Shown here piece after piece: positions 1-64,000 of a stretch of DNA of 64,000 nucleotides; position 1 is the stretch's first letter; each line of letters opens with the position of its first letter. The notes under the pieces are model-generated. The model was given only the letters and a program-made list of their open reading frames with translations. It had not been told where the DNA came from and did not search any database. This DNA is from Tetramitus jugosus. Its lineage: Eukaryota; Protista; Heterolobosea. The stretch covers positions 434,001-498,000 of the forward strand of contig OW569348.1 in the NCBI GenBank assembly GCA_937625935.1, written 5' to 3'. The translations under genes were made by a program, and so were the position numbers.

Positions 1-2761
1 TCTGACTGAATATTAAGCTCTTGTGGCCAGTGTGGATCAACTTTGGTAACATTCGATCCAACAGCTCAAATTTGCCACTCGCACGAATCAAATCACGGTC
101 AGAGAAATGAGCTGACCAATCATCAAGGAAGATGAACGGATGGTTGCACACCTTACGCAACTGAATCACTGGATTCATGAAATTCTTCACCTTTCTCTGA
201 CCCGCCTTTCCATCATTCACTACTAGTGCCTTTTGCTTAATTTGTTGATAGTATTTTCGTTGAAGATCAGATATGTCTGAGCAAATCACCTTTTCGACCT
301 TTTCTGGCAACTGGGACAGTACATCAGCCTTCTCACGACGCAACAAGAATGGCCGCAGAACTTGATGCAAACGATTAATAATAATGTACATCTCTTCATT
401 TTCTACGTCGACCTTATCTGATAAACCGTCGCTAAACCATGTTTCGAACCCAGCAAACTCTCCGAAAACCTTTGGAGCCAAAAAGTGCAAAAGTGACCAC
501 AACTCCTTCAAGTCATTCTGCAATGGCGTACCAGTCAACAACAATCTGTGCTTTGACTTGTACGTCTGCAAACTAGTCACCAACTTTGAATTTGCATTCT
601 TGATACGATGACCCTCATCAATAATAATATAATTCCAATCAATCTTCTTCAGGTATGCCATATCCTTCTTTCTACTGATAAACTCGTACTGTGTGAGAAC
701 TACATTAAACTTTTTTGTTCTAAACTGGTTCTGTTGAATCTTCTTTCGCTCCGCAGGCAATCCTCCATAAACTACAACATCCAACGATGGACACCACTTC
801 TCAAACTCAATTTTCCAGTTATCAATCGTGGAGAGTGGCATAATGATCAAGTGAGGTCCCTTGTTGCCCTTGTATTCGAGCAAGTAAGAGAGAAGGGCAA
901 TAGTCTGAATGGTTTTACCCAGACCCATCTCATCAGCCAAAATACCATTCAGACGATTGTTGTACAGAGAAACCATCCATTGCAAACCTTGCAATTGGTA
1001 CTCCTTGAGATCTCCTCCATTGAGAAATGAGGGTTGCTTGTCAATCACTTCGGTCAGCCTGTGAGCAATCTTGTAATATCCGCTTGACTCCTTGATCTCA
1101 TGTGGCTTATGCTCCTCAGTCTCCTCAACAGCTCGATCCTGAATCAACTGAGCACCAAGCTTTCTCAGCAAATCATCAGTCTGTGTAATCAAATCATTCA
1201 GTCTGTCATTCTTTGTATCCTTGATCGCTCTCTTATAAGCTTCAATATCATTGCCCTTCAACATGTCCAGACGAGCCTTCTTCTCTCTCTTCTCCTTCTC
1301 CTTTTGACGACGTGCTCTCTTTTCGAACTCTGTTGCCAATTGAGAATTGATCTTATCTACATGCTTCTTACGATTCTTGGTATAAAAGTCCTTAATTGTC
1401 TTCTTGTTGGCAGTCACATCAAGCAAAAACTTTTTCCTCTCCGCAATCTTTTTCTGTTGCTCTTCAATCTCGGATTTTCTCTTCTTTCGATCCGTTTGTC
1501 TCTTCTCCTTCTCCAATTGTTTCTTGGTTTTTTGAGATCTCGCACTTCCCATGCGATTCTGGTCCAGTGGTTCAATCTCTGATAAAATCTCACCTCGAAG
1601 TCGCTTCTGTGCTCTCAACAACTCCAACTGTTTCATTCCAATGGTGGCCTGAATTTTTTCATGTTGAGAAGTGTTTGGATTGATGATAATGTTCTTGTAC
1701 TCGAGATGCTTCACTCGAATCTTGAACTGGATACGCTTCTCACGCTCCTGATACAGATGCTTGAGATCCATTTGATTTGGTTTTATGAGCAACTGATTCT
1801 CTGCAATTTTTTGAGTGGAATACAATTGTTGAACTGCGTGTTGTGGTGGATAACCACTGCCATTCATTGGAGGAGCACCACCATTTGCTACACCTTGCTG
1901 TGCTGACATTCGATGCTGTTGCTGTTGTTGTTGAGCGAGTTGCTGTGGTGTGAGTTGTTGGTGTGGCTGTTGTTGTTGAAGAGTGGATCCTGGCATCTTT
2001 TCAGTTTTGATTGCCAAACCGGGTGATACTCTAGATTGGGCAACAGCAGCTGCTGGTACATGTCTCACATTTTGTTGTTGTTGTTGCTGTTGCTGTTGTT
2101 GCTGTTGCATAGGAACGTGCTTTGCTTCGTAGTGTCTCAAATTGTTTGATACATCCATGCCGAGTACAGCTGACAAGAGCTCAAACGGTGGAACTTCATT
2201 TTTGGTCAAGTGGAATTTGAAGGCAAAGATTTGAGCTCTCAACCGATCCTTTTGCTCTGGAGAAAATATGGGCATGTAAGTGGGTTGTGGATGATATTGT
2301 GGTTGTTGTAGTTGTGGTTGCTGATGGTGAATAGTTTGTAGTTGTGGTTGTTGTTGTTGTTGTTGTGAGATGTGATGAGGGTGCATCGACGGTGGTGGTT
2401 GTGTCTGTTGTGGTTGCTGTTGCAATTGTTGCTGCTGTTGTTGATGTTGTTGAAGTCTTCTCTTGTAGGCGACAATCTGCTTCTGTAGGACCTCATGCAA
2501 GTATTTGAAATTGGCATTATTGTGCTGATTGAGTCCCTTTTGCTTCATGTCTTCCAATATGGTATGAATCTTTCGAAGAGAGTCTTTGCTTAGAATACCA
2601 GCCTGTTGTGATCTGTCCTTTGTCATCATTTGTTGAATCAGCTGACTAACATCAATATTGGTTGATGGTGCTGTTTGCTGTTGTTGTTGTTGTGATGGGT
2701 CATTGACAGTAGCGGATGTTGTGGCATTTCCACCATTCAGTGAAGTGTTGTTGCTTTGCAT
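1..2761 (-). CDS. SNF2/BRM-family chromatin-remodelling ATPase (QLQ, probable HSA, SNF2_N); 3'-partial, runs off the window start
   Basis: Minus-strand translation from ATG 2761 gives poly-Q, QLQ-like LRAQIFAFK, then ILADEMGLGKTIQ (Walker A), IIDEGHRIKN and LLLTGTPLQNDLKELWSLLHF. It is missing from the ORF track because there is no stop inside the window. Confidence 0.9.
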   Translation of the reverse strand, partial: MQSNNTSLNGGNATTSATVNDPSQQQQQQTAPSTNIDVSQLIQQMMTKDRSQQAGILSKDSLRKIHTILEDMKQKGLNQHNNANFKYLHEVLQKQIVAYKRRLQQHQQQQQQLQQQPQQTQPPPSMHPHHISQQQQQQPQLQTIHHQQPQLQQPQYHPQPTYMPIFSPEQKDRLRAQIFAFKFHLTKNEVPPFELLSAVLGMDVSNNLRHYEAKHVPMQQQQQQQQQQQQNVRHVPAAAVAQSRVSPGLAIKTEKMPGSTLQQQQPHQQLTPQQLAQQQQQQHRMSAQQGVANGGAPPMNGSGYPPQHAVQQLYSTQKIAENQLLIKPNQMDLKHLYQEREKRIQFKIRVKHLEYKNIIINPNTSQHEKIQATIGMKQLELLRAQKRLRGEILSEIEPLDQNRMGSARSQKTKKQLEKEKRQTDRKKRKSEIEEQQKKIAERKKFLLDVTANKKTIKDFYTKNRKKHVDKINSQLATEFEKRARRQKEKEKREKKARLDMLKGNDIEAYKRAIKDTKNDRLNDLITQTDDLLRKLGAQLIQDRAVEETEEHKPHEIKESSGYYKIAHRLTEVIDKQPSFLNGGDLKEYQLQGLQWMVSLYNNRLNGILADEMGLGKTIQTIALLSYLLEYKGNKGPHLIIMPLSTIDNWKIEFEKWCPSLDVVVYGGLPAERKKIQQNQFRTKKFNVVLTQYEFISRKKDMAYLKKIDWNYIIIDEGHRIKNANSKLVTSLQTYKSKHRLLLTGTPLQNDLKELWSLLHFLAPKVFGEFAGFETWFSDGLSDKVDVENEEMYIIINRLHQVLRPFLLRREKADVLSQLPEKVEKVICSDISDLQRKYYQQIKQKALVVNDGKAGQRKVKNFMNPVIQLRKVCNHPFIFLDDWSAHFSDRDLIRASGKFELLDRMLPKLIHTGHKSLIFSQ

Positions 2762-3195
2762 TGTTGTTGATGGTGATTGAAATTGTGTATGACTGTTGAA
2801 CTAATCGTAGCTATTATTATTGGAAAAAAAGAATAGAACTCAATGTTAGATGTTGCCGTCACGAGTCTAGAGAGCGTACCTGTGTCACTTACCTTGTTGG
2901 CGATTGTATCATGCAGAAATCAATTTTTTTTTGTGTATTTTGCGTTGTGTTTTCTGGGAGGAGTTTTTTTTTCGTTTGCTTCAGAACAATCACAACTGAC
3001 TCTTTTTTTCTCTGTGTCTGTGTGATGGTTTTCAAATGTTCCTCCAAAAACTAAACACCAACTTGTTCGTCAAGGCGCCAACCGAATTTTTCCATAATTC
3101 CCCTAAAAATAGTTTATTCATAATTCAACTTGTTGATTGAACCGATCTCAACAAGAACAAAAATCAAAAAACCACCAAGCAACAAAAGTAATAAA

Positions 3196-4278
3196 ATGAC
3201 AGAAGAAACAACCAGTACCAATGGCACCGTACCGACCAATGACACGAACCAAACTGTTGACGAACAAAACAATACCAATGAGAATGAATCTACTCTGTTT
3301 TTTGACTCTGAAATTGTAGACTTGGCTCATCATCCCCATGCAAACATGAATGTCGAGTACAAGTTGGGACCCAGCATCACCGATCTCGATCTAACACACT
3401 GTGGTCTCCGTAAAATTGAAAATATTCAGCACTTGACGAAATTAAAAGTGTTGAGATTGAGACAGAATTTGTTGACAAGTGTAGAGGATGGATTGGAAGC
3501 TTGTTCCGAACTGGAGCACCTGGATCTCTATGACAATCAACTAAAAACACAATCGATTTCAGTTGAATTGTTCAACAAGTATCTCAGTGCAAGTCTGGTT
3601 CATCTCGATTTGTCATTCAATCAGTTGAGACATTGTGTCGTTGGTTTCAATCTGCCACTGTTGGAAGAGTTGTACTATGTGAACAATAAGATTAAGAAAA
3701 TGGATGAGGGAGCGTTCGATCATTTACCATCGCTTCAATTGTTGGAATTGGGATCAAATCGTATTCGTGAGATTGAGAATCTGGAGCCATTGGTTCAATT
3801 GAAACAATTGTGGCTCGGAACCAACAAGATCACACAAATCAAAAACCTGGACAATTTGGTCAATTTACAAAAGTTGAGCATACAATGTAATCGATTGGTC
3901 AAAATTGAAGGATTGTCACACCTCTCTCAGTTGACAGAGTTGTACTTGTCTGAGAATGGAATCGAGAAGATTGAAGGATTGGAGTCATTGGTCAATTTAA
4001 AGATTTTGGATTTGGCAATGAATAGAATTAGCAAGTTGGAAAACATTGAGCACTTGCAACAGTTGGAAGAATTTTGGGTCAATGACAATTTGTTGGAATC
4101 ATTTGAGGAATTATCGATTCTGTCAAAACTTCCTACACTGGACGCTGTTTTCCTACAAAGAAACAAGATTGAACGTGATCCACAGTACAAGAGAAAGGTA
4201 GTCCTAATGCTACCGCTGATTACACAACTGGACGGCTTTCCCGTCATGAAAAATAATCTCCTCTTGAATGCTCAATAA
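3196..4278 (+). CDS. SDS22: Protein phosphatase 1 regulatory subunit 7 (Sds22), leucine-rich repeat protein
   Basis: Tandem SDS22-type LRRs (LELGSNRIREIENL, LWLGTNKITQIKNL) and an LRR cap (YKRKVVLMLPLITQLDG). First ATG is at 3196. Confidence 0.85.
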   Translation: MTEETTSTNGTVPTNDTNQTVDEQNNTNENESTLFFDSEIVDLAHHPHANMNVEYKLGPSITDLDLTHCGLRKIENIQHLTKLKVLRLRQNLLTSVEDGLEACSELEHLDLYDNQLKTQSISVELFNKYLSASLVHLDLSFNQLRHCVVGFNLPLLEELYYVNNKIKKMDEGAFDHLPSLQLLELGSNRIREIENLEPLVQLKQLWLGTNKITQIKNLDNLVNLQKLSIQCNRLVKIEGLSHLSQLTELYLSENGIEKIEGLESLVNLKILDLAMNRISKLENIEHLQQLEEFWVNDNLLESFEELSILSKLPTLDAVFLQRNKIERDPQYKRKVVLMLPLITQLDGFPVMKNNLLLNAQ

Positions 4279-4371
4279 ATTAAGACATTTCTATGTCCGA
4301 ACATTTATAACCAGTTGATTATCGCCAAAATCTGTTACTTTGGTCACACTTCGGTGAGGCGAAGGATATTT

Positions 4372-4388
4372 GCCGCAGTTGGGACCAA
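4372..4388. repeat. Target-site duplication, left copy (GCCGCAGTTGGGACCAA)
   Basis: Identical to 6024-6040 and directly abuts the poly(T) run. Confidence 0.95.
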
Positions 4389-6023
4389 TTTTTTTTTTTT
4401 TTAATACAACCATTTCGGTTGCTCCGATTTTATTTTCTGACTATTTACACTGGATAACGCTCGAAGAGCGTTATCTCCTCCGTTACTTTTCATTTCTCAC
4501 AATGACGCTCGTAGAGCGTCATTGATCTGTGTCTTCCTTGTGGGAGATGAATAGGCGATGAAGGGTGTCGACGCACCTCCTCTTCACCCTGTTCACGAAT
4601 GATTTCGCTTTCTTTTCCGCCATTACCTTCTTCACACCGTTCATCCTCAAACCTTTTGTTACTTGTTCCACTGCTTCATTTTCAACCCCCATCATACCAG
4701 ATAGGAACTCCTTGCTTGTCTTACGATTTTCTCTCACAGAAATTTTGCCATCCTTCCACACAACATTATCAAACCATATATTGATTTGCTGCTTATGGTG
4801 AATACCCAGCTTGTCAAGGTCTTTACCTACTGACAATGCCAGTCTTCTTCGGCGCACGATGGCCCTTGGACAACGTATGAGACAGTGTTGTATCGTCTCT
4901 GGCTCTTTGAGACATAGCTCACATCTTTCCATCACTTCATCCTTGCCATATAGACACCGCATTGTCTCTTTTGTGTGAAGAGTACCGCTGCGCACTTGAG
5001 CACAGAACCACTCCACTTGCCTGTTGATCTTGTGGGGGTACTTCAGAAAACTGAAGTCAGCTCCGCTTCGTATTGCATCAGCTTGCAGCCAGTAGAGCCT
5101 TATCCCCGAGATTCTTTCGGTTCTTTTTTGATCCATCATTGACTGTAGCTGCTCTCGGCTCTCGATACGGGAGTCCCCCATCATGAGGGATTCTGCGTTA
5201 CTGCTGGGAGGGCCCTCCCTTTGTGATTGACACTCACAACCGTTCATTTGTGACACCATGATGTTCAGCATCTCGTGAGATCTTGTCCCGATCTTGCACC
5301 CTGGGAATTCAATTCTGATGTCCTTCAGACTTTTGAGCTTGTTGTCCAGGACCAATTGGTCCCTGTTTGTAATACCACCAAGGAAGAGCCTTTTGAGGAT
5401 AGCTGATGGCACATATCGTGCGATGTTGCAGTCATCACAGTTGTTGTAGACCCGTTCCTTCCCTAGTTTGATATTGTATCTGTGCATTCTTAGCGCACAC
5501 CACTTCAGGTAAGAGTGCTTAGCGTGTTCCAGCCTGTTGCTCGACTGAAATACATTCTCTGGTTGGAATGTTTGTTTTTGCTTGATCTCCTCAAGCGTGT
5601 CAAGCAACAGCTGTTTCGCTTCGGTATCTCTCTTACCAGACACCATTGTACTGACAAACCAGGCGGTTTGCGTCGTGATAGTTTCTTCTATATCGTTCAG
5701 ACCGATCGATCCATGATCACTGCTGACCGGGAGCAGCTCGGAGGGGAAGCGTTTCATTGCTACCGATCCGTGCTTGACCAGCATCCTACCCAGTCTGTTC
5801 ACCTTGAGTATCCATCCATCAGTCCAATCAGTGAACTCAGACGCATACTTGAAAATAGGGTGGATACATGTATTCACTACTCTTGCCACCTGTCTGGGAG
5901 TAAGCTTCATCATTTTCAACCTAGTCACTACTCTTTGGGACTTGTTCCACGCCTTCTCAATTTGTTGTTTTGTACTCCCCTTTAGGTTGGTGAAAAGACC
6001 CAGTGCTCGAAAGACTCGAGAAC
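4389..6023 (-). mobile_element. 5'-truncated non-LTR (L1/Tx1-like) retrotransposon with poly(A) tail
   Basis: A 14-T run at 4389-4402 is the poly(A) on the minus strand. The element is flanked by identical 17-mers. Its reading frame is open from the 6023 junction to the stop at 4519. Confidence 0.92.
4519..6021 (-). pseudogene. C-terminal part of retrotransposon ORF2 (end of RT domain and CCHC zinc knuckle), no real start codon
   Basis: SRVFRALGLF resembles the last RT motif (YLG-type). LLPVSSDHGSIGL resembles the post-RT GGLG motif. CELCLKEPETIQHCLIRC is a zf-RVT-type CCHC. No internal stops. Confidence 0.85.
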
Positions 6024-6040
6024 GCCGCAGTTGGGACCAA
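6024..6040. repeat. Target-site duplication, right copy (GCCGCAGTTGGGACCAA)
   Basis: Identical to 4372-4388 and abuts the truncated 5' end of the element. Confidence 0.95.
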
Positions 6041-6080
6041 ATAAAACTAAGGTTTTACACTGAGTTTCTCAAGATAACAA

Positions 6081-6151
6081 TCGGTCATGGTATAGGGGTA
6101 GCATTCCAGACTGTCACTCTGGCGACCCGGGTTCGATTCCCGGTGATCGAG
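6081..6151 (+). tRNA. tRNA-Asp (anticodon GTC)
   Basis: Acceptor stem TCGGTCA/TGATCGA, anticodon arm CCAGA-CTGTCAC-TCTGG, T arm CCGG-GTTCGATTC-CCGG (B box), and T runs just downstream as a Pol III terminator. Confidence 0.95.
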
Positions 6152-6313
6152 AACTTTTGTGTTTTTGTTTTAGTCGGAAATTCATTACTCCGAAACCTCA
6201 AGAAATAATGAAATTTTAGTTCACACAAACAAACCGAAAAACACGCACAACCACACCAAGATCTCTCCGTTGCCAAAATAGACATCAAACTTAAATACCC
6301 TCACATATAAATA

Positions 6314-7836
6314 ATGGCCAAGAGTATGTCTTTTTGCTTTTCACAGTTTCCGAAACACAACAACAACCATCACTTTGAATACTACATATAATGATGAAAG
6401 CTCAACGCACACCGAATACACCCAGCACTCCTAGTAGTAGCAGGGCCAAATCACCCATGACCCGTTCTCACTCTTCTCATTCTCTCTCCTCTAAAGGATC
6501 TAGTAGCAGTGGAAAGAAGCAAAAGCTCAACAGAAGTCCATCCTTTAACCACCCGGACGACGTATCCGACAGTGCAAGTGACTCTCACTCGATTGCATCC
6601 ACTGGTGACTTTCATGATGATGATTTGAATGAACAGGAAAAAACTTGGCAAGATTTATTGCTCGAATCAATTGATGACCTCACAGAAAAGAGAGGAAAAG
6701 GAGCAAGGAGAACCACTGCCCTCCACACCATCAATTCTCTGCTGACCAAACATTATTGCTATGAAGCATTGAGTAATTATATTGACACGGCCACGAGAAA
6801 CATTTTTGGTTGCGTGTTAAAGTCAGCGAGCGATGAAGAAAGTGTGGAAAGCTTGAGAGCGCTGTGTCTGTTAGCGCTCACGTTTGGCACGACAGGAGTT
6901 GATGATGAAATGACGGAGAAAATCATTAGAGAATCACTTGAAATTGCACAGCAGTACAACAATAAGACCAATGAACAATTGTTGGTGTCTCCAAAGGTGA
7001 GACGCAAGGCACTCTTTACCTATACACTGTGGAGTTTGATTGACAAGACACCAGAGGAATTTGTTCCGTTGAAGAATGTAAACAAGAAGGCAGCCGAAGC
7101 ATCTGTCGAACAAACGCCCGCTCTCGAAGCCCTTCAAAGCTTTTGGCCTCGAGTGCCCGATGCAGACTACAAGGGAGATCAGGATTTGTTGGCCGACAGT
7201 ATTACATGTTGGTCTCTCTTGTGCACAGTCGTGCCTGGCCACTTGTTGGACAAGTATGTCGTAGCCAATGCGAAAATTACTCTGATGAAACTGGTGATCA
7301 ACGATCACAGTCAATTCCAAGTCAAGAGAGCTGCTGCCGAGGCCATGTGTCTCTTGGTTGAAAACACAAGCTTTAGCTCTGAAACGAGCACTCTGTTTGA
7401 TGATGCATCGGATGAGATTCGACGTTTGAGCACACAAACAGACAGAACAACAAGCAAGAAGGAGAAATCATCACAAAAGTCTCAATTCCGTGACTTTTTG
7501 TTCACTATTGAAGACGGAGAGTCACCTCAGCTACCATTGACCATCAATGGAGTAACATTGAACTTTGAAAGCTGGACAAGAATCATTCAGTTCAATTTCT
7601 TCAAGTCAGTGCTCAAGGCCGGTATCAACACCCACTTTACTTACAATGATTTCGTGAGGGAGGTGTTTGACATATCGAGAATTAACTTTGCATCTGACGA
7701 GGCAAGACAGGGAGCATTGTCACCCTCAGAGAAGAAGTTCTACATGGGCAAGGGATCTGCCTACCAAAGAGAAGACACAAAGCAAAAGAACAAGCTGACA
7801 AGACAATTTGCTCAATATCTCTCAGTTGATGAATAA
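6314..7836 (+). CDS. Interferon-related developmental regulator (IFRD) family protein; exons 6314-6323 and 6401-7836
   Basis: Ser-rich N-terminus, IDDLTEKRGK..RTTAL, and the C-terminal SKKEK..QKSQFRDFL..IE / F.SW motifs typical of IFRD. The GTATGT...AG intron restores the frame (MAKTQRTP). Confidence 0.75.
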
Positions 7837-8302
7837 ACTCTCACGAGATTCGCTGTCACTTTTTAACTTTTTTGTGTGAAATTCTCCTTCCGAAGTCATG
7901 TTCTGGTATCGCGCTTGCCGAAGAAGATTCAAGCGCGAAAATTGTATGATTTTAGAAGAATGAACAAGTCAACCAATGGAATGTTTACCCCAACACACGA
8001 CAAATGTCGCTCTTTCTTGTAACGGATAGTCCAATCAAAATGATCATTACAATAAAAAAAGTGCTTGAAAGCCCTCAGCTTGAATCCAAGGTGTTTTTCG
8101 TCAATGACGTGTTGTGTGAATGGCGTTAGTGAATCGGTCGCGTGTGTTGAAACAGCGCTGTTAGAGTCCGCTGATCAGTTGCTAGCTGCACCAGGGGAGA
8201 TCCTATTTACACACACCACAACAGCTAGTTGCGAAAACCAAAAAAGCAAACCACCAACAACAACAAAAAAACCAACCACAACAACCACACGAGTCCACAA
8301 CC

Positions 8303-9829
8303 ATGCAACACTTGTTGAAGAAGACCTCCTCTGTTGCCATTAGAAGCAACAAGACGATCCAACAAAAGGCCACCCCATCCGTCATCACCAGAAACTCTCA
8401 TGACTCCTCCTCCAATGAGCCTCGTTTCTTGGAACAAGTTGGTCTCTACTATGACAAGGCTGCCAACTCTACTCCATATGACACTGGTCTCCTCAACTAC
8501 ATTAAGGAAGTTGACTCCTTGTACGAGTTTTTGATCCCTCATGAAACCATCTCTGCTGATGGTAAGAGAGAAGTCCAAACAATCCGTGCGTACAGAGCTC
8601 AACACTCTCACCACAGATTGCCAACCAAGGGAGGTATCCGTTATGCTCCTGATGTCAATGCCAATGAAGTCAAGGCTCTTGCTACTCTGATGACATTCAA
8701 GTGCGCTGCTGTTGATGTTCCATTCGGTGGTGCCAAGGGTGGTGTCTGTATCGATACCAAGAAGTACACTGTCCACGAATTGGAAAGAATTACCAGAAGA
8801 TTTGCTGCTGAATTGATCCAAAAGGGTGTTGTTGGCCCAGCTATCGATGTGCCTGCACCTGATTATGGTACTGGTTCCAGAGAAATGTCTTGGATCTCCC
8901 ACACTTATCAAACCTTCCACCCAACTGACATTAATGCATTGGGTGTCGTCACTGGTAAGCCAATTACTCAAAACGGTATTAGAGGAAGAACTGAAGCCAC
9001 TGGTCTCGGTGTCTTTTACGCTGCTAGAGAAGTGTTGGAAGATGAGGCTTTGATGAGAGGTGTCGGTTTGAAGGCTGGTGTCGCTGGCAAGAAGGTGATT
9101 GTTCAAGGCTTGGGTAACGTTGGTTATCACTCTGCAAAGTTCTTTGCTGATCACGGTGCCAAGATTGTTGGTATTGGTGAGAGAGATGGTGCCTTGTTCA
9201 ATGCCGATGGTTTGGACATTGATGATGTTCACAACTACATGGCCCGCAAAAAGACTATTCTCGGATATCCAAAGGCCACCGTCTTGGAAAACCCAAAGGC
9301 CATCTTGGAATACGAGTGTGATGTTTTGGTGCCTGCTGCCTTGGAAGGACAAATCTCTCTTGAGAATGCACACAAGATTCAAGCAAAGGTCATTGCTGAA
9401 GGTGCTAACGGACCAACCACTCCAGCTGCTGCTGAGATTTTGGAGAAGCAAGGTGTCATTATCATTCCAGACTTGTTCTGTAACGCTGGTGGTGTCACTG
9501 TCTCCTACTTTGAATGGTTGAAGAACTTGGGTCACGTCCAATTCGGTAGATTGACCAAGAAGGCTGAACAACAAGGTAAGGTTGCCATGTTGAACGCTGT
9601 TCAAGAAATGACTGGAAGAACTTTGCACATTGAAGAGTACAATGTCATCACAAAGGGATCCAGCGAAAAGGACTTTGTCTACTCTGGTTTGGAGAGCACC
9701 ATGAAGGACTCTTGGGCAGTCATTAGAGAGATTGCTCACGACAGAAAGTTGAACTACAGAACTGCTGCCTACGTCTCTGCTATTGACAAGATCACCAGAT
9801 GCTACGGTGAATTGGGATTGTGGCCATAA
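8303..9829 (+). CDS. GDH: Glutamate dehydrogenase (NAD(P)-dependent), mitochondrial precursor
   Basis: AYRAQHSHHRLPTKGGIRY, DVPFGGAKGG, DVPAPD, VQGLGNVG, EGANGPTT, NAGGVTVSYFEW; basic N-terminal presequence. Confidence 0.97.
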   Translation: MQHLLKKTSSVAIRSNKTIQQKATPSVITRNSHDSSSNEPRFLEQVGLYYDKAANSTPYDTGLLNYIKEVDSLYEFLIPHETISADGKREVQTIRAYRAQHSHHRLPTKGGIRYAPDVNANEVKALATLMTFKCAAVDVPFGGAKGGVCIDTKKYTVHELERITRRFAAELIQKGVVGPAIDVPAPDYGTGSREMSWISHTYQTFHPTDINALGVVTGKPITQNGIRGRTEATGLGVFYAAREVLEDEALMRGVGLKAGVAGKKVIVQGLGNVGYHSAKFFADHGAKIVGIGERDGALFNADGLDIDDVHNYMARKKTILGYPKATVLENPKAILEYECDVLVPAALEGQISLENAHKIQAKVIAEGANGPTTPAAAEILEKQGVIIIPDLFCNAGGVTVSYFEWLKNLGHVQFGRLTKKAEQQGKVAMLNAVQEMTGRTLHIEEYNVITKGSSEKDFVYSGLESTMKDSWAVIREIAHDRKLNYRTAAYVSAIDKITRCYGELGLWP

Positions 9830-9911
9830 ATTCACTTGCCCACAAATAAAAGAAAAACAGTTTTGCAAACTTGAAGTTGTTTGGTCTTTGTGATTATTGT
9901 TAGTTTTTAGT

Positions 9912-10772
9912 TTACTTGTGTAGCTGAATGTATTCAACAATGCTTTGCCTGTCGAGACCTTTTCCCTTCACGCCAACCTTGTGCAAAAAGTAGTCCATGT
10001 ATCGCTCTTCGTCCTCTTGGAATGCTTTGCCCTCCTTGAGCCCTCGATAAATTGTGTGCAAATACGCAGAAGATGGTGCATTGAATGGTATTTCATGCTC
10101 TTGCCAAATGTGGTTCATTGCATAATTTGTGAAGGAGAAGATGGGATAGTTGTCTTTGGAGCCCAAGTACACCAACATGTCGTACCACTTTCTTTGTTGT
10201 TCCAATGGATCACTCGTCGAATCATTCAAAAAGTCAATTGTGTGATAGGCAGAACTATCACCACCAGACTCCTCCTCTGCCATCCACTGTGCAGTCTGTG
10301 GCAACACGACACTCTGAAACGTTTGTTCCAATCGATCAATCGCTTCTCGATCATGAATACCATTCTCTTGAGCCACGACATCAACAAATTGATCCACAGT
10401 GATCAAATACAATCGAACGACAGTTGACTGAGAAGCAACAGTTGTTGTTGTTGCAGTCGTCACCGATTCTGTCACAACAGGTTTGTGCTGTCGAATGAAA
10501 GCAGATCCACCTCCACCCCACGATGGCGATTCCTTTGCAAAAAAGAGCTCTACATGCTGCAGTTCATGAAACATGTCCATTCTGGGATTGGATTTTGTTC
10601 GGCAGCCCATGTGATGATGAAAGCCATTCTTGGGTGTGCCTCCCTGGATGTATACGTTGAATCGATCAAAGTTCAGATTAGATCCATAACAGCAGTACCA
10701 TACCATGGGTTGCTGTTGCTGCTGTTGTTTCTGGTCAACTACTTGTTGTTGTGCATTGTTTGATTCATCCAT
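9912..10772 (-). CDS. GGCT-like fold protein resembling the C-terminal domain of plant HDA5 deacetylases
   Basis: VWYCCYGSNL..RF..YIQGG, LFFAKES.SWGGGG.AF, LYLIT..QF.DV..QEN and P...Y...I.RGL.EG match that family as I recall it. No deacetylase domain is present. Confidence 0.65.
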   Translation of the reverse strand: MDESNNAQQQVVDQKQQQQQQPMVWYCCYGSNLNFDRFNVYIQGGTPKNGFHHHMGCRTKSNPRMDMFHELQHVELFFAKESPSWGGGGSAFIRQHKPVVTESVTTATTTTVASQSTVVRLYLITVDQFVDVVAQENGIHDREAIDRLEQTFQSVVLPQTAQWMAEEESGGDSSAYHTIDFLNDSTSDPLEQQRKWYDMLVYLGSKDNYPIFSFTNYAMNHIWQEHEIPFNAPSSAYLHTIYRGLKEGKAFQEDEERYMDYFLHKVGVKGKGLDRQSIVEYIQLHK

Positions 10773-10853
10773 TGTTTTTGAGCTTTTGTTGTTTTGATAT
10801 TCGAAACGGAGTTATTGGATATGAAATCCGATCGAATTGGGAACCACGTGGTT

Positions 10854-13800
10854 TTATTGCTTCAGGGAAGACAAGGATTTCAATTGGAGTGCAAAGGTAC
10901 GGATCTGAGAAGGGTTGAGAGAAACGGTGAAGCTGTCGTTTTGTTCAGCCACGGAGCTCTCCTTGTAGTGGTTTCCTGATAGATAAGTTTCCTTGTATGC
11001 AGATACAACAAGGGACTTGTCAGAGAACCAGTTTTGTACTTGGACGGACTCTGGATGAGCAGGTTCATTCTCTTCCATAATGTGATGCAATCTGAAAAGT
11101 GCTTTAGATGGATCATTGCGAGAATCAGCCTGCAATGACATGAGATGCACATCGCTTGGCAAATCATGATGCACGGCACTATACCAAGTGTAAAACAATT
11201 GAGCATATGAGGCTGGATTGTCAATATTGAGTCTGTTCCATTCAGGCAAAGTGGTATCGACACGGTACACATCAACTGGATAGTTGAATGTGTGAGCTAG
11301 CGAGTGACGTTGGCTTACTGATTTCTGTGGAGACTCAATCATCAACCTCAACGTAATAAATACAGTGCTTGTGTCGTCTAGTGGTCTACCGAGACCTCTG
11401 CCATCGTCCATTGATGTTCTACGATGAAGCATGACTTCTGCTTGACCATCTTGTAGAGAGGCAATTCCTCTTGATTGATCTGCCAAGATTGTCAGTTGAG
11501 CACGATCGTCCTTTAGATGAGAGGAGGAAACAATCGGATAGAAGTTGGCAGTGTTCGTATTATCCTGTTCATTTCTTCTTGTTCTTTCCAGAGTTGTGTA
11601 TCCATTGTTATCCGTATAAAGCTTGCCCTTGGATGCAATATTCGTACTGAACACGGTTACGAGCTCCTTATCCTCGGGCATCTCTCCGATCTCATAACAA
11701 ATCTCAACAAAGTTGTTCATGCTATTCAAGCTGCTGTCACTCGAATTGTACAGTCTAACAATCTGCTTGGCATATGGTGAGAAGTATTGGTGAATCTCCT
11801 GCACAAATTGACCATTATAGCTTGTTGAAACGATACTGGTACTGACTGGTGTCTTTGATGGATCATCGCTCTTGAAGATATATGCACCAGAGTTCTGCAT
11901 GCCTCTCTGTGCCATGCTATCGTATTGCATCAAGTTTTGATCCAGCTTGATTTCAATACCGCTAACCTTGTTCTTGATGCTGCAAATTCTTGTACTATTG
12001 GATTCGGTAGAGCAAAAAGTTACGTCGTAAACTGGGTTTGATAGGCGCATAGATGCATCCGTGGCCTTATTTTTCTCCTTTTTCGTTTCTGCAAGTTGGA
12101 GGAAGTAGGTACTATAACCAACTGCAGGGACAGCTTCAATGGTTTCAAATACAATCTCATATTTTTGAGCAGAGAGTTGAACAGTATCGAATCGCAGTTT
12201 TCTGCCTGCAGAATCAGTTATGACGGCATTGTTTGTCGAAGTATAGAGGCGAATTGTTTGACGGAGTGACCAACCGAGAGAGTTAAATAGCACTAGTGGA
12301 ATCATCTGGCTATGTGGAGCAGTCGTGAAGTCATTGCCTTGAATATAGGATATTGGCAGAGGATTCTTTGATTTCTTTGTAAGTGTCGACAATGAATCAC
12401 TAGCGACTGAAGAAACACGTTTCAATCCATCGACAATGAAATCAGTATACATCTGAACAACATCAGTTCTTTCCGTACCGGTAATACCATCGTGATGTTG
12501 AACATAACCGTTGGCAGATCTCAAATCATTCAATCGATCATAACCATCCTTGAAGGATTGTAAGTCTGATTTTTGAGATTGGGATAGGACGAATAGAGCT
12601 TCAGCAGATCTGGCAATTCTTTCACTAGTTCTTGCCAAGTGTTTCAATTGTGGTCTCGATGTGAAATAGCCTGTCCAATAAGAGTTTGAATTGTCGGCAT
12701 ATGGGAAAAAGTCAGAGTCGTACCTTGGGAAGTTGGATGACAATGGCTTAATGCTATCAAAATACTCTGACAGCAAGGAGTACTTCACATTGATATTGAA
12801 CTTGTCCTTATTGTTGTTAATGTACTGAATCAACAGGGTCATGTTACTAAAGTTCTTCTCAGAATCACGGAACTCAAAGTCATCACCAAATGGAACCAAC
12901 AAGTGATTTGTTCGGAACGATTGAGCTCTCTGTCTAAAAATACTGACCAATTGATAAGCTCTAATCTCAATATTCCTTTCGTTAATAGGTGGACTGTGGT
13001 CTGGAGCACAGCAAGGATAGGCTCCCTCAAAGTCAAATCCATCTGGAGCAGAGTAGTGATGATACAGAATGTGAGATAGAATGCTCTGTTCGTTAGACAC
13101 CTTCCAATTGAATTCCAGAGTCTTATTATTGATCATCTCTTCCTTAATTCTATAATCAACACGATTGTACACCAAATAATCAAAACCCATCTCCTTGTAC
13201 ATTCGAGCATTGGCCTGAGAGGCTCCAAATGGATCAATATCCCATCCCACTCTCGGAATTGCCAAATCACCAAACAATTCCTTCAGGTACCTGTGACCGT
13301 GAGTCATCTGATCAATATTGGCATGGTATGTTGTCGATGCATGATCATTCATGACCCAACCACCAATAATAAACTCAATTTGTCTATTCTGGAGCAATTG
13401 TCTGAATTGAGCCTTCTTTGTATCACTGATTTCTGACCACCAGATGGAGAAGAAGCTTGTTTCGACCCAAATGAACCGACGATCCGGATTCTTTGCTAAG
13501 CCTTCAGTCACCGAATTCAAGATTGACCTGACTGCACCTTGATAGTACTGTTCAACAGTGTACAACCATCCGGGATCACCTGTAGTAACGAACAACAACA
13601 TTTTGAGAAAGCAAAGTTAGAACCACCAATTCTCTGCAGGACAAAATCACAATCAATGACAAATGAACCGAAAGCTAACCTCTTTTCATTTACCATTGTG
13701 AACACAAAATGAAAAAACAACAACAACAGTCACACATACAATGAGAATGAGGAATGAGATGGACATTGAGTAATTCTTGATTGTCTTTCCATGAAGAGAC

Positions 13801-13917
13801 ATCAGCAGAAGCAGGCCGTGGTCGTGGAGCCACAAAACGTGCTGCACTAGCAACATTGATTGTCCACAATGACAGTATCACAAGCAACAACAACAACGGA
13901 ACAGTGAATAATCTCAT
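10854..13917 (-). CDS. Lysosomal-type alpha-mannosidase (GH38); exons 13917-13740 and 13579-10854
   Basis: Signal peptide; splicing restores VHLIPHSHCDPGWL; also GWDIDPFG, PFGDDF, YWTGYFTSRP and QHHDGITGT. Confidence 0.95.
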
Positions 13918-14085
13918 GATGCTTGCTCTATTTCTACAATGTTATTTGTTTGTTGTTTTGTGCGTGTTTTTTTGTTTTATCGGACTGGAAGGTTTTCAAC
14001 TACAAATTAGGCAATAGTACGGCATCGGATCAGAATATTGGAGAAGAATGGAAATTAAATATCATATGTCGATCGTTTGTAAAAG

Positions 14086-16182
14086 TTAGTACTGCGCTGC
14101 AATTCTCTGGAGGACAACAGGGCTAATATTCTTGTGAATACGAACAGAATCCTCATGAGAATAGAGTGCCACAAATGGTGAGATTGCATGTTCTAACTTG
14201 AATCTACTAAAGAATATTTCGTCCTGTTCACTGTTATCCTTGAGTAGAGCCATCCTTTGGTTTTTGCTGTCAACAATCAGAGTCACGCGGTCTCCCATTC
14301 CAAACTTGAGATTTGAGGTAGATCCTGTCTGTGTTGATCCTGAATATAACCCACCGTTATAGCCATAGAACCAATAGCGAGTGTTTGGTGTGGAAAAGCC
14401 GATGCGAATATTTCTGTGATGGTCACACTTGTCAATTGTAAACGAAAGAGCGAATACTTGTGCACCTTTGAGTTCAATCGTTGGCAGATAATAGGATAGC
14501 CAACTTGTTGCATTGTGCTTAATCACCCAACCATCATCACTAAATCTACATGTAGGAGGCTTTTGATTGAACGAGATGGTTCGAAGACATGTACGTCCTT
14601 CATTTAGATTAGCAAACGCTCGGAGTTTGTTGTGGTACTTTGTATCGAGGGCGCTAAAGTCAATCAAACCAATCAAATCTTTTGTCTTGAGCAATACTTC
14701 ATCAGAGAGATATTTCTCTTCATTTTCGAGTGCCACCCCCTTGATATTCAATACTGTTCCAGACAGTTGAAAGTGTCCCCAAGCAATCACTGCTCTGAGC
14801 AAGTGGACTTCAGACTCGATTGCTAAGATCTTGTTACACAGAATTAATCTCACTGACTCTTCAGTTAACTCGAGGAAGGAAGGACTCTGGATAACTGTTT
14901 CAGCATTATTCGCAATCAAGTTCATGAGATGCTTCTCTAACGATGAGTCAAATTTACCAACAAGATCAAACATTGGACACAATGAGGCATAATCTTCTCC
15001 TACTTGCAACAGAATGGTCGAAGAGCACTGATCTTTCAAGTCGTTCATCATGTACTCAGAACTAATGGCCAACAGTTCGACTACGTTGCCAGTTGTAATT
15101 TCAATCATTCCAGTGTACAAATAATTGATGAACGCATAAAACGTTTCGTATGAGTAATTGTGAATAACGATATCAATGACTGTTGCCTGACTCTCTCTCA
15201 TATTGCTCGTGAACATGGATAGAAACACAGGACACCTTAGAGCCAGTATCATTCGATGTGCCATCAACTCCCTCACAGCATTACCACTACTATCACAGGT
15301 AGTACTCGTATCACAACTGCCATTATCTTCATCCAGCCAAACAAATCGAACATCGCAGAGCAATTGAGATTCGAAGCATGACTTCAAATCCGAGTACAAC
15401 TTATCTCTTTCTGTTTTCACAGTCTTCTTTTCGTTCAATAACTGACCATGTTGTTTCACAGAGGAGACACACTTGTCATCACATGCTCTCTTGAACGTTG
15501 ATACAATATTATCTTCGAACCATTGTGAGCTCACATACGCGTTGCATTGATAGCACCAACATTCCAAAGTGTCACAAGACAGCACAGCACAGTGAGAAGA
15601 AGAAGCAGCTGAACACTTATCAGAGGCTGAACTAGTCTTACTATGAGATGCATACAGTTCTTCTCCAGTGGACAAGAACACTGATGGTGATGAATGTTCC
15701 CAATTGATTGCATCACGCTTCGTCTGTTGATAATGCTCCTCTGCGTGACCCTCCAGTAGTCTACCACAGAACACTTGCAAACAACCGAGACAAATATAGT
15801 GACCAGAGAGACCACCCTTGTTGACCGATGATGACTTTGATGAGTCATTGTTGTTGTTCATGTCATCCAGGTAGTAGTCATCATTGGTAATCTTGGTAGT
15901 AGCCGTCGAAGGAGTAATGACTTTAAATGATGGCAATGAAGTTTCCTGACAGGACAAACCACCGACTGTACAGGCACTGTGACACAATTCTCGGTGCAAG
16001 GTCATTCGATTGAGAATGTCAAATGTGTTCATGTGGGGAGACGTGGAAGAGATGTGGGGACATGTATCGTATGATGTGAACCATTTTCGATTATAGTCCG
16101 GATTGTTGCTGATCATCTTTGTTGTTTGTTTTGTGACAACTGGTTCTCTGATTGATGTTCTCGGGTGATTGAAGTCCGACAT
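14086..16182 (-). CDS. ZnF-UBP + BTB/BACK + SPRY-like domain protein
   Basis: CPH..CLGC..VFCGR..GHAEEH..H..WCYQC..YV (ZnF-UBP), CDVRF..AHRMILALRCPVF..MF..MRES..YLYTG (BTB), ESEVHLLRAVIAW (BACK), and IRIGF..FGMGDRV..SPFVAL (SPRY-like). Confidence 0.75.
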   Translation of the reverse strand: MSDFNHPRTSIREPVVTKQTTKMISNNPDYNRKWFTSYDTCPHISSTSPHMNTFDILNRMTLHRELCHSACTVGGLSCQETSLPSFKVITPSTATTKITNDDYYLDDMNNNNDSSKSSSVNKGGLSGHYICLGCLQVFCGRLLEGHAEEHYQQTKRDAINWEHSSPSVFLSTGEELYASHSKTSSASDKCSAASSSHCAVLSCDTLECWCYQCNAYVSSQWFEDNIVSTFKRACDDKCVSSVKQHGQLLNEKKTVKTERDKLYSDLKSCFESQLLCDVRFVWLDEDNGSCDTSTTCDSSGNAVRELMAHRMILALRCPVFLSMFTSNMRESQATVIDIVIHNYSYETFYAFINYLYTGMIEITTGNVVELLAISSEYMMNDLKDQCSSTILLQVGEDYASLCPMFDLVGKFDSSLEKHLMNLIANNAETVIQSPSFLELTEESVRLILCNKILAIESEVHLLRAVIAWGHFQLSGTVLNIKGVALENEEKYLSDEVLLKTKDLIGLIDFSALDTKYHNKLRAFANLNEGRTCLRTISFNQKPPTCRFSDDGWVIKHNATSWLSYYLPTIELKGAQVFALSFTIDKCDHHRNIRIGFSTPNTRYWFYGYNGGLYSGSTQTGSTSNLKFGMGDRVTLIVDSKNQRMALLKDNSEQDEIFFSRFKLEHAISPFVALYSHEDSVRIHKNISPVVLQRIAAQY

Positions 16183-16526
16183 GGTGTCAGATTGGACAGA
16201 TTTACAGATTGGAAGAGAATTTGCCAGAACTGTTCGAACGCCGCGTTAGAATAAAGCTCACGTCATCAACTGATTGAGAAGTTTCGCAAAGTGTCAGTCC
16301 CGTAGTACGGGTGATCATCTTGCTGCTCCGGGAAAAGATTTTCCTTCAATCCCTTGTGTGAAAAAGAAAAGGGAAAATTCTGGAAGATCTCATTCTTTCT
16401 CTCAAAAAACAAACAAACAACTTCTATTATCTCTGTTGATAAACAACAATATCAACAACCACAACTAACCAAAATCTCTCAATAAAGAGAACAACCATAA
16501 CATAAAACACACAGAATCGCTTAGAA

Positions 16527-18638
16527 ATGCTTTCGTCTGTACCTATTCGCGCCAAGAATGCTCTTTCGCGAAATCGCAAATCAATTCTCCGACCTCTCAT
16601 GGTCAACCAATCACAACAACAACATTTTGTAACCAATATACAAAGACAACCAACAAAAAAACTCCTTCAAAACAAAAATTCATCATTCACGACTACTACG
16701 ACTGTACGTCATCAACAACAACGACATGCTACAACAGCATCGACAACAACAACAACAACAAAAGCAACAGAGCTAAAAAGCAAGAATCCATCTCTGATGA
16801 GGCGCATCTTGTCTCCTCTGTGGAGAACATTTACCTTCTTGCTCAAACTGTTGCTCACACTGTTCATTGTGCTGTTGGTGCTCATTTTCTGGGGTGTTGA
16901 TGTGTATCGACTCATGGACGGCTCACAAGGCAGTATCAGTCTCCAATATCCCGAGTTGGCTCAATTTGTAGATGTGTTGGAGGGCACTGGTCGTTTTGTT
17001 CGTTGCATTGCAACTGTTTGTCTCATTGGTTTCCAATACTTTTTAGTTTGGTCATCGTACAGTCCATTGAACCTCTATTATTCATTGTTGGAACCAGAGA
17101 TGGTATCGGATGAGAAACTGTTGCGCGAGAGAAAGGATCGCGTGCATCAGTATGGTGCTGACAAGATGCTTGAACTGTTTCGACGACAAAAGGGTCTCTA
17201 TATCAAGATTGGACAACAAGTGGCGTCAATGGCCGGTTTCATACCCGATCAATACGTGGACACGTTAAAAGTCATGAGAAATCAGGCACCGACCATTACG
17301 TTTGATGAGGTGAGACGTGTGATACGAGAGGATCTCGGACAATCGATTGAAGAGTTGTACGAGTCGTTTGAACCAACACCGATTGCATCGGCATCGTTGG
17401 CTCAAGTGCACCGTGCGATACTAAAGGACGGAAGTGTAGTGGCAGTCAAGGTTCAGTACCCGTATGTGCGCACGTTTTTCGATGCGGATATCAATGCAAG
17501 AGACGCCAGTTCTCGTCTCGCTACCTACATGTACTACATGCAGGAGAATCCGGATGACATTGCAGAGTTGATTGAGCTCAATGATTCGTTTGCTGATGAG
17601 ATGAAGAAGGCAATGAGAGATGAACTCGACTTTAAGAAGGAGGCACGAAATGCGACACGTGCGCGAAACAATTTCAAGAACAGGTCCGATGTCTATGTGC
17701 CAGAGGTGATGGATAGACTGACGAGTCAACGGGTATTGACGATGGAGTTTATTGATAACGCATGCTATTCGACAGATAGAGAAGCATTGCTCAATATGGG
17801 TTTTTCATTGAAGGATGTCGGTTACAAGATTATTGATGCCTTTGCAGAGCAAACGTTTGTTCATGGTCATTTGAACGGAGATCCACATCCAGCGAATGTG
17901 CTCGTGAGGAGGAATCCAAAGAATCCAACACAACCACAGGTTGTGATTTTGGATCATGGACTATACAAGGACCTGACAGATGATTTCAGACAACAGTATG
18001 CCAAATTCTGGCAATCCATTGTATTGCAAGATGATGAAGGAATCAAAGAGTATTGTGACAGATTGGGCATTAGAGATTACAAGCTCTATGCTAGTATGAT
18101 TATGATGCAGGGGTATGACGATCTTATACCTGCAGCAGATTTGAACACTGAAGGAACAATGAAGACCCAGGGTGGCAAAGATTTGCTGCAAGAGCGGAAA
18201 GTATCTGCTGAAGAAATGATGAAGCTCGAAGAGATGATGCAAGACAAAAAAGAAGATTTCATGAACATCTATAGAAATTTCCCTCCGGAGATGATGATGA
18301 TCATGAGAACAGACAACTTACTTCGTGCGTTAAATCAAGAGCTCGGCAATGGAACTTCTGTGGTCAACCGATTTGCGATAATGGCAAGGGCTGCTTCAAG
18401 AGGAGTGTATTTCTCGAACACCAATGACGAACAGACCTCAAGGACATGGAGAGACCGATTCGCACGGTGGAAAGGACAGATCAAGTTCGAACTGCGATTA
18501 GCTGTCATTCGAGTGCAGAGTTGGTTGGCTTCGTTGTACGTCTCAATCTTTGGTATGCCAAAGATTGAGAACATCATGGCCAACTTGCAAATCAGAGAAG
18601 AAATTGAGCTCGTCGAATCAGCAAAACATCACGATTAA
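16527..18638 (+). CDS. ABC1/UbiB atypical kinase (ADCK1/ADCK5-like), probably mitochondrial
   Basis: GLYIKIGQ, PIASASLAQVH, VAVKVQYP, ELDFKKEARN, VLTMEFI, NGDPHPAN and ILDHGL. Confidence 0.92.
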   Translation: MLSSVPIRAKNALSRNRKSILRPLMVNQSQQQHFVTNIQRQPTKKLLQNKNSSFTTTTTVRHQQQRHATTASTTTTTTKATELKSKNPSLMRRILSPLWRTFTFLLKLLLTLFIVLLVLIFWGVDVYRLMDGSQGSISLQYPELAQFVDVLEGTGRFVRCIATVCLIGFQYFLVWSSYSPLNLYYSLLEPEMVSDEKLLRERKDRVHQYGADKMLELFRRQKGLYIKIGQQVASMAGFIPDQYVDTLKVMRNQAPTITFDEVRRVIREDLGQSIEELYESFEPTPIASASLAQVHRAILKDGSVVAVKVQYPYVRTFFDADINARDASSRLATYMYYMQENPDDIAELIELNDSFADEMKKAMRDELDFKKEARNATRARNNFKNRSDVYVPEVMDRLTSQRVLTMEFIDNACYSTDREALLNMGFSLKDVGYKIIDAFAEQTFVHGHLNGDPHPANVLVRRNPKNPTQPQVVILDHGLYKDLTDDFRQQYAKFWQSIVLQDDEGIKEYCDRLGIRDYKLYASMIMMQGYDDLIPAADLNTEGTMKTQGGKDLLQERKVSAEEMMKLEEMMQDKKEDFMNIYRNFPPEMMMIMRTDNLLRALNQELGNGTSVVNRFAIMARAASRGVYFSNTNDEQTSRTWRDRFARWKGQIKFELRLAVIRVQSWLASLYVSIFGMPKIENIMANLQIREEIELVESAKHHD

Positions 18639-18917
18639 TTAAAGGTGGCGAAACAATTAGAACAAAGAAGAATTGGTGACTTACAGTTGCTCAAGTCAAA
18701 GGTGAAAACACACAAGTTTTAAAGTGCCTTAATACAATGCTTAAATTATGAAACTTATTTATTACCATACTCGCTGGCTCTCAAAAAAATTGGTGGTATT
18801 GCCTACTTGTATATGTACAACGAATTGTTTGTTCCCCGTTAATAGCAGGATGTTGACAAATAGGTGGATCAAGGTGTCATTCTCAATAAAATGAACACAT
18901 TACCATTGATCTGTCAC

Positions 18918-21900
18918 TTATTCTGACAGGAAGAATGCAGGACCAAACACCGGTCTACATGATGGATCTTCACACATCAAGCTCGAGTTTTGGAAGTGAT
19001 TCACCAGCGCTTGCTTTCCTTGAATTCTGGCGTAGGTAATGTCACAAACCTTCTCGCTATTAAACTTTTCCCATTTCTTGGCATGGAAAGCATGGCAGAA
19101 TGGAATTATGGACAAGGGATCGACAAAATTAATGAACGCATATCCGACATTGCACTTGTTCTTAAAGTCAATGGGGAGATAGAAAAAGTCATACTTTGAC
19201 TGAAAATCTTGATCAATCGTCTGCAGAAGCATCTTTTGAGTATACTTGTTCGGTATATTCTTAACCATCAGAGTTGTTCGTCTGTCCAGTCCATACTTGA
19301 CCTTGTCCAGATCAAGATAAAACTTCTTGCGGTCTTCGGCCGACATGGCTCTGTTTCTGGATCTCATGCGATCGTGCATGCCGTTCTGTGCACCTGGCAT
19401 TGTGGTGGCTGAGCTGTGACTTCTTGATTTGTTGGAGATGTTGGCATATGGATTACCGCTCACAATAGTAAAATTGGCACCAGTTGGTGGAAGGCCGGTA
19501 GGATTGTTGTTGGCTGACTGAGGTGGATAGGTTGATGCCGGCATGTTGGCTGAGGATTGTGATGGCATGGATGGATCATGGTGATGATGATGAACATGAA
19601 TGTTACTATTGTTACTACTGTTGCTGCTACCACTATCCATCATCATATGCTGAGTGGAGGACAACACCACTTGAGGGGTCGATTCGACACCATTGTCCAT
19701 GATTCTAGGTGACACGAGTCGGAAATTGCTGCTGGCATTGTGAATCAAAGAGGAATGATCAGGCGCAAAAACTAGGGGCTGCATGGGAGTGTGGAGAGGC
19801 GTGGTGTTCATGGAGGGCATTGATGCGGGACTCCAAGTATTGGCCTGATGGAATGACTTATGTGGAGATGCAAACGCCTGATGTGGGGACATGGTGAATG
19901 AAGATGGTGACGATGTCTGCTGCTGCTGTTGCTGCTGAGGAGAAAATGATGGTTGATGGTGCTGTGGCAGGGAAAATGGTTGGACCTGAGGAGAATGAAT
20001 ACTCTTATTGAGAGCAAATGGAGAATGCGCAGTAGCTCCACCACCATACATTGCACCAACACCATTGTTCACATTGTTGTTGATTGTTGTGTTGCCTTGG
20101 CTCAACAGACTCATGTTCAATTGTTGTTGTTGTTGCTGCTGTTGTGGCATCGTATTAGAAGAGACAGCAGCGGCATTGTTGTACATCATATTCTCATTGA
20201 TAATTTGTTGTCTGCTGATGGATCCAACCATTCCTGTTCCAGAAGACAAATCATCCATGATTGGATTACCGTATGGAGATGATGCAAACAGCATGGAATC
20301 AGGGCTTGTTTCATTGCTTGAATGATTGGAGAGAGTGCCTTGAGGCGGTGGCATATTTTCCAGTTGCCACTGATACATGAGATTTCTTCGTGCGCCACCG
20401 GGACGAGATGGCTCAATCTTAATCTTCTTTCCTCTCAAATCAGTCTTGTTCAGGCACTTCATGGCTCTATCGGCATCTCTCACATCAAAAAACTCGATAA
20501 ACTTGTGGTGCTTCTTGTTGGGTGTCTCTCTAATTTCCTTAATTTCACCATAACTGCCAAAAATTTGATGCAATTCTTCATTGTTGATCCCAACATCCAG
20601 ATTGAACACGACAAGTGTTCCTTGATTCAAGTCCTTCTCTGTTGGATTCTCCTTTGGGATCGAATAATGGATATCAATCTTTCTTCTCTTAAAAATCTTG
20701 TGTTGCAAGTGCTTCATTGCATTCTTTGCGTGGCGAATGTCATAGTATGAGATCATGACGAATCCTCTGTGTTTGCAATGTGTGTACAGGCTGCGAATTG
20801 GACCAAAAGACTCAAAAATCTCTCTCAGTTCCGTATCTTCCACATGGCTAGAAATGTTGCGCACAAACAGAGTTCTCGATGGATGTTCACCCAATGGATG
20901 CTCCACTGCTGCTGCTGCTGCAGCTGCTGCCGCAGCACTGCTATTGGCCTGTGGTGAATTGGGAAGACCACTACTATTGTTCATCATCATCATATTCATT
21001 GCACTGTTGTTGTTGTTCATAAGACCACTCATCATCAAATCATGTCCAGTCATCATGTAATACTCTTGCAAGTCTTCAGGGGTCAATCCATGGTTCGACA
21101 TACCAGAAGTCATCATCAAATAGTCTTCTTCCCAAGTAGAGTCAACCATATTGTTGTTATTGTGGAATGAAGAGTGATTGTTGTTTGACATCATCATCAT
21201 ATGAGCACCATATCCATGTTGTTGCTGTTGATTGTCATCGGTAGGTGATGATCCATTCGAGTTATTGTTGTAATCAGATGTGGTGTCATCCCCATTGCTC
21301 AACATCTTGTTTTCTCTCCGACCACCGTTGCCACTCACACTACCAGATGACTTGACATGATTACCGTCTTCATCTTCATCATCTCCATAACCGTTCAATA
21401 ACACGTGAGAAATGGATTGATTCAATGATTCCAATTCATCATCATCTACATCTCTCCTATGCTGTTGTTGTTGTTGTTGATGCATCATCATGACTGAAGA
21501 AGAGGCAAACAGTGAAGATGATGATGATGCAGAGTGATCGACAGAGGAAGACATGGATGACGATGGTGAATTCGTATTGTTGGTCTGATGATGAGGACTG
21601 CGCATATGATGATGATGATGAGTGAGTGGTGATTGCTGTTGTCTCAGAGGACTATCCAAATTAGCACTCTTATCACTGTTACTATTCATGTTACTATTAT
21701 TACCACTGTTAGCACTATTACTATTGTTGTTATTGTTGTTCAATATGAGTGATCCTAATCCTCCAGATGATCCCAACAACAATCCATTATCACCATTGGA
21801 AGAACTATCCTGGTTGAACATGGTTGATGTTTCTGTTGTTCATCAAATAAAAAGAGTGAAAAAAAAATAAGTGTGAGAATGAGTCTGGCAAGAATACAAA

Positions 21901-22497
21901 AAAAAAGACTGGCGAAAAAAAAGCAAAAGACATACTGGAAATGTGACCTCCGATGGGTGATAGTGTCATTGAGAGTTTTCTCGCTGGTGAAACTACACTG
22001 CCACCACCACCACTGCTACCATTGTTGTTATCGCTCCATTGGTGTTGGATCATAAATGATTGCTGCTGTTGATGCTGACGATAAGGTGAAAATGGTGGTT
22101 GTTGTTGTGGCTGTGTTGGTTGTGCTTGATAATGATAGTGTTGTTGTTGTTGATGTAGTTGACTTTCGTTCAAATTGTCATTGATTGATACTCCTGCACC
22201 GTTATTGTTTTTGTTGGGCACCATCGATTGGTGTTGTTGCTGATAAAATTTTTGTTGTTGTTGATTGATATTGTTGTTCTGATTTTGTTGTTGTTGTTGT
22301 TGATTGAGAAATTGTTGTTGTTGGTGTTGTTGTTGAAGTTTGTTGTTGTCCATTGGCTTACCGTTTTCAACTACACAGTTCACAATCCCTTGCTCAAAGT
22401 GATTGTTGGTTGTGATTGTAGTGGTGGTAGTGGTGGATTCGGAGCTTGTGTTTTCGTGGTAATTTTCTTCCGAAGCAGAAAGTTCGGCGGAGGTCAT
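18918..22497 (-). CDS. Mei2-like RNA-binding protein (three RRMs, long Q/N-rich N-terminus); exons 22497-21936 and 21832-18918
   Basis: GEHPSRTLFVRNI, NQGTLVVFNLD, and the Mei2-type RRM3 (RTTLMVKNIPNKY..YDFFYLPIDFKNKCNVGYAFINF..YARIQG). The GTATGT...CAG intron keeps the frame. Confidence 0.93.
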
Positions 22498-23272
22498 GGT
22501 GGCAAATTATTCTCTGCGCGCTTTTTGGAGCGTTTTTGGGTTTTTTAGCTGATATTTACAGTGACAACCGATGGATTGGTCTTTGGTGGTTGTGGATAGA
22601 TGTCACAAAAACTTGAAAATAACTCCAGTTTTTGCGGTTGGAAGGATTGAAAGAGGACAATTAAGGTTGAATGTACAAGCTGGTAGGAAGGATAAGGTAG
22701 GATAGGTGGGTACTATATCTAAGCAAAAAGGAGAGCTTCTTTGTGGAGCAGAACTGAACTGGGTGTATCGAACTGTGTGGCAACTAAACTCAAAATCAAA
22801 CAGGCCCTGGGAAAACTGGAGAGAACTTTAAAGCTAAATGACGTTGGGAGCTGTGAGTTGGTTTTGTTTTTTGAGGGGAAAATGCGGATTCGGCCCACGC
22901 AGACAGATTTTGAACCACAAAGACCTGGGTCACCCCACAAGCATGAATTCAGGTGGAGAACTACCTACAAGAGTGGATTGCAGCACCCCGAAATAACTTG
23001 TAGGCTGAGTACGAACCCCATTCAGACAGAACCGGGAAAGCAGGTGTCTTTTAATGGCTTCTCCTGGAATTCATTTTGTCCATAGGCAATCTGAAAGGGT
23101 ATCACTAGGAAAGTTATCTACTTTTCCTTTCTCCCTAACCCTTCATAGGATCGCGAGATAAGATTATCGACAGCTGCCAACTGTCATTCAGGGTGGTATT
23201 ATCGTGCAACGTTAACCACGCTGGGTCATCTTAGTACAAATGATAGAATTATATTTATTCTCCGAGAACAAA

Positions 23273-24664
23273 TTAGAGATCAATTACACGAGACAATTTT
23301 TGAATTCTGTTCAACAATTGGTCACCGTGCTTAATTGATTGATAGTAGTAGGTGTTCTTTGCACCACCAATGTAACGATTGGTTTCAATGATACCGCCCA
23401 CCTTATCAATCTTGGCATTCAATCGGCCAGCAGAGATAAATCGAGACAATTCATTGTCGAGGAATGATATGGACAATCCAAAGTCTTGAGCCATACTCTT
23501 CAATGTCACACTCTTGTACGATTCCAAAAATTGGCCATAACCCTTGATTCTCAATTCACGAGTATAGTAGCGTACGTGAGGTGCCGTGTATCGGTCCTTC
23601 TTCATTTCGTCAGTAATATCGGCCAGAGCTACCAAGAACTCGTGATATCTAGAATTGTACAATGATTCCACAAATTGGGATGCAAATGGTATTTGATTGA
23701 TAATGGTGAGAATATCGGAATTTACAATCACCTTCTTCTTGATCTCAGGTCTATCCAGAGAGATCATGGAAACAATAATCGTATAAAAGATATACTTGTT
23801 GTATGGCATTAACTCGGTAGAGGAGAAGGTAGAAACTGATTCCAAAAACAGTAGGGACGCTGCCTTGAAGTTTCGGACGATCATCTGATAGAGACCCTCA
23901 TATACTTTGAGTCTGTTTCTTCTCTCCCAATCACCACCTTCATCCATCAAACTACAATTGTCACGAATTGATTGTACACGAGTGAGAAAAACTGTACAAG
24001 TTGAGATAAAAAATAAACAAAAATATATCGAACATACCTCTTTGCCTTTTCAATATTTCTCTTCAATAGATCAGTGTCGTTGAATGCAAATGCGATTCTC
24101 AACACTGCGAAAACAATGTCCAATCGATGACCCAATGAAACTGTCTTATCGGTTGTGACTCTATAGGCAACCAAAGCCTTCTCCTTGTCGCCAATAGAAG
24201 CAAAATATTGTGATTTCGTCAACAATGCCTCTCTCACTTCACTTTCACCAAAATTCTCTTCAGCATCGGTAATTTTATCGTCCAACTCTTTCAATTTCTG
24301 TTCATTGGTGCTGTTCATCTTGTTCAAAAGATCGCCGAGGGTGCTTGCATTGAAATACTTGGATTCAGTGTCGATCAGATATTGGCAATATGGTCCCATG
24401 TCTATTGCATATTTGTTCCATCATTGATCAAAATGAAGACAAAAAGTGAACGGTTGTTAGTATTACTGTCCGAGGACATTCACACGAACAAAAACAAAGA
24501 GATCCATGTTATTTGAGTTGATCATTACCTTTTTCTTCGACAATTTGTAAAATGTCCTTGACGAGTGCGTTTGTGTCTGCTGATGAATCGTGATTCAACA
24601 GGTACTTTTTTTCTGCCAAGACCAACAGGTGATCTTGTGGTTCACTCTCTTCAAATCCGCTCAT
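23273..24664 (-). CDS. RPN7: 26S proteasome lid subunit Rpn7/PSMD6; exons 24664-24529, 24401-24038, 23951-23273
   Basis: [30 protein letters not shown], and a PCI C-terminus ([20 protein letters not shown]); two frame-consistent GT-AG introns. Confidence 0.95.
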
Positions 24665-24839
24665 TTGTTATTTTCCGGAATATATGGTACGATTGGTTTG
24701 TTCAATGTGGTTTGTGTTGAGTGGGTTTTTGTTAGTCGAGTGTTTGTTCTTGCTTGATCAAAGCACTTTCAAAAATAGAACAAATAGGAAAATGCTTACA
24801 AAGTTGAACTTCAAAGGTCTTGAAAAAAAACCCGCCAAA

Positions 24840-25593
24840 ATGTCCGCTACAGAGAAATTGAAACCAGAGAAAATGCTAACTGTTACGAAACAGTATGGAG
24901 GACCACCTGTGTCTCATGTCTATCGAGATTTCAGTGAAGATGAATTGAATGAGATCTTGTCTCACTCTCATGCTGTGTCCATGAAACAGTATGTCTGTGC
25001 TCTGTCCGTTATGTTCGTGCTTTATGCTGTTCGTTAACCAAGGATTTTTGACCAGGTGCATCGCTACTATCTTGTGTATGGATGATACTTCTAATGAAAA
25101 GAAGATAAATTACTCAAGAGAGCAAACGAACATACTGATTGACTTCTATTTCCATAATGTTATCCATGTGAAGAAGCTTGGTATGGATAATGACAAGATA
25201 TCAGCGTATTTTTCGATCATGAAGGATGTTCACGAACGAAGTATGGATACAGAGGTTACATTAATTGACAGTTTCTCATTGTTCAAGGAATTGTTGGTGA
25301 AGCATAGTGTTTACAGACCTCCGTTCAGTATACAACTGTTCACTTTGGAGGATGTGAAGAAGTTGAGCAATTATGCTCACAAAACCTACTATAGACATTT
25401 CAAAATGTATCAGTACGTATTCTGTAAGAAACAACGAGCCAATGTTGAAACATTTACTGCAAGGCAACTCAATGAGCCACCATTCATTGTTCGACCTTTG
25501 TCAGAGGCCACGATGGAGGAAGATCAGAAGAAGGTGGAGGAAACTACCATTTCTTCGCCAGTTCAGTCACGCAAAACACCTCGAAAGAAGTAA
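24840..25593 (+). CDS. Flagellar central-apparatus C1a-32 family protein (CFAP119/CCDC189-like); exons 24840-24988 and 25056-25593
   Basis: FKELLVKHSVYRPPFSIQLF..TYYRHFKMYQYVF is the characteristic motif; intron 24989-25055 restores the frame. Confidence 0.8.
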
Positions 25594-25617
25594 AACATCG
25601 AATTTCTATGGGATAGT

Positions 25618-27669
25618 TTATTGTTTGAGACTCAAGACGATGACATCGAACTTTGCATTCTTTCGCCAGACATTGAGATACTTCTGGCTCATTTTTATAA
25701 ATGTAACTTGTTGAAGAGAGCCACATGAGTTGAATAATTCCAAAATTTGATTCGATTGAGCCATGTTTTTGAACTTTCCATTAAGCTTGAGTTCCCGTAT
25801 TGATGTACTGAAAGAGAGATCAGAGAACCAATCTACTGTTGGAGTGATGAGAGAGTAAGATAATGATTCCAGGGATGGTAGTTGAATCAACTTCTGGATC
25901 ATAGTTCGAAGTTTGAGATTCATGGATGGTGTGAAGTGAGCATGTGTGCTCTCATCATAATAATCTACAATTTCGAATGATTTCAGTGACAATCGGTGAC
26001 ACACTTGACTAATCAGATCGATCCTATGGACGTCAATATTCGGAAACAGAGTCAGAGAATCGATTTGGCAATTCACTTGATATGTTGTCCAATCCAACTC
26101 CGAATAATGATACGTTAACGCCGCGAAATTCAATTCTTTCAGGTGCATGTCTGATTTCAGAATCGTAGACAACATACTGTGATTCGCCAAACCACTAATA
26201 TGAGTTCGAACACTCAAAGATTTCACGTTACTGTGATTCGAGAGCTTCCGTATCAGGAACTCGTTCGCCACTTCGCCTCTGAGTAGCCATTTAGCAATAT
26301 TAGGAAACTCTTTGATAATTGTCACAAGTTCAAGAACATAGTTCGTATAGTTAGGAGAGTTGTGAAATTCAGCAACATTGAACTTCCTCATATGTGGTGA
26401 TCTTTCAAAGAACACCTTTTTGAGTGGAATGTTAGCCGCAGCAAAGTTAAACAACCGGAGAGATTTCAAATTGGTTTTCGGTACCAAGCTATCCAACACA
26501 CTCGTGTCACAATTCAAAATTGTCTTGTCATAGAACTTGGCGTCTGAGAGAAGACTTAATGATTCCAGAGTTCGATGCGTAGTATTCAGAATAATACAGA
26601 CATTGGGCAACAATTGATCATCTAGAGCCAGAGAAAGTGTCAGCTTTCTTAATGAGGGCATCTTTCCGAATTGAAGAACCTTTAACACACTACCAATATT
26701 GCACGACGTCGACTGAAAACTTTTCAGGTCTGATAAGCAATTTCGATCTTGATCTCGATGTATCGTCTCGTTACTCTTCAGTGACTCGTTTTTCTCTATC
26801 AACGGTACATTCGTGGTCGATTCTAAAAAGTGGTCCATGGCTCTTCTAAATGCTGTAGCGTCCCCAGTGCATGAAAAGTTCAGTTTCTCCCATTTTCTCT
26901 CTCTATTGTTCTGAGACACATTCATTCGGTACAATTGCTTGGCTGACTCTTGATTGAGAACCCACTTTGTTACCCGAGTCACATTCGGACAACGTATCAA
27001 CAACGGAGACAATTGACCATCAAAACATACCGTACCACAGTTCAATACGGATTCCAAACCTGTTAAGCAAACCATTGGTTGATACTGTTTGAAGAAATGT
27101 GTCAAGTCCAAGTGTTTGAACAATAGGAAGGGCTCAGAGAACGACCAACTCATCTCATGCTCGTCTATCGTCGCTTTTCCGAGCCTGAGCTTGCCGTACA
27201 TGAGTTTCATGAACTGGTATTGAAACCGCTCTGCTTTGGTTGGATTTAATTTACAATTGGGTTGACTATAGTCATACTTGTCAGGTGTAATGTGTCCACT
27301 GAGGCGAATTCTGATAAAGGACAGGATTTCCTGGATAATCTCCTTGGGAAAGTCCAATTGAGGTGTTTGTGGTCGATGATGAGTATTCCTCTTGTCAGCT
27401 ACATCACTTTCAAGATCGAAAAGATGGGAATCGCACGGTACCTGAGCACCTCTATCTTCTCTCACATGTTTCAAAGGACCCAGACTCGGTTTTGCACATG
27501 GAGATAAGGAATTGGAATGCACACTTATACAAGTGTTCATGTGCTGTGATGGCTCCATTAACACAGAGATGTGGCTCGTTCTGTGAGAGGAGGTAGAAGT
27601 GCCTCGATCGTATGGAGTAACATATTGTTTCTGCTCAAGTTCTCCAGTTAGGTTGTTCTTGTAAATCAT
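25618..27669 (-). CDS. Putative F-box / RNI-like leucine-rich repeat protein
   Basis: F-box-like LDFPKEIIQEILSFI followed by spaced LxxLxL repeats (LRKLTLS, LESLSL, LKSLRL, LKELNF). Confidence 0.55.
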   Translation of the reverse strand: MIYKNNLTGELEQKQYVTPYDRGTSTSSHRTSHISVLMEPSQHMNTCISVHSNSLSPCAKPSLGPLKHVREDRGAQVPCDSHLFDLESDVADKRNTHHRPQTPQLDFPKEIIQEILSFIRIRLSGHITPDKYDYSQPNCKLNPTKAERFQYQFMKLMYGKLRLGKATIDEHEMSWSFSEPFLLFKHLDLTHFFKQYQPMVCLTGLESVLNCGTVCFDGQLSPLLIRCPNVTRVTKWVLNQESAKQLYRMNVSQNNRERKWEKLNFSCTGDATAFRRAMDHFLESTTNVPLIEKNESLKSNETIHRDQDRNCLSDLKSFQSTSCNIGSVLKVLQFGKMPSLRKLTLSLALDDQLLPNVCIILNTTHRTLESLSLLSDAKFYDKTILNCDTSVLDSLVPKTNLKSLRLFNFAAANIPLKKVFFERSPHMRKFNVAEFHNSPNYTNYVLELVTIIKEFPNIAKWLLRGEVANEFLIRKLSNHSNVKSLSVRTHISGLANHSMLSTILKSDMHLKELNFAALTYHYSELDWTTYQVNCQIDSLTLFPNIDVHRIDLISQVCHRLSLKSFEIVDYYDESTHAHFTPSMNLKLRTMIQKLIQLPSLESLSYSLITPTVDWFSDLSFSTSIRELKLNGKFKNMAQSNQILELFNSCGSLQQVTFIKMSQKYLNVWRKNAKFDVIVLSLKQ

Positions 27670-28056
27670 GGTTTGGTCAGAGTTGGGTGTATTTCAAGGC
27701 TTTTGTGCAAATGACTGCTAGTTTGTAGTTGTGCATACAGTTCACGATAATCAATATATCTGCTCATAAATTATTCAAGTGTTAATTGTTAATTCGGGAC
27801 CCAGCTCCTCAGGTTTACCTGGAATTTTCTTTTTCAGGCGAGAAAAGAGACCAAAATAACTGGCCGGTTTTGTTTTGACTATCAGCCTAGAATTTTCCGC
27901 TGCGGTGCTCTGCGATCAGCGCATGTCCTCAGAGGAAGAGTATGCGATCTGGTTCAGGTTGACATGCGACAGAACGATGGGTTACTCTAGATATGTGCAA
28001 GTCGTGTCCTGGAATTTCTTCGCCACAACCTTTATTCGTACTGACAGCACGTGTTG

Positions 28057-29139
28057 TTACTGTAAGCTGATGAACGAAAGAGACAAGTGAACCATGCCAG
28101 ATTTCACATCTTGCAATTTGACACTTAAAGGATGTTCGGTGGATGGATCCTGTTGTGGTACAGATGGTGTCAAGAACACATCTTTCAACGGAATTCTACA
28201 ATATCCCATGAAGTCATCCTTGGACATCTTGTCCTTGTCCCACATTTCCAGATGCAATACATCAGATTCCAAATCTGCAACAGAAACAGTCAATACTTGA
28301 TTCCACACTGGATTGAGAGTTTTCCATTGAATAGAGGACTTTCCCGTTTGCCCAGGATAAACGGTATGAGGTGAGGATGCAGGTCCAGATGCAATCAAGC
28401 AATATGGATCACTCGTTCCCGAAACATCCATTGCAACAACATTGGTTGCACACTTGAGATTCACTGTTAGTATACCAGAGAAGATAACACGTCCCAAGTT
28501 GGATGACGATGATGCGTCATCGCTCAACGCTTGAATCACCTTCTTCAATCGGAACTTGAACGACTTGGATCTTGATCGAGGTGAAACAACTGCAGAACCA
28601 TCATTGGCAGCAGTAGTGGTATCCTTGATTGTCGGAGCAGGAATTGTCGGATGACGATTGTGCAAATGTGGTGTAAAATACAAGTGAATATACTTGGCCG
28701 TAATGTACTCTTTGCGATAAGCCATGGAAGAATTCTTGGTTGGCTTGTGCCAATCCGGACACAGAGACAGAGTCGCTTCATAGTATGCATTCACTCGTTC
28801 ATTATTTGCCCTTTGTTCTTGTTCGGCCTCAAATGTGTAATGAGCAGCCGGTCCAGAGTTCAATTCAACAAAATTGGAAAATTCTTCCTGGGACCACATG
28901 TCGAGCGATGTGGATTTGACCTTGGAGATGTGAGTGCCGAGTGATCGATGAACACCACAGCATTGAATACAGATGAATGTACAGAGATTGGTAGAGGCCC
29001 ATTTGGGATGGAACTCATCACAATCTGCACATTGTTTATTACCCTGGAGAGTGAGCAATTGTTGCACACTGTCTTGTGTCTTTTGTTGCAATTCTAAGCG
29101 AGTGTTCTCATCCATCATCATCAAGGAAGAATCAGCCAT
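28057..29139 (-). CDS. ArfGAP + C2 domain protein
   Basis: NKQCADC..PKWASTNL..FICIQCCGVHRSLGTHISKVKS (ArfGAP); MDVSGTSDPY, KTLNPVWN, WDKD..SKDDFMG (C2). Confidence 0.93.
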   Translation of the reverse strand: MADSSLMMMDENTRLELQQKTQDSVQQLLTLQGNKQCADCDEFHPKWASTNLCTFICIQCCGVHRSLGTHISKVKSTSLDMWSQEEFSNFVELNSGPAAHYTFEAEQEQRANNERVNAYYEATLSLCPDWHKPTKNSSMAYRKEYITAKYIHLYFTPHLHNRHPTIPAPTIKDTTTAANDGSAVVSPRSRSKSFKFRLKKVIQALSDDASSSSNLGRVIFSGILTVNLKCATNVVAMDVSGTSDPYCLIASGPASSPHTVYPGQTGKSSIQWKTLNPVWNQVLTVSVADLESDVLHLEMWDKDKMSKDDFMGYCRIPLKDVFLTPSVPQQDPSTEHPLSVKLQDVKSGMVHLSLSFISLQ

Positions 29140-29310
29140 TTTGTTTTGTGTCAAGTTTGTGTCGCTTTTTGGATTGTTGGGATTTCGGACATTCATGTTG
29201 TAAAATATCTAGCTCATGGGAAAACAAAAGGAGTAATATTTAATATTTGATCATAAGCAACAGCTCAAATTCTGTCAGTGTTCCTAACAACCAAAAAATG
29301 AAGTTTCAAG

Positions 29311-30660
29311 TTACATTGGTTGGTCATCCGATTCATAGAAGTAATCTTCATTGACAACAGATTCAGTGATTGCATTTCTCTTCTCCTCATCCTGCACATC
29401 ATCATTCGTTGTTGTTTGGCCATCATCACTCCTATCACTAGAGAATGAACTAGAAGTGCTAAGGTCATATGATTCTTCAGCCTCATGTAAAGTCTTTCCA
29501 GTGCCTGTCACCGTGATCCCTATTCCTGAAATATCAAAAGGGTTCACTAGGTAGGAATCTTCTGTAGCTGCTGGGACATTGGTTCTTAGCTCTTGAGGAG
29601 ATGCTTCTTCTGGGCTTTTGATATCTCTTTGCTCCTCTGAACCGGTACTAGTTATGGTATTAATGGACATTTGAGACACGGATGGTGATAATCCATACGA
29701 GGGCTTAAGGAGCGTAGAAGATTGATCAGCATCAATCATCATGAGCAAACTCTCTTGTTGCTTAAGTCTTGACTCTAATGCTGAAATGGATTCCAGGTGT
29801 TGTTTCTCTCTTTCCTCGCCAAATCGCTTGGTTTCCATCAGAGATTGAGATAGTGAATTGAACTTTGAAGTCAATGTGAGTGACAATTGCCCAATGTTCT
29901 GATCCAGAGCATTTACACTCTTTGTCATCTCTGCACGAACCTGAGAGTTCTCCTCGGATAAAGTTCTCTGGATACCTTGCAATTGATTTTGGAGTTCAGT
30001 GGACATTGATTCCACCTGACTATTGATTTTGGTGATGGTTCTCTGTTGCACCAACATTTTCTCTGACAATTCACTGTTCAAGTCTTGTTTCAATCCAAAA
30101 TTTTGGTGTTCCGTCACTTGTGTCATTTGATGAACAATCGAATGATACAATGACTCCTTCAACTTTTCCACTTGTTCATCCACTATTTTTCTGACATCTG
30201 ATTCAACAATGATTGGATTCATGTTGTTACTATCATCTGCATTGCTAATATCTTCATCTGTTGAAATAGATTGAACCCGAAGTGCTTGATTCTTTTGATG
30301 AGGCATGTTCTTGTTGTCGAATGAGACGGATGCATTGGCTGTTGGAGCATAGATGCTGTTTCTACTATATTCATCATCAAACTCGTTTCGTTCCTGTTGG
30401 ATTCGCACGAGCGGCACCGTGTGATACTCCTCTCCACTGTTACTCCTGCTCAACAGTGGATCACTTCCACCATTACCTAGACCTCCATTGGTCAATACAC
30501 TGTTCTCCATCGAACAAGGGACACCCAATTGGTGGTGACCATTCATGACAGATGAAAACAATTTCATTCTATACTTGTACAACCATACCCACGTAGCAAT
30601 GTTGACAACCACTGAAACAGCGGACAGCAGAAAAGCTATCCATGAAATACCTTCACTCAT
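29311..30660 (-). CDS. Hypothetical protein with N-terminal transmembrane helix and central coiled coil
   Basis: 449-codon ORF; hydrophobic residues about 6-28; heptad-like Q/E/L-rich centre; family not recognised. Confidence 0.65.
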   Translation of the reverse strand: MSEGISWIAFLLSAVSVVVNIATWVWLYKYRMKLFSSVMNGHHQLGVPCSMENSVLTNGGLGNGGSDPLLSRSNSGEEYHTVPLVRIQQERNEFDDEYSRNSIYAPTANASVSFDNKNMPHQKNQALRVQSISTDEDISNADDSNNMNPIIVESDVRKIVDEQVEKLKESLYHSIVHQMTQVTEHQNFGLKQDLNSELSEKMLVQQRTITKINSQVESMSTELQNQLQGIQRTLSEENSQVRAEMTKSVNALDQNIGQLSLTLTSKFNSLSQSLMETKRFGEEREKQHLESISALESRLKQQESLLMMIDADQSSTLLKPSYGLSPSVSQMSINTITSTGSEEQRDIKSPEEASPQELRTNVPAATEDSYLVNPFDISGIGITVTGTGKTLHEAEESYDLSTSSSFSSDRSDDGQTTTNDDVQDEEKRNAITESVVNEDYFYESDDQPM

Positions 30661-31075
30661 GACTCCCTTGTTGGTGTATATGTGTTGAATGTTGGCTTTT
30701 AGCTGCGGGTTTAGTTGTTGTTTTTTCTTTCAAGGGAGAACTAGCCTGGACGATATCTGTTCATCCATAAAGTTATTTTTGAGCTGGAGTGCCACAGGTT
30801 GAATTTGATTCGGTTGGATCTGGCGAACGCGAATTGCCGTAAAAAAGCTCTCGTGAAGCCTAGCAAGCTACCTAAACTCGTCATCTGCAGATCTTTAGAT
30901 ATCCGCGAATGGACCCAGCTTTAAGAAGTCGCGAATGTTTGTCGCTCTTGTCAATAAAAAGAGCTAGCTTCCCGTAGATACCTTCGGCCTCTCGAGATCA
31001 AGCTCGGATAAACCCCGAAGATTGCCAAAAAAAAGCGCAATTTTTTCACACCAAAGAAAACAACTTGAAAGCACA

Positions 31076-32659
31076 ATGATGAACAACACGAATCACCACC
31101 CATCACCAACAACCACTACTCAACAAGTAGTGGAAGACACAACAAACAATGAAGGATCTACGAACTCCAACATGCTTTCAACCATTCTATCTCATCTCCC
31201 ACTCAGTCTACCTCAACTGTTGATGGCATTGGGTGGTTTTGGAGTAACGACACTCGTCTACAACACCATCACTTCACTATTCAAGAGAAAAATGATCTCA
31301 CGTGTCTATGTCAGCTCGCGAGACGAAGCTTTTCATTGGTTATTGTTCTGGTTGAGTCAACACGAGTACTCTAAAACAGCCAATCAATTCACAGTGCTCA
31401 CATCCAAGACTCACTTTGATTTTTCGACTCATTTCTTCAATGCGAGTCCAACTGAGAAGGACAAGCACAAGATTCCAGTCAAGTTCATACCGGCACCCGG
31501 TGTTCACTATATTCAATTTGAAGGCAAATGGATATGGGTACAATATCAGAGACATTTTGCATCGGGTGATGCAAATGGTGGTGGTGGTGGAAATAATAGT
31601 AATTCAATGAGTCAGTTTGGTTCCAATAGTGACATTCAGGAGAGTATTTGTGTGAGTACAGTATCACCCAATCCACAATTCCTTCGTCGATTCATCATGT
31701 ACACTCAAGAGCTGTACATTCAGAACAAGCACGGTAAAACATTGGTTTATGTGCCTGATACCTATTGTGATGTGTGGGAACCTAGAATATGCAGACAAAA
31801 GAGAGATCCAAAGACTGTTGTTCTCAAGGGACAAATGTTTGAGAATTTGTTGGATGATGCGAAGCGATTCTTGGGATTGCAGACATGGTATCACGAAAGA
31901 GGTATTCCATTCAGAAGAGGTTACTTGTTGTATGGTCCTCCAGGCACGGGCAAGGTTTGTATACGTTGTAGCATTTGTTTTTTTATATTCTCTCTTGTGC
32001 ATTCTTCGTGTACTGACTCGATGCAACTCACAATGAACACACAAAAGACTTCGTGTGTTACTGCTCTGGCCGGTGCACTTGACATGAATATTTGCATGGT
32101 TCATTTGAGCAACAAGAATCTGAGTGATGACAAGTTGAACAGTTTGTTGTTGAGCACACCGTTCAGTAGTATTATTCTTTTGGAGGATATTGATCACGCA
32201 TTGGAAGCAGCGACTCACAATAAGAATAAGCGAGCAGCATCAGGTGATGATTACGATGACGATGAAGGAACAGTCACTTTGGCTGGTTTGCTCAACTCAT
32301 TGGACGGTGTGATCGCACAGGAGGGAAGACTTGTGTTCATGACCACGAACAATGTATCGAGACTACCACCAGCATTGGTGAGACCTGGAAGAGTAGACAT
32401 GTCCATCTTTGTTGACTATGCGTCGGATGAGCAGATTGAACTCATGTTCCTCAACTTTTATCCCAATGAGAAGGCAATGGCAAAGCTGTTTGTTCGTGAG
32501 TTGCGGTCAAGCAAGGAATTAGCAGATCAAGATGGAGGTACGATCAATGTGACAACAGCCGCCATCCAAGGACATTTTTTGCAGTACAAGGATAATCCTT
32601 CTGGTGCTGTCGAGAATGCCAGAGCTGTACTCAGAGCCGGACAGTTTGACGATCAATAA
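31076..32659 (+). CDS. BCS1: Mitochondrial chaperone BCS1-like AAA ATPase; intron 31955-32047
   Basis: BCS1 N-domain (FIPAPGVH), WYHERGIPFRRGYLLYGPPGTGK|TS, LLEDID, VTLAGLLNSLDGV and ALVRPGRVD. Confidence 0.92.
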   Translation: MMNNTNHHPSPTTTTQQVVEDTTNNEGSTNSNMLSTILSHLPLSLPQLLMALGGFGVTTLVYNTITSLFKRKMISRVYVSSRDEAFHWLLFWLSQHEYSKTANQFTVLTSKTHFDFSTHFFNASPTEKDKHKIPVKFIPAPGVHYIQFEGKWIWVQYQRHFASGDANGGGGGNNSNSMSQFGSNSDIQESICVSTVSPNPQFLRRFIMYTQELYIQNKHGKTLVYVPDTYCDVWEPRICRQKRDPKTVVLKGQMFENLLDDAKRFLGLQTWYHERGIPFRRGYLLYGPPGTGKVCIRCSICFFIFSLVHSSCTDSMQLTMNTQKTSCVTALAGALDMNICMVHLSNKNLSDDKLNSLLLSTPFSSIILLEDIDHALEAATHNKNKRAASGDDYDDDEGTVTLAGLLNSLDGVIAQEGRLVFMTTNNVSRLPPALVRPGRVDMSIFVDYASDEQIELMFLNFYPNEKAMAKLFVRELRSSKELADQDGGTINVTTAAIQGHFLQYKDNPSGAVENARAVLRAGQFDDQ

Positions 32660-33112
32660 AGGTAAACCAGTTGGTGTGGAATCCAAAGACCAAAGATGGT
32701 TGATGACGCAAGTTGCGCATACCGTATTCCATCACCCAGTCAGATATAGCGTCATAAAAGTTGTAACCACAACTCTATCCCCTTTTGCTCACAAATCCAA
32801 GTTACTCCGCTAGTCGGGAAAGACATCTCGACATTTGACATTTTCCACCACAGCAGTCCAACAGGAAGACTGGTACAAAAAATCGCTCGAGCGAGGTGAA
32901 TGGTTCCACAACAATAACAAGCAGCTCACATCAACAATAACCCACAAACACCTCAACACCCAACACCACATACAACAACAAAAAAAATTGACCCCTCTGC
33001 CAATCACGAATAAAAATTACTTATTGAACATTGGGTCAACACAACATAACGACCACAACACCAACAGTCATCACATCATCACCTAATTCATTAAAAAAAA
33101 CAATTAATATCG

Positions 33113-36100
33113 ATGGATCCTCAACAACAAAAATTACAACTCCAAGTGTACTTGTTGCTCGAAACAAAAGCCCGACTGTCCTACAAGTGTCGCATCCTAG
33201 AGGACGAATCACAATTTCTGAGAACATGTCTACAACAGTCCGTTCGCATGCACATGGACGACTGGTGCCGACCATTTGATCGAAGAATGAACAGTTTACT
33301 TCACGAATTCGAGTACATGAAAAATGATGATGCCGTATTCATGGACTCTACCATCTCCAATCGTCAATTACCCTATGGTTATCATTCGATTGAGAAACCG
33401 TTGCAGGACGAAATTCAAAAGTGGAAGAATGAGTTGGCACAGTTACAAGAACGGTATGATGAGTTGATGACACGAGAGTATGCACCACTCAAGAACAGTT
33501 ATGTTGAATTGATGGGAGATTTGGAGTCGAATCAGAGACTGTTGCAAGAACTCAATGTAAAGTATGACTCTGTGGTGAACGAGTGTGACCACTTGAGAAA
33601 AAAGGTTCAAAAATATGAGAAACAACAACAACAGCAACAGCAAAACAGTGAGACGAACAACAAGAAGAATTTGAATGACGAAAATGGTGAAGAAGACGAA
33701 GAAGATGACGATGATGATGATGATGTCGAAGGTGTGAGTGACTCCTCGGATGAAGACAATGATGATGACCGCCATCAACATGAGGATGACGATACGGAGA
33801 GTGAGCTCAAGAGTGATGCGAGTGACAGTCCCAGGTTAACTCCCTCATCTGATCATGCTATTCGCAGAAACAATAGCAGTACGTTGTTCCAGATGGCTAG
33901 AGCGAGATTTGATTCTAATGCGAGTCTAAGCAGCAACAACAATCGTCAGAATGGATCGATTTCTCGCGGTAGTGTCAGTGGTAGACGAAGTACAAACGGA
34001 AGTGAACGAGGACCAGAAAAGATTGATCTCGATGATCATATTGTAACACCAAGGGAAGTCAGAAAACGATTGCCATCGATTCATCATGGATCGCGAAGAG
34101 CAATCAACATTTCTTATCCATTGGCTGTGAATCAAGGCACATCTAGTGGCAATAGTGGTGGTGGATCTCCGAGAACAAATGACCTGAGTCCAAAGGCATC
34201 CAACACTAGCTGTGGTGGTGCATCGAATAGCAAAAAAATTATCACAGGACAGTACTTTATCAAATCTCTGTCTGGAAAGTTACTTGTCGAGTATCCATTC
34301 AATTTCTCGTTTGATCAAGTGTCAAGAAAGGAAGAGAAGACGAATAGTGGATCAGTCAAGGCATCCATTATTATTACGGACAAGTTTTATGAAGAACCAG
34401 TGGATTGTCTCGTTGTCAGTAACACAAAGGACTTGAGTTGTAGCTCTGTTACAGACGCATTCTATGCCAAGCAATTGAATGATTTGTGCAAGAGCTCATC
34501 TGATAACATCTTGTCTCAGTGTCAAGAATACTTGTCACAGCAGCACGGTGATTCTTCACAGAATCAAAAGATGGATCAAGGTGGTGTTTTCTGCGGTCAC
34601 ATCAACAACAGTCAGTATGTTGTTAATGTGTTTGTTGCTGATGAACCATTGAAGGGAATAACTCCATTGGAAGACAGTGCCAATCGTATCAGAATGAACT
34701 GTGATCCAATCTATCGAAGGCTGAACCCTGCTGTGAAGAATGTTTTGCAGTGTGCTGATGGTCTCTCGTGTACAAGTATCGCCTTCTCTCCTATTATTGC
34801 TAGTGATGGATCTTCACAATACAGTGTCTCCAGCAATGATTGGATCACTGGTTATAGGTGCATGTTCCTGAGTATGTGTGAATACTTTGCAGAGAACAAG
34901 ATCTCGACAAATCTCTTGGATATCAGAGTCTGTGTCAATTCTCAATCTGAGGCACAATTGCTGAAGAAGGCGCTCGATATCGATTTCATCTCTTACATCG
35001 AACGATCGAGACTCTCTCATGTCTTTTCTCCAGCGATTCGAAGTCTATCGAGTGGCAAGTCATATGAAGAGCCACCACCAAAGAAGAAGGAGGCACAGGA
35101 GATTGAACCCAAGGACCCCCGATTATACTATGCAACTGACTATGCGACTATTCAATATGAAGAGAAGACTGATGATTCAGAAAATATTGAATTCATGGGA
35201 GATGCCACTGAAAATAACAGTGATGCTGCTGAATCACCAGATATCAAATGTGCCACACTTGACAAGTTGATTGAAAGAGTGACTTATCACAGCACATACG
35301 ATAACTCATATCTCTATGCCTTCCTATTGACATACAGATCGTTCACCACTCCACAAGAATTATTGGAAAAGTTGATTCAACGTTACAATATACCTCCACC
35401 ACATAGAGATTCCATCACTCACAAGGAATTTGGTGAGTGGCAACACGATGTGTTAAATAAGGTGAGACTTCGTGTCAGTCAAGTGATCAAGAAATGGATT
35501 GAGAATCATTATTATGACTTTGAGAATGATAGTGATCTGGTTCAGAAGGTTGTTGATCTGACAAATATGATGAAGGAGACACAAGGTAGTGCCTTTGCGA
35601 CTCAAATTCAAAGAGCTCTACAGAAGCAACAATCGAATGATTCATCAAGAAGCATTGTAGTATTTGACAGGGATGACGCCAGTGTTCCTAAATCTCTGTG
35701 TCCTAAACAATGGGATGGAATCAAAACAGTCGATCTTCTGCAGTGGCCAAGTGGTGAACTAGCAAGACAAATCACACTGCTCGAGTATCAAATGTTCCAC
35801 GGATTGCAACCAAAGGAATGCCTGAATCAAAATTGGAACAAGTCTCACAGAGAAGAAAAAGCTCCAAATATCTTTATGATGATTAATTGGTTCAATACGG
35901 TGAGCAGATGGGTGGCTTCGTGTGTCGTGCAGGAAGACAATCCAAAGAAGCGAAAGTTGGCACTCACTAAAATGATCCACTTGGCTGAGGCGTGCTATGA
36001 ATTGAACAACTTCAATGCCATCTTTGAGATCATTTCTGGTTTGCAGAACGCAGCTGTGCATCGTCTCAAGAAAACTTGGGAAATGATTGGTACTCGTGAG

Positions 36101-36454
36101 CGAAAAGAATACGAGCGCATGCTCGAGCTCGTCTCCCGAAACAACAATTACAGAGCCATCAGAAGAGCAATCCTCGATGTGAAACCACCATGCATCCCAT
36201 ACATTGGTGTCTTCCTGACTGACTTGACATTTATCGAGGACGGCAATCCTGACTTCCTGAACAACAAGATTAACTTTATCAAGAGAAGAAAGTTGGCATT
36301 GTTGATTCGAGACATTCAAACCTATCAGCAAACTCCTTACAAGTTGCATCATCTGCCTCAACTACAAGAGCAATTGAAGGCGATGCAACCTCTGGCAGAA
36401 GATCAATTGTATGACAAATCATTGATCATTGAGCCAAGAAAGAAACAAGCATAA
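33113..36454 (+). CDS. Ras guanine-nucleotide exchange factor (coiled coil, macro-like domain, REM, CDC25)
   Basis: IKCATLDKLIE, FLLTYRSFTTP (REM); ELARQITLLE, LNNFNA, PCIPYIGVFLTDLTFIEDGNPD, INFIKRR (CDC25). Confidence 0.92.
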   Translation: MDPQQQKLQLQVYLLLETKARLSYKCRILEDESQFLRTCLQQSVRMHMDDWCRPFDRRMNSLLHEFEYMKNDDAVFMDSTISNRQLPYGYHSIEKPLQDEIQKWKNELAQLQERYDELMTREYAPLKNSYVELMGDLESNQRLLQELNVKYDSVVNECDHLRKKVQKYEKQQQQQQQNSETNNKKNLNDENGEEDEEDDDDDDDVEGVSDSSDEDNDDDRHQHEDDDTESELKSDASDSPRLTPSSDHAIRRNNSSTLFQMARARFDSNASLSSNNNRQNGSISRGSVSGRRSTNGSERGPEKIDLDDHIVTPREVRKRLPSIHHGSRRAINISYPLAVNQGTSSGNSGGGSPRTNDLSPKASNTSCGGASNSKKIITGQYFIKSLSGKLLVEYPFNFSFDQVSRKEEKTNSGSVKASIIITDKFYEEPVDCLVVSNTKDLSCSSVTDAFYAKQLNDLCKSSSDNILSQCQEYLSQQHGDSSQNQKMDQGGVFCGHINNSQYVVNVFVADEPLKGITPLEDSANRIRMNCDPIYRRLNPAVKNVLQCADGLSCTSIAFSPIIASDGSSQYSVSSNDWITGYRCMFLSMCEYFAENKISTNLLDIRVCVNSQSEAQLLKKALDIDFISYIERSRLSHVFSPAIRSLSSGKSYEEPPPKKKEAQEIEPKDPRLYYATDYATIQYEEKTDDSENIEFMGDATENNSDAAESPDIKCATLDKLIERVTYHSTYDNSYLYAFLLTYRSFTTPQELLEKLIQRYNIPPPHRDSITHKEFGEWQHDVLNKVRLRVSQVIKKWIENHYYDFENDSDLVQKVVDLTNMMKETQGSAFATQIQRALQKQQSNDSSRSIVVFDRDDASVPKSLCPKQWDGIKTVDLLQWPSGELARQITLLEYQMFHGLQPKECLNQNWNKSHREEKAPNIFMMINWFNTVSRWVASCVVQEDNPKKRKLALTKMIHLAEACYELNNFNAIFEIISGLQNAAVHRLKKTWEMIGTRERKEYERMLELVSRNNNYRAIRRAILDVKPPCIPYIGVFLTDLTFIEDGNPDFLNNKINFIKRRKLALLIRDIQTYQQTPYKLHHLPQLQEQLKAMQPLAEDQLYDKSLIIEPRKKQA

Positions 36455-36552
36455 AATAAAATTGCTTTCTTAAAACGCATCTTCATTCCTTAAACAGCCG
36501 TAACTTGTGAAGGACGGAAGTAATGGACAACAACTTGTGGCAGTAGAATAGT

Positions 36553-38858
36553 TTATTTGAGCAAGTCATACTTCTCTGTAAATGCCTGAACCTTCTTTGA
36601 ATCACGCAATGTTTTTGTTGCCTGATAGTGCAAGTTCTGAGCCTTCGTTATCTTTCCCTTCCTCTTCATCATCACAATGTAATGAAGCCAGAAATCTTCC
36701 TCATCTTTACCGTGATCAGTGATGGCTCTCGAATAGAGCTTCATCAGCATCTGCTCGCTCTTTTCCTTCTCATTGAACTCTCCCTGGGTATTGTTATCGT
36801 CGTCATCAGAGTCGCTCATCTCTTCGTCCTCATTCTTCTCGTTGGTGTCTTGTTCTTCCTTCTTGTCTTCCGCCTGTTTTGGATTGTACCTGGCTGCAAA
36901 GTAGGCAATAAGCATTCTGTACACCTGAGCTGAATTTGGTGGTAGAGAAAGCAGCATTTGAATCACCAAGTCCAACTTTTCATACTTTTTCTTCAACCGT
37001 ATGGCTTCAGTCTTTCCTTCGAATTGATAAATTTTGCTGTAGAACTTAAAGTACAGCTTCTTCATTTCGTGGCTGTGGGAGCAATATTTGATGGCCTGGA
37101 CAAAATATTGATCAATTTCCTTCATTGTCAAGTGAGAGGCCCAGTTCTTGACATATTGGAGAACGTGCTTCCAGAATTTGACTTGTTGATTGGCTTGATG
37201 CTCAAATTCCTTGGAATCACGAGCGATAATAGGTCCAGTGATAAACTTTGAGATGGCTTGATCAACAACCATCTTCGTTCCCTCTGAAACAATCATATAG
37301 AGTATCCATAAATCAGCATCTTGTGAATACAGCTTGTTACAAGCCTGATCCAAAATATCAATGAGCAGATTTCGTTTCGATGGACAACTCTTCAACAAAT
37401 TGCAATAGTCATAAATCATTTCAGATCCCATCAATCCATTCTTGTTTGCACTTGGATAAATCTCGTTCATCAACTTGCTCCAGAAACTCAAATAATATTC
37501 GCTTAGTGAAGATGATGACGCTGCTCCTTCGTTGCTACTCTCCTCTTCTTCTTCAAGCTTCACTTCAGGGTGAGCCAATTGATAGAAAAAGTGGAAAAGT
37601 TTGAGACACAATCGAGAGTATAGGAGCCACATTTTCCTTGTTGGAATCGCTTCAATCACATTCAACAACGATTCAAGAGTCTTCACTCCAGTTTGATACA
37701 ATGATGCAATCGCTTCATTCATATTCTTCTTCTTCTCATCCTCGTGTTCGTCTTCATTATTGTTCGTCTTTTCCACCAATTTATATGCGGCAATCGCTCT
37801 GTTTAACTCAATGGTAACGCACTCAAAAATGCAGTGTTCATTTTCTCTAAACGATGCAAGAATGTCCTTCAAGATAAAGTTTTGCAAATGATTTGTGTAA
37901 TCTAATTGACTCAGAACATGGAGCATCTTGAACCGTAAATCATAACTATCCTTCAATGTAGTTGCTAAAACCGGAAAAAAAACAATGTAAGAACACACAA
38001 CGATGAGTTGACTTAAAGCAAATAACAACATGAGATATGAAAAAACATACCATTTGTGATTTGCTTGTAAATGAGCATTGGAATAGCATAGAGATCCCAT
38101 TGAGCTCTCTCGTCTTGATACTTTGATGTGAGCTCTGGAGTGACTTCCACTTCAGCACCATCAGAGATCTCTGCTCTGGCCAAGATTGACTCTAGCTTGA
38201 AGAATTCTAACCATAGCTTTTCACTCTCCTTGTTCAATTTGACAGCTCTCTGGAATAAATCTACATGTATTCAATCATAAAAACCATACAATGAGTGTGT
38301 GAGTGATTTGTACATGAATACAACAAAAAATAACAAATTCCTATAAAATGCATATCATCAATCACACATACATCTAGCAGATTCTTCACTTTGATTGACT
38401 TCCAATTGCCACTTGGCTGCCAAAATCCATATATCAGGGCTCATTGGATTCGTTCTGACTGCTCCCTCTAGCGCGTCGCCGACACGAAAATTGTAACGAA
38501 CGGAAAAATCGACAAAAGTTTTCCACATGTACACGTCCTTTGGATCCAATCGAATCGCTCTCTTGAAAATGGACTCTACATGTCTCAGAGCTTCCAAATG
38601 ACGGTCCAACATGCGAACACCGAGCTTTTCCATTCTCGTCTTGACAAGAGTCAATAAATTGAGTTCAAATTGAGCGTATCTAAGATAGAGATCCTTTGTT
38701 CTTTGTGTGGCCAATAATTTATACTCGTAGTCTGTGCGTGTCTTCACAATAGCACTCACTTCGTTGTCTTGAAGCAGATTGAGTACTCTGGTCTCATTGA
38801 GCCAAGCTGTAGTCTTTTCTAGTACTTCTTGTACAATGAAATTTTGATCAGTTTCCAT
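36553..38858 (-). CDS. UTP6: U3 snoRNA-associated protein 6 (HAT repeats); exons 38858-38372, 38260-38051, 37964-36553
   Basis: IVKTRTDYEYKL..YLRYAQFELNL, IWILAAKW, LWLEFFKLE; two frame-consistent GTATGT introns. Confidence 0.8.
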
Positions 38859-39074
38859 CTTGTTTGTTGTTGGTGTTGGTGTTCAAGTGACGTGAAGATG
38901 TTTTTGTTTTTGTGTCGTGTGAATTGTTTATTTGCCCGTTTCACTGGAATGATTGAAGCAACACCATAATCGATGAACTTCAATCGCGGGTAATCGGAGT
39001 AAAGTTGATATTCCGCGGCACCAAAAATCATTGTTCAACAAAGCAACAGAGCAAAAACCGATACACAGTTCGAT

Positions 39075-39794
39075 ATGATCAAACAATCGTTTCAAAGACT
39101 GGTATCAACAGCTGGAAGAGCTGGAGCATCATCTCCATCCTCTGCTCTCCTTCGAAACAAAAACAACATGACTCGATTCACCTCACATCCACTCGTTTTC
39201 CATCAACAACAACAAACAAGATCGACCACTGTGCTCTGCGTCAGAAAAAACAATCAAGTATCGCTCGTAGCAGACGGACAAGTCACACAAGGCAACTACG
39301 TTGTCAAATCCAATGCTCACAAACTGAGACTCATCCAAAACAAGGGCAACAATGTTCTCGTTGGTTTCGCAGGCAGCACTGCCGATGCGATCACTCTGTT
39401 TGAGCGACTAGAAGGTAAATTGGACGAATATCCAGGTCAATTATTGAGATCGTGCGTCGAGTTGGCCAAGCTCTGGAGAACAGACAAGTATTTGAGAGCT
39501 CTGGAAGCTGTCATGATTGTCTCTGACTCGAAAACGACTCTGTTGTTGAGTGGAAATGGAGACGTGTTGGAACCTCCTGATGGTATCTTGGGTATTGGAT
39601 CCGGTGGTCAATATGCCATTGCTGCTGCCAAGGCATGCATTGATCAAGGTGATTTGAATGCGAGAGATGTGGCACTTAAATCGATGCGTATCGCAGGTGA
39701 AATGTGCATTTACAGTAACACGAATTTTACTGAATTGTTCTTGGATGGCACTGTTCCAAGCAGTGATAGACCAATGCCTGTTCAAAGTAATTAA
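39075..39794 (+). CDS. hslV: Mitochondrial HslV (ClpQ) threonine protease
   Basis: Presequence followed by mature TTVLCVRK..ADGQVT, GFAGSTADA, ELAKLWRTDKYLR and GIGSGG. Confidence 0.95.
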   Translation: MIKQSFQRLVSTAGRAGASSPSSALLRNKNNMTRFTSHPLVFHQQQQTRSTTVLCVRKNNQVSLVADGQVTQGNYVVKSNAHKLRLIQNKGNNVLVGFAGSTADAITLFERLEGKLDEYPGQLLRSCVELAKLWRTDKYLRALEAVMIVSDSKTTLLLSGNGDVLEPPDGILGIGSGGQYAIAAAKACIDQGDLNARDVALKSMRIAGEMCIYSNTNFTELFLDGTVPSSDRPMPVQSN

Positions 39795-39925
39795 AAAACA
39801 ACCATAACAACCTGACACTTGTCACCTTTTGTTTTTCCTGCATCTTGTTTTTTGCTTTGTGCATTTTCCAAGGTCAAAAACTCAACAAAATATCAAAAAG
39901 CAAACAACAGATAAGAGATCTACAG

Positions 39926-42007
39926 ATGAAGCGATCATTCAAATGGCGCATACCCCACCAACCAAGATGCAGTTCTTCTCAATTGCTTCCAACAACGTCA
40001 TCAATGATGATCCGATCTTCAATCATCATCACTCACGACAACATTAACAACAGCAGTCTCGAGACTCGCAATCCAATACGAACACTGTTTCACTCTTCTC
40101 AACCACACTATTCATCTCATCATCATCATCATCACCACCACCATCACCATGACAATCAACAACAACAACAACAATCCTCCACAAACAACAACAGTAACAC
40201 TAGTGGCAAAGATCCTTCCATCAAGAGTAAAATTATGCAAATCTATAAGAAGACTCATCCAGACTTGTTTGAAAATTATCCAAAGGACGTTCGAGTCACC
40301 AATCAACAATCACTTCAGAAACTGAACAATTTTCTGGACGAGTACAAGGGATATGAGGGAAATGTTGGTTCTTCAAGCAAGCACCTGCACAGTGTCAGTG
40401 GTTTGAACATTGGCACCAACAAGTATCATTTACAGTTCTATATCAAGAAGATTCAGATGCAGCAGCAGCAACAGCAACAAAAACAGGTGGATCGATCGAA
40501 AACAACAACAAGGACAAGTGCCGAGGAATCAACTGTGACTCTGACACCTGAAGAGATGATGGAACGGGATTTGACATTGGTCAAGGTAACGATCAGTGGT
40601 CCACCAGGTGAGTGTGGAATTGTGGAAAAGTCGAAAACCATGTCCAAGAACTTTTCACGACTCTTTCGTGCGTTGAGTGTGTTTTCACCGGGTGAGGAAG
40701 CAATGGTGAGTGAGGAGCCAGAGTTTATGGATGACGACTCGTTGGATGATAAGGCAAAAGAATTGTTGTCTCAGACGTTTGCCTACATGGGTAAGGATCA
40801 ACAGTTTAAAGCAGGAACCCATAGTGAGTATGGAGCACAGAACATTGCTGCATTTGTATTGAAGCAGATGCATACGCAATCCAAGAAACAGCAAAAGTCG
40901 AATGAGGCATCCATGTCGCCTGATATTCATTACTTTGTGAGTAAGCAGGCCGAAGTGGAAGCTCACTTGCTCCGAAACAAAATTGTCGAATTTTTGTGCT
41001 TGGATGACCTGCGGTTTGAAACTTTTACGTTTTCTGTTAAATCGAGATTAGAAACACTACACAAGCTCACAGATTTGTTGCACAATGAATATGGAGTTGC
41101 AACTGAGAGTTGGGGATACAAGGAACTCACAATCGAACGCATTAGACAAAAGGAATTTGAAGATTATAATCAGAAGATGAATTATATGGATCCGATTCAA
41201 GAAGAGAATGCCCGGAGATACTACTACAAGAGAAGAGAACTAAACGAATTGAAATCAAATTTGGATCGAATGCGAGACCGTCAACCACCAGGCTTCGTTC
41301 GAGCCATGTTTGTTCGTGGGAACCGATCATTTGTTTCCGAGATGGGTTATGTGATGTTGGGTGTTGATCAGCCAGCAGCCGAATGGCTACACTATCTAAT
41401 GCACGAATGCAACTATAACATGCTAGAGAGGTTTGTCACACGAAAATATCGAGTTTTAAACCTGGAAAAACAAGTGGTGAAACTGATGGGTATCACATCC
41501 ATTGTGAGCGAGAACGACAATGTATTTAATGATGCTCGGTATGAGAAGCTATTGCAAGATATATGCGATCACCCTACAGAGTGGAAACAACAATACATGA
41601 ATCACTTGCGGATTATTATCACCGAAATTGATGAGTCATCTGGCAGTGTGAATGAGGCATCAATACATCCAGCTTTTGGTTTCTTGAATTGCCCTCTCTG
41701 CATGGCAGATGAGTTGTATGCTTCTGTACAAAAGCTTGGAGCAGAAGCAGCAATCAAATGTCGGACGTATCTTCATGATAGAGATGCTGTGATGCGCCTG
41801 ATTCACGAAACAAAGAGATATCTAAAGTTGGAACACCTCGAATATGTGAGAACATTAAATTCTCAGGAGGTAATCGCATGTTGTCACAAGATGATTCGCT
41901 CGGCAGCATTACTCAAACCCATTCTAAACAATCTTCAAGTCTGCATTTCGGATGGATTTCACTGGAGAGAATCGGACAACGTACTGGAGATCCCTGTAGA
42001 CTTCTAA
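39926..42007 (+). CDS. TCAIM-like (DUF4460/DUF4461) mitochondrial protein
   Basis: J-domain-like YKKTHPDLF..N..SLQKLN motif and C-terminal LEIPVDF; presequence-like N-terminus. The start codon is uncertain. Confidence 0.7.
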   Translation: MKRSFKWRIPHQPRCSSSQLLPTTSSMMIRSSIIITHDNINNSSLETRNPIRTLFHSSQPHYSSHHHHHHHHHHHDNQQQQQQSSTNNNSNTSGKDPSIKSKIMQIYKKTHPDLFENYPKDVRVTNQQSLQKLNNFLDEYKGYEGNVGSSSKHLHSVSGLNIGTNKYHLQFYIKKIQMQQQQQQQKQVDRSKTTTRTSAEESTVTLTPEEMMERDLTLVKVTISGPPGECGIVEKSKTMSKNFSRLFRALSVFSPGEEAMVSEEPEFMDDDSLDDKAKELLSQTFAYMGKDQQFKAGTHSEYGAQNIAAFVLKQMHTQSKKQQKSNEASMSPDIHYFVSKQAEVEAHLLRNKIVEFLCLDDLRFETFTFSVKSRLETLHKLTDLLHNEYGVATESWGYKELTIERIRQKEFEDYNQKMNYMDPIQEENARRYYYKRRELNELKSNLDRMRDRQPPGFVRAMFVRGNRSFVSEMGYVMLGVDQPAAEWLHYLMHECNYNMLERFVTRKYRVLNLEKQVVKLMGITSIVSENDNVFNDARYEKLLQDICDHPTEWKQQYMNHLRIIITEIDESSGSVNEASIHPAFGFLNCPLCMADELYASVQKLGAEAAIKCRTYLHDRDAVMRLIHETKRYLKLEHLEYVRTLNSQEVIACCHKMIRSAALLKPILNNLQVCISDGFHWRESDNVLEIPVDF

Positions 42008-42100
42008 TGTTGAAATACAGAATACAGTTCAAGTGCATGAAAACAGGAACAAACTCCTGAATTGACAACAATTCCCGCATGTATTTTGTTGCTCACTCAA

Positions 42101-43111
42101 TCATGTACACTTTTGGTCCATTTTGATGATGCGAGAAGCATGCTGCGATTGCCAAAATTGCTCACCAACAAAGTCATCGTGCAACTGAATGATGCCATGT
42201 TGCTTATCGACCACTTGTCTTTCTGATGACTCCTCTGATGGTACTGTTGATTGATCACTTGTTAACACTTTGTCCGATCGTATCAGTATTGTTCCCCTGC
42301 GATCTATGGCAGGATCCTTGGCAATATTGATACCAAACGTGTTGAACAATAGTTCATTACGATCAGAGAAAGTGGTACCACTCAACACATTCTGTGCTTC
42401 AGTGAGTGTCTTTCCCTGTTTCTGTACCAAATTCCAGAAGCAAGTATTATAAACGTGATTCACAAAGGCATCGTCCTGTCTCCACCGAAAATAATCCTTC
42501 ATCGATTGCAACGTAGGAAACGCAATGCACCTCGAGTCAAACGCCGGTGCATACTGCAATGTCTTCTGACCACTGAACGCATCACTCCAATGCATGACAA
42601 AATTCGAAGCCACCAACGAAGCAAACAACGAATTGAGCTTACTCGTTCGTCTACTAAACAAATTTGTGTCTCGCGCGAGTAAAAAATTAATCTCATCGCT
42701 CTGACCGTACGACATGAGCACTTCAGGGAACGATTTCATCACGTGCAATGCACAAGTGTTCATGAGATGAATTGCCCTGTGATCCATGGGTTTCTCATAC
42801 TGATTCACACGAGTAAACTGTGAAAATTTTTTACCGTCGACACGCAGAACAATCCACACGTTGGGCATGAGCGTATCATTGTGTAGCATCTCATAGCGCT
42901 TTACGTAGGCCCAACGCGAACTTCTTTGAACTTGATCCTTGTTGTTGTTGTTACTACTATCATTCTCATGATGATAATCTGATGACATGCATCTGCTCTT
43001 ATTCTCATCAATTGAGTACTTTCTTTGCAAGCAACATGTTGTGAGTGGAATCGATGAGAATTGGTTACTCGTTCGATGATGTGACACTCGCTTTGATACG
43101 CGCAACAACAT
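42101..43111 (-). CDS. THG1: tRNA-His guanylyltransferase / Thg1-family 3'-5' polymerase with presequence-like N-terminus
   Basis: YVKRYE, WIVLRVDGKKF, YGQSDE, FSRRTSK, PAFDSR, YFRWRQDD, NELLF..FGIN. Confidence 0.92.
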   Translation of the reverse strand: MLLRVSKRVSHHRTSNQFSSIPLTTCCLQRKYSIDENKSRCMSSDYHHENDSSNNNNKDQVQRSSRWAYVKRYEMLHNDTLMPNVWIVLRVDGKKFSQFTRVNQYEKPMDHRAIHLMNTCALHVMKSFPEVLMSYGQSDEINFLLARDTNLFSRRTSKLNSLFASLVASNFVMHWSDAFSGQKTLQYAPAFDSRCIAFPTLQSMKDYFRWRQDDAFVNHVYNTCFWNLVQKQGKTLTEAQNVLSGTTFSDRNELLFNTFGINIAKDPAIDRRGTILIRSDKVLTSDQSTVPSEESSERQVVDKQHGIIQLHDDFVGEQFWQSQHASRIIKMDQKCT

Positions 43112-43168
43112 TTATTTGATTGGATTGTTTTTTGTGTGAATGGAAAGTTCCTTTTTGAACGCATCATG

Positions 43169-43244
43169 TCTGTTTTATTGGTACGGCAAAGGATCAGAAT
43201 TCCAGTGGCTTAATGCCCTATGAGGTCTTCACGTTGGATTGGTG
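43169..43244 (-). repeat. Inverted, internally deleted copy of module B (copy C)
   Basis: Five perfect reverse-complement blocks (15, 9, 10, 14 and 12 nt), collinear with 44046-43927. Confidence 0.88.
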
Positions 43245-43370
43245 TCTGGTGGAACTTAATTTTTTGAAAAAGAAGGAACATTCATCCCACATTGAAACCA
43301 TTCCTGTTAGAGTAAACCAAGAAGATAAATGAGCAGCAAGAATGACTATCCCTTCTTCTCAAACAACCAA

Positions 43371-43489
43371 AGCACCAATTTACTGATTATTACTTCGTAA
43401 CTGCCTCACAGTTCAGAGTCACAAAGTGGCTCGTGGGATTACGCTCTATTCCGAGTTGTGATCCCATTTTCTTTCCAAACAACAGAAGT
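43371..43489 (+). repeat. Structured module copy A
   Basis: AGCACCAAT..CCTCACAGTTCA, GAGTCAC-AAA-GTGGCTC, G, TGGGATTAC-GCTC-TATTCC-GAGT-T-GTGATCCCA, TTTTCTTTCCAA..AACAGAAGT; homologous to 43925-44049. Confidence 0.85.
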
Positions 43490-43924
43490 TAGAAATCATT
43501 TGAAACATGTCAGATTGACTTTGAATGTTTAATGAGAAGCAGTTCTTATCTCTCGTTCTTTAGAACATTTCAAAGGTGAAAAGGGCACCTGGTTCCTTGA
43601 AAGCACTTCTTGATCATGTTTCTTCTTGAGGTATTTGAGCTGGCCATCGTGTTTTATTTTGTTGTTAACTGGTTGTTATTACTTAAGGATGTTTTTCTTG
43701 TTGTGAATGAACTTGGCCGACATAACTATTTCATTAAGTAATAACACTAAGTAACACAAAGAAATTCCTCTGCCTAAGTTCCTCGATCTGCACCAAATGG
43801 AAATGAAAAATTATGAACTTTTTTTAGTGTTGAAAGTGTCAGAGGAACCACATTGATCTGGTCGTCACGGTCAGACTTCTTTTGCGTTTTAATCTGCAAG
43901 CGATGGAGGTACCAATAGGGTTTG

Positions 43925-44049
43925 AGCACCAATCCAACTCAGATAACACACCAGTTTGAAGACCTCATAGTGCACGGTGGCAAAGCCACTGGTGGATCAG
44001 AGCTCTATTCCGAGTTTCTGATCCATTTTCTTACCAATAAAACAGAAGT
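43925..44049 (+). repeat. Structured module copy B
   Basis: AGCACCAAT..CCTCATAGTGCA, CGGTGGC-AAA-GCCACTG, G, TGGATCAGA-GCTC-TATTCC-GAGT-T-TCTGATCCA, TTTTCTTACCAA..AACAGAAGT. Confidence 0.85.
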
Positions 44050-44494
44050 ATGATAAATGTTGCAATGGTGTGCTACCACACTGCCAAATTCTTTTGTATG
44101 TAGCTTGAAAACAGCGACAAATTCTGATTCATGTTGACACAACATTTTTATGTGAAGGGAGGTCATTCAATTTGCATTGGAACGCGAGTAGTTAAAAGCC
44201 TACATTACTGAGGGTTCTCGAGTAGTCTCCTATCTCAATACTAACTCAGCCAGATGGTGCTTAACTTCTCTATTCGAAATGGGAAGAGGTGGTTCCACCA
44301 TTGTATGAACGTAGACATTCATGATGTTTCCTCAGTATTTTTGGCGCCGACGGCTACAAAATTGAATGAGCGTTGTTGGTTGGGTCAGAGGTTCGTGCAT
44401 GGCAGGTACAGAGCAGACGGTTCCTGCTTGAGTGGAAACGAAATGGGTCAACAAATCATGTCTGTCAGTTGCTGAGTATGTGTGAACCTCAAGT

Positions 44495-45589
44495 TTATTT
44501 CTTTTGTTGCAATTGTTCCTTGTCGTGAGCATGAGGATAAGGCTCCAATAAATATTTTCCAAACTCGTCGAGTGCCTTCACACCTCTCACTTCTTCACCC
44601 AACAATGGCATCTGAATGATATGGAAGTCTTCATACAAGTCAAACACTTGACTCAAATACTTCTTTTGAATCTTGATTCTCGAGTCACAAATCTTACACT
44701 TGGAGCACGAGTCTTCTTGATCCTTGAGCACCAATTGATTCACCACAATATTGTGAGTATCAATCTCAAACTTTGTCAACTCTTGAACCAATCTCTCAGT
44801 CTCATACACGGACAAGAACTCTGGTATGCACACGCACACAAATGTAGTTTTTGTTGGATCCTTGAACTGATTGGAAATGGTTTCAATGAGCTCTCGTGAC
44901 GACTTCAACTTGTTTTGAATGTCGTCTGCATTGGGGCCACCTGATGCACCACCACCCATCATGGATGTGACCTGGGACAACATGTTGCCGACACCTTGGA
45001 ATTGCATCAACTTGCCCACTGAATTTTCCAAGACAGATGGGAATGAGAGCAATCTCAGAGTGTGACCAGTAGGTGCCGTATCGAACACTACACATGAAAA
45101 CTTCATGCTCTTGACCATTTTCATAATTTCCATGAAACTTGAAATTTCGTCCATTCCGGGCAATGATGTCGAAACTTCCTTCATCAAGTTCTTCATGAGA
45201 CCACCACCACCACTACCACCATCACCACCACCCATATCACCTACAATATCACCCAAAAACTCTTCTGGTTCAAGTGTTGGATCAATTTCCATACCATACA
45301 AATTGTCATATCCGGCCACCTTGGTTGGTTCTTTGCCAAATTTTTGAGAAAAGGCATCACTGAGATTGTGAGCAGGATCAGTGGAGATGATGAGAACAGA
45401 TTCTCTCTTTTTTGCAAGTTGGATGGCAATGCAGGATGATGTGGTCGTTTTACCGACACCTCCCTTTCCACCAACGAAAATCCATTGAAGAGAGTCTTGA
45501 TCAATCAAATTTTGAATAGTTGGATCCAATTGTTCCAATGCTTCCAAATCATCGAGTTCATCGAGGTCAAAATCGTCTAGTCCTGCCAT
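44495..45589 (-). CDS. GET3: Get3/TRC40/ASNA1 ATPase
   Basis: [54 protein letters not shown] and a CxxC motif. Confidence 0.97.
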
Positions 45590-45838
45590 TGTTATTGTTT
45601 ATCTGGTTTGTTTGTTCGCTTTTTGTTGATTCAGCTCTTTGCCGGAATAGAGAGTTTTTTTTGTGAGTTGTTCTGAATCAGCGGGGAAAACCAGTTGTAA
45701 CTTTCCGTCCAATTTTCCCTCGAAAAAATACATTCCGCCAGCAAATTCGTGCGGAGAGAGAAACTCGCTGAAGGAAACGTCCTTCAAAAAAAATTATGAG
45801 CAAAACAACAGCAAAAAAAACAACAAATCAACACAACA

Positions 45839-46123
45839 ATGTCTGACACACAAGAAAATCCAGTCAAGGGTGAAGATAAGGATCAACACATCAACATTAA
45901 GGTTGTCAACGGTGAAGGTATCGAAGTTTTCTTCAAGATCAAGAAGACCACCAATTTGAAAAAGTTGATGGAAGCTTACTGTAAGAGACAAGGCTTGAAT
46001 GCTTCCACTGTCAGATTTACTTTTGATGGTAACAGAATTTCTGGTAGCGAAACTGCTGAACAATTGGAGATGGAAGATCAAGATGTCATAGATGCTATGG
46101 TCGAACAGACTGGAGGATTCTAA
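45839..46123 (+). CDS. SUMO: Small ubiquitin-like modifier (SUMO)
   Basis: HINIKV..FFKIKKTT.LKKLMEAYC.RQG..RF.FDG.RI..IDAMVEQTGG. Confidence 0.97.
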   Translation: MSDTQENPVKGEDKDQHINIKVVNGEGIEVFFKIKKTTNLKKLMEAYCKRQGLNASTVRFTFDGNRISGSETAEQLEMEDQDVIDAMVEQTGGF

Positions 46124-46524
46124 ATTCTAAACACTACTTTTTTGATGTAGCTGCTATTGTCACGTTGAATGGTGTATACTCAATAGGACCAAAAATAAAG
46201 ACAAGGACTTTTGTACAACGGTTATGATATTGTATTGTATGGTCATCTGTTAGCTCAGAGCGACGGCACATGTTGACTGAGCCTTTTGCAATAAAAAAGG
46301 AGATGAGATACGACTAACAAATTGCAACCAATGTTAGGGTGTTAAATACATGAAATTTTTTTATTATGCATGCTGCTGTGTACACTTGTTCCTCGTCGTC
46401 CGCCTCACCACACAGCATCGATCATCCTTTGCAACATTCAAGAGCAACAGCTCTGGTAGCGAGACCATTTTCGGTGCAAGAGTGAGAGAAACCGAACCGA
46501 ACAACATCAACAACATTATGCAAT

Positions 46525-47429
46525 TTAGAGTTGAGTTGAGCCTTCCTTAGGGAACAACATGCCCCTGATGAGTGGCAGTTGTTGCTCATAGACCAAAGCC
46601 ATACGTTGTTCCAAAGTGTTGAACACCTTGATACGATCTTCGAATGCTGTAATAACGACACCACCAAAGGAATCAGCTGGCAAGTGAGACTTTTGTTGAA
46701 CGGTAATCTTGCACTTCAATCCAGTCTTCTCTGCGTATTCCTTCTCAGCAAGCTTTGCTTGTTCGGAGACGAGAGCCAAGTCTTGTTGTCTGCAGTAAAC
46801 GTTTGCTTCCTTTTCCAACAATCGGATAAGACCTTGCAAAATGAGGTCCTTCAACAACTTTGAGTATGCAGCTCTGTCTTCAGTGATGCGCTTCACCTCT
46901 TGGAGGCCTCGTGCTTGCAGTTGTCTCATAATATCATCCTTCATCTTCAAAATTGTCAAACGAGCATCCTTAATCTTGTTGGAGTATCCACTGTAAGATG
47001 ACAACGAGACACAAACAGGAATAATAACAACAATGATTCAACAAAACACACAGAGGAGATGAAAAAAAAAGAGAGTGTGAGTACAAAAATTTCTCTTGAA
47101 ACTTTCGGAGAAACAACAACAACAACAATGAGCAGTGCATGTGGATGAAGAGATTGAAAAATGTGGGGTGCACATGTAGTGTGGTTGTTGTTGTTGACTT
47201 TTCTGAGTGTGTGATTGATACATTACATCTTCTTTTCAACTTCGACTTGCTTTTCCTTCTTCTCATATTCTTCTCTAATCTTCTTCTTTGCAGCTTCAAC
47301 AAGGTTTTGCTTTTCAATAGCAAATTCTTCGTTTGCTTGAACTTTAATTTCGTTGGCCTTTTCTTGGGCCTCGCTTTCGATGAAATTGATCATCTGCTTA
47401 ATTTTAGCGTCTTGTGCTCCTCTGCTCAT
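46525..47429 (-). CDS. VMA4: V-type proton ATPase subunit E; exons 47429-47227 and 46990-46525
   Basis: IKQMINFIESEAQEKANEI..EEFAIEK; GGVV..I.V.NTLE.R..LPLIR..LF; the intron restores KKIGYSNKI. Confidence 0.95.
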
Positions 47430-47699
47430 CTTTTTAGTTTATATGCGAGTGTGAATGTGGATGTTGTCTCCGTTTGTGTGTTTTACTCTCTGGATTCTGT
47501 TTTTTTTCAGAGGCGGTGTTTTTCGTGGGAGATTTGCTCTGAGTGGAAGGCGGGGTTTGAGTAAAATCTTTTGTAAAAAGAGTCAACCATGATGAGTATC
47601 TGGCCGAGGTTGGAGATTTGGTTTTGTGACAATTGTGAAGGAATATGTCTACAAATGAATACAAAGCACCAAAATACAAAATTTAATTTAATATAAAGG

Positions 47700-48658
47700 T
47701 TACAAAACTCTGTAGATGGTATCCCACTCAACGTAGTATCTGTTTGAAACGCAATGACAAAAATGTGAGCTCATGTTCGTATGTGTTGTATACAGAATCA
47801 AAAAAATATACATCAGAACAACAAAATAACAAGAAAACAAGATACTTACTCATACCAAGCCAATGAACGTTGCTTGACGCCTCCAACCTCAGCTGAAACA
47901 ACATTGTCATCTCCCACATAGATACCAACAGTGCTTGGACTGTACAACAAATCACCAATCTGAATGTTTGCAACCTTGCTTACAACAGAGAATCCAGCAT
48001 GCAATCCATAGGTGGCCAATGAAGTTGGAACAGTTTTTCCAGCAGATTCATAAGCCTTCTTAATCAAACCAGGTGCGTTAAAAGAGTTTGGTCCGACAGT
48101 GGAAGTCGAGCTGAAATCCTTGCCTACCATTTGCTTTGCATAAAAAGCAGCAGCCATTCCAGCTGCACTGCCTTGATCACCTCCAATGACTTCAGTCACA
48201 TAGTTGGAGGCTATCCATCCAGTTAGCTTTGTGGAATCATCGACTTGAATGCTGTACCATGTGAAGCCACATCCAGTCTCAACCTCACCAGTGAAAAACG
48301 CAGTTTTTCCTGGTGTCAATTGTCCAACAGTTGTCGTTCCAGTGCAAGGAGTTGGACGAATGTTGACAGTAGTAATGGCCTTTAGCTTTTGACCAAGAGA
48401 AGGAGCATCATTGGACGCATCAGACAGCTGACTCCACTTTGTTCTTTTCAACCACGGTTGATATTTGCCTCCGAGCTTTCTGGGTTGCAACAAATCAACA
48501 TCAGCGTGCAACTTGGCGAGTCTTTTGACTCTTCTCATGGATGGGGTCAACTTTTGAGGGCGAGTGAACCCGTCTCCTCTCTTGGATTGAACATTGCATA
48601 GAGAGATGAGAGCAATGAAGAGAAGCAGTGCCAGTAACAATGGAGTTGTTTTCTTCAT
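47700..48658 (-). CDS. Secreted SH3b + NlpC/P60-like protein lacking catalytic residues; exons 48658-47850 and 47739-47700
   Basis: Signal peptide; VNIRPTP..WYSI..GWIASNYV (bacterial SH3); GPNSFNAPGLI..AY..AG..P, GDLL, VGIYVG (NlpC/P60). A GTAAGT...CAG intron gives the end WYEYYVEWDTIYRVL. Confidence 0.8.
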
Positions 48659-49028
48659 GTTCGTCGTATAAGTTGTGCTTTTTTTTTCTTGAAGATGATG
48701 TTTGGAAGATGTTCTGGTGCGACGTCGGGGAGAAGAAGATGTCACAAAGGGAAACACGTCTCAGAGAAGTGGGCTCGTTCAACCTTCAACAGGTGTGAAG
48801 GTTCCCTTACCTGTTATGACAGAACAGATTGGATGAATGCATAACTGTATGTGTCAGTTTCGCCAGGTATCTGAATCTTCAACCCGGATTTCTGTAGGAA
48901 TGAAAAATACCATATTTGAAAAAAAGGCGGTATCGGAATGAGCGCCTCCCAAAACTCGCACGAAAGAAAACCCACCCAACACGAGGATAGATCAATTTGC
49001 CACACTGAAATCAATCACACACGACTCA

Positions 49029-50228
49029 ATGACAGCAAATCAACAAGAGATCCTTCACAAGATTCAATCCTACTTGGCCAGTGATGCCTCCAATCCATCA
49101 TCACAAGACTCGACAACGAATGCAAATGATGGCGGTTGCATTCTATCGGAAGAGGAACGATCCCAGTACAGACACTTGATGAAGGAGTGTCCTGCATTCC
49201 AAGTGCAAAAAGGTGAGCAACAACAGCAAGATCAACAATTTACTTGTCCATTCAAGTACGTTGACAACTCACAAACACTCAAGCAAGAACTGCTCAACAT
49301 TCCAGACTCTCACAAGAAGTGTCCAGCGTTCAGTAACGAAAAGGAAGAGCTGAAGGCCAACAGAAAAGATAAGCACTTGATTGAGAACTTGTTCGTGTTT
49401 AGATGGGACATGTTTTTTGATGAGCCGTTGAAGGACTTTGGTCTGTGCCGTGAGTTGAGAAGAAGAACTACAAAGAAGCACGTTGAAGCAGAGTCAGTTC
49501 CATTTATCAAGAGATTTATCAAGCTCGATATTTGTCCTTACCAATACCGTATCTATCTGGCAAATATGTTTCTGGTTTATGAAGTCATGGAGCCTGCTTT
49601 GGACGAAGTTAGCCCCAACCACAAGTTCCTCAAGGACATTTACTATCCAAGAGAGTTGAAACGATTAGAAGGTCTGAAACAAGATTTGCAATATTTTTAT
49701 GGTTCCAAGTGGAGAGAAATCATGACTGTGTTGCCTTCCACTCAAGCTTACATTGATCGCATCAAGCACATTCAAGCTGACCCCAGTTTGCATCATTTGT
49801 TGATTGCTCATTCATCTACTCGATACTTGGGTGATTTATATGGAGGTCAACAGTTGATGAAAAAGTCAAAGAGTGCTCTCAAGTTACCTGATGGAAAAGG
49901 TACTCAGTTTTATGACTTTGATTTCATCAAGGAGTGCAAAAAGTACAAAGGATCAACTTCACAGTTCCGAAGCAAGTTCGAAAAGAAGATGAACAAGCTC
50001 CAAGTAACTGCCAAGGAGTGTGAAGAGGTTGTCGAGGAAGCTAATCTGGTGTTCGAATTGAACATGCATGTGTTTGAGGATATCGACAATTGCCAAGACT
50101 TGCTGGAGCAAGACAAGAAGAAGCCAATGACACCATCAGAGTCACTACCAGCAACTGTGATATTCCTAATTATTAGTGTGTCGGTCTTGATTGTTGCTAT
50201 GTTCATGGTCAAATACAACGTTGTATAA
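49029..50228 (+). CDS. Heme oxygenase, tail-anchored, with N-terminal Cys-Pro motifs
   Basis: LRRRTTKKHVEAE (proximal His), ELKRLEGLKQDLQYFYG, AHSSTRYLGDLYGGQ, EEANLVFELN; C-terminal hydrophobic helix. Confidence 0.93.
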   Translation: MTANQQEILHKIQSYLASDASNPSSQDSTTNANDGGCILSEEERSQYRHLMKECPAFQVQKGEQQQQDQQFTCPFKYVDNSQTLKQELLNIPDSHKKCPAFSNEKEELKANRKDKHLIENLFVFRWDMFFDEPLKDFGLCRELRRRTTKKHVEAESVPFIKRFIKLDICPYQYRIYLANMFLVYEVMEPALDEVSPNHKFLKDIYYPRELKRLEGLKQDLQYFYGSKWREIMTVLPSTQAYIDRIKHIQADPSLHHLLIAHSSTRYLGDLYGGQQLMKKSKSALKLPDGKGTQFYDFDFIKECKKYKGSTSQFRSKFEKKMNKLQVTAKECEEVVEEANLVFELNMHVFEDIDNCQDLLEQDKKKPMTPSESLPATVIFLIISVSVLIVAMFMVKYNVV

Positions 50229-50412
50229 AAGTTTCTTTACAAAAATGTCGGATATTCTTACCTTACCACAAATTTGTTGAAGACTCAAAATCCGCACACC
50301 GCAGATTCAACCATTTTTATGTTGTTCAACCAACGTCCGCAGCCGCTCTAGAACGAAAAAACACTATCCGCAAAGAGCGCAAGTCCGATCACACAAGTAT
50401 TCTTTTTATGCA

Positions 50413-51903
50413 ATGGCAGTGTCTGAGCTTTTGACTGTGAAACTTGTCACCATGTTTGTTCTATTATTTGGATCGTTCATCGTGGCAACCATTCCGATCG
50501 TACTTTTCAGATGGCATTGGCTGAGACGATGGAAGCACATGAGCGTCACACTGAAAGTACTACGAGTGTTCGAAGGATTGGCAGGTGGAATCCTATTGGG
50601 AGTTGCAATGTTGCATTTGATACCAGAAGCAAATGAACAAATTCATGATAGCATACTGAAGATTATAGAGAGCAAGGAGCATCACAATTCCACGCTATCC
50701 TCACTTGGTCATTCCAACATGTTTCAGACTTGGAGCTTGAAAGGATCTGAAGAAGATGTACATGGAGAACATGTGCCTTGGTATGCACACTTTTCGTGGA
50801 GTCCTTTGTTGGCATGTTTGGCGTTGCTATTGATACAATTCATGGAAAATGTGCTCATGAAGTTTGTGGAGTTCTATAAACCAGAGGATTGCAGTCACCA
50901 TGTGCACGAAAAGAGAGTATCAAAGGATGACATGGATCTTGAAAAGTGCGCTGCAAATGCAGCAACAGCAGCTGATTCTGGATTGGACACAGTAGATGCT
51001 GTCATTAGTTTTGAACAGCATATGCAAGGACATCACAACCACTCTCTCATGGAGGATAGTGATATGTATCACGAAGACCACTCCGTGAAAGATAGCGATG
51101 TGTATATCGACAACGATCATACTCACCATCACGCTGTACAATTGAGTGATATTGATGACAAGAGGAGCATTAACCATGAATTGAGGAAGAGAATTTCAAC
51201 TGAACCGAATAATGGCGAAGTGGAACTCAATGAAACTGATGCCAGTGTATCAAAAGTCAAAGAATCTGTTGTACACAGCAGCGAGGAGCTTATGGCACAG
51301 GAACGAAGGATAGTACTGACCAAGTTTTTGAATACAATGATATTGTGGATATCTACATGCCTGCATGCCTTTTTTGAAGGTTTGGGACTGGGGTCTCAAA
51401 AGACAAGTGAGGAAATGTGGTCTCTGTTCGGTGCCATTGTAGCTCATAAGGTTATGGAATCGTTTGCTCTAGGAGTTATCATCGAACGAGGTATTCGAAG
51501 TCGTGCCTCAGACAAGCTATACTGGAGTCATTTGATCTGGATGACCATATTTCTCCTAACATTTACTTTGGCAACTCCGAGTGGCATAGCAATCGGTATT
51601 GGCATCTCAGAGTCAAACAAGGGCAACGCGAATTCACCTGGCTGGACGATTGCTATCAATTTGCTCTTGTCTCTGGCCTGTGGCGCGTTTATTCACATTT
51701 CTTTGTTTGAGATTCTGAACAGCCATAACCATGACCATGGTTCAGACGACGATGGAGCCCAGGAACACAACGAAGATCATCACCACGGTCACCACCATCA
51801 CCAACATGGAAAGAAGGAACACCCCCTATGGGCCTTGTCAAAATTCATCCTCTTTATTATCGGTTTCCTTGGCATGGGAGGTCTCAGCATCCTCGGTCAC
51901 TAG
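50413..51903 (+). CDS. ZIP-family metal transporter
   Basis: AGGILLGVAMLHLIPEA, LHAFFEGLGLG, AHKVMESFALG and His-rich loops. Confidence 0.93.
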   Translation: MAVSELLTVKLVTMFVLLFGSFIVATIPIVLFRWHWLRRWKHMSVTLKVLRVFEGLAGGILLGVAMLHLIPEANEQIHDSILKIIESKEHHNSTLSSLGHSNMFQTWSLKGSEEDVHGEHVPWYAHFSWSPLLACLALLLIQFMENVLMKFVEFYKPEDCSHHVHEKRVSKDDMDLEKCAANAATAADSGLDTVDAVISFEQHMQGHHNHSLMEDSDMYHEDHSVKDSDVYIDNDHTHHHAVQLSDIDDKRSINHELRKRISTEPNNGEVELNETDASVSKVKESVVHSSEELMAQERRIVLTKFLNTMILWISTCLHAFFEGLGLGSQKTSEEMWSLFGAIVAHKVMESFALGVIIERGIRSRASDKLYWSHLIWMTIFLLTFTLATPSGIAIGIGISESNKGNANSPGWTIAINLLLSLACGAFIHISLFEILNSHNHDHGSDDDGAQEHNEDHHHGHHHHQHGKKEHPLWALSKFILFIIGFLGMGGLSILGH

Positions 51904-52029
51904 ATGCCGCATCAAAGACTCGTTGTATACGAACTCTTTGATGAAGAGCCGGAGTTACTTTCAAACAACAAATGCAACAAACAAAAATTGTGTGTAAATA
52001 ATAAAATCAACAATTGTTATTGAACAATC

Positions 52030-53652
52030 ATGATGAGGAAGCATTTCGCACAGCGTGTCTCATCTTGTCGTCGCACAAGTACCATTGTTGCTCAACACTT
52101 CTGTTCTTCTTCTGCTTCTCCTCCATCTCACAATCAAATGGTTTTCCACCAACAACAACAACATCATCAACAACTGAGACACATGAGCCATTCCAACAAC
52201 AACAATCATCATCGTCACATTCCACAAAATCCTCTCGATGTCTTCACTGGTGACTATCAACAGAATCATCATCTCTTGTACATGACAACAGAGCAACTCA
52301 ATATGCAATTGATGAGACACTTTAAGAAACTTCAGTTTGCAAAGGTTCATGCTCGACAATCCAGATTTGTTCTCTCTCGATTTCATTTGAAGCGAATTTT
52401 GAGTGTGGACGAGGCTCATCGATCGTTTGACATGAATCGAGTGTTGAAGGAGAGAGACGCACTCGTATCAGAGTTGACAGACATGTTTATTTATGCGACG
52501 ACTCATTCGCACATGGTGTTGGATGCGGAGAACATGGCACTGTTTATTCAAATTTTTACTCACTTGTTGAGATTTGATCTCGTGTGGTGGATCTATGACA
52601 GTATGGATAGTTTGGGTGTGATGCCATCAACGAGAATCAATACCTTGGTGGCAAACACTTGTGCGGATTCAATGGATGGTGAGAGAGCGCGTCAAGTGTT
52701 TCAATCGGTCATGTCTCGCAATGATCCCTCGTTGTTGGTTCAAACGTTTTGGAACGCGTTGATTCAGGCACTGTGCACAGCATTGGATCCCATGGCAGTT
52801 CAAGCTCTGCAGACAATGGAGAGAACGGGTACTGGTGTCATTACATTTCAGATTGCATTGGCATTGCTCGGTGCATGTGAATCTTGGGAATCAAAGATGA
52901 GCATGTTCAAGTTGCTCATGAACAAGATGGAAGTGTATCACAGTTATCATCTGTATGTGCACATGTTATATGCAGCGTTGAATCAGGAGGTATCTCTGGA
53001 GCAGATGGTTGAAATGTTGGATATGGGTGTTGGCGATAGGCGACTGGAGGCAAAATTGAGGCATTGCAAGACTTTTTACGAGTTAATGTTCCCAGTGATT
53101 AGAGAATTGGTCAGTGCTCAGTCTATGGATGTTAAGCGTGTGCATGCTGCTAAATTGTTTGCCGTGTTTGAGGAAATGAGATCGATTGACTTTGCACCCA
53201 ACTATGAAATATTGGTCATTATTCTGAATGCTGTGGCAGAGGTTGGTAGCTTGACTCACATGTGGATGGTGTACAGAAAATTAACTGCTGCCAAGTTTTA
53301 CAAGCGAGCACCAATCTTCACCATTATGATGGAAGCTTCTGTTCGACACGGTAACATTAACAGTGGTATTCGAGTTATTAGGCAAGTGATGGAAATACGG
53401 TTCCAAATGCCACCAGAGTTCTATACGCCCTTACTGCGGTTAATGTCTGAATCTGGAGATCGTAGAATCTTCTCCCTGTATGTCGCACTTGTGCAACAGG
53501 GTTGCTTAGTGAAGGGCATCTGGGAGCATGGTCTCATTCTTCAAAAGCTGTTTGATCAAGTCGCTTCGCAGGAAGGTAGTGATCAGTTGATGACACTTGT
53601 GAAGACTGTGCATGACGTTACTGATATCACCCTTACATTCCCATCACAATAA
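52030..53652 (+). CDS. Pentatricopeptide-repeat-like protein, probably mitochondrial
   Basis: R/S-rich presequence; PPR-like units (YDSMDSLGVMPS..NTLV, FWNALIQAL, FEEMRSIDFAPN, IFTIMMEA). Confidence 0.65.
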   Translation: MMRKHFAQRVSSCRRTSTIVAQHFCSSSASPPSHNQMVFHQQQQHHQQLRHMSHSNNNNHHRHIPQNPLDVFTGDYQQNHHLLYMTTEQLNMQLMRHFKKLQFAKVHARQSRFVLSRFHLKRILSVDEAHRSFDMNRVLKERDALVSELTDMFIYATTHSHMVLDAENMALFIQIFTHLLRFDLVWWIYDSMDSLGVMPSTRINTLVANTCADSMDGERARQVFQSVMSRNDPSLLVQTFWNALIQALCTALDPMAVQALQTMERTGTGVITFQIALALLGACESWESKMSMFKLLMNKMEVYHSYHLYVHMLYAALNQEVSLEQMVEMLDMGVGDRRLEAKLRHCKTFYELMFPVIRELVSAQSMDVKRVHAAKLFAVFEEMRSIDFAPNYEILVIILNAVAEVGSLTHMWMVYRKLTAAKFYKRAPIFTIMMEASVRHGNINSGIRVIRQVMEIRFQMPPEFYTPLLRLMSESGDRRIFSLYVALVQQGCLVKGIWEHGLILQKLFDQVASQEGSDQLMTLVKTVHDVTDITLTFPSQ

Positions 53653-53820
53653 ACTTCTTTCACTTCACTGCATTTTCAACAATCACTTGTCAAGCTTCCA
53701 CCAAATGGAACATTGCCAGATCAACCAAAAAAACGTGTATTCCTCCGCTCCTTGATCTCAAAAAATCAACAAACGAGAAAAAGCAAACAAACGAATCAGT
53801 TCGAATAAGTAGACTGAGTC

Positions 53821-56091
53821 ATGTCCTCCTCCTCCTCCTCATCGTCATCATCCATGTTTATTGACTGGCACACCGCCATCAAAAACAAAAACAACATTAC
53901 TCTTCTCAATCAATTCCGTTCCTTTGTCGAATCTCACTTGTTTAACAAAAAGTCAAGTCATGGTGATGATAATGACGATACTAATTCATCAGCTCAATTG
54001 ATTCCACCTGCACTTCAATTCTCCTTCTTCCGTTATCTGTTGTCCTCGATTCAGAAACATCCATCTTCACTGTCAATGAATTCGAGTGCAACACAACAGC
54101 AGCAGCAGAACACTACTCCCATCTCTACTCCCACGTTTGATTCCATTGATTGGTCCTCTACTTCTCTTCTCTTTTCAAACGAAGAAGAAAATCAGAGATT
54201 GAACTCTGATGTGGAACAGCAGTACAAGGACAACTTTTTGTCGCAACAGCAGAGAGAATGGACGTGTCAAGTCATTGTTTATCTGTGTCAAAAGTTTGAG
54301 CGACCTTATAAGCGAGATTTGTTGTTGTTGTTGAGTCCATTGATTCGTGCTTGTGTTGAGCAAGAACAAGAACAACAGGAAGATTTTAGAACTGATCTCT
54401 ATTATGCTGCACGTGATTGGTTGAACTCATGTGCACCGTTTCTATGGTATCAAGACAGCAGCCCAATAGCAACAGCAGACACAGCTACAACAACGAGTGA
54501 TGATTTAAAAATTCAATTCTCGTGCTTTACAAAGCTGTTTCGATTTGTGCTGCAGTACCACGATCCCGAACTCTCTGTTCACTTTGATAAGCACAGAAAA
54601 TTACCAGAGGATTATATTTTGCCATGGTTGAACACATTGTTTGTTCGATTGTTGTTGCCCAGAGAGTCCCCCACAACGTCGTTGCCAACAACAGATTCAC
54701 TCGCGATGCAATTGTGGATCTTGTTGTTGTCTCATTGGAACAATCCATTGTTCGTTTGCTTTTTTGGAATGGCACTGTTGAGAGTCAACCGATCAAAGTT
54801 GTTGGAGCACACGGAGGATTTGAATATGGAAGCCATTAGTAGCATTCTGTCCTCGTCTATACTATTATTGGATAATAACAGTGCTGCAGATGAATTATCA
54901 TGTGCAACAAAGTTGCGACAAGTGTATGAAGAGGCCATTCAGTTGGATGCTCAAACACCATTCTCTGCCAAATATCAATTCTTTACAATTATGCATCCGA
55001 CCAACATCTCCAATATTCGACTCTTTAACGATGTGTTATCTGAGAGTGTAGTTCTGCCTGTGCCAACAAGCGATGTTGTAGAAGGATTCAAGAAGAAACC
55101 ATCGAGAAAGACAGGAGCCAACAGAGCATTCCGTTACATTATCATTGACTGTAGATCGATGAAATCATTCCGATTTGCGAGATTGCCCACTGCAGTTCAC
55201 ATTGGTGATCACGTAGGATATGACAAGCAGAAGATGCAGGCAATATTGAGTCGATTTGAGTCGGCCAAGGGCAGTCACTTTACCATATTCGGAACAGGGA
55301 GGGGATTGGGAGAAGAGGAGAATCTACTCAAGGTGATTGCCATGCGATTCATTGCGCAAAACTTTGAACATATTAGCGTTACATTAGGTGGATTTAAAGA
55401 AACGATAAAGTATATATCAAAGGATGAAATTGAGTACGTCAGAGATGAGGTACGCACTGCAAAGGAGCCATCGAATCATCCAGAGGAGTCCACTGCGGAG
55501 CATATTGCCTCGAGAATGCAAAACTTGCTCTCGTGGGGCAAACAGGTCGCCACAGAATACATGGAAGGAGATAAAGTAGAGAATGATGATGGAACTTCCA
55601 AAGTGAGTCAATTCTCTTCGAGACCAGCTTTCACTCTGGATGATGACGAATTCGAAGACGCATATGACGATTGGCAAATGGAGGAACAAGATGAAGAAGT
55701 CAAAGAAAAGGTGATAAAGTTGCAAGACTTGAAAAAGCTGGATGACAGTGTGATCATTTTCTCTGCAGAAACTGATCCAGCAAGCAGCAACAAGAAATCA
55801 GCAATCGTACCTGCAGAGAAGCGATACATTGCAATTGGACCAAATTTCATCCTGAGTATTAAGCCTCATCCTACCATGCTTGGTTGCGGTATTATTCTCT
55901 GGGAGAGAACTCTGAGACAACTGACCAAGATATCCTATCGCAAGGAAAAACCTAATCGTCTCACATTTGACCTCAAAGCAAACAACAGTGGAACGAGTAG
56001 CTCTATCCACGATGTGTACATTATCACTCAGCATTCTGAGTGTATCAAGCAACTCCAGCAAAATATCTCTGCTCTCAAATCATCCCCATGA
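53821..56091 (+). CDS. TBC1D23: TBC1D23-like protein (TBC, rhodanese-like, C-terminal PH-like domain)
   Basis: LFRFVLQYHDPELS.H.D..Y..PW..TLF (TBC), IIDCRS..F...LPTA.H (rhodanese), acidic aromatic linker and beta-rich C-terminus. Confidence 0.8.
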   Translation: MSSSSSSSSSSMFIDWHTAIKNKNNITLLNQFRSFVESHLFNKKSSHGDDNDDTNSSAQLIPPALQFSFFRYLLSSIQKHPSSLSMNSSATQQQQQNTTPISTPTFDSIDWSSTSLLFSNEEENQRLNSDVEQQYKDNFLSQQQREWTCQVIVYLCQKFERPYKRDLLLLLSPLIRACVEQEQEQQEDFRTDLYYAARDWLNSCAPFLWYQDSSPIATADTATTTSDDLKIQFSCFTKLFRFVLQYHDPELSVHFDKHRKLPEDYILPWLNTLFVRLLLPRESPTTSLPTTDSLAMQLWILLLSHWNNPLFVCFFGMALLRVNRSKLLEHTEDLNMEAISSILSSSILLLDNNSAADELSCATKLRQVYEEAIQLDAQTPFSAKYQFFTIMHPTNISNIRLFNDVLSESVVLPVPTSDVVEGFKKKPSRKTGANRAFRYIIIDCRSMKSFRFARLPTAVHIGDHVGYDKQKMQAILSRFESAKGSHFTIFGTGRGLGEEENLLKVIAMRFIAQNFEHISVTLGGFKETIKYISKDEIEYVRDEVRTAKEPSNHPEESTAEHIASRMQNLLSWGKQVATEYMEGDKVENDDGTSKVSQFSSRPAFTLDDDEFEDAYDDWQMEEQDEEVKEKVIKLQDLKKLDDSVIIFSAETDPASSNKKSAIVPAEKRYIAIGPNFILSIKPHPTMLGCGIILWERTLRQLTKISYRKEKPNRLTFDLKANNSGTSSSIHDVYIITQHSECIKQLQQNISALKSSP

Positions 56092-56304
56092 AGATTCAAA
56101 TTCTGCGTCGCGCAGTTTGTAAAAAAACTCTGCAACCTTTTACAGTTACCTTGTTCTCATGTTCCGCACTCCGCACACCACCCCCAAACCAGGATGCTCT
56201 CAACAGTCACACACAAAAAAATTGACCAGTGAACATCAAAACATCATTTTCAGAATCATATCATAGTCAATAATTTCAGATATCACACACAACAAACGAC
56301 AACA

Positions 56305-57804
56305 ATGATTCACCATCACAACAACAACAACAACAGTCCCAACAATCCAACATCTCCCACTCACACCTCCAACAATCATCATCGACAGGATGATGATCAT
56401 TTCAACACCAACAATACAATAATCATGAACAACAACAACAACAACAACCATACAACAACTAACAAATTCACATGGCTTGACTTTAAAGAGACACTAAGCA
56501 CCAACAGAGTCAAAATTCTCTCCTTTTTACAATGTGTCCTAGGCATCTACATCTCATTCATCATTCTATCACTGTACCAGGAGAGAATCTCCAAAAAAAT
56601 TTATCCAAAAACAACTATGCACACACGACTCATGAATCAACTGCCTGTTGATGAAGTTCACGAACACACGAGTGTCCACACCAAAGAAGAAGACATGTTT
56701 CGTTATGCGATATTCATTGTGTTTCTCACTTGTCTGGTCAACACACTATTTTCCTATGTGAGAATGCGAATCTATTTTCCTAGGTTGATGGAGAGTGGAT
56801 TGCCTGCGACTTCACTCTCTCATTCCATCAAGTTTATCTTGGCTAGTGTCTGTTTTGTTTGTGGAACGATATTTTCTCATGGTGCGTTGAATTATGTGTC
56901 CTATCCGACTCAAGTACTCACAAAATCATGCAAGTTGATACCTGTGATGGTCAGTACGATTGTTGTGGCGAGAAAGACGTATCGAACGAGTCGTTATGTC
57001 GTTGTGATGCTCATATCGGTCGGTGTCTCTGTTTTTATGATTGATCGGATGAAGCATAATGAGATTTTGCATGCGGTGGGTGGTGCTGCGGCTGTTGGTG
57101 CTGTTGGTGGTGGCAGTGGTGCTGTTGGTGATGCCATGAGTCATTCAACGACACACTTGAGCAATAATCATTTGTTTTTGACGAGAGAGGAAGGCAATGC
57201 CTATGAGCATTCCATGTTTCGCACCGGTATTATTCTGCTGTTGCTATCGTTGGTTATGGACGGATTGACCAATGGTGTTCAAACCATTATTTACAATGAT
57301 AACAATCGAGTGAAGAAGCGCAGAAATATGGAATCAGAATCGGACACGTTCATGTTGAACATTAATCTTTATGCTACTGTGATTAGTGCGATTATTTGTA
57401 TCGTGTATGAGTCCGAAATGTTGTTGTCCATCAAGTTTATTCTGTCTCATCGAGAGATTTTGTGGGATTTGAGTGTGTTGTGCACATGTATGGCATTTGG
57501 TCAAATGTTTATATTCAGAACGATTACAAACTATGGTCCATTGGTGTGCAGCATGTTGACCACAACGAGAAAGTTCTTTACCATTTTATTTTCTGTCATG
57601 GTATTTAGACATGAGTTGACTAGGTTACAGTGGTTAGGTATAGCGATCGTTTTTGGAGCTCTATTGTTTGATATATATGAGACGTTGAAGGTTACTCACG
57701 AGAATGATATAAAGGATGCAGCAGGTGGTCACCAACAAGACGAGGTGGAAGTAGAGTCCAGCGCAACATCTCTCAAAATTCATGTTCGATCACACTCGCT
57801 CTAA
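56305..57804 (+). CDS. UAA-family nucleotide-sugar/nucleotide transporter (SLC35B1/HUT1-like)
   Basis: ALNYVSYPTQVLTKSCKLIPVM, SLVMDGLTNGVQ, GQMFIF, TTTRKFFTILFSV. Confidence 0.92.
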   Translation: MIHHHNNNNNSPNNPTSPTHTSNNHHRQDDDHFNTNNTIIMNNNNNNNHTTTNKFTWLDFKETLSTNRVKILSFLQCVLGIYISFIILSLYQERISKKIYPKTTMHTRLMNQLPVDEVHEHTSVHTKEEDMFRYAIFIVFLTCLVNTLFSYVRMRIYFPRLMESGLPATSLSHSIKFILASVCFVCGTIFSHGALNYVSYPTQVLTKSCKLIPVMVSTIVVARKTYRTSRYVVVMLISVGVSVFMIDRMKHNEILHAVGGAAAVGAVGGGSGAVGDAMSHSTTHLSNNHLFLTREEGNAYEHSMFRTGIILLLLSLVMDGLTNGVQTIIYNDNNRVKKRRNMESESDTFMLNINLYATVISAIICIVYESEMLLSIKFILSHREILWDLSVLCTCMAFGQMFIFRTITNYGPLVCSMLTTTRKFFTILFSVMVFRHELTRLQWLGIAIVFGALLFDIYETLKVTHENDIKDAAGGHQQDEVEVESSATSLKIHVRSHSL

Positions 57805-57840
57805 TGATTAGATTCAGTGTGTGAGTCCAGCTGTAGTTGT

Positions 57841-58660
57841 TTATTTTCGAACAACAAACGGCTCTCCGAACCGAACGGCCTTGCTGTCATCCTCATATTC
57901 ATCATTATCGTCATCCAAATAAACACGATCATCTCCATTAGGAAAACGAGCACTGCTATTATTCTTACCATCAACAACACGTTCCTCTCCAAAACTTAGC
58001 TGCCGTGATATTCCATGCCTAAGCGATTCCATGTCATTTCGTTGTTTATGTATCCGCAGAATTGGATTGCTCGTGGGTTGTTGTTTGTTGCTCCGGTCAT
58101 CGATCTTTGTTCTTTGGATTGGAGCACGACGATGAGATGACTCAGACTCTTCTGTGAATGCCGGTGGGAATAGCCGTTCTTGAGGTTGAACGTTGCTGTC
58201 TGGTAGCATTGTATTCGCTCTTTGTCTTTGCTCCTTGATTTGCTTGAGTGAGGAAACAGCGGTAAACAATAGAGGTCTGAAGATAGTCAGTAAGCATTGA
58301 ATCGGTGTGAAGAATAATCAGTAATCGGACATACAATGTTTGTTCTTTGGGTCGCATATTCTGAAGTCCTAGCTCGCTGACTAGAAATCTTCTCTCGAGG
58401 GGTTCCTGAGGCTGTCCACTCTCTTGCAAGAACACGCTCAATGCATTCCCGTAACCACACCACTCAAAATAGTCTCTAATGAGCTCATTGATTACAAGCT
58501 GTTGTCCAGTTATGGGAGGTCTCCGGCTCTTGACCTCTTCATCTTCACCCTCTTCGAAAGCTTTGTAGATTTCAGCTCGTAAACTGGCCTTGATCTTGTT
58601 CAGAACTCCTCTCTGCTCTAGATTCAACTTCAGGACATCTTTTAGTTGTTCGACTGACAT
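57841..58660 (-). CDS. FOP-family LisH centrosomal protein (CEP20/FOR20-like); exons 58660-58335 and 58276-57841
   Basis: LKD.L...LE.RGVL.KIKA.LRAE, INELIRDY..W.GY...LSVF.QESGQP; splicing restores LPLLF. Confidence 0.82.
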
Positions 58661-58853
58661 TTGTGTTGATCAATAATAACCGGTCTCGATAACTGATAGA
58701 AATTTGAACAACTCGCGCCAAATTCTCTCCCGCGAAAGCTCGTAGTTCGGAAACTAGTTCTCAACGGCGGCAAACTATGACCGGTCAGTGATTGCTTCAT
58801 TGTATTAACAACGCCACTACTTGTGCAAGAAAGAGTAAAATGTATATTGGATA

Positions 58854-59810
58854 TCAATCATAGGTTGTGAATACATGTTGATCATCGTCATTGTCCGATG
58901 CGTGTGAATCATTACTTTGAACGAGATACTGTGCCCATCGACCACCAGATGACGATGACGAGGTATTGTTTGTCTCTGACCTATTGCTTGTATTTCGATT
59001 CACTGTTGGTGTGTTGGACCGTGCATTTACTCTGTTTCTTGAAGAGAGGTTCGTCTCATCTGCTTCCTCGTAGTTCGAGTGTCTGCTGCTCTGCTTAATA
59101 TTTCTTCCTTGTCTTGTTCTTTCTCTGTCCTCTTCTTCATCTTGATAGTCTGATGCAGTGTTCGATGGTACTGCTCTCCTTGCTCTCTTATTATATGTTG
59201 GTGCATCGTTGTACTCATTCACGTGATATTCATCTGCATCCACGCTTTCCTCATTGGAATTATGATGATTCGTTCTCTTTCTTCCGTACCGATTAGATCT
59301 CGATTCACCTTGATCACTCGATTCACCTACCAATCTCTTCCTCTTTCTTGTCTTGTTCTTGAACATATCATCTGGAATAACAGTCACTACTTGTATTGAA
59401 TCATCGACATCACTACTTTGGTCGTTCCTCGAAACCCTATCTGATGATGATTCCTCATTATCATTATCGTCCATATATTTACCCCATTTGTTCTGAGCTT
59501 CAGCTTGTAGATGCACATGAGATGCGGATGACGATGATGAACCCAGGTAGTCATCTTCATTATCATGATCGTCATCATAGGAAGATTGAGGCTGAGGCAT
59601 CGATTTCAGTTCTTCTTCTAACGTTCCTCTCTTCATATTCAAACTTTGAACAATTGGTCGAATGAGAGCAGCCTTTGAATCAGTGGCATAGACTTTGATG
59701 ACTGATTGTTTGCTTCCACATGTCTTGCAACTCCATTTCTTATCTTTTCGTACTTGTTGTACCTGAAACATGTGACAATTGAAACAATTGACTGCGATAA
59801 ACTCTGGCAT
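58854..59810 (-). CDS. MRNIP: MRN complex-interacting protein (UPF0544) with N-terminal zinc ribbon
   Basis: CFNCHMFQVQQVRKDKKWSCKTCGSKQS...VQSLN, then KWGKY and RWAQY motifs in a disordered tail. Confidence 0.85.
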   Translation of the reverse strand: MPEFIAVNCFNCHMFQVQQVRKDKKWSCKTCGSKQSVIKVYATDSKAALIRPIVQSLNMKRGTLEEELKSMPQPQSSYDDDHDNEDDYLGSSSSSASHVHLQAEAQNKWGKYMDDNDNEESSSDRVSRNDQSSDVDDSIQVVTVIPDDMFKNKTRKRKRLVGESSDQGESRSNRYGRKRTNHHNSNEESVDADEYHVNEYNDAPTYNKRARRAVPSNTASDYQDEEEDRERTRQGRNIKQSSRHSNYEEADETNLSSRNRVNARSNTPTVNRNTSNRSETNNTSSSSSGGRWAQYLVQSNDSHASDNDDDQHVFTTYD

Positions 59811-59983
59811 GGTGGAACGCTTACTGCTTCTGTGTTTGTTGTGGATCCTTCTTCCACCAAGGACTGGAAGTGAGTTTGCCGATTACAACGAGATCTTTTC
59901 TCCGGTCATATTTTCTCCTCTGTCGCAACAACAAAAAAATCCATTTTTCATCAAGCAAGTAACAATTGACGCCATCACCAAAC

Positions 59984-60691
59984 ATGAGTAACAAACCTGA
60001 GATTTGCGCAGAAGAAATCAGAGTTGCCCCAAACCCAAACTCTAATGTCATCAGAACCCCATTGAGCGCCTTTGGAAGATATCAACTTGAAAAACAATTT
60101 AACCAACAAGTTCCAGAGTACAGAAATGTTGGTAGCATGAAGCACAATGTGATGCTTGGATCCTATGCATTGTCTGCAGTTTCTGCAGTTGGCCTCGCCA
60201 TCGGTGCTACTCAGAGGTATGTCTCTCAGAAAAATTTGTTTGTTTTTACATGTGAATGAACAAGAGTAAATTGACTGACACTTGTAATCTCATTTCTTTC
60301 ATAATGATCAAATGACGATGATGATGACGAACAATAATTGTTGTAATTACGTACCAAATGGAAACCAATCAATCAATACTACCCACTCATAAACATCGAC
60401 ATGAATAATAATGATGAATAATAATAATACCAAATGAAATGTAGATCTTATCGTCCACTTGCTGGTATTGTTGCTGGTGGTATTGCATTCGTCTTCACCA
60501 AGGCCCTCTCTCAAAACGCATTCTACTTCCCTGGATTTAAGAATGAATTGCAATTGAGAGAATACAATCGTGCTTTCAATGTGTGGTTGTTCTACAAGGA
60601 ACAAAACGAAACTGCTAACTTGCCAGTGCGCTCAATGGAAAAGAGATATCAACAAAAATTAGCTGTGTTCAAGCAGACCAATCAACTCTGA
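59984..60691 (+). CDS. Hypothetical 159-aa membrane protein; exons 59984-60216 and 60445-60691
   Basis: A GTATGT...TAG intron joins two ORFs in frame (480 nt); two Gly/Ala-rich hydrophobic helices. Confidence 0.7.
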
Positions 60692-60974
60692 GCAACAAGT
60701 GTAGTGTTTTTTTAATTTTATGGAACCCCATCCACGTATTCCATTTGACACTTACTACTGCTGCTACTAGTCTATCCACACATACATATATGTGCATTCG
60801 TCGTCATCATCACATGACTATTATCACTACTACTACTACGATCATCACTAGTCAACCATAAGATTCATAAGTGATGAAAGAGGGAAATTTAACAGCTAAT
60901 GTGTGCTCGACAATGTCATATATATACATATCTATATCCATACCACTCACACACACACAAAACAAACGATACTA

Positions 60975-61502
60975 TCAAAAGAGAAATATTTGAAAATAAA
61001 GGAAACCCATTTCTGTATTTACAAGTTGAGCAAACTTTTCAGTCGCTGGTCCCGGCAGTGGCAACAAATTCTCCAATCTGTTCGTGAAGAACTCTGATGT
61101 GTTAAACAATTCACGCAACTGTGAAGGAGTAGTCATTACCAAGTGTCCCTCCCGATCCAAAACTTCTGCCAATTCTTTCTGATGATTGTCCATGAGTGAC
61201 TCATTCACAACAGCAACAACCTTCTTGCCCATTTTGAGTGCTTCGAACAATGATCCGGCACCTGCGTGACTAACAATGATATCAGCACGTTCCATCTCCT
61301 CTGATATCGTCGGTTTCAATCGAAAGAAATTTACTTTTGGTTTCGTGTGTTGGATCACTGGTTCAAAAGTGCCGTGTCCAATCTGAAGCACAATGCTTCG
61401 CACACCACCATTGTGCATCATACTATCCATGACTACGACATCAGTCATGCCTTGAATCAGTGCGTTGAATTCGGTTGTACCTACAGTGACAAAGACGCGC
61501 AT
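60975..61502 (-). CDS. ALG13: UDP-N-acetylglucosamine transferase subunit ALG13
   Basis: VFVTVGTTEF, LQIGHG, ADIIVSHAGAGS, VVNESLMDNHQ.ELA. The exact 3' end could involve an unseen intron. Confidence 0.92.
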   Translation of the reverse strand: MRVFVTVGTTEFNALIQGMTDVVVMDSMMHNGGVRSIVLQIGHGTFEPVIQHTKPKVNFFRLKPTISEEMERADIIVSHAGAGSLFEALKMGKKVVAVVNESLMDNHQKELAEVLDREGHLVMTTPSQLRELFNTSEFFTNRLENLLPLPGPATEKFAQLVNTEMGFLYFQIFLF

Positions 61503-61699
61503 GACTGCTGGTTGCTCTTTTTGAAGTTGGATTAATTTCTGGCGCCTTGATTTCGGGGAAAAAAAGCAAGTTGTAAAGTTTGATCGGTACCTGGATGTTC
61601 CAGGAACAAGAGTTCTTGATGAGGCCGCCACAAACATTGGAGGAAGAAAAAAAGCAAAAAAAAGCAGAGAAACCAACCAACAACCAAACAATAATCATC

Positions 61700-63039
61700 A
61701 TGTCATCCCTAGCTTCCATTGCATCCTCATCCGGTTCACAACAAGACAAGATTGAGGCATACAACAAGTTTGTTGATCAACAAGTTGCCGACAGCAATGT
61801 TGAATCATTGATTGAATTTGTAAAGCACAGTACGTTTTTTTTTCTCTCTCTGAGATGGCTGTCTCAACACAATATTGAAGCTTACACCACCACAATTTAT
61901 CATGTCATATCTGTTATTTTGTTGTGATCACTGTTTTTGTCCATTTCATTCATATGTGTCATCTCCTTCTTAAAATGATGATGATGACAACTACTACAGT
62001 CACCGATCAAAACATACCTGCACTTGTTTCTAGACCTAGTCTAGAGCATTTTGCCAAAGCAATCCATGAATTGCCCAACGAACAAAAGATTCAAGTGTCA
62101 AAGAAGGCTCTCGAAATTATTCAATCCTTTTCCACGTTCACCGAGAGCAATGTGACCATTCGTAGAAACTTGGCAGAGGCCATCCGTAGTCACACTGGTA
62201 ATTTCAAGGAAGCAGCCAACATTCTCTCTCAAATCAATTTTGACTCACTGTTGCAGAGCAATAAATTGGTGGGAACTGAGGCATTGTTGGATGTGGCACA
62301 GTCCTATTTGGGAGCAAGTGAGTCTGGTTTGGCAGAGTCCTACGTGAACAAGGCTGCTCAGTTCATTGACGAGATTGATGACAATGATGTCAGGATTCTG
62401 TTCCTGTACTGCTTTGCTACACTGTCCGATTACAAGAGAAAGTTTTTGGATGCATCGAGACGATACTATGAATTGTCGCACCGTGTGATCGAAGAAGAAC
62501 AAATGGGTGTGTTGACCAGTGCTGCCATTTGTGCCATTTTGACAAATGCAGGTGCACAGAGAGCACGTATGTTGGCCACATTGTTCAAGGATGAGAGAAG
62601 TGTCAACTTGTCCATCTATAAGGCCATGGAGAAGATGTATCTGGGAAGAATTTTGAGACAGGAGGAAGTCAAGTCTGTTGAAGCACTTCTCAAGGAGCAC
62701 CACAAGGCAACCAACGCTGACAACCAAACTGTGCTAGAGGCTGCTGTCATTGAACACAACTTGTTGGCTGCTTCAAAGATTTATACCAACATTTCAATGA
62801 ATCAATTAGGTTCATTGCTTGGTATTTCACCTGAAAAGGCAGAGAAGGTTGCTGCAAAGATGATTTCTGAACAACGTCTCGATGGTTTCATTGATCAGAT
62901 TGATGGTATTTTGACATTTGAGAGCGAAAGTGTTACAATGCAGAATTGGGATCTATCTATTGGTTCTATTTGTCAATTGGTGTCTCAGTTGACCGATAAG
63001 ATGGTGAAGGAGAATCCAAGTTTAGCAGTCAAGAAGTAG
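61700..63039 (+). CDS. CSN4: COP9 signalosome subunit 4; exons 61700-61829 and 62000-63039
   Basis: [62 protein letters not shown]. Confidence 0.95.
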
Positions 63040-63094
63040 AGAGCCTTCAACACACGTGTACAACAAAAAGCATTATAAAAACATATCATCCATA

Positions 63095-64000
63095 TTATAT
63101 TCGATCATCTTCATACGACCGACTCAAGCCATCTTCGTACATGTATTGCGAATCATTGTCAGATGATCGTGCTGAAGTTGAATACTCATCAAAATCATCT
63201 TCATCTGATCTTACTTCCTCGAGCTGTTCTGGAGTGGGGTCATGATTGGAAGGTGGCTTCTGTGATGAGTCGTTGACAGGGAAATCCTCCTCGAATTCAT
63301 CTTCAAAGTTGTGGGAGTCCTGTATTGGGTTATGGGCATGACTATTGAACATGTGTGATTCTGGAGTTCCATCATAAGCTGGATGATTGGATTGATACCT
63401 CATACCTTGTAAGTTTCTTTCAATCAACGATTTCCGGATACTTATCTCTTCTTGAGGAGATTCCAGTGTGTTATGGGGTTCAGGTTTCGGTCGACTGGGT
63501 TGGTCACCTCCAGTTGACCGATCATTGTTCAAGTCAAGTCGAAGAATGGGTTGTTCCTTGGTAGTTACGAGCTCACTTTGGTGTTCTTGGTGCACCTGTT
63601 CTGTTTCTGGCTTCGAGTTTGAATTGGATGATGACTGTGCACTGACAATCTTCGTACTCTCAGGAAGATTGAATGATAGTGTTAGCCTCTTTTGAGGACC
63701 GTCATTCTCGATTGTACATCGAGCAATTGACAGTTTCGACTCCTCTGTTTCTGGATTCTTTCGTGGTAACTCTTCCCTGCAGATATTCTGACCTTCCTTT
63801 GTCCTTGGAGCAGTGGATCGCTTATCTTTGGGTTTCGCTTTAGGTTTCGACAGTGTCCCATCTTTATTCTTCACATATACCTTGCCATTGACAGTGCGAG
63901 TTCCGATGCGTATAGATGATGAGTAGTATCCACTGGTGACCAGTTCGGTATCTCTCCTCGCGACCTTAACTTTCCGCTTCTTTTTCTTCTTCTTGGCAGC
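63095..64000 (-). CDS. Hypothetical low-complexity protein, 5'-partial
   Basis: The frame is open from the window end (AAKKKKKKRKVK...) to the stop at 63095; basic cluster then acidic tail; family not recognised. Confidence 0.6.
   Translation of the reverse strand, partial: AAKKKKKKRKVKVARRDTELVTSGYYSSSIRIGTRTVNGKVYVKNKDGTLSKPKAKPKDKRSTAPRTKEGQNICREELPRKNPETEESKLSIARCTIENDGPQKRLTLSFNLPESTKIVSAQSSSNSNSKPETEQVHQEHQSELVTTKEQPILRLDLNNDRSTGGDQPSRPKPEPHNTLESPQEEISIRKSLIERNLQGMRYQSNHPAYDGTPESHMFNSHAHNPIQDSHNFEDEFEEDFPVNDSSQKPPSNHDPTPEQLEEVRSDEDDFDEYSTSARSSDNDSQYMYEDGLSRSYEDDRI

Follow-up and report, generated by a model that had tools for sequence, protein, structure and literature searches.

Two structured modules between the Thg1-family and GET3 genes of Tetramitus jugosus are probably genes of a family of small snRNA-type RNAs

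In the 64-kb stretch of Tetramitus jugosus DNA analyzed here (64,000 nt, referred to below as the window), two similar modules of about 120 nt, A and B, are found on the plus strand between two minus-strand genes, one of the Thg1 family (ORF 42101-43111) and one encoding GET3/ArsA (ORF 44495-45589). The original prediction described the modules as copies of one unit under selection for RNA structure, serving as a protein-binding domain, a guide, or something ribozyme-like, and saw in their spacing of about 555 nt a resemblance to retrozymes. This raises the question of what the modules are: repeated parts of a single long RNA, units of a self-cleaving element, or genes in their own right, and, if they are genes, what kind of RNA they would encode and how it would be made.

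In each module, a conserved 12-mer is followed by two hairpins with one unpaired G between them. The parts are as follows.

43404-43415 (+): conserved 12-mer of module A, CCTCACAGTTCA, single-stranded
43416-43432 (+): hairpin 1 of module A, 7 bp closed by an AAA loop
43433 (+): unpaired G of module A
43434-43466 (+): hairpin 2 of module A, 33 nt, with 9 bp, a bulged U, 4 bp, and a UAUUCC loop
43963-43974 (+): 12-mer of module B
43975-43991 (+): hairpin 1 of module B, 7 bp and AAA loop as in A
43992 (+): unpaired G of module B
43993-44025 (+): hairpin 2 of module B, 33 nt, built as in A

The common architecture claimed for A and B was found where it had been placed, and chance is excluded by the covariance-model E-values of the module copies (1e-25 and below; the next-best match within the window had E = 0.015). 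The stems had also been said to diverge in sequence while keeping their pairs. This is true of A compared with B, where pairing is intact at all positions if G-U pairs are allowed. In hairpin 1, both sides are altered in three pairs, and in hairpin 2 there is a six-position difference, part of which is a compensated one-pair shift and not six independent changes. On the plus strand, the modules fold far better than shuffled sequences (z = -4.0 for A and -4.15 for B, equaled by 0 of 200 shuffles), and on the minus strand the corresponding values are -0.2 and -1.2.

A covariance model built from the A and B cores was run on the window's own assembly (26.35 Mb in 56 contigs) and returned 44 strong copies, scoring 62 to 113 bits, together with two degenerate ones. 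A second model, built from all 44 copies, recovered the identical set. With both models, scores drop from 62 bits at the lower edge of the family to 39 bits and lower for anything else. The copies are spread over at least 24 contigs and occur singly, in pairs, or in triplets, and this number and spread of strong copies rules out a local duplication. Significant covariation among homologues, on which the original prediction had made its case depend, was observed across the 41 distinct paralogue sequences. In these, 97.7% of cells are standard-paired, in an alignment fitted to the covariance model, which favors structure. Changes on both sides were found in 9 of 20 pairs, and the observed covariation was reached by none of 500 column shuffles. 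As a control, pairing partners were slid by one to three columns, and pairing fell to 31-40%. Helix 1 is 99.6% paired across the family, with two-sided changes in three pairs, and helix 2 is 96.6% paired, with two-sided changes in six; the changes at pairs 14-30 (GC, AU, CG, and GU) and 39-57 (GC in 24, AU in 15) are independent events. Taken with the number of paralogues, the retained pairs, the two-sided changes, and the shuffles bear out the proposed selection on structure. The likeliest role for the two hairpins would be that of a protein-binding scaffold.

How such modules might be expressed can be read from their flanks. The alignment of all copies with their flanking sequence contains three signals. 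An upstream element, (C/A)CCA(C/T)A and often with ...ATTGA, lies at -122 to -95 from the start of the core in 37 of the 44 copies. About 38-40 nt past it, a TATA-like element falls in one alignment column in all family types. Behind the modules, a 3' box, A(C/T)AGAA and usually AACAACAGAAG, is found 13-20 nt past hairpin 2 in every one of the 44 copies. Around 37 of the 44 paralogues have an intact promoter; seven or more copies, which have no upstream element or have suffered deletions, are likely pseudogenes.

The same signals are found at the spliceosomal RNA genes of this genome, which were located with Rfam models (two U6, four U2, one U5, one U4, and two U1 genes). U6, U2, and U4 score above the Rfam cut-off, while U1 (62 bits against 69.5) and U5 (38.8 against 40) fall just below it. 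The upstream hexamer of the family lies at -77 to -85 of U1a, U2a-d, U4, and U5, with a GCCACA variant at U1b, and at -69/-68 of both U6 genes. A TATA-like box stands 37-38 nt past this element in U1a and U6a, the two genes in which the distance was measured, and the other snRNA genes likewise have such a box. Behind U1, U2, U4, and U5 there is an A-rich stretch with an AGAAG box; U6 ends in a T run instead. The sequence just past the 3' end of U4, CAAACAACAGAAGT, is identical to the box behind family members, and the boxes of U1, U2, and U5 are variants of the A-rich and AGAAG form. In U1, U2, U4, and U5, the RNA starts about 10 nt further from the upstream element and the TATA-like box than it does in U6. 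Since the same three signals flank U1, U2, U4, and U5, the motif AACAGAAGT is a 3'-end signal that lies outside the RNA. We infer that RNA polymerase II transcribes the family genes as snRNA-type units and that the 3' box sets the end of the RNA just past hairpin 2. The combination of upstream element and TATA-like box at the proper distance is confined, in the window, to three places, which are A, B, and one more. The third, at 6250 (+), is just past a tRNA-Asp gene (6081-6151) and ahead of an ORF at 6391, and it may be a further snRNA-type gene or a chance occurrence.

The 5' ends of the RNAs were set at PSE + 80, a distance calibrated on U1, U2, U4, and U5, and are predictions, as are the 3' ends. 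For A, this gives 43365 +/- 3, and for B, 43925-43927. The resulting gene features are listed here.

43285-43295 (+): PSE-like upstream element of gene A, TCCCACATTGA, its hexamer starting 118 nt ahead of the core
43324-43330 (+): TATA-like box of gene A, GATAAAT, 39 nt past the PSE
43365-43470 (+): predicted RNA of gene A, about 105 nt, 5' end +/- 3 nt, 3' end in the U run
43365-43403 (+): 5' part of gene A (type A), largely unpaired; contains the motif CCAAAGC and a tract rich in U
43477-43489 (+): 3' box of gene A, AAACAACAGAAGT, the putative 3'-end formation signal, outside the mature RNA
43846-43856 (+): PSE-like element of gene B, AACCACATTGA
43887-43893 (+): TATA-like box of gene B, TTTTAAT
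43925-44029 (+): predicted RNA of gene B, about 105 nt (PSE + 80 = 43927 +/- 3)
43925-43962 (+): 5' part of gene B (type B)
44026-44029 (+): U tail of gene B
44036-44049 (+): 3' box of gene B, AATAAAACAGAAGT

The eight B copies provide a check on this placement. They are nearly constant from about 43924 to the U run, with three positions varying in one or two copies, and their promoter spacers differ far more than the transcribed part. Conservation of B therefore starts at the predicted PSE + 80 start, so that the functional unit coincides with the one expected from the promoter spacing. Within the 5' part, all eight are identical over a stretch of 30 nt.

Across the family, the predicted RNAs are about 85-105 nt long and consist of a 5' part of 19-40 nt, the 12-mer, the two hairpins, and a short U tail. 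The RNAs predicted for genes A and B fold at z = -4.0 and -3.6, respectively, with the 5' part mostly unpaired. The 12-mer, with the family consensus C-Y-U-C-A-Y-W-G-U-N-C-A, is almost invariant. Among the 5' parts, no fewer than six types can be told apart by sequence, namely A (which has a subtype), B, C, D, E, and F. Every type has a CCAA(G) motif near its 5' end and, just ahead of the 12-mer, a U-rich tract followed by purines. This tract fits an Sm site (A-U4-6-G-R) well only in one or two types (L021/L036-like copies). The four flanking motifs reported as conserved are all common to A and B, but they do not all extend to the family or belong to the folded unit. General to the family are the 12-mer, the U run, and AACAGAAG. 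Only the CCAA core of AGCACCAAT recurs; the motif itself lies at the predicted 5' end in B and just inside it in A. Two others are outside the fold, one being the 3' box named above and the other, TTTTCTTWCCAA, being the U tail plus spacer.

An unpaired 5' part raises the possibility of a partner RNA. Complementarity to SSU, 5.8S, and LSU rRNA, the rDNA spacers, 5S, and the snRNAs was at chance level (blastn-short and RNAduplex), and the longest complementary runs to SSU, LSU + 5.8S, 5S, and the snRNAs were no longer than those of shuffles. Three apparent relationships to rRNA were rejected. A pairing of 44006-44047 with 18S rRNA was equaled in quality by 41 of 200 shuffles. An 8-9-nt identity with 5S helix II, AAGCACCA(U), suggested a mimic or derivative of 5S, but local alignment of the entire RNAs with 5S had z <= 1. 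Three short sense matches in LSU 2376-2400, which might have indicated a mimic of this segment, are expected from the number of 7-9-mers. The rDNA itself, located through its 5.8S gene, is on contig C53 (SSU of 2117 nt, 5.8S, LSU of 3749 nt); the orientation of its units alternates with a period of about 42 kb, which suggests a palindromic or inverted-repeat rDNA element. When the 5' part of B was searched genome-wide for antisense targets (30-nt pattern, up to 3 mismatches), only the eight B genes were returned.

One partner search stood out. The 5' end of type C can form a 12-bp, two-part duplex with nucleotides 21-37 of U2b/c at -16.1 kcal/mol, a value reached by 0 of 300 shuffles, while U2 pairing by the 5' types A, B, D, E, and F was at chance level. 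In U2, the complementary segment takes part in helix I with U6 and lies next to the branch-site sequence. We regard this predicted complementarity as a weak lead only. It belongs to a larger idea, in which the members of the family would make up a novel type of modular nuclear RNP, with a constant two-hairpin handle that carries exchangeable 5' parts, each engaging a different cellular RNA. The handle would then be bound by a dedicated protein or by an Sm/LSm ring, and some family members, as in the type C-U2 case, would be regulators or chaperones of spliceosomal snRNA. At present, we consider this larger idea rather unlikely.

With the family, its flanking signals, and its predicted RNAs in view, we conclude that A and B are probably two distinct genes, each transcribed on its own, from an undescribed family whose roughly 44 members would encode small, structured RNAs of the snRNA type. 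They are not major snRNAs in disguise, as U1, U2, U4, U5, and U6 were each found separately in the genome, and neither module matched any of 4227 Rfam models, among them those for snRNAs, SL RNAs, SmY, U7, Y, vault, 7SK, and ribozymes, at E <= 10 when 43280-44120 was searched with permissive filters. Other explanations have to be weighed against this one. The closest would have the genes transcribed by RNA polymerase III as U6-class units; the T run right behind hairpin 2 would then act as terminator, and La or LSm proteins would bind the oligo-U tail of the RNA. A TTTT does follow hairpin 2 directly in 35 of the 44 copies, and the genome's own U6 genes have the same upstream element and TATA-like box. 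However, nine copies have only TTTC or TTAT at this position, and the 3' box, present in 44 of 44 copies, is otherwise found behind U1, U2, U4, and U5 but not behind U6. In addition, full conservation of the B copies starts at PSE + 80, as expected for a Pol II-type gene, and not at PSE + 69. Consequently, transcription by polymerase III appears doubtful to us. It is much less probable still that the copies are a swarm of repeats, SINE-like or segmentally duplicated, with no function of their own. In favor of a swarm, block duplication has carried the A-B gene pair to at least five loci, several loci received the pair along with the spacer block (43582-43705) and often with a 5S gene, and at least seven copies are without a promoter or have deletions. 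A swarm of this kind would not account for the maintenance of both helices by compensatory changes, for promoter elements whose spacing is constant despite divergence of the intervening sequence, or for a transcribed part that is much better conserved than its flanks. Poly(A) tails beside the copies were not seen.

The host also brings spliced-leader (SL) RNA genes to mind, in which case the 5' part would be a mini-exon that is trans-spliced onto mRNAs. T. jugosus is a discobid and thus related to Euglenozoa, where a mini-exon is trans-spliced to mRNAs, and in several lineages SL RNA genes are characteristically multi-copy, about 100 nt long, and linked to 5S, with an snRNA-type promoter and a U-rich, Sm-like tract. 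The family has all of these attributes, its 5S linkage being frequent. Yet there is no shared mini-exon, as the at least six 5' types of 19-40 nt are unlike one another, and neither the position nor the context of a GU donor is conserved, with type F having no GU ahead of the 12-mer. SL RNA identity therefore fails on its defining feature. Among the RNA-library loose ends listed, there was no branching at the putative donor, and the SL families of Rfam were unmatched. We hold this identity to be very improbable. Even less credible are two functions in line with the original prediction, namely snoRNA-like guides for rRNA modification or processing and self-cleaving retrozyme units. A variable 5' part on a constant handle does look guide-like, but C/D and H/ACA boxes were not seen, the hairpins are near-perfect and lack a pseudouridylation pocket, the complementary runs to SSU, LSU + 5.8S, and 5S are at the level of shuffles, short matches to the rDNA spacers do not exceed chance, and the proposed 18S pairing is the one so often matched by shuffles. 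Retrozymes are suggested by the arrangement of units in tandem. Here, however, each unit has its own promoter and 3' box, and the 555-nt spacing goes back to the joint duplication of the A-B pair, the spacer block, and sometimes a 5S gene to several loci. The original prediction had itself stated that no known ribozyme core fits, and this held in the Rfam search, which found no ribozyme family for either module at E <= 10; the comparison with retrozymes has to be given up.

Returning to the interpretation of A and B as snRNA-type genes, the surroundings add a further association with small RNA genes. Two neighboring features lie on the minus strand.

43166-43250 (-): degenerate B-type copy, a weak model match with internal deletions that retains only the flanking motifs
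44197-44316 (-): 5S rRNA gene (Rfam RF00001, 100.4 bits), convergent with gene B

The first is probably a pseudogene because it has internal deletions and no upstream element; the layout around it is also duplicated on contig C44. The 5S gene begins 148 nt beyond the 3' box of gene B, on the opposite strand. With Rfam at gathering scores, this 5S gene and one tRNA gene are the only hits in the whole window. In the genome, 5S genes are dispersed (at least 47 scored), and one is present in 22 of the 44 3-kb loci centered on family copies, some of which overlap. At about half of the copies, 5S and family genes thus lie within 1.5 kb of each other in what may be called small-RNA gene islands. The 1.3-kb gap between THG1 and GET3, which had appeared densely structured, is explained by such a cluster of small RNA genes and not by one long RNA.

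Several other elements of the gap were observed. A block at 43582-43705 is conserved, at 72-93% identity, between family genes in at least nine loci. It has invariant sub-blocks, including TTGGTTCCT and TTTGAGCTGGCCAT, and its minus strand opens with the PSE-like ACACAATGG. A leftover of the duplication, now decaying, or an independent element would fit. A long inverted repeat with a terminal 12-bp stem occupies 43673-43747 (+) and gives a weak SNORD70-like match (E = 1.1), and clear C and D boxes were not found in it. Just past the 3' box of gene B, positions 44046-44114 are 85-93% conserved in six other loci and occur in soil RNA-library contigs.

Whether the family is expressed can be approached through environmental data. 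In four RNA libraries there are contigs that include the two modules and 5S but none of the unique spacers. Three of these libraries are soil metatranscriptomes from separate studies; for the fourth run, an RNA origin is a guess. The contigs continue into the promoter and downstream flanks of paralogous copies, and they could represent DNA carry-over or read-through. They fit the presence, and possibly the expression, of the family in soil strains related to the host, and expression of the family is suggested by these sequence matches. Near-identical DNA was also found in groundwater, soil, and freshwater metagenomes, and the metagenome scan returned two contigs with family copies, both near-identical. 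None was found in a prokaryote genome collection. The GET3 protein is 68% identical to that of Acrasis kona, 62% to that of Willaertia, and 58-59% to those of Naegleria, and this one protein points to a free-living heterolobosean amoeba as host. On GET3-bearing contigs of relatives, family members were absent.

If A and B are genes of the proposed snRNA-type family, a stable nuclear RNP would form on the handle, perhaps together with the U-rich tract, and contacts with a partner RNA or protein would be made by the 12-mer and the unpaired 5' part. To our knowledge, hardly any class of small nuclear RNA outside the spliceosomal set has been described in Heterolobosea. The family is a closed set of 44 genes, and its clear promoter grammar and strong compensatory change, along with the lack of an Rfam match, make it a clearly delimited new candidate RNP for isolation. 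For this lineage, the signals that mark snRNA promoters and 3' boxes are now also available and can be used to find more small RNA genes that have escaped annotation.

Among known systems, the nearest are the U1, U2, U4, and U5 genes of the same genome. They have the upstream element at about -80, the TATA-like box about 38 nt further on, and the 3' box past the terminal hairpin, and their RNAs are of similar size. However, the family matches no snRNA family in sequence or structure, has 44 copies compared with one to four, and is without a clear canonical Sm site. In layout, the family RNAs are like U7 snRNA, the product of a Pol II snRNA-type gene, in which an unpaired 5' part and a U-rich tract precede a 3' hairpin domain. 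U7 is about 60 nt long, with a single hairpin and few gene copies, whereas the family RNAs are about 100 nt, with two hairpins and 44 copies, and the Rfam U7 model was unmatched. SL RNA genes and the nematode SmY RNAs are multi-copy, about 100 nt long, driven by an snRNA-type promoter, and linked to 5S, and the family resembles them in each of these respects. It differs in having no common mini-exon or conserved splice donor, and neither the SL nor the SmY models of Rfam were matched.

A further parallel comes from dictyostelids, as the 12-mer of the family bears what we take to be a loose resemblance to the 11-nt motif of their Class I RNAs. The Class I RNAs are a dictyostelid-restricted family with tens of small RNA genes (PMC7919456). 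They are about 60 nt long, with one short stem joining the 5' and 3' ends, an AAG start, and a CUGU end, and a conserved short single-stranded motif lies beside the 5' stem (positions T3, C6, C9, A10, and A11) (PMC7919456). Their genes have a CCCA-rich upstream element at a fixed distance, and their stems are kept by compensatory change (PMC7919456). The family shares with them the tens of genes, the fixed-distance upstream element, the short single-stranded motif, and the compensated stems. In contrast, its RNAs are about 100 nt long, with two internal hairpins, no terminal stem, and other end sequences, and its host is a discobid and not an amoebozoan. Identity with Class I RNAs was rejected, as the length, terminal stem, and end sequences that define them are different here. 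The nearest named relative of the host is Acrasis, an aggregative amoeba. Consequently, the parallel between this family and the Class I RNAs of dictyostelids could be a convergent one.
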